Position numbers and translations under genes: made by a program. Positions 1 through 42,687 of a stretch of DNA of 42,687 nt are shown here, one piece after another (position 1 is the stretch's first letter; each line of letters opens with the position of its first letter). Below the pieces are notes generated by a model. That model ran no database searches, was not told the origin of the DNA, and worked only from the letters and a program-made list of their open reading frames with translations. The stretch spans positions 1 to 42,687 of the IMG/VR virus record IMGVR_UViG_3300017424_000002; one strand, written 5' to 3'. This DNA is from a virus.

Positions 1-123
1 CCCAGATTGCTGATTGCGGCGCGATACCAGTCGCGCATGTAGCCAAACGTCATGCCCTGATACATAGGATTGCGATCGTTCTGGATGTGCTGAATAATGG
101 CTTCTTGAACTTGTATCAGGGTC
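1..123. repeat. Terminal direct repeat, copy 1 (identical to 42565..42687)
   Basis: Bases 1..123 (cccagattgctgattgcgg...cttgtatcagggtc) recur base-for-base at 42565..42687. This implies a circular or terminally redundant molecule with 42,564 unique bp. Confidence 0.97.
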
Positions 124-128
124 TTCAT
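1..128 (-). CDS. Hypothetical protein, N-terminal part of junction-spanning ORF (63 aa after circularisation: 128..1 joined to 42564..42501)
   Basis: ATG at 128..126 is preceded by a GGAGA SD. The frame runs off the left edge and continues in the right-end copy to TAG at 42503..42501. Product: MKTLIQVQEAIIQHIQNDRNPMYQGMTFGYMRDWYRAAISNLGFTRQQAEAAVQDAVDMAELA. Confidence 0.55.
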   Translation of the reverse strand, partial: MKTLIQVQEAIIQHIQNDRNPMYQGMTFGYMRDWYRAAISNL

Positions 129-153
129 GATCTGTCTCCGTCTCTATGCACCC

Positions 154-182
154 CATATACCCCGCAGTTACGGCACCGTCAA
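154..182 (-). promoter_or_regulatory. Putative sigma70-type promoter (TTGACG-N17-TATATG) upstream of the junction ORF
   Basis: On the minus strand the sequence reads ctaTTGACGgtgccgtaactgcggggTATATGggg. It lies about 25 nt upstream of the ATG at 128. The -35 hexamer matches those of the promoters at 3038 and 11262. Confidence 0.4.
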
Positions 183-201
183 TAGGGTCCCGTAACTTTT
201 T
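166..201 (+). other. Stem-loop (AGTTACGG / CCGTAACT, 16-nt loop) followed by T5 on the + strand
   Basis: A perfect 8-bp stem pairs 166..173 with 190..197, followed by TTTTT at 197..201. The loop contains the -35 box of the minus-strand promoter. Confidence 0.5.
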
Positions 202-233
202 CCTCACCACCGCCCGCCGTCTGGCCTGTGCGC

Positions 234-512
234 TCAAAAGCGACGCTTAGGAGCCGCAACCTTCCTGACCTTCTTGCCGGGTTCACGGTGCTTCTCACAC
301 CGACGCGATTGACCAGTGGTGAAGCCTAAAGGGGTGCTGATGAAAAACTCATCGCCGCAACTGGCGCAGTGACTCTGCCACACCAACAGGATCGTACTGC
401 TTCCGTCAGCGCGGGTGTAAGGCTCGCTATCGTACAGAACATACTCCTGCTCCTGGATAGCGAAACGCGTACCCATCGGCGGTTCTGACGGAAATTTGAT
501 TGAGGTCTTCAT
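234..512 (-). CDS. Small hypothetical protein with a C-x2-C...C-x2-H zinc-ribbon-like motif and a basic tail
   Basis: 92 aa. A strong SD (AAGGAGGAATGAAAAATG) precedes the start. The motif is CASCGDEFFISTPLGFTTGQSRRCEKH, followed by the tail KKVRKVAAPKRRF. Confidence 0.7.
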   Translation of the reverse strand: MKTSIKFPSEPPMGTRFAIQEQEYVLYDSEPYTRADGSSTILLVWQSHCASCGDEFFISTPLGFTTGQSRRCEKHREPGKKVRKVAAPKRRF

Positions 513-534
513 TTTTCATTCCTCCTTGGAATAT

Positions 535-734
535 TCCCCATTTTCGGGGTCTAACGCTTTGCTCCGATAGAGGGGTGGCTGAAGCGACGATTCCTCCAAC
601 CCCAAATTGGAAACGCGTTGAGGGACGCGTACCAATTGGGGTGGGAATTGTCAAGCCGCCTATCTACGCAACCATTATTCCCCAAATATCCCAAATTTCC
701 CCAAACCAGATTTTAATTTGGGGAAATCCCCAAT
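535..734. repeat. Cluster of YCCCCAAAT-like motifs (iteron-like) spanning the primase/helicase 3' end and the downstream spacer
   Basis: Copies read by eye are TTCCCCATTT 535..544, CCCCAAATTGG 600..610 and CCAATTGGGG 632..641 (inverted). Further copies are TTCCCCAAAT 678..687, ATCCCAAAT 688..696, TTCCCCAAAC 697..706, ATTTGGGGAA 716..725 (inverted) and ATCCCCAAT 726..734. The 660..720 stretch is locally AT-rich. Confidence 0.7.
600..641. repeat. Imperfect inverted repeat CCCCAAATTGGAAACGCGT / ACGCGTACCAATTGGGG
   Basis: The arms at 600..618 and 625..641 are complementary apart from small bulges and are centred on TGAGGG. A GCTTGACA -35-like hexamer on the minus strand (654..649) directly abuts the right arm. 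Confidence 0.6.
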
Positions 735-2845
735 GCGACCTTCGCGGCGGTGATATTTGCCTTCAGCGCCTTCTCGTCGCGGCCCTTCACCTCGTTGCGG
801 AACGGCACCTCCTCGACCATGCCACCGTCGATCAGGAAGCCGATGATCTTGCGGGCTTCCTCTTCCTCAACGCCCATCACATCGGCAATCAGATGCCCCA
901 CCCAACGCTTGGAGCCGCCAGCCTTGGAACGGCCGAACGGTAGGTCGGTGCAGACGCCGTGGTCATCCACATAGCCGTCCTCCACCGCCTCCAGCAGCTT
1001 CATGACCTGCGCCGGCTCGTATGCGCCGATGCCCTCAGGTTGCCACGGCGACAGCGCGCCTACCTCGTCGCCGCCGTCGCTATCGCCAACCGGCCCGTTG
1101 CGCAGCGTGACGGATATCTTCTCGAACCACGTCCGAGCGCCGATCAGGCTGTTGTTCGACTTGGCATCATCATATCGCACATACCGGAAACGATGGTCCT
1201 CGTTGACGTTCAACGCCGACGCCTCGCCCTTCGACATCACGAATAGCGTCGCAGCCAGCCGCGCCGAATTGACGATCGCGCCGCCGCCGCGGATAACGTC
1301 GGCGCTACCCGCCTTATCTTCCGATCCCTTGGTGGTGTGATGAACTAGGTACACCGCGCAACCTGTCGGCCGGGCGATCTTGTCGCGCCATATCTTCATC
1401 GCCCACTTGGTGTCGCCGTTGCTGTTCTCATCACCGTCGAACGTCTCGGCGAATGGGTCCACAATCACCACATCTATGGCATAGTGACGAATGACCGCCA
1501 CCAGTTCGTCAACCAGCGGCGTGGCAACCTGCACCTTCTTGGCAGCGTCCGCCTGCGACATCAGGATATTGTCGGGCGCGTCCGCCAGCATCACCATGCC
1601 GCGCTCCGCCGTGAAGCCCATCACCGTCTGCGCCGCCACCATACGCCGCCGCTGTTCGTGGATGTCGTCTTCGGCATTGATGACCAGCACCCGGCATTTC
1701 TTCTTGGGCTTCCACTTCGCCCATTCCCGGCCCGATGCGAGCATCAGCGCCATCTGGAGCGTGAACACCGATTTGCCGGTGCCGCCCGGTGCAGCGAGGA
1801 TATGCGTGGACCCCGCCAGCAAGGCGCCCGGCACGATCCAGGGGCGCAAGGGAATATCACCTTCTGCAAAATCCATCGCATCCACGAACGATATGGCGCA
1901 GGACGGAGGCAGGGGCGCGGGTTCCGGCCGGTTGGCATAATCGATCAACCCTTGCCGAAACGTTGCTGCCACAGCCTCCACGCCCTGCTCGATCATCTGG
2001 TCGTTGAAGTCGTCGCCTTTCTCCAGCGCGGGCGGTGCGATCACCGGCACATCCAGTGCCGCCCCTATCCTCGTCATGGCGTCAAGCGCCTTCCTGTCGG
2101 CGGCGATGACCACGCCCAAGCCAGCCGCGATCATCTCGCGGGCGATATTCTCCATTTGTCCCTGGCTGAAGGCCACCACCACCTTATCGGCGGTCGCCTC
2201 GTAGATTGAGGCGCCGGTAGCGAAGCCCTCGCAAATGATGACCTTGCCCCAGCCGATCCCGATATAGAACCGCGCCCCGACCGTAGGGCAACCGGCATGA
2301 AAGCGCTTGGTGCCATCTGGCGCGATCGACTGGACGTTGATGACATCGCCGGCCGCGTCCCACATCGGGACCAACAGGTTGTCGCCGTCCATCCTCGCAC
2401 CTGATGGCGCCACCTGCTTGCGCTCCAGGTAAGGCTGTTGACCGTCCACTGGTCGGGCGCGTTCCCAGCGGCGGGACGCGGCGGCGATGGCTGCGACCCT
2501 GGCCGCTTCCGCCTTGCGGTTTTCCTCCGCCAACCAGTCACGCCGCTTCTGCCGATCCGCCTCGGATAGTTCGATCGCATTGCCGCCGGTCAGCCGCGCA
2601 ATCGCTTCCTGCGTCGTGACATGTTCGACCTTGGCGACGAAATCGATCACGTCGCCGTGGGCACCACACCCGAAACAATGCCAGCTTTCGTCATTCTCCT
2701 TGAACTTCAGGCTGGGGCTTGTCTCGTTATGAAAGGGGCACAGACCCTCGTACCACCCGGATGATTTGCGTAGCTTGATCGTGCGGCCGATCACCTCATT
2801 CAACGGGTAATTCTGTTTGATGGCGTCGAAGTCGTAGCCCTTCAT
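713..2845 (-). CDS. Bifunctional DNA primase / replicative helicase
   Basis: 710 aa. The N-terminus has a CHC2 zinc finger (CPFHNETSPSLKF...HCFGCGAHGDVIDF). The core is Toprim-like (VIICEGFATGAS...VIAADRK). The C-terminus is a RecA/DnaB-like ATPase with Walker A AAPGGTGKS and Walker B VVIVDPF. Confidence 0.88.
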   Translation of the reverse strand: MKGYDFDAIKQNYPLNEVIGRTIKLRKSSGWYEGLCPFHNETSPSLKFKENDESWHCFGCGAHGDVIDFVAKVEHVTTQEAIARLTGGNAIELSEADRQKRRDWLAEENRKAEAARVAAIAAASRRWERARPVDGQQPYLERKQVAPSGARMDGDNLLVPMWDAAGDVINVQSIAPDGTKRFHAGCPTVGARFYIGIGWGKVIICEGFATGASIYEATADKVVVAFSQGQMENIAREMIAAGLGVVIAADRKALDAMTRIGAALDVPVIAPPALEKGDDFNDQMIEQGVEAVAATFRQGLIDYANRPEPAPLPPSCAISFVDAMDFAEGDIPLRPWIVPGALLAGSTHILAAPGGTGKSVFTLQMALMLASGREWAKWKPKKKCRVLVINAEDDIHEQRRRMVAAQTVMGFTAERGMVMLADAPDNILMSQADAAKKVQVATPLVDELVAVIRHYAIDVVIVDPFAETFDGDENSNGDTKWAMKIWRDKIARPTGCAVYLVHHTTKGSEDKAGSADVIRGGGAIVNSARLAATLFVMSKGEASALNVNEDHRFRYVRYDDAKSNNSLIGARTWFEKISVTLRNGPVGDSDGGDEVGALSPWQPEGIGAYEPAQVMKLLEAVEDGYVDDHGVCTDLPFGRSKAGGSKRWVGHLIADVMGVEEEEARKIIGFLIDGGMVEEVPFRNEVKGRDEKALKANITAAKVALGISPN

Positions 2846-3012
2846 GCCTGCACCTGAAGGTAATCAGACAGCGCCTTGACCGTGCTGTAGGCCGGCGGGT
2901 TGCCGCGCTTCACCATGTTGTAGATGCGCATATACGCAACGCCGCTGCGCCTGCTCACCTCCATCAAATTGCGATCCTCCAGCTTTTCCTTGATCTCATC
3001 GGGTGACAGCAT
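2842..3012 (-). CDS. Small helix-turn-helix DNA-binding protein (first gene of the minus arm)
   Basis: 56 aa, below the ORF-track cutoff. Product: MLSPDEIKEKLEDRNLMEVSRRSGVAYMRIYNMVKRGNPPAYSTVKALSDYLQVQA. The SD is GAGGAAAAAATG, and the stop overlaps the primase ATG (ATGA). Confidence 0.55.
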   Translation of the reverse strand: MLSPDEIKEKLEDRNLMEVSRRSGVAYMRIYNMVKRGNPPAYSTVKALSDYLQVQA

Positions 3013-3037
3013 TTTTTCCTCGCGCTAAAAATGTTGC

Positions 3038-3067
3038 TTGACGGATAGCGCCACGCATCGTCATAAG
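3038..3067 (+). promoter_or_regulatory. Putative early promoter (TTGACG-N18-CATAAG) for the plus arm
   Basis: The sequence gcTTGACGgatagcgccacgcatcgtCATAAGc lies about 28 nt upstream of the ATG at 3095. It is nearly the same motif as at 11262. The TTG used as ORF start in the track is the -35 box itself. Confidence 0.5.
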
Positions 3068-3094
3068 CAACCCCGGAAGAAAGGAAGGAAACCA

Positions 3095-3928
3095 ATGTCA
3101 ATCTTGTCCCGCGCCTCCCGGCTGGAGGCGGAGCCGTTCTGCGGCACCATCGTAGGTGTGCAGGGCACCGGCAAAACCAGCCTCGCATGTACGTTCCCCA
3201 ACGTTTTCATGATCCGCACGCAGGGCGAACGCCCGCCGCACGACGTACCCGACCACCAGAAACCCACCACGCTGGAGGTGGAAACCGCCGCCGAACTGTG
3301 GGATGCTCTTAAGGCGCTACTGCGCGAGGAACACACGTTCGAAACGCTGGTGTTTGACACCGCCACCGGCCTGGATATCCTGTTCACGCAGGACGTTCTG
3401 GCGGCGGACCCAAATGCCCGCGGCCTGAACCAGAGCCACGGCGGCTATGGCAACGGCGCAAGCATGGTATCGGCCATGCACATGCGGGTGCGTAGGGCAT
3501 CCGAGATGCTGCGCAAGCAGAAGGGCATGAACATCATCTTCCTGGCGCACGCGGAGATCGTGGACGTGTCGCCGCCTGACGGTGACCCGTACTCGTCCTA
3601 TTCTCTGCGTCTGCCGAAGAAGTCGCTGGCACCGTATCTTGACCAAACAGAGTTTGTTGGGTTCCTTAAACAGGACCGCATTGTTCGAGGGGCAATAGAA
3701 GCCAAAGGTGATCGTGGCGCAAAGCCTGGCAAAGCCATCACAAGCAACGACCGCGTGCTGGTTTCATATCTCAATCCCGCAAACTGCGCGAAGAACCGCT
3801 ACGGCATCACCGACGATCTGGACGTGGTGAAGGGTGAGAACCCGCTGGCCCCTTGGATAGGCATGGATAGGCCGACACCTAAGCCCGCGACAGAAGCGGT
3901 TGATGAAGAGGAAGCGGAGGAAGGCTGA
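3095..3928 (+). CDS. Sak4-like AAA_24 family ATPase (RecA-like recombination/annealing NTPase)
   Basis: 277 aa counted from the ATG after SD GGAAGGAA. Walker A is VGVQGTGKTSLA and the Walker B-like motif is LVFDTATGLD. The gene lies immediately upstream of a DUF669-like SSB, which is the usual partner arrangement. Confidence 0.72.
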   Translation: MSILSRASRLEAEPFCGTIVGVQGTGKTSLACTFPNVFMIRTQGERPPHDVPDHQKPTTLEVETAAELWDALKALLREEHTFETLVFDTATGLDILFTQDVLAADPNARGLNQSHGGYGNGASMVSAMHMRVRRASEMLRKQKGMNIIFLAHAEIVDVSPPDGDPYSSYSLRLPKKSLAPYLDQTEFVGFLKQDRIVRGAIEAKGDRGAKPGKAITSNDRVLVSYLNPANCAKNRYGITDDLDVVKGENPLAPWIGMDRPTPKPATEAVDEEEAEEG

Positions 3929-4518
3929 TGGGGCCGGCTTGTACGAAATGCAAAATAGTAAAGCCTCGAACATTTGAGTTTTTCTATCGGCAAGCCGCTA
4001 CGTCAGATGGTTTTACTTCTTGGTGTCGGGTTTGCGATACCGAAAAGTCTCGCAACAGAAAGCGACAGCTAAGAAAATCTGGTTGGAAGCCGAAATATAA
4101 TGCTGAAAAAAGCAAGGAGTATACGGCAAAGTACAAGGCTAAAAATCCAGAACTCTTTCGGCAGAAGTCTGCTGAAACTGAGCGCAGGAGAAGAAAGAAC
4201 CCTGCGTATAGGGCAAGTTCCGCAGTGGGAAGGAGGATTAGAGCATGCTTAGCAGCAAGGCGAACAGGCTCACTGCGTCATTTACCGTATTCTGGCGCAG
4301 ATTTAATGCTCCACCTAGAGCGGCAATTCCATTCCGGAATGTCTTGGAATAACTATGGTACAGAATGGCATATTGACCATATCGTGCCAGTATCTAGTTT
4401 TCCATGGTCCGGTGAAATTGACGATGCTTTTAAAGCATGTTGGGCTTTGTCCAATTTGAGACCGCTGACTAAATTTGAAAACTTGTCGAAAAAAGATATC
4501 CGTACTCATTTACTATAG
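3928..4518 (+). CDS. HNH homing endonuclease (free-standing, AT-rich insert)
   Basis: 196 aa. It has an N-terminal Cys-rich region (CTKC...CRVC), a basic linker, and an HNH core (WHIDHIVPVSSF...NLRPLTKFENLSKKD). GC content is visibly lower than in the flanks. Confidence 0.85.
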   Translation: MGPACTKCKIVKPRTFEFFYRQAATSDGFTSWCRVCDTEKSRNRKRQLRKSGWKPKYNAEKSKEYTAKYKAKNPELFRQKSAETERRRRKNPAYRASSAVGRRIRACLAARRTGSLRHLPYSGADLMLHLERQFHSGMSWNNYGTEWHIDHIVPVSSFPWSGEIDDAFKACWALSNLRPLTKFENLSKKDIRTHLL

Positions 4519-4527
4519 GAGAATGCA

Positions 4528-5163
4528 ATGTCGTTTTGGGAACTTTCAACGGGCGAAAGCGCCGTCACGAACGAGAAAGAGTTTTCGGCCGGCGGCGGTG
4601 ACTTCGAAGTTATCCCCAAGGGATCGTCCGTGCTGGTCACGGTCGAGGAAGCCGCGTGGAAAGAAGGATACCAGATCAGCGAGGAGTTCGTGAACCTGAA
4701 GGTTCGCGTGCTGAAGCCGGAAGGCTATGCCAACCGGGTGCTGTTCTTCAAGCTTTGGATCGATGAACTAGACCCCGGCGTGAAGACCAACGGCTCGTTC
4801 GATCTTGCCAAGGCAATTACCAAGCGCGACAAGCACAAGAAGATGCTGATGGCGATCGACGCCAACGCCAAGGGCAAGCTGGCCAAGATCGGGGCGCGTC
4901 CGACCAACGACCAGTTGGCGCTTGCCCTCACCGCGGCGCAGTTCGTGGCGACGCTGGGGGTGTGGGATAAGGAAGACCCGATCACGAAATCCAAATCGCC
5001 GGGTGGGAACTGGTTGATGGCAGCCTCCCCCAAGACTGCGGAGATCAGCGAGGGGCCAAAGACCGGCAACGGCGGCAACTCCGCAACCCGCCAGCGCAGC
5101 GCCTTCGCCGAAGATGATCTGGATGATAGCGTGCCATTCATCACCATGAACAGCATGTTCTAA
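4528..5163 (+). CDS. DUF669-like phage single-stranded DNA-binding protein
   Basis: 211 aa with SD AGGAG. The N-terminal pattern GGGDFEVIPKGSSVLVTVEEA...YANRVLFFKLW is typical of Sak4-partner SSBs. There is an acidic DDLDDSVPF segment near the C-terminus. Confidence 0.55.
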   Translation: MSFWELSTGESAVTNEKEFSAGGGDFEVIPKGSSVLVTVEEAAWKEGYQISEEFVNLKVRVLKPEGYANRVLFFKLWIDELDPGVKTNGSFDLAKAITKRDKHKKMLMAIDANAKGKLAKIGARPTNDQLALALTAAQFVATLGVWDKEDPITKSKSPGGNWLMAASPKTAEISEGPKTGNGGNSATRQRSAFAEDDLDDSVPFITMNSMF

Positions 5164-5223
5164 TCTACCCATCACCGGACCCCGGCGACAAGCCGGGGCG
5201 AGGATGATGGATGGAGAGAGAAA

Positions 5224-5370
5224 ATGACACTTGATATGTCCTATGATGAAGCCGTGGAAGCGGTTTCTGAAAAGCTGTGGGAATTGATTTGCGCAGGCGG
5301 CGGTGATGGCGAAACCATTGCTCGCTATGCAGAACAGATTGCCTCCATTTTTGTGGAAGAAGGGGAATGA
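5224..5370 (+). CDS. Small acidic hypothetical protein
   Basis: 48 aa: MTLDMSYDEAVEAVSEKLWELICAGGGDGETIARYAEQIASIFVEEGE. The SD is GGAGAGAG, and the stop overlaps the next ATG (ATGA). Confidence 0.5.
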   Translation: MTLDMSYDEAVEAVSEKLWELICAGGGDGETIARYAEQIASIFVEEGE

Positions 5371-6233
5371 TCCCTCAGCGTTCGCCTGAGTGGTTTCAGG
5401 AAAGGGTAGGCCGCGTCACTGGCTCCATCGTCGGCGCGATCCTGGGTCTGTCGCCCTACATGACCCGCGCCGATGCGCTGCGATCAATGGTTCGCGCCGC
5501 CCACAATGCCCCCAACGAGTTCACCGGCAACGCCGCAACCGAATGGGGCACGTTCAACGAGGCAGGGGCTATTGCCGAGTTCGAAATGACCTACGGGGAG
5601 TCCGTGACCGCAATGCCCTTCGTGCCTTACAAGGATTGGCTGGGGGCATCGCCTGACGGCGCGGTGAGTGACGGCAAGGGTATCGAGGTCAAATGCCCCT
5701 ACGGCATTCGCAATGACCCGCGCCCCATTTTCAAATCTCTGGCGGAACAGCCGCATTACGCCGCGCAGTGCCAGATCGAGATGCTGTGTTGCGGGTGGGA
5801 CTCGCTGTGGTTCTATCAGTGGACGCCGCATGAGGCACACCGTGTGTTGGTTCACCGCGACGACGATTGGTTGAATACGCATCTGCCGATCCTGAGGCAG
5901 TTTCATGCCGAGTATCTGGACGCGGTGAAGGAACCGGATGAATACCTAGCGGAGAGGCGGGTAACGATCGACACCCCCGCCGCCCACCTTATGGTGCAGG
6001 AGTGGGACCAGCTGATGGAAGCGATCGAGCGCGCCAAAGAGCGCCGTAAGGATTTGCTGGCGGAGATGGTGGCGCTGGCGGGCGACCGGAATGCACTCAT
6101 CAGCGGCAGGAAGCTGACGCTTACCAAGCGTGCAGGTTCGGTATCCTACGGCAAGGCGGTGGAGGAACTGGCGCCGGGAGCGGATTTGTCGAAGTGGACG
6201 GGGGCTCCGTCTAGCTTTTGGGGGTTGAAGTGA
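5367..6233 (+). CDS. YqaJ-like viral recombinase-type exonuclease (PD-(D/E)XK)
   Basis: 288 aa. The N-terminus SPEWFQERVGRVTGSIVGAILG is typical of the family, and the catalytic block is GASPDG...GIEVKCPY. Confidence 0.85.
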   Translation: MIPQRSPEWFQERVGRVTGSIVGAILGLSPYMTRADALRSMVRAAHNAPNEFTGNAATEWGTFNEAGAIAEFEMTYGESVTAMPFVPYKDWLGASPDGAVSDGKGIEVKCPYGIRNDPRPIFKSLAEQPHYAAQCQIEMLCCGWDSLWFYQWTPHEAHRVLVHRDDDWLNTHLPILRQFHAEYLDAVKEPDEYLAERRVTIDTPAAHLMVQEWDQLMEAIERAKERRKDLLAEMVALAGDRNALISGRKLTLTKRAGSVSYGKAVEELAPGADLSKWTGAPSSFWGLK

Positions 6234-6358
6234 CGGATACCGAAAAGCTATTGGATGAAGCGCGTAAGATCATTCATTGTCATCTTCGCAACAGTCACAA
6301 AGATTTTCTTTTGCGCAGCGCAGAGCATTTGAAGAAATGTAAAAAGGCTAGAGTTTAA
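6230..6358 (+). CDS. Possible small ORF in an AT-rich spacer
   Basis: 42 aa, with a GTG start overlapping the upstream TGA and a TAA overlapping the helicase ATG. The region is low in GC. An alternative 25-aa hydrophobic ORF starts at 6254, so the call is weak. Confidence 0.3.
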   Translation: MTDTEKLLDEARKIIHCHLRNSHKDFLLRSAEHLKKCKKARV

Positions 6359-8148
6359 TGCTCCGCCCCTACCAGCAATCCGCCTGCGACGCCGCCCTAT
6401 CCTACATGCGCACCACCACCAGCCCGTGCCTGATCGATGCAGCGCCCGCGGCCGGCAAGAGCCACATGATCGCGCATATCGCCGATGCCCTTCACAGGAT
6501 GTCAGGCGGCAAGCGCATCCTGTGCCTCGCACCTAACGCCAAGCTGGTGCATCAGAACCGAGAGAAGATGCAGGCGACGGGGCATCCGTCGTCGATCTTC
6601 TCCGCAAGCGCGGGCGCTAAATCCACGCGCCACCACATCGTGTTCGGCACCCCAGGCACCGTAGTAAACGCCATCAGCCGCTTCAGCGACGGATCGTACT
6701 GCGCCGTGGTGGTGGACGAATGCCACGGTATGACGCCGACCATCCGTGCGATCATCGACGCCATGCGCGCGGGAAACCCTAACCTGCGGGTGCTGGGGCT
6801 GACCGGTACGCCGTACATCTTGGGCAAGGGCTACATTTACCGCCAGCAGCCGGACGGCAAGGTCAACGGCGATGACGTGTGCCGTGATCCGTATTTCACC
6901 AAGGCGGTATACAGGGTGTCCGCGCGGGAGATGCTGGACGCAGGCTACATCACGCCCATGACGGTCGGGCAGATCAATGCGCAGTCCTATGATACCAGTG
7001 GGGTTGTCCTGCTGCCCAACGGTCGCTTGGACGACGCCACGGTGGAACGTGCGTTCGTCGGGCATGGCCGGCAGACGGCGCACGTCGTGGCGGATGTCGT
7101 GGCGCAGGCACAGACCCGCAGCGGCGGTGTGATGCTGTTCGCCGCCACCGTCGCGCACGCGCACGAGATTATGGCCAGCTTACCACCGGGTAACTCCGTG
7201 ATGGTGACGGGCGATATGGACACGGCGGCTGAGAAGCGTGCTGTGACTGCATACCGTTCTATGAAGGTAAGATACGTCGTCTCGGTAGGCAAGCTCACCA
7301 CGGGCTTTGACGCTCCTTGGACCGAGATCATCGCCGTTCTCCGCTACACCGAGTCCGCTACGCTGTTGACGCAGATACTGGGGCGGGCATGGCGGCTATA
7401 CCCAGAGAAAAAAGACTGTCTGTGGCTGGACTACGCCGGCAACCACGATCGCCACTTTCCTAGCGGCGACATCTACACGCCCACCATCAAGGCCGGCAAG
7501 GCAGCTGAGAAGGGCGAACCCGTCGCGGCGGAGTGCCCGTCCTGCGGCTATGAGAACGCCTTCACGCGCCACAAGGACGCAGAGGGCTACACCCTTGATA
7601 CCAACGGCTATTGCTTGGACGTGTGGGGTGCGCGGGTCGAGACGGATTTTGGGCCGATGCCGGGGCATACGGGGAGAAGGTGCAATGGCTTGGTAAAAGC
7701 CGGTGCGCAGTACGATCGTTGCGGATATTTCTGGACGAGCCGCGTCTGTGAGGCTTGCGGCGAAAAAAACGATATTGCCGCTAGGTATTGCCGTAGTTGC
7801 AAAAACGAGCTGGTTGACCCTAACGCCAAGCTGACGATTGAATTTGAGGCAACAAAACGCAATCCTTATGAGCCGCAGACCGATCAAATACTGTCTATGG
7901 TTACCAAGGAATCTGTCTCACAAAGGGGAAACCCGACCGTTAGAGTGGATTGGGTGACGCCATATAGGAAATTTAGTGTTTGGTTTTCACCAGAAGCGAC
8001 TCATCCAAAAGCAAAAGCAGATTGGATTCGTTTCCAGCAGGCGACGAAAAACTGTCAGCCTGAAACAATTTCGTATGTAAAAGAAAAAAGCGGCTTTTTT
8101 CGCGTGCTTGCTTTTGGCCAGCCAATTGATATGCTGGAGGCAGCATGA
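6358..8148 (+). CDS. Superfamily-2 DEAD/DEAH-box DNA helicase with C-terminal zinc ribbons
   Basis: 596 aa. Motifs seen are LRPYQ, Walker A AAPAAGKSH, DEAH box VVVDECH and LTGTPY. Zinc ribbons are CPSCGYEN and CEACGEKNDIAARYCRSCKNEL. About the last 130 codons are AT-rich, like the downstream GIY-YIG gene. Confidence 0.85.
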   Translation: MLRPYQQSACDAALSYMRTTTSPCLIDAAPAAGKSHMIAHIADALHRMSGGKRILCLAPNAKLVHQNREKMQATGHPSSIFSASAGAKSTRHHIVFGTPGTVVNAISRFSDGSYCAVVVDECHGMTPTIRAIIDAMRAGNPNLRVLGLTGTPYILGKGYIYRQQPDGKVNGDDVCRDPYFTKAVYRVSAREMLDAGYITPMTVGQINAQSYDTSGVVLLPNGRLDDATVERAFVGHGRQTAHVVADVVAQAQTRSGGVMLFAATVAHAHEIMASLPPGNSVMVTGDMDTAAEKRAVTAYRSMKVRYVVSVGKLTTGFDAPWTEIIAVLRYTESATLLTQILGRAWRLYPEKKDCLWLDYAGNHDRHFPSGDIYTPTIKAGKAAEKGEPVAAECPSCGYENAFTRHKDAEGYTLDTNGYCLDVWGARVETDFGPMPGHTGRRCNGLVKAGAQYDRCGYFWTSRVCEACGEKNDIAARYCRSCKNELVDPNAKLTIEFEATKRNPYEPQTDQILSMVTKESVSQRGNPTVRVDWVTPYRKFSVWFSPEATHPKAKADWIRFQQATKNCQPETISYVKEKSGFFRVLAFGQPIDMLEAA

Positions 8149-8822
8149 GAAAAGACTTCTACGTATATGCACATCACAAGAAAAGTGACGGATCAATTTT
8201 TTACATTGGTAAAGGGACGGGTGGTCGAGCTCGGAACCCCGGTGGCAGATCGATTTATTGGCGACGCATTGTAGCCAAGCATGGCCACACAATCCGCATT
8301 GTCAAAAAAGAAATGCCAGAACCCTGCGCACTGTCGTTGGAGCGCGCTTTGATCGCTGCTCATGGCAGGCCAAATCTTTCTAATCTGACTGATGGTGGTG
8401 ATGGCGTTTCAGGCATATCTGAAGCAAACCGGCTCGCTAAAGCAAACCGCGTGTCTTTCAGAAATAACCCAAACGCTGACCGTCGAAGGTTTGAATTTTA
8501 TCACAAAGACTATGGCTTGGTTATAGGGCCTAAATGCCTTTTTCGAAAAGCATTTGGCATGGAAAGCACCCATGTATCTCGCCTAACAAGCGGGAAAATG
8601 AAGAGTGTAAACGGATGGTCTCTTTCTGAAAATATAGGCGCATCCATTCGCAAATCTGGCCCTAACGACCCTAGCATTTCTAAGCGCTATAGGCACAACG
8701 ATGGAAGAATTTGGGAAGGTCATCCTCATTTTTTTGTAAAAGAGTTTGGGCTTAACGTTGGTAGCCTTCACCGCTTACACAAAGGACTGGTCAATTCTCA
8801 CAAAGGATGGAGCCTCACATGA
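8145..8822 (+). CDS. GIY-YIG homing endonuclease with two C-terminal NUMOD-like repeats
   Basis: 225 aa. The GIY-YIG core is FYVYAH...GSIFYIGKG...RSIYWRR...LERALI. Two repeats of about 45 aa end in VNGWSL and HKGWSL. The gene is AT-rich and has ATGA overlaps at both ends. Confidence 0.8.
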   Translation: MRKDFYVYAHHKKSDGSIFYIGKGTGGRARNPGGRSIYWRRIVAKHGHTIRIVKKEMPEPCALSLERALIAAHGRPNLSNLTDGGDGVSGISEANRLAKANRVSFRNNPNADRRRFEFYHKDYGLVIGPKCLFRKAFGMESTHVSRLTSGKMKSVNGWSLSENIGASIRKSGPNDPSISKRYRHNDGRIWEGHPHFFVKEFGLNVGSLHRLHKGLVNSHKGWSLT

Positions 8823-9235
8823 AATTCCCCGAATGGCTCCCGACCTACGGCGACACCGCGTTCCGTGGTAAATGCCCGCTGGAATCGCTGGAACAGGTAT
8901 CGGTGTTCAACCGCCTGCGCCGCGAATACCCCGATGATTGGGGTGTGCTGGCGTTTCACCCGCGCAACGAACAGTTGCTATCAGGTGGCCAGTTCGCCGC
9001 CATGGTGAAGCACAAAGCGGAAGGCATGACGCCGGGCGTGGTCGATCTGATTATCCCGGCGCGAGTGCCGCTAGTAATGGAGATCAAGCGACGCGATCAT
9101 ACGCTGTCCAAGTGGCAACCCGGACAGATTCCGTACCTGGAGGCAGCGAAGAAAGCAGGCGCCTTTGCCTGCGTCGCGCTGGGGGCGCTGGGGGCTTGGG
9201 AGGCGTTTGAGGAGTGGCTATGCCGCCTGAAGTAA
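8819..9235 (+). CDS. VRR-NUC domain nuclease
   Basis: 138 aa counted from the ATG that overlaps the upstream stop (the track start at 8807 is also possible). The PD-(D/E)XK block is GVVDLIIPARVPLVMEIKR. Confidence 0.7.
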   Translation: MKFPEWLPTYGDTAFRGKCPLESLEQVSVFNRLRREYPDDWGVLAFHPRNEQLLSGGQFAAMVKHKAEGMTPGVVDLIIPARVPLVMEIKRRDHTLSKWQPGQIPYLEAAKKAGAFACVALGALGAWEAFEEWLCRLK

Positions 9236-9468
9236 GACCACCCTCATGGTGGCTAAACGAAGTGCTATCGGGTCGCATCCACATGGATGCGGCCCCTGCA
9301 TCCGTACGCTCATGGGCACGCTTCCCCATATTTCAGGGCGCGCGCGAAATCGTGCTGATGGAAACGCAGGACGAAAGAAAAGCCGCAATAGCCCGTATCC
9401 CGGTGCTGGTGCGGCCTTTTGTGGAGGGGGAGATTAAACGTATCTGGTCTATAAGACGGGAGTTGTAA
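9220..9468 (+). CDS. Hypothetical protein
   Basis: 82 aa. The ATG is preceded by SD GAGGAG. The 3' end overlaps the convergent gene 9449..9781 by 20 nt. Confidence 0.55.
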   Translation: MPPEVRPPSWWLNEVLSGRIHMDAAPASVRSWARFPIFQGAREIVLMETQDERKAAIARIPVLVRPFVEGEIKRIWSIRREL

Positions 9469-9781
9469 TCATCCCCGCCATCTGCAACGCTTCCGCCATC
9501 TTGCCTGCATCGTTGATCCAGTGCCGGCCGGTTTCGAGGTGGCGCTTCAACATTCTTTGGCACCCCATCATTGCATCAAATCGCTCTATCTCAGTGCCTT
9601 TGGCGCCGGGTCCACCGCCGGGCAATTGCTTGCGCACGCCATCCTGCATCAGTCGAACGATCGCGCGGCGGCAATCCTTCTCGCTGGCGAACAACCCCTG
9701 TGCAGTCAGGTAACGCTTGGCATCTGGACCGCTGCGGATCATGCAGGCGTCTTCGATCTGCTCTTGTGTTGCGGGAATCAT
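9449..9781 (-). CDS. Hypothetical protein (last gene of the embedded minus cassette)
   Basis: 110 aa from the internal ATG (MIPATQEQIEDAC...), which overlaps the upstream stop (ATGA). Confidence 0.55.
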   Translation of the reverse strand: MIPATQEQIEDACMIRSGPDAKRYLTAQGLFASEKDCRRAIVRLMQDGVRKQLPGGGPGAKGTEIERFDAMMGCQRMLKRHLETGRHWINDAGKMAEALQMAGMITTPVL

Positions 9782-10050
9782 CTCGTTTCGTCCTCTCGTC
9801 CATAGATGGTTGTGTTGACGGCCACCGCTCCAACAGCGGCCGAGTTCTCGTCTGCGATCTCTGCGGCCCATCGGTTCAAATCGCGCTGGCAGATCGGCAT
9901 GTCCGGTGACATGGCCGCGATGCGGCGGATGAAGGCTTGCGTCATGCCTAGGTAGGGAGATTGCAGCGTCTCCCTCACCTTGTACGTCGCCGGCACGCCG
10001 CAGTGTTCACAGGGGATTGGGGGGATTTGCCCAAACAGGGTCAACCCCAC
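9778..10050 (-). CDS. Hypothetical protein
   Basis: 90 aa with a GTG start. It contains CEHCG and a later Cys, and overlaps both neighbouring genes. Confidence 0.5.
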   Translation of the reverse strand: MGLTLFGQIPPIPCEHCGVPATYKVRETLQSPYLGMTQAFIRRIAAMSPDMPICQRDLNRWAAEIADENSAAVGAVAVNTTIYGREDETR

Positions 10051-10607
10051 TGCTCAGCCATTGCATCCGCGATGCCCTGATACGTTCGGCTGCGTTCCTT
10101 CCACCGATTAGGCCCCGGCGGCATCTTGTGGATGCGGTCAGAGCGCCCTTCAACGATGTTAGTCGGCACCAGTTTGGGCAGCTCTTTCAGCCACAGGCAC
10201 GTTGCCTTCGTATCGCCATGCCCGAACTGCCACGGCTGAATAATCTGGTCCGGCTTGCGTATTTTGCTGCTGATGATGCTGATGGGGTTTTCGAGGGCGA
10301 TGCGGGGGATGGGGGCATCCAACAACGCCTGCACGAATTCCAGTGCGCGCTGCTGGCGACCGTCCGCGATTTTCTCCGCAAAATGACGGGCACCGCTGAC
10401 GGCCAGATCGGTGCAGGGCGGGTGGGCAATCATCAGGTCCCATCCCATTTCAACGAATTCCCATATGTCACCGGGATGCCGGCAATGCAGATGAAACAGC
10501 GGATTCCCCTCCGTTTCCAGCAGATCGCACGACCAAGCATCATGCCCACGACGGGCAAACGCATCACGCACCGTGGCGGAATATTCGCAGGCTACGAGTA
10601 CGCGCAT
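10041..10607 (-). CDS. Short DNA cytosine-C5 methyltransferase-like protein (no recognisable target-recognition domain)
   Basis: 188 aa from the ATG in GTGATG. The motif IV-like catalytic block is AHPPCTDLAVSG, the motif VI-like block is IALENPIS, and the C-terminus RSRTYQGIADAMAEQW resembles the motif IX/X region. A glycine-rich SAM motif I is not evident. Confidence 0.5.
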   Translation of the reverse strand: MRVLVACEYSATVRDAFARRGHDAWSCDLLETEGNPLFHLHCRHPGDIWEFVEMGWDLMIAHPPCTDLAVSGARHFAEKIADGRQQRALEFVQALLDAPIPRIALENPISIISSKIRKPDQIIQPWQFGHGDTKATCLWLKELPKLVPTNIVEGRSDRIHKMPPGPNRWKERSRTYQGIADAMAEQWG

Positions 10608-11014
10608 CACAACACCTCCACATGAAGGGAGGGGGTGTTGCGGGCCATATCCTGAAGCCGTGTCAAGAATGCTGTGAAAGTGTCGGCATCCATCTTACGC
10701 GCAGTGAGGCTCATTTCTTCGCACAGCGCAGATATGTCGCGCCAGCGGCGGCGCTTTTTTGCACCTTCAATCAGGCACGTAGCCTGCTCTTCAGAAATCA
10801 CGCACTCACGAGAGTATCCTGATACGCCCATTACATCCCCGCGTTTCGTGAACCGGGTTTCGACATCGCCGCGTTTAGCTAAGACCTGACCGGACGGCGT
10901 TACCTTGCTGACGGTATAACTGCGTGCGCTGTAATCGCTCCAACCATCCGCTATGCGTAGCCAAAGGCGATCTCCGGGCTTGTATGCGTGAGGATCGAAC
11001 TTCCAATCGGTCAT
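10607..11014 (-). CDS. Hypothetical protein
   Basis: 135 aa from the internal ATG (MTDWKFDPHAYKPGD...), which overlaps the upstream stop (ATGA). The longer track ORF extends upstream in a different frame from gene 11011..11211, which it would overlap. Confidence 0.55.
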   Translation of the reverse strand: MTDWKFDPHAYKPGDRLWLRIADGWSDYSARSYTVSKVTPSGQVLAKRGDVETRFTKRGDVMGVSGYSRECVISEEQATCLIEGAKKRRRWRDISALCEEMSLTARKMDADTFTAFLTRLQDMARNTPSLHVEVL

Positions 11015-11211
11015 GCTTGCTCTCCATAAAGCTCTGGAACCTGCACGCCATGCACCGCCGCCAACGTAGCAGCGGACTTGACGTAATAGCTGGGAATGCC
11101 GCGCGACTTCCAATTGGAGTAGGCTGCGGTCTTGATGTTGAAGTGGGACATGACCCTGGCTCGACCGATGCGATCCAGGGCGGCTGCGTGAGGGTGAGGG
11201 TTTTTGCTCAT
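11011..11211 (-). CDS. Cro/YdaS-like helix-turn-helix regulator
   Basis: 66 aa from the ATG (MSKNPHPHAAALDRIGRARVMSHFNIKTAAYSNWKSRGIPSYY...). No SD is present, so the transcript may be leaderless. An upstream GTG at 11271 is an alternative start. Confidence 0.45.
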   Translation of the reverse strand: MSKNPHPHAAALDRIGRARVMSHFNIKTAAYSNWKSRGIPSYYVKSAATLAAVHGVQVPELYGEQA

Positions 11212-11261
11212 GGCAGCGGCATAACACCAGTCACGATCGTACACAAGCGTGTAATTAGGGC

Positions 11262-11290
11262 TTGACGCCACCCTCGCCCACCGTCATAAC
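11262..11290 (+). promoter_or_regulatory. Putative promoter (TTGACG-N17-CATAAC) for the second plus-strand gene block
   Basis: The sequence gcTTGACGccaccctcgcccaccgtCATAACc lies about 39 nt upstream of the ATG at 11329 and matches the motif at 3038. An 8-bp palindrome ACGATCGT lies at 11233..11240. Confidence 0.5.
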
Positions 11291-11328
11291 CCACCCCATA
11301 GCCGCACCGAAGCGGCGTGGAGATAACC

Positions 11329-11574
11329 ATGGACATAAACACCATCAGGAAGATGCCCGCCCATCGCCAACTCCAGCTTATGCAGGAGATCGCGGCGGGC
11401 GAGGCATTCAACGACCTGACGTTCGTACTGGTGCGCGATCTGGAGCGTATCCTGTCGGCGCTGGAGCTCGACGCCATCGACCAGGCCGCCGCCGAGAACG
11501 ACGCGCGGCATGGAAAGGAGGTGTCGCAGTTGACGCCCTGGATTTCCCGCTCCGGTTTGACGGTGGGATACTGA
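11329..11574 (+). CDS. Hypothetical protein
   Basis: 81 aa. The ATG follows SD GGAGAT. The track start at 11317 is a GTG inside that SD. Confidence 0.55.
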   Translation: MDINTIRKMPAHRQLQLMQEIAAGEAFNDLTFVLVRDLERILSALELDAIDQAAAENDARHGKEVSQLTPWISRSGLTVGY

Positions 11575-11747
11575 TGGAACCCCGTATCCACCGCAGCAAC
11601 ATGCCCGTATATTTGAGAGAGGATATCGAACCGATGGAAGACGTGAGCGGAGAGTTCAACGGCCGGTACAGGCTGGCGACGTGGGCCATGTGCGCCCTCA
11701 TCACCGCTATCTTCTGGTATGCCGTCGCCAAGGCTTTCGGCCTGTGA
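11574..11747 (+). CDS. Small membrane protein (one predicted TM helix)
   Basis: 57 aa: MEPRIHRSNMPVYLREDIEPMEDVSGEFNGRYRLATWAMCALITAIFWYAVAKAFGL. The ATG overlaps the upstream TGA. Confidence 0.5.
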   Translation: MEPRIHRSNMPVYLREDIEPMEDVSGEFNGRYRLATWAMCALITAIFWYAVAKAFGL

Positions 11748-12076
11748 CCGCGCCTCATACCGTAGCCGGGCATACGGCTGGGCCTCATGTTGTAGACGGC
11801 ATAAATCGCGCAACGGTTGTGTCCGGCTTCAACCTGATTTGGGGCAACGGCGAACTGCTGGCTTATGTGGCCCGCGACGCCGATGCCGTGCTGTACGCAG
11901 CCGCAACTGATCTACTGGCCGAGCTGATTGATGTCGTGGAGCGACTTGCGGCGCAGAATGCCGACGACGCCGAATATCTAGAGGCTGCCCTTTCAGGCCC
12001 CCGCGCCGCCATCGCCAAGGCCACCGCCGCCCGTCAGTCCAATGACATGGAAGAGGAGGGGCGGGACAATGGCTGA
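11744..12076 (+). CDS. Hypothetical protein
   Basis: 110 aa with a GTG start overlapping the upstream stop (GTGA). There is no internal ATG until near the C-terminus. Confidence 0.45.
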   Translation: MTAPHTVAGHTAGPHVVDGINRATVVSGFNLIWGNGELLAYVARDADAVLYAAATDLLAELIDVVERLAAQNADDAEYLEAALSGPRAAIAKATAARQSNDMEEEGRDNG

Positions 12077-12245
12077 CGAGACCCCAAACCTGCGGTGGTT
12101 CGAAGCCATCCCGAAATGCCGTTGTGGCAAGCTAGCACAGGGCAAGCTGATGGGAGCGCAGAACGAGTCATACGGCTGGCATTGTCAGCGGTGCGCGGAT
12201 CGCCGCCTGAAGGCGTCTGCCAAGGCGCGAGGTGATGCAGCATGA
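12069..12245 (+). CDS. Small Cys-rich (zinc-binding-like) protein
   Basis: 58 aa with SD GAGGAGG. The Cys motifs are CRCG...CQRC. Confidence 0.5.
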   Translation: MADETPNLRWFEAIPKCRCGKLAQGKLMGAQNESYGWHCQRCADRRLKASAKARGDAA

Positions 12246-12592
12246 TCGACCCGCAAGACCTGCTGCGGCTGGCGGTCTACGATAAGACTGACCGCGAAAT
12301 CAAAGTTGGTGACGTGCTGAAGGTGTACCATTTCACCGGCGCTCGCTGGCGGAAGCGGTATTTCATGTACAAGCAAGTCGTATCTGAAGTCACCCTTGGC
12401 AAAGATGCCAATGCAAGACGGTATCTGCTCGTTTCGCATCTCAATATGAAGCCAGCCGATGGCCGCGATGGCGGATGTTATCTTGCACTTGACGGACAGT
12501 CTTTAGCGGATGTCGAGATCGTGCAGGGCCTTGATTGGCATCATGATCGCGCCCGCGCCCACTCCACCAAGGATACAAGCAATGTCGGATGA
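12242..12592 (+). CDS. Hypothetical protein
   Basis: 116 aa with an ATGA overlap with the upstream gene. Confidence 0.55.
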   Translation: MIDPQDLLRLAVYDKTDREIKVGDVLKVYHFTGARWRKRYFMYKQVVSEVTLGKDANARRYLLVSHLNMKPADGRDGGCYLALDGQSLADVEIVQGLDWHHDRARAHSTKDTSNVG

Positions 12593-13088
12593 TGTGACGC
12601 TACTGCCGTGCCCGTTTTGTGGCAGCAAGCCATTGCTTTTAGGCCTGAAAGCGCCGGAGTTTTGGGTGTCATGCCCGAAGATCGGTTGCAAGGCTGGCAC
12701 GGAAGCATTCGGCGGCAAAAACAAGGCCATTGCCGTTTGGAACCGCCGCGTCACCCCAGCGCCAGATAGTGAGAAGCTGCGGGATGCGCTGGTCGAGGCT
12801 CGCAATGCCCCAATGATCGATCACAGCGGGCAAAAGCGCGGCGTCTATGACGTGCTTGATCGCTTAATTGCCGCCACCCCATCGCCAGATAGCGGTGAGA
12901 GGATGCGGGAGGCGCGACCTGCTGAAAAAGGCAGCTTTACGCCTAATTCCGCCCCCAATTCCGACCAACGCGTCCGCGCTCGTTTTCTTGTGCGCAAGGC
13001 ATTTAATGAGTGGGACGGCTCCGGCTCTTTCCACGATTTGATAGCTGATAGCATGGTCGATTTTGCCCTACAGGAGTCGGCACGATGA
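12582..13088 (+). CDS. Lar-like restriction-alleviation zinc-ribbon domain fused to an unknown extension of about 100 aa
   Basis: 168 aa from the ATG after SD AAGGA. The N-terminus LLPCPFCGSKP...WVSCPKIGCKAGT...KNKAIAVWNRR matches the Lar family pattern. Confidence 0.5.
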   Translation: MSDDVTLLPCPFCGSKPLLLGLKAPEFWVSCPKIGCKAGTEAFGGKNKAIAVWNRRVTPAPDSEKLRDALVEARNAPMIDHSGQKRGVYDVLDRLIAATPSPDSGERMREARPAEKGSFTPNSAPNSDQRVRARFLVRKAFNEWDGSGSFHDLIADSMVDFALQESAR

Positions 13089-14134
13089 CCCCTGCAACGG
13101 ACGCCGCAACCCGCGCGCGTGACATCGCAATCAAGCACGCACTTCCCGGCATCTACGACGGGATTTCAACCCATGCCACACGTCGCGGCGATGCAGATGG
13201 TCGCCCGTACATGGTGGCTCTGCGCGAAGCCATCACCGAAGCGGCCAGCCAGCCGCGCGAGGGGGATGGGCGTACTTACCCCGAACTCCTTTCCTCCGCA
13301 GAGCAGAAAGCCGTTTTGGAGCGCGCAGAGCGGCTGTGGAAGGATTTACAGGCGAATAATCTCGGCGGCTTCTCCGGCATTAACCGGCCGTTCTATATCG
13401 TAGCTGAGTTCAAATCTGTGATCGAGCAGTTTGGCCATCGCGATGTCGGCCTGCGGTGGTCGAAGGATGATCTAGACGCAGCAGCCCTCACCCAGCGACC
13501 GCCCGAACAGGCGGGGGCGGTGCCGGCGGGGTGGAAGCTCGTGCCGGTAGAGCCGACAGAAGAGCAAATCTGGGAAGCTTTGCGCACTGGGATCGGCATG
13601 CAATCAATCTACCGCGCCATGCTCTCCGCCGCCCCGACGCCACCGGATGCGGGGCCGGGGGAGATACCCGCCGGGATGGTGCGGTGGGATGGCCGATACG
13701 GCCCGCCACGTGACGTGGATCACGGCAAGCCCGTCATGCGGCGCAATGGCGAAATGACGGGAACGCCGGTGACGGGCAATGTCTGGTTGCACCTCGCGTC
13801 TCACCCCGGCGCCGACATCATCGCCTACACCCCCAAAGCACCCCCACAGACGCCACCGGATGCGGGGATCGGCAGCGATGGGGCGAGGGAGAACTTCCCG
13901 TTCCCGGTAGAGGGCACTCACGAGTATCTGGCGGGCAAACTGCGGGGCGAGGCGTTCCTACTGTCGGACAGCGTGGACGGGCATCGCAAGCGCATTGACG
14001 TGCGGACCATGGAAAAGGTCGAGATGCCGCGCGACGTGGCCGTCTTGATTGGCGCGATGGACCGTGCCGCCAAGCTGATGCGGGAAGCTGCTGACGCCCT
14101 CGCCACCCAGCCCGGCGATGGAGGGCAATCATGA
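13085..14134 (+). CDS. Hypothetical protein (349 aa)
   Basis: Long ORF with genome-typical codon bias and ATGA overlaps at both ends. A 19-bp direct repeat (13636..13654 and 13849..13867) encodes TPPDAG twice. Confidence 0.6.
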   Translation: MTPATDAATRARDIAIKHALPGIYDGISTHATRRGDADGRPYMVALREAITEAASQPREGDGRTYPELLSSAEQKAVLERAERLWKDLQANNLGGFSGINRPFYIVAEFKSVIEQFGHRDVGLRWSKDDLDAAALTQRPPEQAGAVPAGWKLVPVEPTEEQIWEALRTGIGMQSIYRAMLSAAPTPPDAGPGEIPAGMVRWDGRYGPPRDVDHGKPVMRRNGEMTGTPVTGNVWLHLASHPGADIIAYTPKAPPQTPPDAGIGSDGARENFPFPVEGTHEYLAGKLRGEAFLLSDSVDGHRKRIDVRTMEKVEMPRDVAVLIGAMDRAAKLMREAADALATQPGDGGQS

Positions 14135-14556
14135 CCGATGTGGAGTGGCGGAACACGAAGAAGCAGCGCGAGGCGTTGCGGGCGATGTTTAACGGTCGTT
14201 GTGCTTATTGCGGCTGCGATCTGGGCAAGGCCATGCACGCGGACCATGTCGAGCCGGTCGGGCACAAGACGCGCGATCCATGGTCACAGCCGCTGCCGCC
14301 GGAGGAAAGGGGCTTCTACAAGCCCGAGCGCAACGTCGTCGGCAATATGATGCCCGCCTGCGCACCCTGTAACCTGCACAAGGGCGGCTACACCTTGGAG
14401 GGTTGGCGGACATACATCGCCCGGTCCGCCGAGATCGTCCGCAAGCAGACTTCCACCTTTCGTGCCGGCGAGCGATTCGGGGTGATCGCGGTCCGTGACG
14501 CGCCGGTCGTCTTTCATTTCGAGCGCGCCCACATCCAAGGAAATTCCCATGACTGA
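14131..14556 (+). CDS. HNH endonuclease
   Basis: 141 aa with CAYCGCDLGKAMHADHVEPV...ACAPCNLHKG. Its GC content matches the genome, unlike the HNH at 3928. Confidence 0.8.
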   Translation: MTDVEWRNTKKQREALRAMFNGRCAYCGCDLGKAMHADHVEPVGHKTRDPWSQPLPPEERGFYKPERNVVGNMMPACAPCNLHKGGYTLEGWRTYIARSAEIVRKQTSTFRAGERFGVIAVRDAPVVFHFERAHIQGNSHD

Positions 14557-14740
14557 GGCGATGGTGGACGACGCGCTGGTGGGTAGTGCCAATCTACGAA
14601 AGGAATACCACATGAAGAAGATCATCACCCTGGCACTGCTGTTAACGCCGATCACCGCCGAAGCGGCCAAGCCGAAGCTGCCGATCGGACCGATGCACTG
14701 CACCCCCCGCGGCTGCACCGAGACGATCCGGCCGTGGTGA
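14549..14740 (+). CDS. Small secreted/membrane protein (signal-peptide-like MKKIITLALLLTPITAEAA if started at 14612)
   Basis: 63 aa from the ATG at 14549 (SD AAGGA), or 42 aa from the ATG at 14612 (SD AGGA). A hydrophobic leader is followed by Cys residues. Confidence 0.5.
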   Translation: MTEAMVDDALVGSANLRKEYHMKKIITLALLLTPITAEAAKPKLPIGPMHCTPRGCTETIRPW

Positions 14741-14898
14741 CCCGCCCCCTGAATGATCCCCCACGGATGGGGGAGGGGAGCGATACGGCGCAACTGCTGT
14801 CCGAACTGGCGCGCGTGAAGGTGCTGTTTCAGCTTCGGGCGGTCGCGACGGTCATGAACCTTCCCCCTCCATCCTCCTGTGTGAGAGATAGACGATGA
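14737..14898 (+). CDS. Possible small ORF bridging an apparent gap
   Basis: 53 aa. The GTG start overlaps the upstream TGA, and the stop overlaps the downstream ATG (ATGA). It contains a 7-bp hairpin TCCCCCA/TGGGGGA at about 14755..14776. Confidence 0.3.
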   Translation: MTRPLNDPPRMGEGSDTAQLLSELARVKVLFQLRAVATVMNLPPPSSCVRDRR

Positions 14899-15122
14899 CG
14901 AAATTCTGGAAAGGCTTTGCGGCTTCATATCTGCTGTGGGCTGGCGTGGCTGGCTTCGCGATGAAGGCGACCATCCCACCACTCAATCCGCTTGGCATCG
15001 CGTACGTCGGGCTTACCAGTCCGATCATGATGGCCTGCATTGCCGTCCACAGCGATTGCGGGCCGATCCCGCCCCAGCAGTACAGCCGCTACCTGTTCAG
15101 CTTTCAGGACCAGCCCGCATGA
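14895..15122 (+). CDS. Small membrane protein
   Basis: 75 aa with two hydrophobic segments (FAASYLLWAGVAGFAM and GLTSPIMMACIAV). Confidence 0.55.
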   Translation: MTKFWKGFAASYLLWAGVAGFAMKATIPPLNPLGIAYVGLTSPIMMACIAVHSDCGPIPPQQYSRYLFSFQDQPA

Positions 15123-15352
15123 CCCAGCCCCCCGACGACGCCGCGCTGGTGGCGAGGAAGCAAGCCCCTATCGGCTTCGTGGGGCCACTCAAATCCCTCT
15201 ACTGGTTCATGGCCACGCTGACCGTCCTGTCCGCCTTTCACAAGAATTGGACTGCGATGGCGATCGTCGTGTCCGCTTTGGCGATAATCGAGGCTATGGA
15301 GAAGATTGCCCGCGCCGCCCTTGAGCCATCGGATAAGGGGATGGGGAGGTGA
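15119..15352 (+). CDS. Small membrane protein
   Basis: 77 aa from the ATG overlapping the upstream stop. Hydrophobic segments are LYWFMATLTVLSAF and MAIVVSALAII. Confidence 0.55.
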   Translation: MTQPPDDAALVARKQAPIGFVGPLKSLYWFMATLTVLSAFHKNWTAMAIVVSALAIIEAMEKIARAALEPSDKGMGR

Positions 15353-15501
15353 TTGGCTGGCTGATCGGCATTGGGGCCTATGTGTGGCTGTTAATCGTGC
15401 AGCACTGGCTTGGCTGGACCGCAGCGGCTGTCACCGCCTTTTCGATGCTGGCCGTCGTCCTGCTTGCGCTGTGGGAAGCCGGTCAGCAGGACGACGCCTG
15501 A
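15349..15501 (+). CDS. Small membrane protein
   Basis: 50 aa with a GTG start (GTGA overlap) after SD GGGGAGG. Product: VIGWLIGIGAYVWLLIVQHWLGWTAAAVTAFSMLAVVLLALWEAGQQDDA. Confidence 0.5.
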   Translation: MIGWLIGIGAYVWLLIVQHWLGWTAAAVTAFSMLAVVLLALWEAGQQDDA

Positions 15502-15540
15502 CCCCTTCGTGCTTTCGCGGATCAATGCTACCCTTGAGGG

Positions 15541-15837
15541 ATGCTCCTGACCCGCTACCAGCAAATCCCCGACAGCGGACACCCCCTGACTGAGGATTTC
15601 GCCGAGCAGCTGTACGTCAGGACACCGCCCCATCAGTGGCCCGCGGGTATGCGCCGATCCGGGGTATGGGAAACCGAGCCGGTCGAGGTGCGCGAGGCTT
15701 TCCGGGAGCGGGCAAGGCGATGGATGGCGGGGGATTTGAGTGCGGGGCCTTGGGTGCGGGGCCTTGGGTGCGGTGACGCTGCCGTAGGAGGTTCCGGTGA
15801 TCGCTTGAGGCTGGTTACGCCCGCGGCCGGCATCTAA
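15541..15837 (+). CDS. Hypothetical protein (C-terminus created by a 14-bp tandem duplication)
   Basis: 98 aa with SD GAGGG. It is the last gene of the plus arm. Confidence 0.55.
   Translation: MLLTRYQQIPDSGHPLTEDFAEQLYVRTPPHQWPAGMRRSGVWETEPVEVREAFRERARRWMAGDLSAGPWVRGLGCGDAAVGGSGDRLRLVTPAAGI
15740..15773. repeat. Tandem duplication of the 14-mer GTGCGGGGCCTTGG (about 2.4 copies)
   Basis: Units lie at 15740..15753 and 15754..15767, with a partial unit at 15768..15773. The unit length is not a multiple of 3. Confidence 0.9.
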
Positions 15838-16241
15838 TCCTCGTCACTTCCCGCCAGCATAGGCCGGCAGCGTCAATGCTGCTGACCGGTCCTTAGTCCG
15901 GTCGGGGATGGCTTCTACTCCACCCAGCGGACAAGCGCTCCCGCACGTAGTTCTTTGCGTCGCTCGCAGCCCACATTCCCTGCCACATTTCACCTTGACA
16001 GGCAAGCGGATGGTTGTGGCGGCGGGGCGAATCGGGTATGCAAGTGGGGCTGCGGCGCGCAAGCGTTCGGTAGGGAGTCCGTTTAAACCCCAGCAGGTGA
16101 TGTGGCTAAGACAGGTGCCACGCCGAAGACCTGACATTAGCAGCATCTTCACTGACCGGATAGGAGGTCAGGTAGGCGCGTGAACCGCGTGTAGCTGGGG
16201 CGCTGGCGGTCAGAATAACACGCACCGAGTTTCAGAGGCAG

Positions 16242-16266
16242 GCGGGTTCGACTCCCGCTCGTTGGC
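16242..16266 (+). other. tRNA T-arm/acceptor-like module 1
   Basis: GCGGG-TTCGACT-CCCGC followed by TCGTTGG-C. There is no CCA, and no D or anticodon arm at canonical spacing. Confidence 0.6.
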
Positions 16267-16284
16267 CGAGATCGTGGTGAAAGA

Positions 16285-16309
16285 CAGGGTTCGAATCCCT
16301 GACTGGGTG
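16285..16309 (+). other. tRNA T-arm/acceptor-like module 2
   Basis: CAGGG-TTCGAAT-CCCTG followed by ACTGGGT-G, then CAA. The best 5' partner is ACCGAGT at 16224..16230 (6/7 pairs). No cloverleaf can be completed. Confidence 0.6.
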
Positions 16310-16368
16310 CAAGCCCTTCGCTAGTGCCCTCGGGGTAGAGGGTGGCCCGCTTGACGTGTCGTAAGGCG

Positions 16369-17988
16369 TCACTTACCCACCACCCCCCGCAGCTTAGGCG
16401 TCTCCGCGATTGGCTGGCCGGCATATTCCCGCAGGCCCCATGCACCGTACTGGCTGATCGGCCCGGTTGCGGCGTAGAGCGTCAATAGGTCGGTCTTGCC
16501 CGCCATGTCCGCGATGAAGGTGCGATAGATCGGCTCCATCAGGGGCGACCGCTGCATCTGCGTGACCAGCGGCAGGCGGTCCGGCCCGACGACGTGCTGC
16601 CCCGCCTCGTAGGTGATGAACCGCTTGCCGTACTTCTTCGCGATGGCGGCGTTCTGGCTGACCGGTCCCGACACGACGCCCTTGGCATAGCCCGCCAGCG
16701 TACCCATCAGCTTGGCCACGTCCGTCTCGCTTGGGTTGGCGTCGAAGAAGCCATGACCGAAGTAGGGGGCTGTAGCCAGCGCGTCGACGCTCGCGGCCAG
16801 ACCGGGGAAAGCCAGCACGACCTCCGCGGTCCACGGATTGTCATTCTGCGTGGCGGCCACCCGCACCAGCTGGCCGGGTCGATCGGCGAACACCTCCGCC
16901 CAGATCTTCATGACCTGGCTGGTCTTCTGCGCGTAACGGTGCAGGCCCGCCTGGAACGGCGTGTCGGCCAGCCCCGCGGCAACGCCTTCGTCCCTGGACT
17001 GCTGTGCCGCACCGAACTGCCAGTTCCAGACCTCGTTCGCTACCTCGACATAGACTTGCCGTCCGGCGGGTATACCGGCCTTGACCAGCGCAGCGGCGCG
17101 GCGGTGATAATCGTCATCGGCATTCCATGGCAGCGTCAGCCATGGCGAAGCACCGACGGCATTCGCCAGTCCAATCTGATATTCCAGCGCGGTCCCATCG
17201 CTGCCGCCGGTTGCATTGACCCCGGCCGTGCCCCGCGTCGCCCAAGTGACCGACTTCGGATTGCCGTTGGCAGTCGTCCAGTCGAGGAAGCGCAGGACAC
17301 TGTATGGCTTTAGGTAGTTCAGCAACTGTGCCGCAAAGACACCCTTCTCCGCCGGCTCGCGACAGTCAATATTGCGGATCGGATCGCTGGCGTCCGTGGC
17401 GTCAAGATTAACCGTCACTGTCTGCATCGGCGTCTTGGTCTTTGGCCATTCGAAGGTGATCGTGCGGGCCGCACTGCTGACGATCCGGCCGGCACTGGCG
17501 ATCGATACCGATCCCTTGCCGGCCCAGGTGCAGCGGGTGGTCGGGCCTTCACCGCGGAAGGCAGCGGCGGGAGGCGTCAGGAAGGCGAGCAGGCCACGAC
17601 CGGTCTTAATCGTGGCGGGCACGCCGCCCCGCAGACGATCCGCCGCAACGTAGCCCCAGCCACCGTTGGGATCGCGCCATTCGAGGATCGCGGCCTGATT
17701 GGCGAACGTCTGCTCTGCCGACCAGTAGGCGATGCCGGCGACATTGATGCCAAGCTTCATGCGCGGTGCCAGCGTAGCCGCACGGTCAAGACGCGCCTGC
17801 TTGGCGCTTGCAGCCACAGCTTCAGCTTTTGCGAAACAGTCGGCGCCGGCCTTCAGCTTGTCCGCGTCACTAGTTTGCGTCTTGGGAATCGCCACCGTGC
17901 CACAGCCGGTGACGGACTGCGCCGCAGCCGGCGTCGCGATCAATGATAAAGCCGCGATCAGCAGAATGCCCATCTTGCGCATTGTCAT
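16369..17988 (-). CDS. Secreted glycoside-hydrolase-like protein (clan GH-A-type NE motif) with Sec signal peptide
   Basis: 539 aa. The N-terminus MTMRKMGILLIAALSLIATPAAAQS is a signal peptide with an AxA site. The central block YVEVANEVWNWQF resembles the acid/base NE motif of TIM-barrel glycosidases. It is the last gene of the minus arm. Confidence 0.5.
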   Translation of the reverse strand: MTMRKMGILLIAALSLIATPAAAQSVTGCGTVAIPKTQTSDADKLKAGADCFAKAEAVAASAKQARLDRAATLAPRMKLGINVAGIAYWSAEQTFANQAAILEWRDPNGGWGYVAADRLRGGVPATIKTGRGLLAFLTPPAAAFRGEGPTTRCTWAGKGSVSIASAGRIVSSAARTITFEWPKTKTPMQTVTVNLDATDASDPIRNIDCREPAEKGVFAAQLLNYLKPYSVLRFLDWTTANGNPKSVTWATRGTAGVNATGGSDGTALEYQIGLANAVGASPWLTLPWNADDDYHRRAAALVKAGIPAGRQVYVEVANEVWNWQFGAAQQSRDEGVAAGLADTPFQAGLHRYAQKTSQVMKIWAEVFADRPGQLVRVAATQNDNPWTAEVVLAFPGLAASVDALATAPYFGHGFFDANPSETDVAKLMGTLAGYAKGVVSGPVSQNAAIAKKYGKRFITYEAGQHVVGPDRLPLVTQMQRSPLMEPIYRTFIADMAGKTDLLTLYAATGPISQYGAWGLREYAGQPIAETPKLRGVVGK

Positions 17989-19409
17989 ACCTCACGAGTG
18001 AAGGCGGTGTTCCAGAACTCGACCTGCCCCTCCACCTCGACCCCGGCGGCAAAGCCATGCGACCATGTGAATGTCTTGCCAGAGAAGTCGTTCGAGAAGC
18101 CGACTGGCCGTAGACCCCGCACGACCCGAACGTCACTTACGGTCCCGGGGACAATATCGGTCAAAGAAGTTGCTGTACCTGCATTTATGCCGCCCCCGTT
18201 CAAAGTATACCCGGACATACCACGTACACCAATGCGCTCCTGCATACCGGTTAGGGCATATTGACCAATAGTTGCGGCTGCTGACGTTGAGAACGTACGG
18301 GTCACGACTACAACACCAGTTGGCCGTCCGCTGAACGTCAATCCCTGCCGTCGAAGGCCATTGGCATCAACACGGATGTACGGCGTCAACGTCAGCCCTG
18401 CGGCTGCTGTGGTGTTGTACGCCAATGCCCAATTCGCCGGGACATCAGCACTGGCGGTGCCGTTGACAGTGCCGCCGGTTCCCATGTTGAGACCAGCAAG
18501 TCCGAGGTAATTGCCCCACGGATTATTGGCGTTACTCCACGGCACGGCCGTGAGGTTTGGCATCTGATATTCGGGCACAAGCCGCCGGAGAATCGGCTCC
18601 AGCCGCGGCGCGGCCAGCCGCGAGAACATCATCGCCGGATGCTCGTTGTCGACGGCGGTCGAGCCAATGCCGCCAAGCCCATCCTGCTCTTGACTGCCTG
18701 ACCGCGCGATAACGTTGCCCGCTGCGTCGACACCCTTGCGCCACCATACCGCAGACGCGCCGAGCGCTTCCGGCGCACCGCTAACGTCCTTGACCAGCGA
18801 CAACACTTCGAACGGGATCATGCCCGGCGTTTCAGCGGCCCATCGCATCAGGCGACGGTTCAAGTAATCTAGGGCATATGGACGGCTAGCGCCGGTAATC
18901 TTGGGATCGGGCAACACGCCCATGACGATGACATTCTGTACGCCCATATCCCGAACGGCACTGGCGATGGCAGTGATGTTGCTGAATGCAGAATCAGCAA
19001 TATCTAGGCGAAGAACACCATCATTCTGACCAGCGCTGACAATCGTGATGTCGGGAACGCGATTACCCGCGGCAAGATAATCCCGCATTGCCGGGACCAT
19101 ATTGGCGAGAATGTAGTCAGACCGCCTACCAGCCGCACCGAAACCATACTGTAGGCTGTTGATCTCGATATCGGCGTTGTAGTGACCGGACACTACCTCA
19201 AAGAACGGGCTAGCGGCGCCGAGGTTGTAGCCGTCTCCCTGATTGCCGAGCAGATAACCGATGATGCTGTCCCCGATGCCCGCGACCAGCGCCCGCTTTG
19301 ACGAGCCGGCGTAAAGGTCGGATCGAGCGTCAAGCGTGATTAGCGAGTTGGTGACTTTTGGCGCGGCGGCAGAGAACTGCTCACCAATAATCGGTGCGGT
19401 AATCGACAT
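17985..19409 (-). CDS. SGNH/GDSL-family hydrolase domain protein (putative polysaccharide esterase) with C-terminal beta-rich domain
   Basis: 474 aa. Block I is VAGIGDSIIG, block III is SAGQNDG, and the block V-like motif is DNEHP. The gene has an ATGA overlap with the downstream gene. Confidence 0.6.
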   Translation of the reverse strand: MSITAPIIGEQFSAAAPKVTNSLITLDARSDLYAGSSKRALVAGIGDSIIGYLLGNQGDGYNLGAASPFFEVVSGHYNADIEINSLQYGFGAAGRRSDYILANMVPAMRDYLAAGNRVPDITIVSAGQNDGVLRLDIADSAFSNITAIASAVRDMGVQNVIVMGVLPDPKITGASRPYALDYLNRRLMRWAAETPGMIPFEVLSLVKDVSGAPEALGASAVWWRKGVDAAGNVIARSGSQEQDGLGGIGSTAVDNEHPAMMFSRLAAPRLEPILRRLVPEYQMPNLTAVPWSNANNPWGNYLGLAGLNMGTGGTVNGTASADVPANWALAYNTTAAAGLTLTPYIRVDANGLRRQGLTFSGRPTGVVVVTRTFSTSAAATIGQYALTGMQERIGVRGMSGYTLNGGGINAGTATSLTDIVPGTVSDVRVVRGLRPVGFSNDFSGKTFTWSHGFAAGVEVEGQVEFWNTAFTREV

Positions 19410-19423
19410 AGAATATACCCCTT

Positions 19424-20272
19424 TTACTGGATCGCGCCGAGACGGGCGGCATAAATGCCGTTTGCCACGACAGCTTCGGCGTTTGACTGTGCATAGGTGC
19501 TGGGCACGCGATCGGCTGCAGCTTGGCTGCCCCAGAAAGTGGCATTATCCCAAATAGAATAAGGAATGGTCGCCAGCAAACGAGAATTGGCGCCGGCTTG
19601 CGTCGTCGCACAGTAGTAGCGAATGCTGGTTGCATCGCTGACTATATAAGTGAATGGCTCGGATGCTGAAGGCGCTGCACCAGTGTATGCCACGGTTACG
19701 GTATTAGCATTAACTGCTTGAGTTTCGACAACTGGAAAATAATCCAGCGCTCCGGCATCATCCTTGAACAGAATTTGCAGGCCAGTGCGGCCATTACCGT
19801 CTGCGGTCTGACCAAGCACGACCTTCCAGCGCTGCGCCCCCGATCGCCACGTCCGACCGCACTGTTGCCGGGTAGACTGGATATTGATCGTGCCGCTATC
19901 GGCGCCGCCATCTACCGGACCGTAGACGTAGGTGACGGTCGGGCCGCCGCCACCAGACGTATCATCATCGACAATAGTGACGGTCGGAAGGCCGGAGGTG
20001 TCCAGCGAGAGGTCCGAGGGCGTGGACGACACCTTGTACCACTCATATTCGGCGTTGCCGTCAACAGTGGCATTGGGGGCGGTGTTCACCGTCACCGTTG
20101 CGGTGGTGACGCCGGCAGCGAAGTTGAGCGTTGCCTGCGGCATCACGCCACCCTGCCACCGCGCCGCTGTGCCGGGGATGGACGATCCAATCTTGGCGCG
20201 CATAGCGACGACCATTGAGGTAGCAGACGACTGCGCGGCGGAGAGGGTGAAGGTATAAGGGGCTGCGGTCAT
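19424..20272 (-). CDS. Calx-beta-like domain protein (domain begins in the upstream ORF)
   Basis: 282 aa. The N-terminus TAAPYTFTLSAAQSSATSMVV...ATLNFAAGVTTATVTVNT...GNAEYEW...TVTIVDDD follows the Calx-beta pattern. The SD is GGAAGG. Confidence 0.5.
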   Translation of the reverse strand: MTAAPYTFTLSAAQSSATSMVVAMRAKIGSSIPGTAARWQGGVMPQATLNFAAGVTTATVTVNTAPNATVDGNAEYEWYKVSSTPSDLSLDTSGLPTVTIVDDDTSGGGGPTVTYVYGPVDGGADSGTINIQSTRQQCGRTWRSGAQRWKVVLGQTADGNGRTGLQILFKDDAGALDYFPVVETQAVNANTVTVAYTGAAPSASEPFTYIVSDATSIRYYCATTQAGANSRLLATIPYSIWDNATFWGSQAAADRVPSTYAQSNAEAVVANGIYAARLGAIQ

Positions 20273-20273
20273 T

Positions 20274-20588
20274 TCAGTTGCCTTCCGTAATGGTAGCCGG
20301 ACCAGTGGCCGCGACTGACGCGGTGGATGGGTTGCCTTCAGTGATCGTGGCGGGGCCAGTCACGGATACTAGGGCAGGTTGCGGTGTCGGGTTTGTTCCG
20401 CCACCCCATGTTCCTCCGCCGCCCCAAGTACCGCTGCCGCCCCAGGTTCCGCTATCTGCGCCACCGCCATTACCGCTCCGCTGCCGCCCACCCCGACTCC
20501 CCAGCACCGCCTCCAGCGCCGTCTTGTCCTGCGGCGTGGCGGCTTGATAGCCACCCATGGCGCTGACGATATCGGTAATGTCGCTCAT
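20274..20588 (-). CDS. Gly/Trp-repeat protein ending in a duplicated TGPATITEGN motif
   Basis: 104 aa with GTWGG x3 repeats. The C-terminus is VTGPATITEGNPSTASVAATGPATITEGN followed by a stop. One nt separates this stop from the next ATG. Confidence 0.55.
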   Translation of the reverse strand: MSDITDIVSAMGGYQAATPQDKTALEAVLGSRGGRQRSGNGGGADSGTWGGSGTWGGGGTWGGGTNPTPQPALVSVTGPATITEGNPSTASVAATGPATITEGN

Positions 20589-20592
20589 GTCG

Positions 20593-20727
20593 TTACACCT
20601 TCGGCTTCTTGGCTTCCGCCTTTACCGCCTTCACAATCGGGCCGATAGCGGTAACCGCGCTGATGACCAGCGAGGGGTTGGCTTTCACGACCTTCACAGC
20701 CAGTTTCAGGATGTTACCGAATTTCAT
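20593..20727 (-). CDS. Small amphipathic/membrane protein (lysis-cassette accessory)
   Basis: 44 aa: MKFGNILKLAVKVVKANPSLVISAVTAIGPIVKAVKAEAKKPKV. It has an ATGA overlap with the holin-like gene. Confidence 0.45.
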   Translation of the reverse strand: MKFGNILKLAVKVVKANPSLVISAVTAIGPIVKAVKAEAKKPKV

Positions 20728-20930
20728 GGCTTCACTTCCTCCACGGAAACAGGATCGCCGGGCGTGCCGGCGGGTTCGGCCTTGGCGCGCTCGCGCGGCC
20801 GGAAGGTGCCCAGCACGCCGATAAGGCCGGTCATGATGGCGAGGTCGCTGCCGGTGCCACCGATCAAGGCCAGCGCGACGATCGCGGACACCACCGACAG
20901 GAAAGCGATTAGGTTGTGGGTGTCGTTCAC
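20724..20930 (-). CDS. Holin-like protein (two TM segments)
   Basis: 68 aa. TM segments are LIAFLSVVSAIVALALIGG and LAIMTGLIGVLG, with a charged C-terminal tail. It lies directly downstream of the endolysin. Confidence 0.5.
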   Translation of the reverse strand: MNDTHNLIAFLSVVSAIVALALIGGTGSDLAIMTGLIGVLGTFRPRERAKAEPAGTPGDPVSVEEVKP

Positions 20931-21550
20931 GCCTCAAACCTTCCCCACCAGCCTTCACCATCGCCCGGCGTGAAATACCGCGAACGATTCTTCCATCCGT
21001 TCTCGTACCGGGCGTTGGCGGGCCTGTTGGAGATAATCAGGTCATAGAAGTTATTGCGAGTCAGCCACCACGCACCAGCCGCGAACGCCTCGCCCTGCGT
21101 CTCCACGAAACGCTTGTAGGCAGCGGCGGTAGCCGGCCCCATGCGTCCGTTATCGTCGGTGCCGATCAACCGCTGTAGCAGCTTAACGGCCTGCGCCGGA
21201 CCGGTGCCCCACCCCATGTCGAAGATGGACGCGGTGACGCGGTTCCACGGCAGCAAGTCCAGCTTCGGGCGCTTGTAGTAGAGCGCCAACGCGATATCTG
21301 CGGCTTCATCCAGCGTCAGCGCAGCCATGACGGCGCGCGTGATATCGTATGCCTTGACGCCGCGATGCTCCGCCAGTGCCGCCGCTGTGACGCCGTGGTT
21401 GGACCCGACCAGCGCGCCTACGTTCTGCTTGCCGCCGGTCCAGTTGCCATTATCTACGGGGTCCATGGAATGCGTCTTCTTGGGATCGGTCTGGTTGCCG
21501 TTCTCCCAGCGCGTGATGAACTGCTTGGCGAATGCGTGAGGAGTCATCAT
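20927..21550 (-). CDS. Endolysin, GH108-like N-terminal domain plus PG_binding_3-like C-terminal domain
   Basis: 207 aa. FITRWENGNQTDP...GGKQNVG...GSNHGVT is followed by GTDDNGRMGPATAAAY. It is flanked by membrane proteins. Confidence 0.6.
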   Translation of the reverse strand: MMTPHAFAKQFITRWENGNQTDPKKTHSMDPVDNGNWTGGKQNVGALVGSNHGVTAAALAEHRGVKAYDITRAVMAALTLDEAADIALALYYKRPKLDLLPWNRVTASIFDMGWGTGPAQAVKLLQRLIGTDDNGRMGPATAAAYKRFVETQGEAFAAGAWWLTRNNFYDLIISNRPANARYENGWKNRSRYFTPGDGEGWWGRFEA

Positions 21551-21999
21551 TCCGGCTCGCCCCTACCCTGTATGTTGTCCAAAGACCCCATTGCCCTAGT
21601 CATGTGCGCGGATAAAGGCATAGCACGGGCTTCCGAAGTTTGAAACGCGATAAGCTGGCGCATAAAGCCCTCAACTTTCGTCTGCATTTCACGTAACTCG
21701 CCGCGCATTTCCGCAAGCTGCCTATCGCATTCGCGGCGCTCATCAGATAAAGCTTTTTCCAACTCAGTCACGCGGCCAGCTAGTTTTTCGTTTTGCGTGT
21801 CGCCGCGCGCATCCACCTGAACAGCGCGCTCGTTCGCAATCTTGCGCATGGCCAGAAGATGGTTGGCCCATACCTTGATCCCGCCGCCGCCGACGCAGGC
21901 TACAATCACGTTGGTGATAAGACCCATTGTTGCGGCCGGCGTCCAGCCGACGTTGACCATGGGGGCCGTTGCGGCTGTAAGGTTAAGGAAGGACAGCAC
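21547..21999 (-). CDS. Membrane-anchored coiled-coil protein (i-spanin-like or lysis regulator)
   Basis: 150 aa. The start is GTG at 21999, or ATG at 21960. The TM segment MGLITNVIVACVGGGGI is followed by heptad-like KLAGRVTELEKALSDERRECDRQLAEMRGELREMQTKVEGF. Confidence 0.45.
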   Translation of the reverse strand: MLSFLNLTAATAPMVNVGWTPAATMGLITNVIVACVGGGGIKVWANHLLAMRKIANERAVQVDARGDTQNEKLAGRVTELEKALSDERRECDRQLAEMRGELREMQTKVEGFMRQLIAFQTSEARAMPLSAHMTRAMGSLDNIQGRGEPE

Positions 22000-22417
22000 G
22001 GAACAACCTAAACAGGTTATTATCGAAATTCCGTCTATCTTTCAATGCATGACGGACCTCGCGAACTTCCGCCCAATGGACTGTGAAAGGCACCACCAGC
22101 ACCTGTGCCATCGCAGTCCAAAAAATCCCCCACCAAATCAGATCGGGGTCGACATGCGTGGCGGCTGACATGATTGCTAGCGGCAGGTAAAACGCCGCCA
22201 CTATGAGACACGGAAACTCGCGACGGTGCTTTAGCGTCAACAACCCGGCTATTATGTATATGACTACCTGAGATAGTGGCTCAGGCAAGCCGATGACGTA
22301 GGCAATTTGTCCAACCGCCCACGCCACCGCAAGAATCCCGGCACACCTACTGAACATGGACGCAGGCCATGCGATCAAGGCTACTGCCGCCCAATAGATG
22401 TACTCAGGGTGTGTCAC
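21983..22417 (-). CDS. Polytopic membrane protein (about 4 TM; holin-like or pinholin-like candidate)
   Basis: 144 aa. The GTG start is coupled (GTGA) to the upstream micro-ORF, and there are four hydrophobic segments. Confidence 0.5.
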   Translation of the reverse strand: MTHPEYIYWAAVALIAWPASMFSRCAGILAVAWAVGQIAYVIGLPEPLSQVVIYIIAGLLTLKHRREFPCLIVAAFYLPLAIMSAATHVDPDLIWWGIFWTAMAQVLVVPFTVHWAEVREVRHALKDRRNFDNNLFRLFRAVLP

Positions 22418-22497
22418 TTGGGGGGAGGGTCCTGCGTAGGAGGTGTAGGGGTCGGGGTTGGCGTCGGGGTCGGCGGGGGGCCGTGCTGGTCGTCCAT
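22414..22497 (-). CDS. Pro/Thr-rich micro-ORF (27 aa)
   Basis: MDDQHGPPPTPTPTPTPTPPTQDPPPK. A strong SD (GAGGAG) lies 7 nt upstream, and the stop overlaps the next GTG start. Confidence 0.4.
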   Translation of the reverse strand: MDDQHGPPPTPTPTPTPTPPTQDPPPK

Positions 22498-22563
22498 GTC
22501 TTTACTCCTCACATTCCGCTGGTAGCGCCAGCACGCATTCCTGTACCGGAATTGGCGGCAGCA

Positions 22564-24774
22564 TTACAAACGCCGCCCCGAAATCTGAATGTTCTGCACA
22601 TTGGCGCTGCCAATGTTGGCGCCGATCCTTACTTTAAACACCGCATCAAGGTCATTGGTGAACGGAAGCCGGACTGTATACAGTTTCCATGCCGGGTCAG
22701 TGATTGGCACGACAATCGGGCTTTCAATGCCGGCAAGCTGGGTCACCGCCTGCACATAGCTGTTGCCGCCGACGTTTCGCGCCCAGAATTGCAACGTGAT
22801 GATGCAATCACGCAGCATTCCAATCCTGGTTGCTGTGAACTCCAGATATTCACCGGCCACGGTTTGAATTGATGGCCCGCCGTCATGCGTAACGGAGGTG
22901 TTGCGAACCGCGCGCACTCCGCTGGTGCCCCCTGATGTCCAGTATGTCGTAGAGGGAGGATCGAAAATCCCCGAACCAGCGGGGGCGCGTTCCACCCAAG
23001 CCGTTTCAATATCGATCTGCGCCGGGTACGCCACAGGCGCTCCATCGACATCAATTGAGTTCATGCGCATCCCGGTGGTTTGATTAGGCAGGAAATAGCG
23101 TCCATCCGGGAATGCGCCGACAAAAGCGTTATCATGGAACGTCAACGAAGCACTGCCATCCAGTCTTGGCGTCGCGAACTTGTTGCTGAAGAATGCATAA
23201 CGCATCGTCCCGCTGTCGTTGATGATGAGATTTCCGCTATATACGGCGTTCTCACCACCCGCAAAGATGCCGCCAGCGAACACGGAAGGAACTCGGTAGT
23301 CATCAGGGCTGCTAAAGCCGTCGTCCATCTGCGAGCAGTCGGCGACAATATTGTCCGATACCATCATGTAATTCACGTCGCCATAGACGGCGATGCCAGT
23401 GTAGCCGCAGTTACGTACGTTGTTGTTGGCAACGACGCCGTATGGCCCCAGCGCGATAATGCCGGTATCTGCGGTGCCATCCACCATGTTGCCGGTCACG
23501 ACATAGTATTTAGTGCCGCCGTTGATCTGGATATTCTCAGCGCCGCGGTAACCAATCAGCTTGATCTGCTCGCCAGCAGTTCGACCGACGGTAAACGTGA
23601 TAGTGTAGTTGTTAGTGTTCGCTGCCTTGGCGACGGTATAAACCACGGTGCCGTCAGGCCGCACAGGAGACACCGGCTTGCCGTTGACCTGAATACGTAC
23701 CTTCGGCTCGTTCTTGGTGATGTCGAACAACACCGTTGCGCCCAGCGTGAAGGTGAACACCGTCTGTCCACCGGTTGCAGTTTTCAGGTCTGAATACTGC
23801 GTGCTTTTAAACTGGTTGTTAGCGACAGTCACGCTTTCGGACAAGTTTGCACCCTGATTGCGGACGTGGACGCCCCAGCCTTGCAGGATATTATCAAACT
23901 CGTTGTTGGCGATCAGCACACGCTTGCAGGCCTCGCAGGCGATGGCAGCAGTAATTTCTGTGGTTGCCGTCAGCCCTTCGACACGGTTACCGGTTGCACG
24001 AACGTTCGATGCTCCGGTCGAGAAGAAATAGTGCCCGATGTCGCCAATGCACAGATTGTCGTTAAAGTCATTGAACTGCCCGGTATTCAACACCACGAAC
24101 CCGGAACCGGCGCTGTTCCCCTTCAGCGTCCACCCGCGCACTTCGCAACGACTATTGGACATTCGGATAGCACCGATGATGCCGGGCGCCGACGAAATGG
24201 TGCCGCCATTGCCGATCAGCGATCGGCCCGCCGGCATCGTAACCGGGTCGCTGATGTAATATACGTCGCCCGGCGAGCCTTGGACGCATTCGGCAGCGGC
24301 CAAGGCGTTGATAAATGCAATCGCATCATTGGTGACGCCATCGCCTTTTGCGCCGTAGTCACGCAGCGTGACCACATCCTTAAGCTTTGCGGCGCCGGTG
24401 CGCTCTACGGCGCCAGAGCCGGCCTGCGTGAACGTATCAGCCAACCCGTTGCCAGGCGACCCTTCCGGCCCAGGTTCCCCCTGCGGCCCCTGCCCCGAGT
24501 TCATCGCGACGTTCGACACCCGCATGATGAAGCTGGTGGCGTTCTGCGCATAGATATCGAGGTGATAGGTGCCCGGCACCACGTAGAAACTGACGTTGCC
24601 GTTCTCGTCCGTCTTGGCCGCGTTCTCCACGCCAGAGGTGGTGACGATCGGCGTGCCGTTGTTGTCTGCCGCAAGCGTTACCGTGTTCTGCGTCGCGGGA
24701 TCGACCACGCGCGCAAAATATCCCGGCAGGCTATCGCCGCTCTTGTTGGTGATGGCCTCGAAATAATGGTGCAT
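22564..24774 (-). CDS. Tailspike with pectate-lyase-fold (right-handed beta-helix) depolymerase domain
   Basis: 736 aa from the internal ATG (MHHYFEAITNK...). A short collagen-like segment is GQGPQGEPGPEGSPG. The hallmark VTLRDYGAKGDGVTNDAIAFINAL matches Pectate_lyase_3-type tailspikes. Confidence 0.8.
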   Translation of the reverse strand: MHHYFEAITNKSGDSLPGYFARVVDPATQNTVTLAADNNGTPIVTTSGVENAAKTDENGNVSFYVVPGTYHLDIYAQNATSFIMRVSNVAMNSGQGPQGEPGPEGSPGNGLADTFTQAGSGAVERTGAAKLKDVVTLRDYGAKGDGVTNDAIAFINALAAAECVQGSPGDVYYISDPVTMPAGRSLIGNGGTISSAPGIIGAIRMSNSRCEVRGWTLKGNSAGSGFVVLNTGQFNDFNDNLCIGDIGHYFFSTGASNVRATGNRVEGLTATTEITAAIACEACKRVLIANNEFDNILQGWGVHVRNQGANLSESVTVANNQFKSTQYSDLKTATGGQTVFTFTLGATVLFDITKNEPKVRIQVNGKPVSPVRPDGTVVYTVAKAANTNNYTITFTVGRTAGEQIKLIGYRGAENIQINGGTKYYVVTGNMVDGTADTGIIALGPYGVVANNNVRNCGYTGIAVYGDVNYMMVSDNIVADCSQMDDGFSSPDDYRVPSVFAGGIFAGGENAVYSGNLIINDSGTMRYAFFSNKFATPRLDGSASLTFHDNAFVGAFPDGRYFLPNQTTGMRMNSIDVDGAPVAYPAQIDIETAWVERAPAGSGIFDPPSTTYWTSGGTSGVRAVRNTSVTHDGGPSIQTVAGEYLEFTATRIGMLRDCIITLQFWARNVGGNSYVQAVTQLAGIESPIVVPITDPAWKLYTVRLPFTNDLDAVFKVRIGANIGSANVQNIQISGRRL

Positions 24775-24778
24775 CGAC

Positions 24779-25234
24779 CTATTGCTCCGGGAAATTGCCG
24801 CTTTGGTTGTAGAGAGAATACTGCGTTTGTCCACTGGCGGTGCTGCCGAACGCATCCGTGCAGACTACTGTAGCGGTGCCGTTCAGTTCACCGCCGGCAG
24901 GGATTGTGGCCCTGAATTGGGTACTGGCCATGTTGGGCGCGGTCACGAACGCGCCGCCGTTTATCGTCCAGACGTAACTATACGGACCAGTACCGCCAAG
25001 GGGAGTGGCAGTGGCGGGGCTACTGGTGACGGTGGCGGGGCGAGCCGTTTGCGAACGCGCGCCGCCTTCCACGAAGGGCGTCACGTCCAACGCCAACGGC
25101 GGCACGAACGACAGGCAAGGACGCCATGCGCCACCCCGGTACACTTCGGCGCGACTGATACGACGCCATGCGCCGCCCAGCAGCACTTCGCCGCGTGCCG
25201 GGGTTCGCCACCCGCCTGAGATGAAAGCGTCCAT
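24779..25234 (-). CDS. Tail-associated hypothetical protein
   Basis: 151 aa. GGWR/GAWR repeats are followed by an Ig-like segment (GTGPYSYVWTINGG). It sits between the tail-fibre-like N-terminal protein and the tailspike. Confidence 0.5.
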   Translation of the reverse strand: MDAFISGGWRTPARGEVLLGGAWRRISRAEVYRGGAWRPCLSFVPPLALDVTPFVEGGARSQTARPATVTSSPATATPLGGTGPYSYVWTINGGAFVTAPNMASTQFRATIPAGGELNGTATVVCTDAFGSTASGQTQYSLYNQSGNFPEQ

Positions 25235-25566
25235 CAGGAATAATAGAATACAACGGCGCCTTCGGCCGCTGCTGGCCTTGGCGAGCCTTCAGGCAGAAAA
25301 TACACCTGACCGTTGGTCTGCGCTGACCCGGCATGATGAAGGAAAGCGCCGCGTCCCTGCCGCAGGATATCGCCGGTGAAGGTGCCGCCGGTCGTGGGCA
25401 CATAGGCGCCGGTTGCGGGAATGCGGTCGAAAGTATCGCGCATCACCGCCGCGATATACCGGATCGCATCGTTGATACCGCCGGGCGAACAGTCCTCACC
25501 GACGTTGATGCCGCCAATGGTCACGTTGACAGCAGGCGTGGTAGAGAATTCCGTTGCGCTAGGCAT
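25234..25566 (-). CDS. Tail fibre/adaptor-like protein
   Basis: 110 aa. The segment GGINDAIRYIAAVMRDTF...TTGGTFTGDI resembles the N-terminal anchoring regions of phage tail fibres. Confidence 0.45.
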   Translation of the reverse strand: MPSATEFSTTPAVNVTIGGINVGEDCSPGGINDAIRYIAAVMRDTFDRIPATGAYVPTTGGTFTGDILRQGRGAFLHHAGSAQTNGQVYFLPEGSPRPAAAEGAVVFYYS

Positions 25567-25657
25567 TGTCGCGACCTTCTGCTATATTACGGCCATGTGG
25601 GGCATCATACTTGGTATTGCGCTAAAAGGCATCATCTTTGAGACGTTTCATCAGGTG

Positions 25658-28192
25658 TCATTGCGCAAGCAACGGCACGGTGCCGGCAAGCAGCGGCGCA
25701 CCGAACAGCCCCCCGATACGCGCCCGGTTCTGTATCCCACGGCCCGCTTTGACCAGCACATCCGGACGATCGAGCAGCGCAGCCGTTAGCGCCCGCTGGC
25801 CTGCGCGGGAGCCGCCAAGGGCAAGCAACCCCGCCGCGCCCAATCCGACGCCCGCGCCCGCGCCGGTATCACCAGCGGCATATCCAGCGCCGCCTCCAAG
25901 GCCCGCCAGCCCCAGCCCGCCCGCGACCACAGCGCGCCCCGCCGTGCCGCTGTCCGGCACGCTGTTGGGCAATACCGCCTGTCCGGCGCGGGTCAGGTCA
26001 AAGAACGGCTGGCGGGTCGTGCCTTGGCTGTTGCCGAACTTCTTGGCGTTGGCAGCGGCTGCTGTAGATAGCTGCGCTGGCGTAAACACGCCGGTTTCGC
26101 CTGCCCCCGTGCCATTGCGGGCGCGGTTAACAGCGTCTCGTAGCACCTGCACCTTGCGATAACTGCTATCCGCACGGCCAAGCGCTGGTAGCACATCAGG
26201 TGCCTGACGGCCGACTAAGCCGCGCATAGCGTCTTCGGCGCCCGCCACCGAACGGCCCACCAGATCGCCCATGGCGTCACTGCCAAAATCAGCGCCACGC
26301 GTCTGTTGAATGAAGTCTTGAATCGTCGCGCCATTAAACGATGATTGGTCGACCAGCGGGGCCATGTTGGCCCGCTCATATGCCGAAAATTCGGGACCAA
26401 CGCGGGGAACAGCCGAGCCAGTTGCCACCGCCGCATCGTATGCGGGGCGGAATTGCGGGTCTGGCGTCACGTTTACGTCGTCCAGCGCCCTGCCATATCC
26501 ACGCTTGGTCGCATCCTGCGCAAGGTCAATGCCTTGCTCCCGGATAACGCCGCCCGTGCTTTCGCCAATGTCCGCCAAGCTCTCATCGAACGCCGCGCGA
26601 TTGAAACCCTGAAAACCTTCCAGATGGCGCGCGTTCACGATATCGCCCACGACAGGCAGGCCGGACAGCCGGTCCTCCACACCTTTTAGTACACCACCTG
26701 CCGCCTGACCCGCCGTCAGCGGCACGCCGGCCGCACGCAGCCCCTGCGCTTCGGCATTCTGGACGCCCCCCAGCAGGCTACCAGCGCCACGCGCCGCAGC
26801 CCGCCCGCCAATGCCGCCGAGCAGCCCGCCAGCGCCGCCAGCCGCTGCCCCGAGCAGCCGCGAACCATCATCCGCCGAACCAGCGCCATAAGCCGCGCCG
26901 TACAGCGCATCACCGCCAAGCGCCGCGGCACCAGCGCCAAGCCCGGCACGTGCCAGCCCGAGTTCCGCGCCACCAGCCGCCAGGGCGCCACCCGTCACAG
27001 TGCCAAGCAGCGACGCGCCGGGGTTGTTCTGACGCGCATAGTCGATCGCCAATCCCGCTTGCCCCCCCGCAAGCGAGTCGAGATTGCCAGCCGTCAACGC
27101 ATCCGCTGCGCCGATCGCATAGGAGCCGAACCCGCTATCCGCCGCGGCCCCCAAAGCACGCCCTACCGTACCGCGCGTATCATCCGCTGCCGGCGGTGCG
27201 AAGCTGATCGGACCGCGCTTCTGGATCGCAGCAATGGCGCCGGGATCGGTCAGCGGCTGGAAACCATTGTCCTGCAATAGCTGGTTGATCTCACGGACGC
27301 CGCCACCGCGGTTGTAAACCGCCTTCATCTTCTGCGCCATGGCGACGCCCGCCGCACTGGCGAAAGAACCGCCCCCACCGCCGCCAGAAATACCGCCACC
27401 AACGCTCGCTACGTCATACCCCGGCGGACGCCCGCCCGGCTGCTGGGGGTTGCTGTTGCCGCCGCCGCCGGATGCTACTTGCTGATCGTCGCGGGATGCG
27501 CCGTCAATGCTGGCGGTCCAGTTGACGGCGGGCTGGCCTAGTGCCTTTAGCGCTTCATCGACACGGGCGCGGACGCCGCGAAGCTGTTCGTCTACCGCCG
27601 CATCACGGGTGGATGCGGTTGGCAGATTGGCCCTTTCGAACATCACCGCATCACGGTTCGATACTTCACCGGTGCCCGGCGTACGGAAGGCGGCAAGCCC
27701 TTGTTCAGCAAGCGCGCCGCCCGCCACGTCGAACCGCGCGTTGGCGTCCGTGGGAAGGTAGTCCTGCAACCCAGCGATGCCCTTTGTGGTGCCGATGCTG
27801 GTGTTGTAGAGCGCCTGCGTGCGGTTGATCTGCCGCGCAAGCTGCCGTAGCTTGGTCGATCGATCGGTAATATTCTGCTTGGCTTCCACCGGCGCAGTCA
27901 GATCACGCCTCGCCTTGGCATTGGCAAGTTGCTGCGCCTCCAGTTCGGCAGCGGTTGCTTGCGGTGCCACGGCCAGCCTGTAGGCATCCATGGCCATCTG
28001 CTGCCGCGTACGCTGCACCCCGACTTGCGCGCCCGACAGGTCCACAGACTGCCGCGCCGCCTGCACCGGGTTCGGCGCGACGTAATCCGATCCACCCCCA
28101 ACGCCCGCGGCCGATGCCAGCGACACCGGATTGCCCGCTTCGTCAATGTTCCAGATATTCCCGGCCTCGTCGCGTGCCTGCTGCTGTGCCAT
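25658..28192 (-). CDS. Large Gly/Ala-rich internal virion (ejection) protein
   Basis: 844 aa from the ATG in TTGATG. It has a coiled-coil N-terminal third and long low-complexity G/A stretches. Its size and position are analogous to podovirus internal core proteins. Confidence 0.55.
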   Translation of the reverse strand: MAQQQARDEAGNIWNIDEAGNPVSLASAAGVGGGSDYVAPNPVQAARQSVDLSGAQVGVQRTRQQMAMDAYRLAVAPQATAAELEAQQLANAKARRDLTAPVEAKQNITDRSTKLRQLARQINRTQALYNTSIGTTKGIAGLQDYLPTDANARFDVAGGALAEQGLAAFRTPGTGEVSNRDAVMFERANLPTASTRDAAVDEQLRGVRARVDEALKALGQPAVNWTASIDGASRDDQQVASGGGGNSNPQQPGGRPPGYDVASVGGGISGGGGGGSFASAAGVAMAQKMKAVYNRGGGVREINQLLQDNGFQPLTDPGAIAAIQKRGPISFAPPAADDTRGTVGRALGAAADSGFGSYAIGAADALTAGNLDSLAGGQAGLAIDYARQNNPGASLLGTVTGGALAAGGAELGLARAGLGAGAAALGGDALYGAAYGAGSADDGSRLLGAAAGGAGGLLGGIGGRAAARGAGSLLGGVQNAEAQGLRAAGVPLTAGQAAGGVLKGVEDRLSGLPVVGDIVNARHLEGFQGFNRAAFDESLADIGESTGGVIREQGIDLAQDATKRGYGRALDDVNVTPDPQFRPAYDAAVATGSAVPRVGPEFSAYERANMAPLVDQSSFNGATIQDFIQQTRGADFGSDAMGDLVGRSVAGAEDAMRGLVGRQAPDVLPALGRADSSYRKVQVLRDAVNRARNGTGAGETGVFTPAQLSTAAAANAKKFGNSQGTTRQPFFDLTRAGQAVLPNSVPDSGTAGRAVVAGGLGLAGLGGGAGYAAGDTGAGAGVGLGAAGLLALGGSRAGQRALTAALLDRPDVLVKAGRGIQNRARIGGLFGAPLLAGTVPLLAQ

Positions 28193-28485
28193 CAACGCTT
28201 CATCCCTGTAGTGCCGCGCTTGCCGAAAAATGGAATCTTGCCGTAACCAGGCAACGTCGTGTGGATATGATCGCCCTCATCCAGAAAACGCGCACCCGGC
28301 CCAAAATACTTGCGCAGCGCCTCTACCGTCGTGCCGGCATAGTCAACGCCGTCGCCGGTCAGGTGATGGCTGTTACGCGCGCCACCTACCAGCCGGTTGC
28401 CTTCCGGTGTGCGCCTGCCGCTGGTCATGACGCCTGGAGCGCGCAAAGGGTCAGCGAAAGGGACGCGCCCCTTGCGGGGTGGCAC
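28192..28485 (-). CDS. Peptidase M15 (LAS zinc D,D-/L,D-peptidase)-like cell-wall hydrolase
   Basis: 97 aa, or 78 aa if started at the ATG at 28428. [28 protein letters not shown]...DEGDHIHT matches the SxHxxGxAxD and DH-H zinc-ligand pattern. Confidence 0.6.
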
Positions 28486-29017
28486 CTCCAGCGCCTAGCG
28501 GGGTCAGCTTGCCGATGGGGGCGGTGGGCGGCATCATGGTTGCATTAGGTCGCACATATTGGCCACCGCCAGCGCCGTCCGGGATGAATTGTGCGGGGTT
28601 AGCCAGTGATTGCGCTCGCTGGCTGTATAGCATTCGACCTTGCGGCGATGCAGGATCAATTCCCGCACCAATTAGCGTACGGGCGAAAACATCGTCCTTA
28701 GCCGCATCTGGATGCGCCGCCGCATATTGCTGCTTGCGCTCCCAATCGGTGTAATCATCGGCGCGACGCTGGTTATACAATGCCTGCTGTTGGCCTAGTT
28801 CCTGTTGCCGTTGCAGGCCCGGCAGAAACGTGCCCTTGCCACCGCTCCAATTCTGGAGCGCATCGCCAACCGCACCGGCAACGAATTGTGCCGTAGACGG
28901 CTTCTTGTATGTCGGCATGGTGGCTTCGCGCTGGATCGGCGCGGCATTGGGGGATGCTCCCATGTCCGCACTCATCGGTGCGCCGAACAGCCCCCGACCC
29001 TTGGAGAAGATCGCCAT
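28451..29017 (-). CDS. Internal virion protein candidate
   Basis: 188 aa, Gln/Gly/Pro-rich, located within the ejection-protein block. Confidence 0.45.
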
Positions 29018-29682
29018 TACCTGAAGCCTCCCGCTGCCCAGCCGCTAAGCGCACCGCCGCCAAGCTGGCCGGTTAGCGAACCCAACCCCATGCTCTGCGT
29101 CTGTGTACCGTTGGTGTACTGGCCGAGCAGCCCGCCGATCGACGAACCCGCGCCCGCCGCTGCCTGAATAGGCGCCTGCTGCGCCTGCAAGATGCTTTGG
29201 ATAACGGACAGCGGCTGATACTGGCCGGCCGCGATGCCGCCCGCTGCACTTGCCGCTGCATCCATACGGTTCCGCTCGTTGCTGTAATCGGTGTAACGAA
29301 GGTTGTTCTCGTTCTTGGCGAGATTGCTGGAGATAATATCAGCAAATGCCGAGCCGCCGGTTAGGCCGCGAGTGCCAAGCGATGCTGCCAACCCGTTGCG
29401 CACCCCCGAACCCGTCGCGTCGATCTGCGCTTGAAGGTAGGGGTTGCCCGCGTCCAGGTACTTACCGGATGTGACATCCTGATTATACGCCATTGCCGAT
29501 TTAACGCCGGGGTTACCGCTGTTGTATTGTGCCAGCAAATCGGGAACCGCGCTGCCAAGCGCGTTCGCCGTGCTGGTGATACCGGGCTGCGCTGCGTTAA
29601 ATGCGCTGGTAACGTTGTTGGCCGCGCCTTCGACCGCCGCACTGTAGACGGGCTTCGTGGAGGATTTTGACTTGTTCTTCAT
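29017..29682 (-). CDS. Internal virion protein candidate
   Basis: 221 aa, Ala/Gly/Ser/Gln-rich, with a glycine-rich C-terminus. Confidence 0.45.
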   Translation of the reverse strand: MKNKSKSSTKPVYSAAVEGAANNVTSAFNAAQPGITSTANALGSAVPDLLAQYNSGNPGVKSAMAYNQDVTSGKYLDAGNPYLQAQIDATGSGVRNGLAASLGTRGLTGGSAFADIISSNLAKNENNLRYTDYSNERNRMDAAASAAGGIAAGQYQPLSVIQSILQAQQAPIQAAAGAGSSIGGLLGQYTNGTQTQSMGLGSLTGQLGGGALSGWAAGGFR

Positions 29683-30035
29683 GCGTCACGCTCCAAGACC
29701 GCCAAACCGTCTTCCATACCGCAAAAATTCCAGTGAGGGTACACCCGACGCCACCCTTTACGTCCCCATATCCTATACTTAACAACGCCAACATGAAAGG
29801 GCGATGTAGTCACCACCCGTTCCAATTCGCGCATGTCCGGGAAGGTCATTTTCCCGCCAGCGAGGCGGATGTCGCATACGTCTTCTTCGTCAACTTCGCT
29901 GGTAATGGTAACGCCGCCTACGTGCCAAAGCATCGCCCTGCCTGCCGCTAGGTCGGCATCCAGCGTATCAAGGGAATACCCGGCGGCGCGTGCCGCAGGC
30001 TCCAACCGCTCTCTATCGCGGGCGGTTAACCTCAT
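29679..30035 (-). CDS. Hypothetical protein
   Basis: 118 aa from the ATG (MRLTARDRERL...), which overlaps the stop of the upstream 51-aa ORF (ATGA). Confidence 0.5.
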   Translation of the reverse strand: MRLTARDRERLEPAARAAGYSLDTLDADLAAGRAMLWHVGGVTITSEVDEEDVCDIRLAGGKMTFPDMRELERVVTTSPFHVGVVKYRIWGRKGWRRVYPHWNFCGMEDGLAVLERDA

Positions 30036-30187
30036 GGCACGTCCTGCCATGTCGCGCCGTCCCAATATTGGAGGCGCCCGCCTTCAAACCGCACCTCGCC
30101 GCGCCGTGTCTTCTGCAACTCATTGATGCCGTTCGCCACCAGACGGGGCCAGTCCTGCCGCTGGCTATCGACGGGGATGAGCCTCAC
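30032..30187 (-). CDS. Small hypothetical protein
   Basis: 51 aa, below the track cutoff. The GTG start overlaps the upstream TGA. Product: VRLIPVDSQRQDWPRLVANGINELQKTRRGEVRFEGGRLQYWDGATWQDVP. Confidence 0.4.
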   Translation of the reverse strand: MRLIPVDSQRQDWPRLVANGINELQKTRRGEVRFEGGRLQYWDGATWQDVP

Positions 30188-31605
30188 CGCGCACCTCCCA
30201 CATCATAATCCACATCCAGCCCCTGTGCATAACTCCACCGCGTGCCCGCCGCGATGCTGGTGGTGATCGCCATATACTTCCCCCGCGCCCTAAGCGGCAC
30301 GCGCCCGCTCTGCTGCATGACACCCGTGGATGTGGAGATATCCAGCGGCCCGCCCATTTGCTGTCGTGCGTCCACTGTGATCGTCACGCCCCCGATCGCG
30401 TCCGACATCGGCGTTATCGATCGCAGCCGCGCCACCAATGGATCAGCCAGTGCCTGCCAGCCCATCGTCAGCGTCGCCGGCAGGTTAGGTCCCGACAGCG
30501 CGCCGATACGGGACTGCCGGTCCACCACGTACAGGCGCGGATCACCGCCCTGAAAGCGTGGGTCGTCCAGCGAATAGGGCATCGTATCAATGTCGGGGTA
30601 CAGCTCCGCCACGCCTTCCAGTGACAAGCTGCTCTCATAGCCTGCGAACAGCCCCAGGAATGGGATTTCGATCGTGCTGGCGCGGTCGATGACCCAATTA
30701 TAGACCCAGATGCGCCCAGGCGTACCCGGCACGCCCCAGAATACCAGCGAGCGCTTGGGATCAATCGCCGCCCAAATCTTCTCGTAATCCTCCGGCGACA
30801 CCGAATCCCGAAAAGACTGGTCGAATTTCTCGTTACCCAGCGGCTTCAGCGCTTGCCCGTCTTCCAGCGCCATAAAGCCGCGATCGGACAGGAAGAAGAT
30901 CGTTCGGCCTGCCTGTGCGATCGAACCCGACGAAGCGCAGCCGAAATTAGGCGTAATCTCGTCAAAACTAAAAGGCGCTTCATCGTCTCCGGTCCTTTCC
31001 ATGCGGACCAGCCGGAACCGCTGGAGGATGACGCCATATTCCCCGCCGGCAATGCCCTTGATCTCACCGCCGGTCAACATCGGCTGGAACCCGGATTGAT
31101 CTTCGCCCGCAGTCCACTTGGTGTGATCGTTGAAGCCGGACCACTGCACGAGCAGTTTATTGCCGCCGGCCTGTGTGATGACGACGTAATCCCCGACCAC
31201 CGCCACGCCATTGGCAGGCGGGCAATCGGTCAGATCGGTGGCGGCACCGGAATTGAGATTGATCTGCTTGGTGTCCACGGCGTTAACCGCCACGACGAAA
31301 TCGCCGAATTGCGCAAACCGCCAGCGGTCGACCACTGACATGCCAACAAACAGATCGGTCCACCCGCCACCGCTGTAGCGGTGCAAACCGTTCGCACTGC
31401 CCGCGATCAGGTACGTCGTGCCATCGGTCGAGATGAACGCCGCGCCGCCACGGAATGCGGCCGGCAGGGGATCGCTGATGCTCGCTAGTGACTTGACCGG
31501 ACGATAGCCATCCTGTGCCGGTAGCACGTTGATGGCGCTGGTGAGGACGCCACGCGGTAGCTGGTCGGGCAGGTAGGCGGGAAAGGGGAGGCGTTTGGTG
31601 GCCAC
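30184..31605 (-). CDS. Tail tubular protein B / nozzle candidate (beta-propeller-like)
   Basis: 473 aa with a GTG start and repeated beta-strand-rich segments. Its position after the adaptor-like gene and before the internal virion proteins parallels T7-like gene order. Confidence 0.4.
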   Translation of the reverse strand: MATKRLPFPAYLPDQLPRGVLTSAINVLPAQDGYRPVKSLASISDPLPAAFRGGAAFISTDGTTYLIAGSANGLHRYSGGGWTDLFVGMSVVDRWRFAQFGDFVVAVNAVDTKQINLNSGAATDLTDCPPANGVAVVGDYVVITQAGGNKLLVQWSGFNDHTKWTAGEDQSGFQPMLTGGEIKGIAGGEYGVILQRFRLVRMERTGDDEAPFSFDEITPNFGCASSGSIAQAGRTIFFLSDRGFMALEDGQALKPLGNEKFDQSFRDSVSPEDYEKIWAAIDPKRSLVFWGVPGTPGRIWVYNWVIDRASTIEIPFLGLFAGYESSLSLEGVAELYPDIDTMPYSLDDPRFQGGDPRLYVVDRQSRIGALSGPNLPATLTMGWQALADPLVARLRSITPMSDAIGGVTITVDARQQMGGPLDISTSTGVMQQSGRVPLRARGKYMAITTSIAAGTRWSYAQGLDVDYDVGGAR

Positions 31606-31606
31606 C

Positions 31607-32263
31607 TTAAACCCTGGCCCCCCGGACCTGCTGAATCCCCCGCGGCGTCAACGGCGCCGAACCCCACCTCGCCTGCAGTGCAGCCTTCTTGATGGCATCC
31701 GTCAACGCAGAAACTTCCTGCGCCGCCTGCGCCATGCCATCAGCATCACGCTCGCGCCGTGCCAGATGATACAGCACACCCGCCACATACAGGTCGGGGT
31801 GTTTGCGCAGCAGCCAGTTGGACACATCAGCATCCGACAAGCCCATGATGCGCTGGTAATAGACCATCTCGACCGCGGCACGGCCAACCGGTCCCACCCG
31901 TAGCGAATTCCCTTCAATCGTATAGGCCACCGGGCATCCCGAACGCCCGTAATAGGTCTGAAGCATCCCGGCGGGCGACATCGACGCCAGCGGCTGGTCC
32001 GGCATCCCCTCCACGAAGATGAATCGCATCTCCAGGAAGTCAGCCGGCAGTGCGGTCAACTCGTCCGTGATGGTGAAGACGGTGCGCGTCTCCATGTCGG
32101 GCGTGCGCAACGTGCGGTTGAATTCCGCCTCCGCCTTGCGCAATGCCCGGTCGATGGCGTCTTGCGCATAGTCTGCGTCATCCATCATATCGCGGATTTC
32201 GGTTACCAGTTCCGAGTAAGAGGAAATGGCGCCGGGGGCATATGTCGGGATCGCGATGGACAT
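31607..32263 (-). CDS. Tail tubular protein A / head-tail adaptor candidate
   Basis: 218 aa. The call rests on position and size only. Confidence 0.35.
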   Translation of the reverse strand: MSIAIPTYAPGAISSYSELVTEIRDMMDDADYAQDAIDRALRKAEAEFNRTLRTPDMETRTVFTITDELTALPADFLEMRFIFVEGMPDQPLASMSPAGMLQTYYGRSGCPVAYTIEGNSLRVGPVGRAAVEMVYYQRIMGLSDADVSNWLLRKHPDLYVAGVLYHLARRERDADGMAQAAQEVSALTDAIKKAALQARWGSAPLTPRGIQQVRGARV

Positions 32264-33105
32264 TACGTGATCCTATAGACTGCAACAGGAATGCTGTACG
32301 TAGCACCAACGCCGAGCGCAGGCACGAAATAAGCAACCGTCACTTGGTTTGCGGCACTGGCGTAGACGTTGACTGCCTCACAGCCTGTGGTGGGCACGCC
32401 GGTAGGCACGAAGACCAGTCGATCGACTGTCGTGACGCCAGTTAGCGACAACGCCATCCGCTTCATACCAAGCGCCAGCGATATCAGCGTTGTCTCTGTT
32501 ACGGTGACGGTGCCGATAAGCTGGAGCCGTCCACTAGGCAGCGGGTGAACATGGTCCTCGCGCGCCGCGTTAGCGCTGGAGCCTGCGGATGCCGTGCCCA
32601 GCGCAGTGCCCGCCGCCGATCCTAGCGGCGTAGCAGTGGCATTCGATCCCGCAACACCGGGTGCGCCTTGCGGTCCTGTGGGGCCAGTGGCACCAGTAGC
32701 GCCTGTGTCACCCTTAGGCCCGGTTGCGCCTGCGGGGCCGGTGGCGCCGGTGAATCCGATATCTCCCTTAGCGCCAGTTGCCCCGGTGTCGCCTTTTACG
32801 CCCTGCGATCCCACCACCCCAGCGGCACCAGTGTCTCCTTTGGCACCCTGCCCTCCAGTTACGCCGGTATCACCCTTGACGCCCTGAATGCCTTGGGCAC
32901 CTGTATCGCCCTTTGGTCCGGTTGCCCCCGTTGCGCCTTGCGCCCCGGTATCGCCTTTCGGCCCCTGTGATCCCGCTGCCCCTACAGGCCCCGCCGGTCC
33001 GGTGTCGCCCTTCGCCCCAGGCAACCCCATCGGCCCCGCTGGCCCTTGCGCGCCAGCATCCCCCATGCTGCCTTTGAGTGGATATCCGGGAACCTTGACC
33101 GCCAT
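32263..33105 (-). CDS. Collagen-like triple-helix repeat protein with globular C-terminal domain
   Basis: 280 aa. More than 40 uninterrupted G-X-Y triplets are present ([43 protein letters not shown]...). Confidence 0.9.
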
Positions 33106-33485
33106 TACGCGCCCGATCCGTAGATTAGCACGAACCGCGTGCGCTTGCCCTCGTACAGCCAGCCGCCGCTGGAGGTGAAGATCGGAAAACCCGGCTCATC
33201 ATCCGCTACCGCCGCCACCCACTGCGGCATCTGCGTGCGACCCAGATAAGCCTCGCCGGGGTGCAGATAGTGCCCGTTTTCCTTGACGTTGGGCATATCC
33301 GTTTCCAGCCCGCGCCAGCCTGCGAACCACATATGGAACGGGTTGGGATTGCGCACGATGAAACTGGTGATGCCCTGCCCAGTCATCGACGGCACCGCAA
33401 CTGGCTTCGCCGTCGGCCCGACGGGGCCGATCACCGGCCGCACATTCAGGTTGCGGCGGAACGGCTGGATAAGGGAATCGACCAT
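33105..33485 (-). CDS. Hypothetical virion-module protein
   Basis: 126 aa from the internal ATG ([12 protein letters not shown]...), which overlaps the upstream TAA by 1 nt. Confidence 0.5.
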
Positions 33486-33793
33486 TATTGCTTCACCCAT
33501 CCGCTGTCGGAGGCAACCTCGCCGTTCTGATACATCAGCGTCCGCACCCATGTTCCGCCGTTTTTGACGGTCTGCGTCTGCAGGTTGCCACTGCTGTCAT
33601 AGGTATTGGTGACGCCGCGATAGGTCGGCACGATGCCGCCACCCGTATCGAGGTCAACAACAGTTGTGAAAAGCACGCTGTCATCGCCGCTGCTGACGAT
33701 CAACCGTCCGCGCTGGTCTACCTGCGGCGGCACCTGCTGGCCGTCCGTCAGCCATGGCAGCAATCTGGTGAATATGCCGATGCCAGTTGCCAC
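33485..33793 (-). CDS. Hypothetical virion-module protein
   Basis: 102 aa with a GTG start after SD AAGGGA. Confidence 0.5.
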   Translation of the reverse strand: MATGIGIFTRLLPWLTDGQQVPPQVDQRGRLIVSSGDDSVLFTTVVDLDTGGGIVPTYRGVTNTYDSSGNLQTQTVKNGGTWVRTLMYQNGEVASDSGWVKQ

Positions 33794-33807
33794 GTCACGT
33801 CCCTTGA

Positions 33808-34131
33808 TTAGATGATGAATTCTCGCACGCGAAGATAGCGGTATTCATCAGAATTTAGAAGGCGTTTCACACCTTCTTTGTGGTTCGGGTTGAAGTATTC
33901 GATGCCGTGCTTGGTGATCCATTCCATCAGAACCACATTGGGGATACTTGCCGCGTGCCACATATCACTGCGGCGGTCCCAAGACTCTGCCTGGGCTTCC
34001 TTGTTTGCGTCCAACAAGGGCGACACGTCTTGCTCATACCTGATGCGCCACGTGTCGCCCTCATCGTCTGACGAGAACCATTCCTTCATGCCCGTTGCCG
34101 GGTCATAGCTCAGAAGCTTCTCGTCAGCCAT
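33808..34131 (-). CDS. Hypothetical virion-module protein
   Basis: 107 aa with somewhat lower GC than its neighbours. Confidence 0.55.
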   Translation of the reverse strand: MADEKLLSYDPATGMKEWFSSDDEGDTWRIRYEQDVSPLLDANKEAQAESWDRRSDMWHAASIPNVVLMEWITKHGIEYFNPNHKEGVKRLLNSDEYRYLRVREFII

Positions 34132-34132
34132 G

Positions 34133-34672
34133 TTATCGAACCTGCCCGTTGTCGCGCAGGGTCTTCGCGGTGTCCTTGTCGACCTTCATCGACTGACCCC
34201 GGCCGATGGTGCGCCCGTCGCCCACGTGGACGGCGGCGGGGAGGTCGTCGGCACCGGTGACTTCCACCATGTCGGACTCATCGCGGGTGACGCGCGACTC
34301 GCGCCCCTTGTCATCCGTCTCCACCACCAGATCGGCGTCCGGATTGGACCGCTGACCATGCGGGTTCGGGTTGGCGTCGGTGGGCGAGAGCGGATGTTCC
34401 ACGACGGTTTCGCCGGCCACGTAGTCCGCCACATCGCGCGTCTCCTCCGTCTCGATCCCCAACGCCGCCGCCATCTTGCCGGCCTCGGACGGACTGGCAT
34501 ACTGGTCGGCAGGCTTCACCGGCTCGCCAAGCGGGTTGGCCGGGGGGAGGTCGCGCACACCGGGTGCAACATCACCGGACTCCTTCGTCTCCGGCAAATC
34601 CTTGCCCTGCGTGTTGGTTTCGAGGACGGTGTTATCGTCGCTCTGCGTGGTATCCTTGCGGGTTCGTCCCAT
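34133..34672 (-). CDS. Hypothetical acidic protein downstream of the capsid gene (decoration protein candidate)
   Basis: 179 aa with SD AGGAG. The sequence is Asp/Glu/Pro-rich. Confidence 0.5.
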   Translation of the reverse strand: MGRTRKDTTQSDDNTVLETNTQGKDLPETKESGDVAPGVRDLPPANPLGEPVKPADQYASPSEAGKMAAALGIETEETRDVADYVAGETVVEHPLSPTDANPNPHGQRSNPDADLVVETDDKGRESRVTRDESDMVEVTGADDLPAAVHVGDGRTIGRGQSMKVDKDTAKTLRDNGQVR

Positions 34673-34684
34673 GTCATTAACTCC

Positions 34685-34719
34685 TAAAAGTGGCCCGCCC
34701 CATTAACGCGGGACGGGCC
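34685..34719 (-). terminator. Stem-loop with short T-run downstream of the major capsid gene (attenuator/terminator candidate)
   Basis: On the minus strand, GGCCCGTCCC-gcgttaat-GGGGCGGGCC forms 10 bp including one G-U pair. It is followed by ACTTTTAGGAG. The T-run is only 4 nt and merges with the next SD. Confidence 0.45.
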
Positions 34720-34728
34720 TTACAGGGT

Positions 34729-35691
34729 TCAGGTGAGGTCCGCGATCACCGCGTTGCCCGCGTCGTTACGGCATACCAAAGTTTCCTCCGAGTACATCGC
34801 ATCACGATCGGCAAGGCCGGTCACCGCCAGCTTGCGCTTCTGGAGCGGATCAAGCGTGCGGATCGCCCACAGTTCGGGATCGATGATGAGCGCATCCCGG
34901 CTGGAGCAAAAGCGGTCCGGTACGAACTGAAGTTCACCCACGTCCGACACGTACACATCGGCGCCCGCCACGATGGTCAGGCGCTTGTTGCCCGTCTCGC
35001 GACGCTGCTGCGCCAGACCAGAGAAGGTCGCCGCCACCTGCTTCTGCGCAAGCGACGTGATGACCAGCGTGGGTTCGCCGCCAGCGTTCCAGGCCGATGC
35101 GATCGCCGCCTTCAGCAGCGCCTCGGTATAGGCCCGCTGCGTGCCGTTGGTGGCCGGTGCGTTCGGGTAGCCCTGCGTGGTGCCCGACAGCGTCGGATTG
35201 ACGCCACCGGCGCCGCGGCTGGCATTGGTGCGAATGAACGCCAGCGCGCCCGCAGCTTCACCAGCAACGGTGGACGACGGCGGCACGGCTGCGAAGTTGC
35301 CGGTATACCGGGCTTCACGATCGCGCTTCCATTCCTTGCCGGCCTTGGCGATCTGATAGGCGTGTTCGTTAGCGCGCCCTGCGGCCTTCACCGCCTGCTG
35401 CGTGGTCGAGGTGCCGACAACCTTGGTGAAAATCTGGGTATAGTTACCCAGACGGGTCGTTGCCGGACGGTTCTCGTTGCTCAGGTCATCGCCCTGCACC
35501 GCCTTGTTCTGCGGGTTGGCCGACACCAGCGCATCCGTCTGCCACTCGGTATAGACCGCTTCGGCCTTCTCACGACCGATGGCGGTCACGAACGGAGTCT
35601 CGGTCGGGCTGATGTTGCTGATGAGGTCGGACAGGTCTTCGCGGTTGCCGACCCGGCTCATGGTCTGGATGGTATTCGATGGAACTGCCAT
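34729..35691 (-). CDS. Major capsid protein (HK97 fold, DUF5309/SU10-type)
   Basis: 320 aa. The N-terminal signature is NREDLSDLISNISPTETPFVTAIGREKAEAVYTEWQTDAL. It sits after the scaffold gene and has very strong codon bias. Confidence 0.82.
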   Translation of the reverse strand: MAVPSNTIQTMSRVGNREDLSDLISNISPTETPFVTAIGREKAEAVYTEWQTDALVSANPQNKAVQGDDLSNENRPATTRLGNYTQIFTKVVGTSTTQQAVKAAGRANEHAYQIAKAGKEWKRDREARYTGNFAAVPPSSTVAGEAAGALAFIRTNASRGAGGVNPTLSGTTQGYPNAPATNGTQRAYTEALLKAAIASAWNAGGEPTLVITSLAQKQVAATFSGLAQQRRETGNKRLTIVAGADVYVSDVGELQFVPDRFCSSRDALIIDPELWAIRTLDPLQKRKLAVTGLADRDAMYSEETLVCRNDAGNAVIADLT

Positions 35692-35712
35692 TGTTCTGAT
35701 CCACTTGGGGAG

Positions 35713-35747
35713 GGCCTACTGTCATCACGACGTTGGCGCAGTAGGCC
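35713..35747 (-). other. Perfect 9-bp stem-loop between the scaffold and capsid genes
   Basis: GGCCTACTG pairs with CAGTAGGCC around a 17-nt loop. There is no T-run. Confidence 0.5.
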
Positions 35748-35748
35748 G

Positions 35749-36723
35749 TTACAAACCTAAGCGAGCAATTGCGGCAGCGGCGTCCTTCACGTCGCCACTC
35801 TGCCTCAATCGATCGCGCGACTCACGATAACCCCGACCTTCCGCGCTGCTAGGCTGGGCTGCGTTGGGCTTGGTGGTCTTCGTCTTCTTGCCGTCTCGCA
35901 CGCGCTGCATGTTACGGGCTGTGGCGGCATCGTACTTGTCCGCCTTTTCCCGCAACGTCGCGATTTCACGAAGCGCCTTCAGTTCCCCTGCCGACGCATG
36001 GCCGATCTGGGACATATCCAGCCCGAGTTTCTTGCCTTCGCCGATCGCCTTGCTGAAGAACTCCTCCCGCGTCGCCTCATTGGCCACTTCGGGAATCGCC
36101 ATCAGTTCGCGGTCGCGCTGGGCCACCTCGGCTTCGCTCATCGCGGTTTCGGCTTCTCCGCCGAGAGACTGCACCTGCTGCATGAACTCGTCATGCTGGG
36201 CCTTTGCAGCCTGATACTGCGCCTGCTGGGCAATGAAAGCCTGCGGGTTGGTATACGCCAGTTCGGGATCGGGCGCCGTGGGAGCAAGGTTGTCCCCGAA
36301 CGCCTTCAACTGCTGGGCATACTTCGCCTTGGCTTCTGCGTCGGCACGGGCTGCGCTGGCTTCCGCCGTGCGCTGGGCTTCCGCTGCCTTCGTGGTCGCG
36401 GTCTGGACCTGTACGGCGCGACGCGCCTCCAGGTCGGCTACATACCGCTGGGACTTTGGGTCCAAATCGGCAAACGCAGCCTTTTCCTCCGCCGTCAGAC
36501 TGACGGGTGCGTCGATGGCCGTTTCCGGTTCGTCGTCTCCGTCATCCTGTTCTTCGTCGTCGTCGGCTTGGTCATTATCGTCCTCGCCGTCGTCTTCAGA
36601 ATCCTCATCACCTTGCGGCTCTGCGTCATCCGCGAACTCGTCAAGGTTCAAACCGCTAATTGCTGCCGCTGCACTGTCGAGGTCATCAACGGTGTCGGTA
36701 GCTTCTGTATCCAGATGGGCCAC
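35749..36723 (-). CDS. Scaffolding protein
   Basis: 324 aa with a GTG start after SD AGGAG. It has an extremely acidic N-terminus (DEDSEDDGEDDNDQADDDEEQDDGDDE) and an Ala/Gln/Glu-rich helical body. It lies between the portal and capsid genes. Confidence 0.6.
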   Translation of the reverse strand: MAHLDTEATDTVDDLDSAAAAISGLNLDEFADDAEPQGDEDSEDDGEDDNDQADDDEEQDDGDDEPETAIDAPVSLTAEEKAAFADLDPKSQRYVADLEARRAVQVQTATTKAAEAQRTAEASAARADAEAKAKYAQQLKAFGDNLAPTAPDPELAYTNPQAFIAQQAQYQAAKAQHDEFMQQVQSLGGEAETAMSEAEVAQRDRELMAIPEVANEATREEFFSKAIGEGKKLGLDMSQIGHASAGELKALREIATLREKADKYDAATARNMQRVRDGKKTKTTKPNAAQPSSAEGRGYRESRDRLRQSGDVKDAAAAIARLGL

Positions 36724-36754
36724 TTCACACTCCTATGCCCCGTGGGGCGGCTAA

Positions 36755-37111
36755 TTACCGATAACGCCCCACATTAGCGACGCGCTCGGTATGTTCCTTC
36801 TCTTTAGCACGAATATTGCCAGTATCAATGACCGCGCGCACCTTGCCTTCGATTTCCCGCGCGATCTTGTCCGCCATGCCAAGCGCGAGCAAATTGTCGC
36901 GCTCGCCGGGGTTCAACTGGCCAACTTTGGCGAAGTAATCGGCACGCAGGGACGCGATCATATCGTACAGCCCGCCTTCTTCTTCCGCGAACGCCTGCCA
37001 CCGCTGTCCGCGCGCAATGGCGTCTGCGCCGTTGTTGACGCGGGTGTATTCGCGGGGGGCATCGGTGCGGGTGTAGCCGAAGCGGGCCAAGAGGCGGTCA
37101 AGCAGGTGCAT
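36755..37111 (-). CDS. Hypothetical protein
   Basis: 118 aa between the portal and scaffold genes. Confidence 0.55.
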   Translation of the reverse strand: MHLLDRLLARFGYTRTDAPREYTRVNNGADAIARGQRWQAFAEEEGGLYDMIASLRADYFAKVGQLNPGERDNLLALGMADKIAREIEGKVRAVIDTGNIRAKEKEHTERVANVGRYR

Positions 37112-37268
37112 CAGCGGCTTCCTCCGCCTTCATCAATTCAAGAACTTTATCGGCGGCTTCTTCGGCGGTTGTGAATGCCCAAGAAAGGCTCTGCTGCCCC
37201 AACTGGCGATGATCGCTTTGATAAACGACATATCCAATGATGCAAGTATCTATTCGATAGCTGTTCAT
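37098..37268 (-). CDS. Small hypothetical protein
   Basis: 56 aa, below the track cutoff: MNSYRIDTCIIGYVVYQSDHRQLGQQSLSWAFTTAEEAADKVLELMKAEEAADAPA. The ATG overlaps the portal stop (ATGA). Confidence 0.45.
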   Translation of the reverse strand: MNSYRIDTCIIGYVVYQSDHRQLGQQSLSWAFTTAEEAADKVLELMKAEEAADAPA

Positions 37269-39361
37269 TTATCCAAATCCCCACCTTCGCGGTTCTTCCC
37301 GATTGCCGCATCTGTATCAGCTTTCTTGCTGATGGCATACGCCTTGACCTCAGCTTCCTTATCGGTGCGATAGATGGCCAATGCGGCTTCGTCATCGGCA
37401 CGCTCACGGGCAAGTTGCGCATCAAGACGGGCCTGCTCCCGCTTCTGTTCCATCTCAAGTGCATGACGCTCGCGTAGAGCCTCAATATTAGCAGAAGCTT
37501 CGTCACGCTTCAGCTGAAGCGTGGCATCGGCCTTGCGCTGCTCAAACTGGAATGCGCGCTCCTCCCTGTCTTGTTCTGCCTGCATTGCGAGCATCTCAGG
37601 ATCAGGCCGCTCTTGCTCTGGCTGTTCACCGGGTGCCAGCGGCGCATCAGGATCGGTCCAGAAGTCATCCCCCTGCCCAATCCCCAAGTCACGCACCAGC
37701 CCATCCACGGCATGGAACAGATGCTTGGGCTTCACCTGCCCATTCGCAAAGCCCTCCGCCAAAATCGGCGCCAGTGCCATGCGCGCCTGCACGCGCTTGT
37801 CCTTACTGCCGGTGCCAAGCCCCACCCGGATAGCAAGGTTCACGTCCTCGGGCCACTGCGTCGGATCAACCTCGCGATATTGCCCGTCAACCTTGATCTT
37901 GAACGGCTCGCCCTCGCGCCGCATGAGCCGGTATTTCTTCGCCATCAGGCGGCTAAACGCCTCCGCGAAGTTGCGGGCGATGAACTCCTCCTGCTGCTGG
38001 CCCTGCGCCTGCATCATGGCCGTGCCGGTCGCGGTCTTGTTGAGCGCGTCGGCATCCAGCCCCTGGTTCAGCCGCGTAATGCCGGTGCGGCTCTCGCGCT
38101 CGCCCGTCATCCACTCCATGACGGTCAGCGACTTGCCCACGTCGAAGTTGGTCACATACGGCACCACCGCACCAACATCGGACACCCGGATCGGCGCGCC
38201 GGCAATGGGCGACAGCAGATCGTCGATGGTGTTCTCAGACATACCCCGCTCGGACACCACCGGTCGCGGCAGGTTCGCCTGATACATCCCATCGAACAGC
38301 TGCCGCGCCACGGTGGAACGGGCAAGCTGAATGTCCATCACCTTGTCGGCCAGCGAATAGCCGATCATGCGATTAGGGCGAGGGAACGGACAGAACACCG
38401 AGAACGGCTGTTCGTCCACCGTCTCCACCGCCAGTTCGCCATCCGCCCAGCGCAGGATATCGTTCTCGACCCGGAATATCTTCACCCGCTCCGCGATGCC
38501 GTCGCCATCCAGATCGATCCGCGCGTATTCCTCACGCAACTCCACCATCTGGAGTGCAGGCGTGCTTTCCGGGTCTGGCTCCCACTGAGTGTCGGTATCG
38601 CCTCGCTCGTACGGCATTCCGGTGTAGACCGGCAGCGCGTAGACCTGTTCACGGTCAAACCCCATATCGACCAGATCGGAACGGGTCTTGGCCGCAACGT
38701 GCGCGAGATAGTCCGACTCGTCCTCATGCCGGGCGCGCGCCGAATAGCGGAATTCCTCGGCCGGGATGGTCTGGTCGACGAAGCGCTTCTTTGTCACCTC
38801 CGCCTTCAGTGACAGCGTGTAGCTGCCGTCCTCGTTCGCTTCCGCGTCCTCTACCTCGCCCTCGAACCCCTCAAGTTCGACGGGATCGGCAATGGTGACG
38901 CGCTCCCGCATCACCTTTTCCTCCGTCACCATCGTGGTCTTGGTGACGCCGTATTTCTCCAGCAGCCCGCACGTCAGCCAGTCATGCAGCACGCGGTAGC
39001 CGTCCTGATCGCGCATGAAGCTGTAGCCGATCGCGGACGTGGCCTCGTCCGCAAGCTCCTCGTCCGCTTCGTCCGTCGCCTCGAACTCTACGACACGATC
39101 TCCACTGACGAACGTACGAAGTACACTAGGCACCATGTAGTCGATCGTCTCCTGCACATCGGGAAGGATGATCTGCGAACGTCCCTCCACCTCATTCCCA
39201 AACGGCCGCGCCTCATAGAAACGCCGCGACATCTCCTGGAAGTGCCGCACCCGATCCCACTCGGAATCCGCGCTCTCCGCTTCCCGGCGCAGTGCGTCCA
39301 CGAGTTCGTCCAAGTCGATGCCATGCTCTGCTTCCATTTGATCGGGATCATGCAGGGCCAT
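37265..39361 (-). CDS. Portal protein (long, P22-type with C-terminal helical extension)
   Basis: 698 aa from the ATG in TTGATG, immediately downstream of TerL. The C-terminal region of about 120 aa is charged and helical (EQDREERAFQFEQRKADATLQLKRDEASANIEALRERHALEMEQKREQARLDAQ). Confidence 0.82.
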   Translation of the reverse strand: MALHDPDQMEAEHGIDLDELVDALRREAESADSEWDRVRHFQEMSRRFYEARPFGNEVEGRSQIILPDVQETIDYMVPSVLRTFVSGDRVVEFEATDEADEELADEATSAIGYSFMRDQDGYRVLHDWLTCGLLEKYGVTKTTMVTEEKVMRERVTIADPVELEGFEGEVEDAEANEDGSYTLSLKAEVTKKRFVDQTIPAEEFRYSARARHEDESDYLAHVAAKTRSDLVDMGFDREQVYALPVYTGMPYERGDTDTQWEPDPESTPALQMVELREEYARIDLDGDGIAERVKIFRVENDILRWADGELAVETVDEQPFSVFCPFPRPNRMIGYSLADKVMDIQLARSTVARQLFDGMYQANLPRPVVSERGMSENTIDDLLSPIAGAPIRVSDVGAVVPYVTNFDVGKSLTVMEWMTGERESRTGITRLNQGLDADALNKTATGTAMMQAQGQQQEEFIARNFAEAFSRLMAKKYRLMRREGEPFKIKVDGQYREVDPTQWPEDVNLAIRVGLGTGSKDKRVQARMALAPILAEGFANGQVKPKHLFHAVDGLVRDLGIGQGDDFWTDPDAPLAPGEQPEQERPDPEMLAMQAEQDREERAFQFEQRKADATLQLKRDEASANIEALRERHALEMEQKREQARLDAQLARERADDEAALAIYRTDKEAEVKAYAISKKADTDAAIGKNREGGDLDK

Positions 39362-40662
39362 CAAACAACTCCACGCCGCAACTTGCTTAGATCGAGCGTA
39401 ACAGCTTTCCGTGGTTCTTCATAGGCCACGCAGCCAGTGCCAAACGCATCAGCGCTGTGCGAGGACCAGTCATGGTTCGGCCCCAGCCCGATACCACGGT
39501 CATCATCACGCTTCTCATGATACCAACCGAGCGCCTTCAGGCCGGCAGCGCACTTCGTCTCATCGAACCGCATACGGGGAAACAACTGCCGGGCACGTTC
39601 CACCCGCTGCATTGCTGCACCCTTGCCCTGGTTCGGCACCACCTCCACTCCGTATCCTGCATCCTCCAGCGCCTTGCGATAGGACGTGTCGAACACCTTG
39701 TCCTGCGTGTCGCCGTCGTGCGGCAGCCATATCTTGCAGCGGTCCGGCGAATAACCCTGCGCCCGCATCCAATTGAGATGCGCAGATACCGGCTGTCCCT
39801 GCTGCTCATAATGGTTGACCCAGCGTATCTCCGTGCCGACGAACTGCCCTGCCCAGAACACGAAGTTATCCGCCTTGGCGCCCGTGCCACCGATGTCCGC
39901 GAACAACCGCACGATCAGGTTGGGTTCCTCCGCCACCATGGCGATACGGCCGTCCTCGCGCGCCTTGGTCAGGTGCGGCGCGAAATAGGCTCCCTCGACC
40001 ACGCGGATGAAGTCGCCTTCCCAGATATGGTCGTAGAGGTGAGGGCGCTCCTCCTTATCCCGCAGCCGCACGCGATCAAGGATATCGGGGAACCACGGGT
40101 TATCGCGGAAATTCAACTCAACGATTTTCACCCGATCGCCAGTCGCTTGCCAGAACCGCTTGTTGGTTGCGCTCTCCTCGCGCTCCGGGTTCCACGTGAT
40201 CCATAGTTCCGAGTCTTCCTCACGCAGCGTCGGTATCAGCTTGGTCCACGCCTCATCCGTGACCGTTTCGGCCTCATCCACCCAGCACAACAGGATGCGC
40301 GCCTTCGACTTCACGCTGTCGATATTGCGATCAAGCCCGGTGAAGCTGTACGTGACCCGACCATCGGCAGTGCGGATATACTTCTCACCGATATCGAAAT
40401 ACGGCAGCAGCCAGTCCGTCTCCCGGATTGCCGCCTTGATCTCTTCCAAGGAACTATCCGCCAGCGAGTTCATGAACACACGGCCGCAAAGGATAATACC
40501 TTCGCGCCCCGCCTGTGACCACATCAATGCCCGTACCGCCGTCATCTTGGCGAAAGTGCGCGTCTTGCCACTACCGCGGCCACCCCAAGCGCCCCGCACG
40601 TCGGCAATGCCGTCAAATACAGGGACTAGCTTTTCGGGCATCTGTACGGTTACAGTTGTCAT
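39361..40662 (-). CDS. terL: Terminase large subunit
   Basis: 433 aa. Walker A is GGRGSGKTRTFA and Walker B is ILLCWVDEAE, with a C-terminal nuclease-like half. It lies upstream of the portal gene. Confidence 0.9.
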   Translation of the reverse strand: MTTVTVQMPEKLVPVFDGIADVRGAWGGRGSGKTRTFAKMTAVRALMWSQAGREGIILCGRVFMNSLADSSLEEIKAAIRETDWLLPYFDIGEKYIRTADGRVTYSFTGLDRNIDSVKSKARILLCWVDEAETVTDEAWTKLIPTLREEDSELWITWNPEREESATNKRFWQATGDRVKIVELNFRDNPWFPDILDRVRLRDKEERPHLYDHIWEGDFIRVVEGAYFAPHLTKAREDGRIAMVAEEPNLIVRLFADIGGTGAKADNFVFWAGQFVGTEIRWVNHYEQQGQPVSAHLNWMRAQGYSPDRCKIWLPHDGDTQDKVFDTSYRKALEDAGYGVEVVPNQGKGAAMQRVERARQLFPRMRFDETKCAAGLKALGWYHEKRDDDRGIGLGPNHDWSSHSADAFGTGCVAYEEPRKAVTLDLSKLRRGVV

Positions 40663-40979
40663 TCGGGCCGCACTGCTGTTAGTTCAATCTTGGTAATCTG
40701 CACAGGGCCACCATCATCGCCCGTCAACTGCATCGGCAACACCTTACCAAGCAGCGGCATGAAAGCGTTGGGGTTCTTGACTGCCTGTGTGGTGAGATAA
40801 CCGACCAAGCCGCCGGGATTGTTCTCATCAGCATCACCACCAGCGTTGATAGCTGCCTGAAGGATAGCATCTTTTAGCAACGCGGTAGTTTTGTTTGGCA
40901 CGCCTTTGGGCCGTCCAGGGCCGGGAGTGCCATCGCCAACCACGAAAGGTTTTTCCTCGTTATTTTTACGGTCTGTCAT
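40659..40979 (-). CDS. Terminase small subunit candidate (DUF5681-like)
   Basis: 106 aa. The N-terminal GTPGPGRPKGVPNKTT motif is typical of small proteins preceding TerL. The gene has an ATGA overlap with TerL. Confidence 0.5.
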   Translation of the reverse strand: MTDRKNNEEKPFVVGDGTPGPGRPKGVPNKTTALLKDAILQAAINAGGDADENNPGGLVGYLTTQAVKNPNAFMPLLGKVLPMQLTGDDGGPVQITKIELTAVRPE

Positions 40980-41068
40980 CGTCCAAATATACTCCGAATG
41001 ATGACACGCGCAAGATCACGGCCGATGCCCCAGCCGAGGCCGCGTGCGAAATGGTGGAAGATGCTCAT
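40976..41068 (-). CDS. Micro-ORF (30 aa)
   Basis: MSIFHHFARGLGWGIGRDLARVIIRSIFGR, with ATGA overlaps at both ends. Confidence 0.35.
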   Translation of the reverse strand: MSIFHHFARGLGWGIGRDLARVIIRSIFGR

Positions 41069-41229
41069 AGCGCTCCCCATTGCAGAAAAACAGCCAATGG
41101 CAAGCCGGCAGCAAAAGCCCATGCCACAAAGCCTGTCGTTGACCCGGCAAAGCGGTCGAAACAGAATTTTAACGTAAACGCTATCCAAGCTAGATACGCA
41201 ATAATTACAAAGAACATAAGAATTATCAT
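41065..41229 (-). CDS. Small membrane protein (2 TM)
   Basis: 54 aa, below the track cutoff: MIILMFFVIIAYLAWIAFTLKFCFDRFAGSTTGFVAWAFAAGLPLAVFLQWGAL. The 5' half is AT-rich, and the ATG shares one nt with the upstream TGA. Confidence 0.45.
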   Translation of the reverse strand: MIILMFFVIIAYLAWIAFTLKFCFDRFAGSTTGFVAWAFAAGLPLAVFLQWGAL

Positions 41230-41429
41230 CACATCCCCCCATGCGAGCTGGCAGCGGCGTCCTTGCCTAGAAACGCACTCAGCTGATCAAGCCCACCCGG
41301 CGACCACTTCGCGATGATGACGACCGCTTCGGCGTAGGCATTGGTCAGCATCTCCACCTTTTCTCGCAGTTTGGCGTTCTCCGCCGCCATCCCCTCATCC
41401 GCGCTCGGGTTGTGTTTTGGCGTGGTCAT
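41229..41429 (-). CDS. Hypothetical protein
   Basis: 66 aa from the internal ATG (MTTPKHNPSADEG...KLREKVEMLTNAY...), which overlaps the upstream stop (ATGA). Confidence 0.5.
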   Translation of the reverse strand: MTTPKHNPSADEGMAAENAKLREKVEMLTNAYAEAVVIIAKWSPGGLDQLSAFLGKDAAASSHGGM

Positions 41430-41608
41430 GACCGCTGCTCCAAGCGAGACAAGATTGTCGAGGCAATAGAGTAAAGAAAAATGATGAACCCCATCGCCAT
41501 TATGCACATCACTAACTCAGGCCCATACCTAATTACGAGCCATACAAATACGGCAGTAAACGCTGTTAATAACAGCATGATGCCCAATATCTTCATCTGC
41601 CTGACCAT
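41426..41608 (-). CDS. Small membrane protein (2 TM)
   Basis: 60 aa from the ATG in GTGATG: MVRQMKILGIMLLLTAFTAVFVWLVIRYGPELVMCIMAMGFIIFLYSIASTIL... The gene is AT-rich. Confidence 0.5.
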   Translation of the reverse strand: MVRQMKILGIMLLLTAFTAVFVWLVIRYGPELVMCIMAMGFIIFLYSIASTILSRLEQRS

Positions 41609-42168
41609 CACCCCTCCCCCCGCTCAAGGGCGCGGCCGCGTTTGATGGCGGCGAGCGTTGCTTGCATTTCGAATTGCTGGTCGAGCTCGCCCGAACGATA
41701 TTCCGCCGCCAAGCCGTAATCGTTGAGGCGTTGAGCATGGATGGCGCACGCTTCCCGCGCCTCCACCAAATCCGGGTCCACCGGCTCGGGCGCTAAAGCC
41801 CTGGCTTCTGCGAAAGCCTCGTGAACGCCAATATCATCGACAGCCATCCGCCGTACAAGCAATTCTAGGGCTTCCAGCCGCTCCAAGGCCTCCACACCAG
41901 TCCGAACCCCGTTCGTGCCCTGACGGTGCGTTTCCGGGGCTTCCACAGCCTTGGCTTCGGCGACGTTGCGGATGGTCCACTTAGTACCGGGAGCATGCCA
42001 TCCTCCACAATCATTCGGTCCAAAGCATGTGAACTGACCATCGCGAAGCTGATGTGTGAACCAATCGCCATCATCGTCTTGCCGAATGTCGGTTATGCTG
42101 ACCACTTTGCCGTTCTCATGAACGGCCTCCAGCTTGCCATTCCAGTCGATCGTGTTATCCATCGTCAC
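41608..42168 (-). CDS. Hypothetical protein
   Basis: 186 aa with a GTG start 9 nt after SD AGGAG. Confidence 0.6.
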   Translation of the reverse strand: MTMDNTIDWNGKLEAVHENGKVVSITDIRQDDDGDWFTHQLRDGQFTCFGPNDCGGWHAPGTKWTIRNVAEAKAVEAPETHRQGTNGVRTGVEALERLEALELLVRRMAVDDIGVHEAFAEARALAPEPVDPDLVEAREACAIHAQRLNDYGLAAEYRSGELDQQFEMQATLAAIKRGRALERGEG

Positions 42169-42230
42169 AGCGCAAATCTCCTGCGTCAGGCACCGGGTTG
42201 AGCATCGACCGCTCCCCGGTGCCGTTGAGG

Positions 42231-42383
42231 TTAATCCAAAGCCTTCTTAGCGATATCGACATGATCGCCGGCATGATGGCTGATGCCGCTGGCGATCAGG
42301 ACCAGCGCCCTTTCGTACCGCGCCATCTTCTCCGCCTTGCGGGTACGGTGCCTGGCCTGCTTTTCTGCGTTGGTTAGGGGCAT
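42231..42383 (-). CDS. Small basic hypothetical protein
   Basis: 50 aa, below the track cutoff: MPLTNAEKQARHRTRKAEKMARYERALVLIASGISHHAGDHVDIAKKALD. The SD is AAGGAA. Confidence 0.45.
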   Translation of the reverse strand: MPLTNAEKQARHRTRKAEKMARYERALVLIASGISHHAGDHVDIAKKALD

Positions 42384-42500
42384 GTTTTCTTATTTCCTTG
42401 AATTGGACCGGGGGTTGGGATTTGCACCCTACGTTGCCGCTACACCATTACCGCCTAGGCCACGTCGCTAAGACGACGTTGGTGTCTCCCCGTGTAAACT

Positions 42501-42687
42501 CTACGCCAGCTCCGCCATGTCCACCGCATCCTGTACCGCAGCTTCTGCCTGCTGACGGGTGAAGCCCAGATTGCTGATTGCGGCGCGATACCAGTCGCGC
42601 ATGTAGCCAAACGTCATGCCCTGATACATAGGATTGCGATCGTTCTGGATGTGCTGAATAATGGCTTCTTGAACTTGTATCAGGGTC
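42501..42687 (-). CDS. C-terminal part of the junction-spanning ORF (same gene as 1..128)
   Basis: The stop is TAG at 42503..42501. The frame runs off the right edge and is completed by 128..124 on the other side of the repeat. Confidence 0.55.
   Translation of the reverse strand, partial: TLIQVQEAIIQHIQNDRNPMYQGMTFGYMRDWYRAAISNLGFTRQQAEAAVQDAVDMAELA
42565..42687. repeat. Terminal direct repeat, copy 2 (identical to 1..123)
   Basis: Base-for-base identity with 1..123. Confidence 0.97.

What the first reader, a model, noticed from the sequence alone, without database searches (positions are those of the whole stretch)
15838..16368. 531-bp ORF-free, helix-rich locus with two tandem tRNA T-arm/acceptor mimics where the two transcription arms converge
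Seen in sequence: the plus arm ends at TAA 15835..15837 and the minus arm ends at 16369..16371, leaving 531 bp with no credible gene. The three >60-aa ORFs in the track here use rare codons (CTA, AGA, ATA, AGT, GGA) and lack the strong G/C third-position bias of every flanking gene. On the + strand, two near-consensus tRNA T arms lie only 26 nt apart. The first is GCGGG-TTCGACT-CCCGC (16242..16258), followed by TCGTTGG-C. The second is CAGGG-TTCGAAT-CCCTG (16285..16301), followed by ACTGGGT-G. Neither ends in CCA, and I could not complete either into a 70-90-nt cloverleaf. The best 5' partners are CTGGCGG (16203..16209; mostly G-U pairs, only 32 nt upstream) and ACCGAGT (16224..16230; 6/7 pairs). 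Each therefore looks like an acceptor/T-arm minihelix rather than a tRNA. The upstream 400 nt holds further perfect helices: CAGCAT/ATGCTG (15855..15881), GACCGG/CCGGTC (15884..15903), ACCTGAC/GTCAGGT (16129..16173) and CGCG/CGCG (16177..16189). Established knowledge: phages carry tRNAs and tRNA-like decoys that can counter anticodon nucleases. Temperate elements carry tRNA 3' fragments in attP. Large phage-associated structured RNAs such as GOLLD and ROOL are typically found near tRNA genes. Inference: the locus could be a structured RNA of unrecognised class with tRNA-mimic modules, degenerate tRNA or tmRNA remnants captured from a host, or a cis element for replication or packaging. The absence of any integrase argues against a functional attP.
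Basis: partly seen in the sequence, partly recalled or inferred. Interest (0 to 1): 0.75.

Follow-up and report, generated by a model that had tools for sequence, protein, structure and literature searches.

The report
Phage RNA built like rearranged tRNA
The last 140 bases of this gene-free gap encode a member of an uncatalogued, widespread family of phage RNAs whose hairpins are arranged like a circularly rearranged tRNA with a capped acceptor end, and that often sit inside phage tRNA gene arrays; their function is unknown.

Summary
The gap has no credible gene, and the two T-arm hairpins are the only two GGTTCRANTCC sites in 42.7 kb (0.18 expected). They are not two acceptor/T-arm minihelices, tRNA remnants or an attP.

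They belong to one conserved structured RNA on the + strand. Its core is 16228-16347, with a terminal hairpin to 16371. I found it in 103 loci (84 unique cores) from unrelated phage and metagenome contigs, and in the cultured Pseudomonas phage Touem01.

Four helices show strong compensatory covariation. A fifth, nearly invariant hairpin covaries at one pair (U-A 27, C-G 22).

The module order is:
- T-loop hairpin
- invariant hairpin
- T arm
- tetraloop-capped helix
- joiner
- hairpin whose loop ends in GGUA, like a D loop
- GGCC

This is the order of a circularly permuted class II tRNA with a closed acceptor. The tRNA-like domain of bacterial Y RNA YrlA uses the same T/capped-stem/D layout.

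The RNA fails the tests for tRNA, tmRNA, YrlA, GOLLD and ROOL. No Ro60 gene or integrase was found in the ORFs tested.

In 22 of 84 loci tRNA genes lie within 1.5 kb, always on the same strand.

The upstream 390 nt is non-coding but not conserved.

Most likely it is a non-chargeable tRNA mimic acting in trans. That function is inferred, not shown.

The parts
16228..16240 (+). 5' joiner (AGUUUCAGAGGCA) ending in the conserved A-G-n-G-C-A. The true 5' end of the RNA is unknown.
   Evidence: GCA is nearly invariant before H1 in alignments A2/A4. Sequence further upstream is not conserved.
16241..16259 (+). H1: first T-arm-like hairpin, GGCGGG / UUCGACU / CCCGCU. It occupies the 'anticodon arm' position in the permuted-tRNA reading.
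   Evidence: The stem covaries: pair 17-29 is GC 18, CG 9, UA 4, AU 1. The loop is UUCRAnU in all 69 unique members tallied; the scans required this loop, but the six new members found with a pattern that did not include it carry it too.
16262..16281 (+). Hm: nearly invariant hairpin, UUGGCC / GAGAUCGU / GGUGAA.
   Evidence: RNAalifold and single-sequence folds predict it. The outer pair 35-54 is U-A 27, C-G 22, U-G 10, C-A 7, other 3 of 69. The sequence resembles a tRNA-Ser D arm, but D-arm-type closure is not conserved.
16285..16301 (+). H2: second T arm, CAGGG / UUCGAAU / CCCUG.
   Evidence: Four of 5 pairs have changes on both sides (pair 65-80: AU 14, CG 7, GC 6, UA 5). The loop fits the T-loop consensus in most members, although no search pattern required it.
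16305..16316 (+). H3: short helix capped by a tetraloop, GGGU / GCAA / GCCC. It sits in the 'closed acceptor stem' position.
   Evidence: All 4 pairs covary. Loops are mostly GNRA or UUCG. H3 is absent in a few short variants (L291, L297, L002).
16317..16325 (+). J3/4 joiner UUCGCUAGU (family consensus UAAGnnAGU).
   Evidence: Conserved AGU and UAAG/UUAG in alignments A4 and A6.
16326..16343 (+). H4: D-arm-like hairpin, GCCCUC / GGGGUA / GAGGGU. The loop ends in GGUA, like G18 G19 U20 A21 of a tRNA D loop.
   Evidence: All 6 pairs covary. The loop contains GG in 50 of 55 members scored. T loop in H2 versus GG in the H4 loop tallies 47 / 2 / 3 / 3. The D loop of phage Bxz1 YrlA ends in the same GGUA.
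16344..16347 (+). Conserved GGCC after H4.
   Evidence: GGCC follows H4 in 52 of 69 unique members. It may pair with the GGCC inside Hm, which is untestable here because the searches fixed the 5' copy.
16352..16371 (+). H5: terminal hairpin UGACG / UGUCGUAAGG / CGUCA. Its last 3 nt are the complement of the stop codon of the convergent 539-aa ORF.
   Evidence: The same type (UGAC-stem-CGUAAG-stem) occurs in L007 and L307. Other members carry different terminal hairpins or an intrinsic terminator here.
15838..16227 (.). It is not part of the conserved family, and its role is unknown.
   Evidence: ORFs here have flat GC1/2/3. No similarity to any fetched locus or phage record. It folds somewhat better than shuffles, z = -2.5. 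A sub-threshold Twister-P5 hit lies at 15856-15901 (17.6 bits against a gathering score of 37.6, E = 0.62).

Best explanation
Window 16228-16371 (+ strand) encodes a structured RNA of about 120-145 nt. It belongs to a family not present in Rfam 15.

The hairpins run in this order:
- H1: 5-6 bp with a T-type loop
- Hm: nearly invariant hairpin
- H2: T arm
- H3: tetraloop-capped helix
- joiner UAAGnnAGU
- H4: D-arm-like hairpin whose loop ends in GGUA
- GGCC

This matches anticodon arm, long variable arm, T arm, closed acceptor stem, positions 8-9, D arm. In other words, it is a circularly permuted class II tRNA-like fold whose acceptor end is capped and so cannot be charged.

Shown: the family, its strand, its helices, and its same-strand association with tRNA genes.

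Inferred:
- It is transcribed at the end of the early (+) arm here, and with tRNA arrays in other phages.
- It is trimmed by the host's tRNA-processing nucleases.
- The H2 T loop docks on the GG of the H4 loop to form a tRNA-like elbow.
- The folded RNA acts in trans as a tRNA mimic. It would bind a host or phage factor that recognises the T arm, the elbow or the long-variable-arm shape. That could make it a decoy for a tRNA-targeting enzyme or a handle that recruits a tRNA-binding protein.

My confidence in what the element is stands at about 0.85. My confidence in the mimic or decoy mechanism is about 0.3.
For: Family and strand:
- Covariance model R1 gives one hit in the window, 16228-16392 on the + strand, at 138.6 bits.
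- 32 standard members score 76-146 bits, and 44 of the IMG/VR loci searched score 27-125 bits.
- Patterns found 63 IMG/VR contigs and 37 metagenome loci, giving 84 unique cores.
- A pattern that did not include the T loop still recovered members with the same T loop and covarying stems.

Structure:
- 93.8% of cells are paired. 150 cells have changes on both sides, against 43.5 +/- 5.1 in shuffles (0 of 500 reach the observed value) and 7-20 when partners are slid by 1-3 columns.
- The Hm outer pair is U-A 27, C-G 22.

Orientation and transcription:
- Loops are GNRA, UUCG or T loops only when read on the + strand.
- A canonical intrinsic terminator follows the RNA on the same strand in 7 of 32 members, including Touem01.
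- In 22 of 84 unique loci tRNA genes lie within 1.5 kb, all on the same strand and none opposite. In 14 loci they lie within 300 nt, and some RNAs are embedded in arrays or start 6-9 nt after a tRNA 3' end.

Autonomy:
- No protein family recurs next to it.
- No flank of the window is shared with other carriers.
- Yet the 5' module is 66-100% identical across carriers.

tRNA-like order:
- ARAGORN forces H1, Hm and H2 into anticodon, variable and T arms in several members.
- Rfam YrlA matches the phage Bxz1 Y RNA with the layout T arm, capped stem, UA, D arm (loop ...GGUA). This is the layout of H2-H3-J-H4.
- The T loop in H2 and GG in the H4 loop tend to be kept or lost together: 47 / 2 / 3 / 3.
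Against: - There is no expression data for any member. No sigma-70-like promoter or terminator was found near the window's copy.
- The permuted-tRNA reading is imperfect. The joiner before H4 is 9 nt rather than 2. H3 has 4-5 bp rather than 7. H4 has 5-6 bp rather than 3-4. H1 carries a T-type loop, not an anticodon-type loop (position 37 is usually a pyrimidine).
- The H2-H4 loop contact rests on few independent events, and the counts are not corrected for phylogeny.
- Part of the apparent invariance of Hm was imposed by the search patterns.
- No binding partner is known. The window encodes no obvious tRNA-related enzyme.
Confidence: 0.5

Rival explanations
1. It is a cis-acting punctuation or stability element. 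The compact tRNA-like fold at the end of an operon or between tRNAs would direct endonucleolytic processing (RNase P, Z or E) or block 3' exonucleases. It would have no function as a free RNA.
For: It often sits at transcript ends, just before intrinsic terminators. It also lies directly next to tRNAs. In the window it lies at the end of the + arm. In many members it is followed by the motif CUGACAGCCGGGAAAGACCGGC, which elsewhere lies 5-6 nt before the first tRNA of an array.
Against: Five covarying or invariant helices and a 22-nt near-invariant hairpin are far more than a processing signal or an exonuclease block needs. The element keeps 66-100% identity in its 5' module across carriers that share no detectable flanking protein, which points to a sequence-specific partner.
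Confidence: 0.2
2. It is a Y-RNA-type partner. The RNA would be a Ro60-independent or host-Ro60-dependent relative of YrlA that tethers a host RNA-decay or repair factor.
For: It has the same T / capped-stem / D layout as YrlA, with a GGUA loop end (PMC4201824). Y RNAs are known in phages (PMC4201824).
Against: Rfam YrlA gives no hit on the window even at E up to 10. Model R1 matches only the T arm of Bxz1 YrlA, at 11.5 bits. No TROVE/Ro60 domain was found in the ORFs tested, including both ORFs of about 500 aa. No protein neighbour recurs in other loci. No closing stem formed by the 5' and 3' ends, of the kind that encloses the tRNA-like domain in the YrlA model, was found; the upstream hairpins are not conserved.
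Confidence: 0.08
3. It is a catalytic or self-assembling ornate RNA: a ribozyme, or a multimeric scaffold like ROOL or GOLLD, in which the T loops and GNRA loops serve only as tertiary-contact modules.
For: GNRA loops and T loops are common tertiary-contact modules (general knowledge). GOLLD and ROOL are phage-associated, lie near tRNAs and form RNA-only assemblies (PMC5737381; PMC12286853).
Against: There is no match to any Rfam ribozyme or to GOLLD or ROOL. The RNA is small, about 120 nt. The specific tRNA-like order and the D-loop-type GGUA would be unexplained.
Confidence: 0.08
4. It is a set of degenerate tRNA gene remnants or pseudogenes, or a genuine permuted tRNA gene that matures into a chargeable tRNA.
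For: The T arms are near-consensus. Hm resembles a tRNA-Ser D arm. ARAGORN calls tRNA-Ser(cga) or tRNA-Leu(caa) over the element in several members.
Against: ARAGORN and the Rfam tRNA model find nothing in the window. The acceptor pairings in ARAGORN's calls are not conserved (and sequence inspection). Compensatory changes in non-tRNA helices across 84 cores show selection on this particular fold. The capped 4-5-bp 'acceptor' could not give a CCA end.
Confidence: 0.04
5. It is a DNA-level site: an attP carrying host tRNA 3' fragments, or a packaging or replication site.
For: tRNA 3' ends are common att cores (general knowledge). The element lies where the two transcription arms converge.
Against: No integrase was found among the ORFs tested. 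The sequence after the first T arm is not an acceptor strand plus CCA. The features are strand-specific. There is no match in E. coli genomes or plasmids. Its position varies among phage contigs.
Confidence: 0.03

Closest known systems
YrlA (Y RNA-like A, Rfam RF02553), the tRNA-like domain of bacterial and mycobacteriophage Y RNAs
   Same: It is a non-chargeable tRNA mimic with a permuted order: variable-arm-like hairpin, T arm, capped 'acceptor' stem-loop, D arm whose loop ends in GGUA (PMC4201824; Bxz1 alignment). It also occurs in phages.
   Different: No Ro60/TROVE gene was found in the window's tested ORFs, and no protein neighbour recurs in other carriers. It lacks a closing stem formed by the 5' and 3' ends. 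It carries an extra T-loop hairpin (H1) and a nearly invariant Hm. Linkers are longer (3 and 9 nt against 0 and 2). RF02553 does not detect it, and R1 does not detect YrlA beyond the T arm.
tRNA, class II (Ser/Leu type)
   Same: It has two T-arm consensus hairpins with the GG/CC closing pairs and UUCRAnU loops. A long-variable-arm-like hairpin lies between two 5-bp/7-nt-loop hairpins. The D-type loop ends in GGUA. It is co-oriented with, and adjacent to, tRNA genes.
   Different: There is no acceptor stem formed by the ends and no CCA. The order is permuted. H1 has no anticodon-type loop. Neither ARAGORN nor RF00005 calls it in the window.
Small stable RNAs inside phage tRNA clusters: T4 species 1 and 2 RNAs (rnaC, rnaD) and PAK_P3 ncRNA2
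   Same: These are phage RNAs of 120-210 nt with no known function. They lie next to tRNA genes on the same strand. T4 rnaC and PAK_P3 ncRNA2 each contain a T arm. The PAK_P3 RNAs lack their own transcription start and are processed from longer transcripts (PMC10914365).
   Different: There is no sequence or model similarity beyond the T arm: R1 gives 13.8 bits on rnaC, for the T arm only. PAK_P3 ncRNA2 lacks the UCGYUGGCCGAG hairpin.
GOLLD and ROOL RNAs
   Same: They are phage-associated structured RNAs often found near tRNA genes, with unknown function (PMC5737381).
   Different: They are several-fold larger (from my own knowledge), with different architecture. There is no Rfam hit. Nothing here shows multimer formation.
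tmRNA tRNA-like domain, including two-piece permuted tmRNA
   Same: It has a T arm in a non-tRNA RNA, and permuted gene order exists in that family (from my own knowledge).
   Different: There is no acceptor/CCA, no tag reading frame and no pseudoknots. The tmRNA modes of ARAGORN and the Rfam tmRNA models are negative.

Membership tests
tRNA (RF00005) | Cloverleaf with a 7-bp acceptor stem formed by the 5' and 3' ends | tested here: not met
   ARAGORN finds 0 genes in the window, and there is no RF00005 hit even at E up to 10. Candidate 5' partners of CGUUGGC are no more frequent than in shuffles (12/31 against 7.9 +/- 2.4) and lie at scattered distances. The bases after H2 form hairpin H3.
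tRNA (RF00005) | T arm with a G53-C61 closing pair and a UUCRAnn loop | tested here: met
   Both H1 and H2 are GG-UUCGAnU-CC. This is conserved across the family.
tRNA (RF00005) | Anticodon loop with U33 and a purine at position 37 | tested here: not met
   In the H1 loops, UUCGA(U/C/G/A)U and UUCAA(U/C)U, the base at the position-37 equivalent is usually a pyrimidine.
tmRNA / alpha_tmRNA | tRNA-like domain with acceptor-CCA, plus a tag reading frame and pseudoknots | tested here: not met
   ARAGORN (tmRNA included) finds 0. No Rfam tmRNA-clan hit appears in the window region at E up to 10.
YrlA / bacterial Y RNA (RF02553) | Match to the YrlA covariance model | tested here: not met
   There is no YrlA hit on window 15600-16600 at E up to 10. 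As a positive control, Bxz1 YrlA scores 32.5 bits, E = 1.7e-4. R1 on the Bxz1 locus matches only the T arm, at 11.5 bits.
YrlA / bacterial Y RNA (RF02553) | Encoded within about 4 kb of, and on the same strand as, a Ro60 (TROVE) gene | tested here: not met
   Pfam and PHROGs scans of 29 window ORFs, including both neighbouring ORFs of about 500 aa, show no TROVE domain. No protein neighbour recurs in other loci.
YrlA / bacterial Y RNA (RF02553) | Module order V, T, capped acceptor stem-loop, D | tested here: met
   Hm, H2, H3, H4 follow this order, and the H4 loop ends in GGUA as in Bxz1 YrlA. This is a resemblance in layout, not evidence of homology.
GOLLD / ROOL / HEARO / RNase P / group I intron | Match to the Rfam model | tested here: not met
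   There are no hits at gathering score in the whole window, and none at E up to 10 in 15600-16600.
attP with a tRNA 3' fragment | Integrase gene in the element, and identity to a host tRNA 3' end (T arm + acceptor + CCA) | tested here: not met
   No integrase was found in the ORFs tested. The T arm is followed by UCGUUGGCCGAG, not acceptor-CCA. There is no match in E. coli genomes or plasmids.
Twister ribozyme (type P5, RF02684), for 15856-15901 only | Score at or above gathering, with a conserved loop (CCCAAGC) and an unpaired cleavage-site loop | tested here: inconclusive
   The score is 17.6 bits against a gathering score of 37.6, E = 0.62. P2 and P4 equivalents are present, but the loop is UCCUUAGU, and the perfect 6-bp helix CAGCAU/AUGCUG would pair the cleavage-site bases. 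No related sequence exists in IMG/VR.

The most novel reading that the evidence does not exclude
Phages of many lineages carry a portable, Ro-independent, circularly permuted and acceptor-capped class II tRNA mimic. It is expressed from tRNA arrays and acts as a decoy or sponge for a tRNA-recognising factor. One candidate is a tRNA-cleaving defence nuclease. Another is an enzyme that reads the T arm or the long variable arm, such as TruB, TrmA or SerRS. On this reading, non-coding tRNA mimics would join phage tRNAs as a counter-defence or translation-control tool.
Probability: 0.25. Interest if true: 0.85.

Novelty: new variant of a known kind. Interest (0 to 1): 0.68.

Why it matters
Phage tRNA arrays are now seen as counter-measures to tRNA-targeting host defences. 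The non-tRNA RNAs that travel with them (T4 species 1 and 2, PAK_P3 ncRNAs, GOLLD, ROOL) have no known function.

This family has several useful properties:
- It is small.
- It is sharply defined by covariation.
- It occurs in soil, freshwater, marine, digester and gut phage sequences.
- It is present in one cultured phage-host pair (Touem01 on Pseudomonas syringae 7C), so it can be tested directly.

Its architecture suggests that capping the acceptor and permuting the tRNA fold, so far described for Ro60-associated Y RNAs, is a more general way to build a tRNA mimic that cannot enter translation. Identifying its partner could reveal a new point of phage-host conflict around tRNA biology.

Tried and rejected
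- Ro60/RtcB neighbourhood. I suspected the 539-aa and 474-aa neighbours might be Ro60 and RtcB. Pfam shows no TROVE domain, and the second carries a GDSL-like domain.
- Conserved 5' acceptor strand for either T arm: not supported (H3 covariation).
- Hm as a D arm closed by GGA/GGC. That closure is not conserved. The local hairpin with the covarying 35-54 pair fits better.
- A conserved hairpin (H0) just upstream. One is present in about half of the members but is inconsistent.
- The MFE long-range helix GGGGCGCUGGCGG / UCGCUAGUGCCCU in the window competes with the conserved H4 and is not seen elsewhere.
- Conserved protein neighbour: none.
- Homology of the window's flanks or of the upstream 390 nt to other carriers: none.
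- Two loose patterns wasted a viral scan and the single genome scan. Nearly all hits were chance matches in coding sequence, and only L206 was a family member.
- PAK_P3 ncRNA1/2 and T4 rnaC/rnaD as family members: they are not.
- Literature search by sequence strings and by topic found no description of this RNA. The 2023 catalogue of about 10,000 viral candidate RNAs could not be checked, because no supplement is held.
- Hammerhead reading of CUGACAG...GAAAGAC: the core positions G8 and A9 do not fit (by inspection, using the hammerhead consensus from my own knowledge), and there is no Rfam ribozyme hit.
Full report
**1. What is in the sequence**

The + arm ends at 15837. The convergent 539-aa ORF ends with its stop codon at 16369-16371. 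The three ORFs of more than 60 aa inside the gap have flat GC content at the three codon positions (0.58-0.64). Flanking genes have GC3 of 0.65-0.78 and GC2 of 0.40-0.57. 'No credible gene' therefore holds.

GGTTCRANTCC occurs only at these two sites in the whole 42.7-kb window, both on the + strand, against 0.18 expected.

ARAGORN finds no tRNA or tmRNA. Rfam 15 gives nothing at gathering score in the window. In the region it gives only chance-level hits at E up to 10.

The window is a phage genome. It encodes a primase-helicase, a helicase, portal, large terminase, tail proteins and a GH108 endolysin. Its portal is only about 30% identical to anything in the phage collection. No integrase was seen in the ORFs tested.

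**2. Relatives**

BLASTN against cultured phages found one real match. It is 74 nt spanning both T arms, in a 944-nt unannotated gap of Pseudomonas phage Touem01.

Pattern scans built on that match recovered:
- 10 IMG/VR contigs
- 6 more with a pattern that did not include the T loop
- 37 metagenome loci
- 63 IMG/VR contigs in all with a slightly looser pattern

This gives 103 loci and 84 unique cores. Carriers are contigs of 5-172 kb from very different samples.

The carriers share no protein neighbour with each other and nothing with the window's flanks. Yet the 5' module is 66-100% identical to the window's. There is no match in E. coli genomes or plasmids.

**3. Structure**

Alignment and RNAalifold led to covariance model R1. 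R1 hits the window once, at 16228-16392 on the + strand, with 138.6 bits. It scores 32 standard members at 76-146 bits and 44 of the IMG/VR loci searched at 27-125 bits. Among 100 control loci fetched for another motif it finds only one true member; the other hits there are isolated T arms or tandem tRNAs at 22 bits or less.

On the model alignment:
- 93.8% of cells are paired.
- 150 cells have changes on both sides, against 43.5 +/- 5.1 in column shuffles (0 of 500 shuffles reach the observed value).
- The same count is 7-20 when the partners are slid by 1-3 columns.

H1, H2, H3 and H4 are each supported by multiple pair types. The segment between the T arms is nearly invariant and forms a hairpin (Hm). 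Its outer pair is U-A in 27, C-G in 22, U-G in 10 and C-A in 7 of 69 unique members.

The upstream sequence is not conserved. In L003 and L005 a coding sequence ends 20-45 nt before H1. The window's 15838-16227 is therefore not part of the family.

**4. Strand and expression context**

- GNRA and UUCG tetraloops and T loops appear only when the element is read on the + strand.
- Seven of 32 members, including Touem01, have a canonical intrinsic terminator on that strand within about 50 nt after the conserved GGCC.
- In 22 of 84 unique loci ARAGORN finds tRNA genes within 1.5 kb, all on the RNA's strand and none opposite. In 14 loci they lie within 300 nt.
- Some RNAs sit inside arrays (L482, L484). 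Some start 6-9 nt after a tRNA 3' end (L314, L449). Some are followed by a tRNA within about 30 nt (L304, L465).
- The window has no tRNA genes. No promoter-like or terminator-like site was found near its copy. Its last hairpin overlaps the stop codon of the convergent ORF.

**5. What the architecture resembles**

The order is: H1 (5-6 bp, loop UUCRAnU), 2 nt, Hm, 3 nt, H2 (T arm), 3 nt, H3 (4-5 bp, mostly GNRA-capped), UAAGnnAGU, H4 (5-6 bp, loop ending GGUA or GGUG), GGCC.

ARAGORN, where it calls anything, reads H1, Hm and H2 as the anticodon arm, long variable arm and T arm of tRNA-Ser(cga) or tRNA-Leu(caa). Its acceptor stems are not conserved.

Taking H3 as an acceptor stem closed by a loop and H4 as a D arm gives a circularly permuted class II tRNA, opened between the D and anticodon arms.

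The same T / capped-stem / D layout defines the tRNA-like domain of YrlA (PMC4201824). I checked this directly. Rfam's YrlA model matches the Ro60 locus of mycobacteriophage Bxz1 at 32.5 bits. That alignment shows T arm, capped stem, UA, and a D arm whose loop ends in GGUA.

In the present family, a T-type loop in H2 and GG in the H4 loop go together (47 with both, 3 with neither, 5 mixed). In L009 the two loops are instead Watson-Crick complementary (GGCA / UGCC). This is consistent with an elbow-like loop-loop contact. It rests on few events and is an inference.

**6. Membership**

- It is not a tRNA, tmRNA, GOLLD or ROOL.
- It is not a YrlA member. The YrlA model gives no hit on the window. 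R1 matches only the T arm of Bxz1 YrlA. No TROVE gene was found in the window's tested ORFs, and no protein recurs next to other carriers. No closing stem formed by the two ends was found.
- T4 rnaC/rnaD and PAK_P3 ncRNA2 are analogous small RNAs next to tRNAs. T4 rnaC and PAK_P3 ncRNA2 each carry a T arm, but none is a member.
- Literature searches found no description of this RNA.

**7. Mechanism**

Shown: a conserved, strand-specific, covarying RNA fold with two T-arm mimics, a D-type loop, a capped acceptor-like helix and a nearly invariant hairpin. It is autonomous of any protein gene and co-oriented with tRNA arrays.

Inferred: it is transcribed with the early arm or with tRNA arrays, trimmed by tRNA-processing enzymes, folds into a tRNA-like body that cannot be aminoacylated, and acts in trans by engaging a factor that recognises tRNA shape.

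The near-invariance of Hm across carriers that share no detectable flanking protein argues for a sequence-specific partner common to many bacteria.

The main rival is a purely cis-acting processing or stability element. Y-RNA-like tethering, an ornate or catalytic RNA, tRNA remnants and an att site are less likely, for the reasons given under each rival.

**8. The rest of the gap**

15838-16227 is non-coding and unconserved. It folds somewhat better than shuffles (z = -2.5).

P2 and P4 equivalents are present. However, the conserved loop is altered, the cleavage-site bases would be paired, and no related sequence exists in IMG/VR. This stays unresolved.

**9. Verdict**

The function is unknown. 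A tRNA-mimic role in trans is the best-supported guess.

Noticed in passing
Not in the window. L285, L293, L296, L297 and L318 (after GGCC); loci L321-L440: The 22-nt motif CUGACAGCCGGGAAAGACCGGC ends the RNA in many family members. It is a hairpin with a covarying stem and a GAAAGA loop. It typically lies 5-6 nt upstream of the first tRNA of a phage tRNA array, often about 10-20 nt from the Shine-Dalgarno sequence of a divergent gene, and sometimes in degenerate tandem copies. There is no Rfam match, and it was not found in the literature by sequence string.
   Followed up: partly
The P4-like hairpin CCGG-UCCUUAGU-CCGG resembles the consensus CCGG-UCCCAAGC-CCGG. The perfect 6-bp helix CAGCAU/AUGCUG would pair the cleavage-site bases, and no relatives exist in IMG/VR.
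   Followed up: partly
L288/L308, L298/L311, L299, L302, L303/L315, L454, L471: A longer subfamily shares H1-Hm-H2 but then carries a different 3' domain. Its conserved stretches are GGUGAGACAAAUGGCyCGG, CGUUAArCG and a hairpin with loop (C/A)GGAAU. This suggests that H1-Hm-H2 is a portable 5' module.
   Followed up: partly
L001 (Touem01 PP179325) 2256-3199: The Touem01 copy sits at the 3' end of a 944-nt unannotated gap and is followed by a strong terminator. The gap contains a further T-arm-like hairpin at L001 2614-2630. No other phage record matches it.
   Followed up: partly
L303 4929-5004, L471 2685-2760: ARAGORN predicts a tRNA with anticodon CUA (labelled tRNA-Pyl, i.e. an amber-suppressor-like tRNA) about 1 kb downstream of the RNA, on the same strand.
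   Followed up: no
L331 9653-9730 (-): A Twister-P5 ribozyme at 42.7 bits, above its gathering score of 37.6, lies in a phage contig that also carries the CUGACAG motif and tRNAs.
   Followed up: no
L007 about 95 nt upstream of H1; L011 about 70 nt upstream of H1: Degenerate second copies of the Hm-like sequence occur upstream of the RNA (GGUUGGCCACCGAUGAUCUGGUG in L007, CGGCCGAGGUGGAUCAG in L011). This hints at partial duplication of the module in some lineages.
   Followed up: no
window 12510-13088 (+) and 14131-14556 (+): The early arm encodes a protein with a Lar restriction-alleviation domain (E = 1.2e-10) and a small protein with weak HNH and endonuclease VII matches. These lie a few genes upstream of the RNA.
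   Followed up: no
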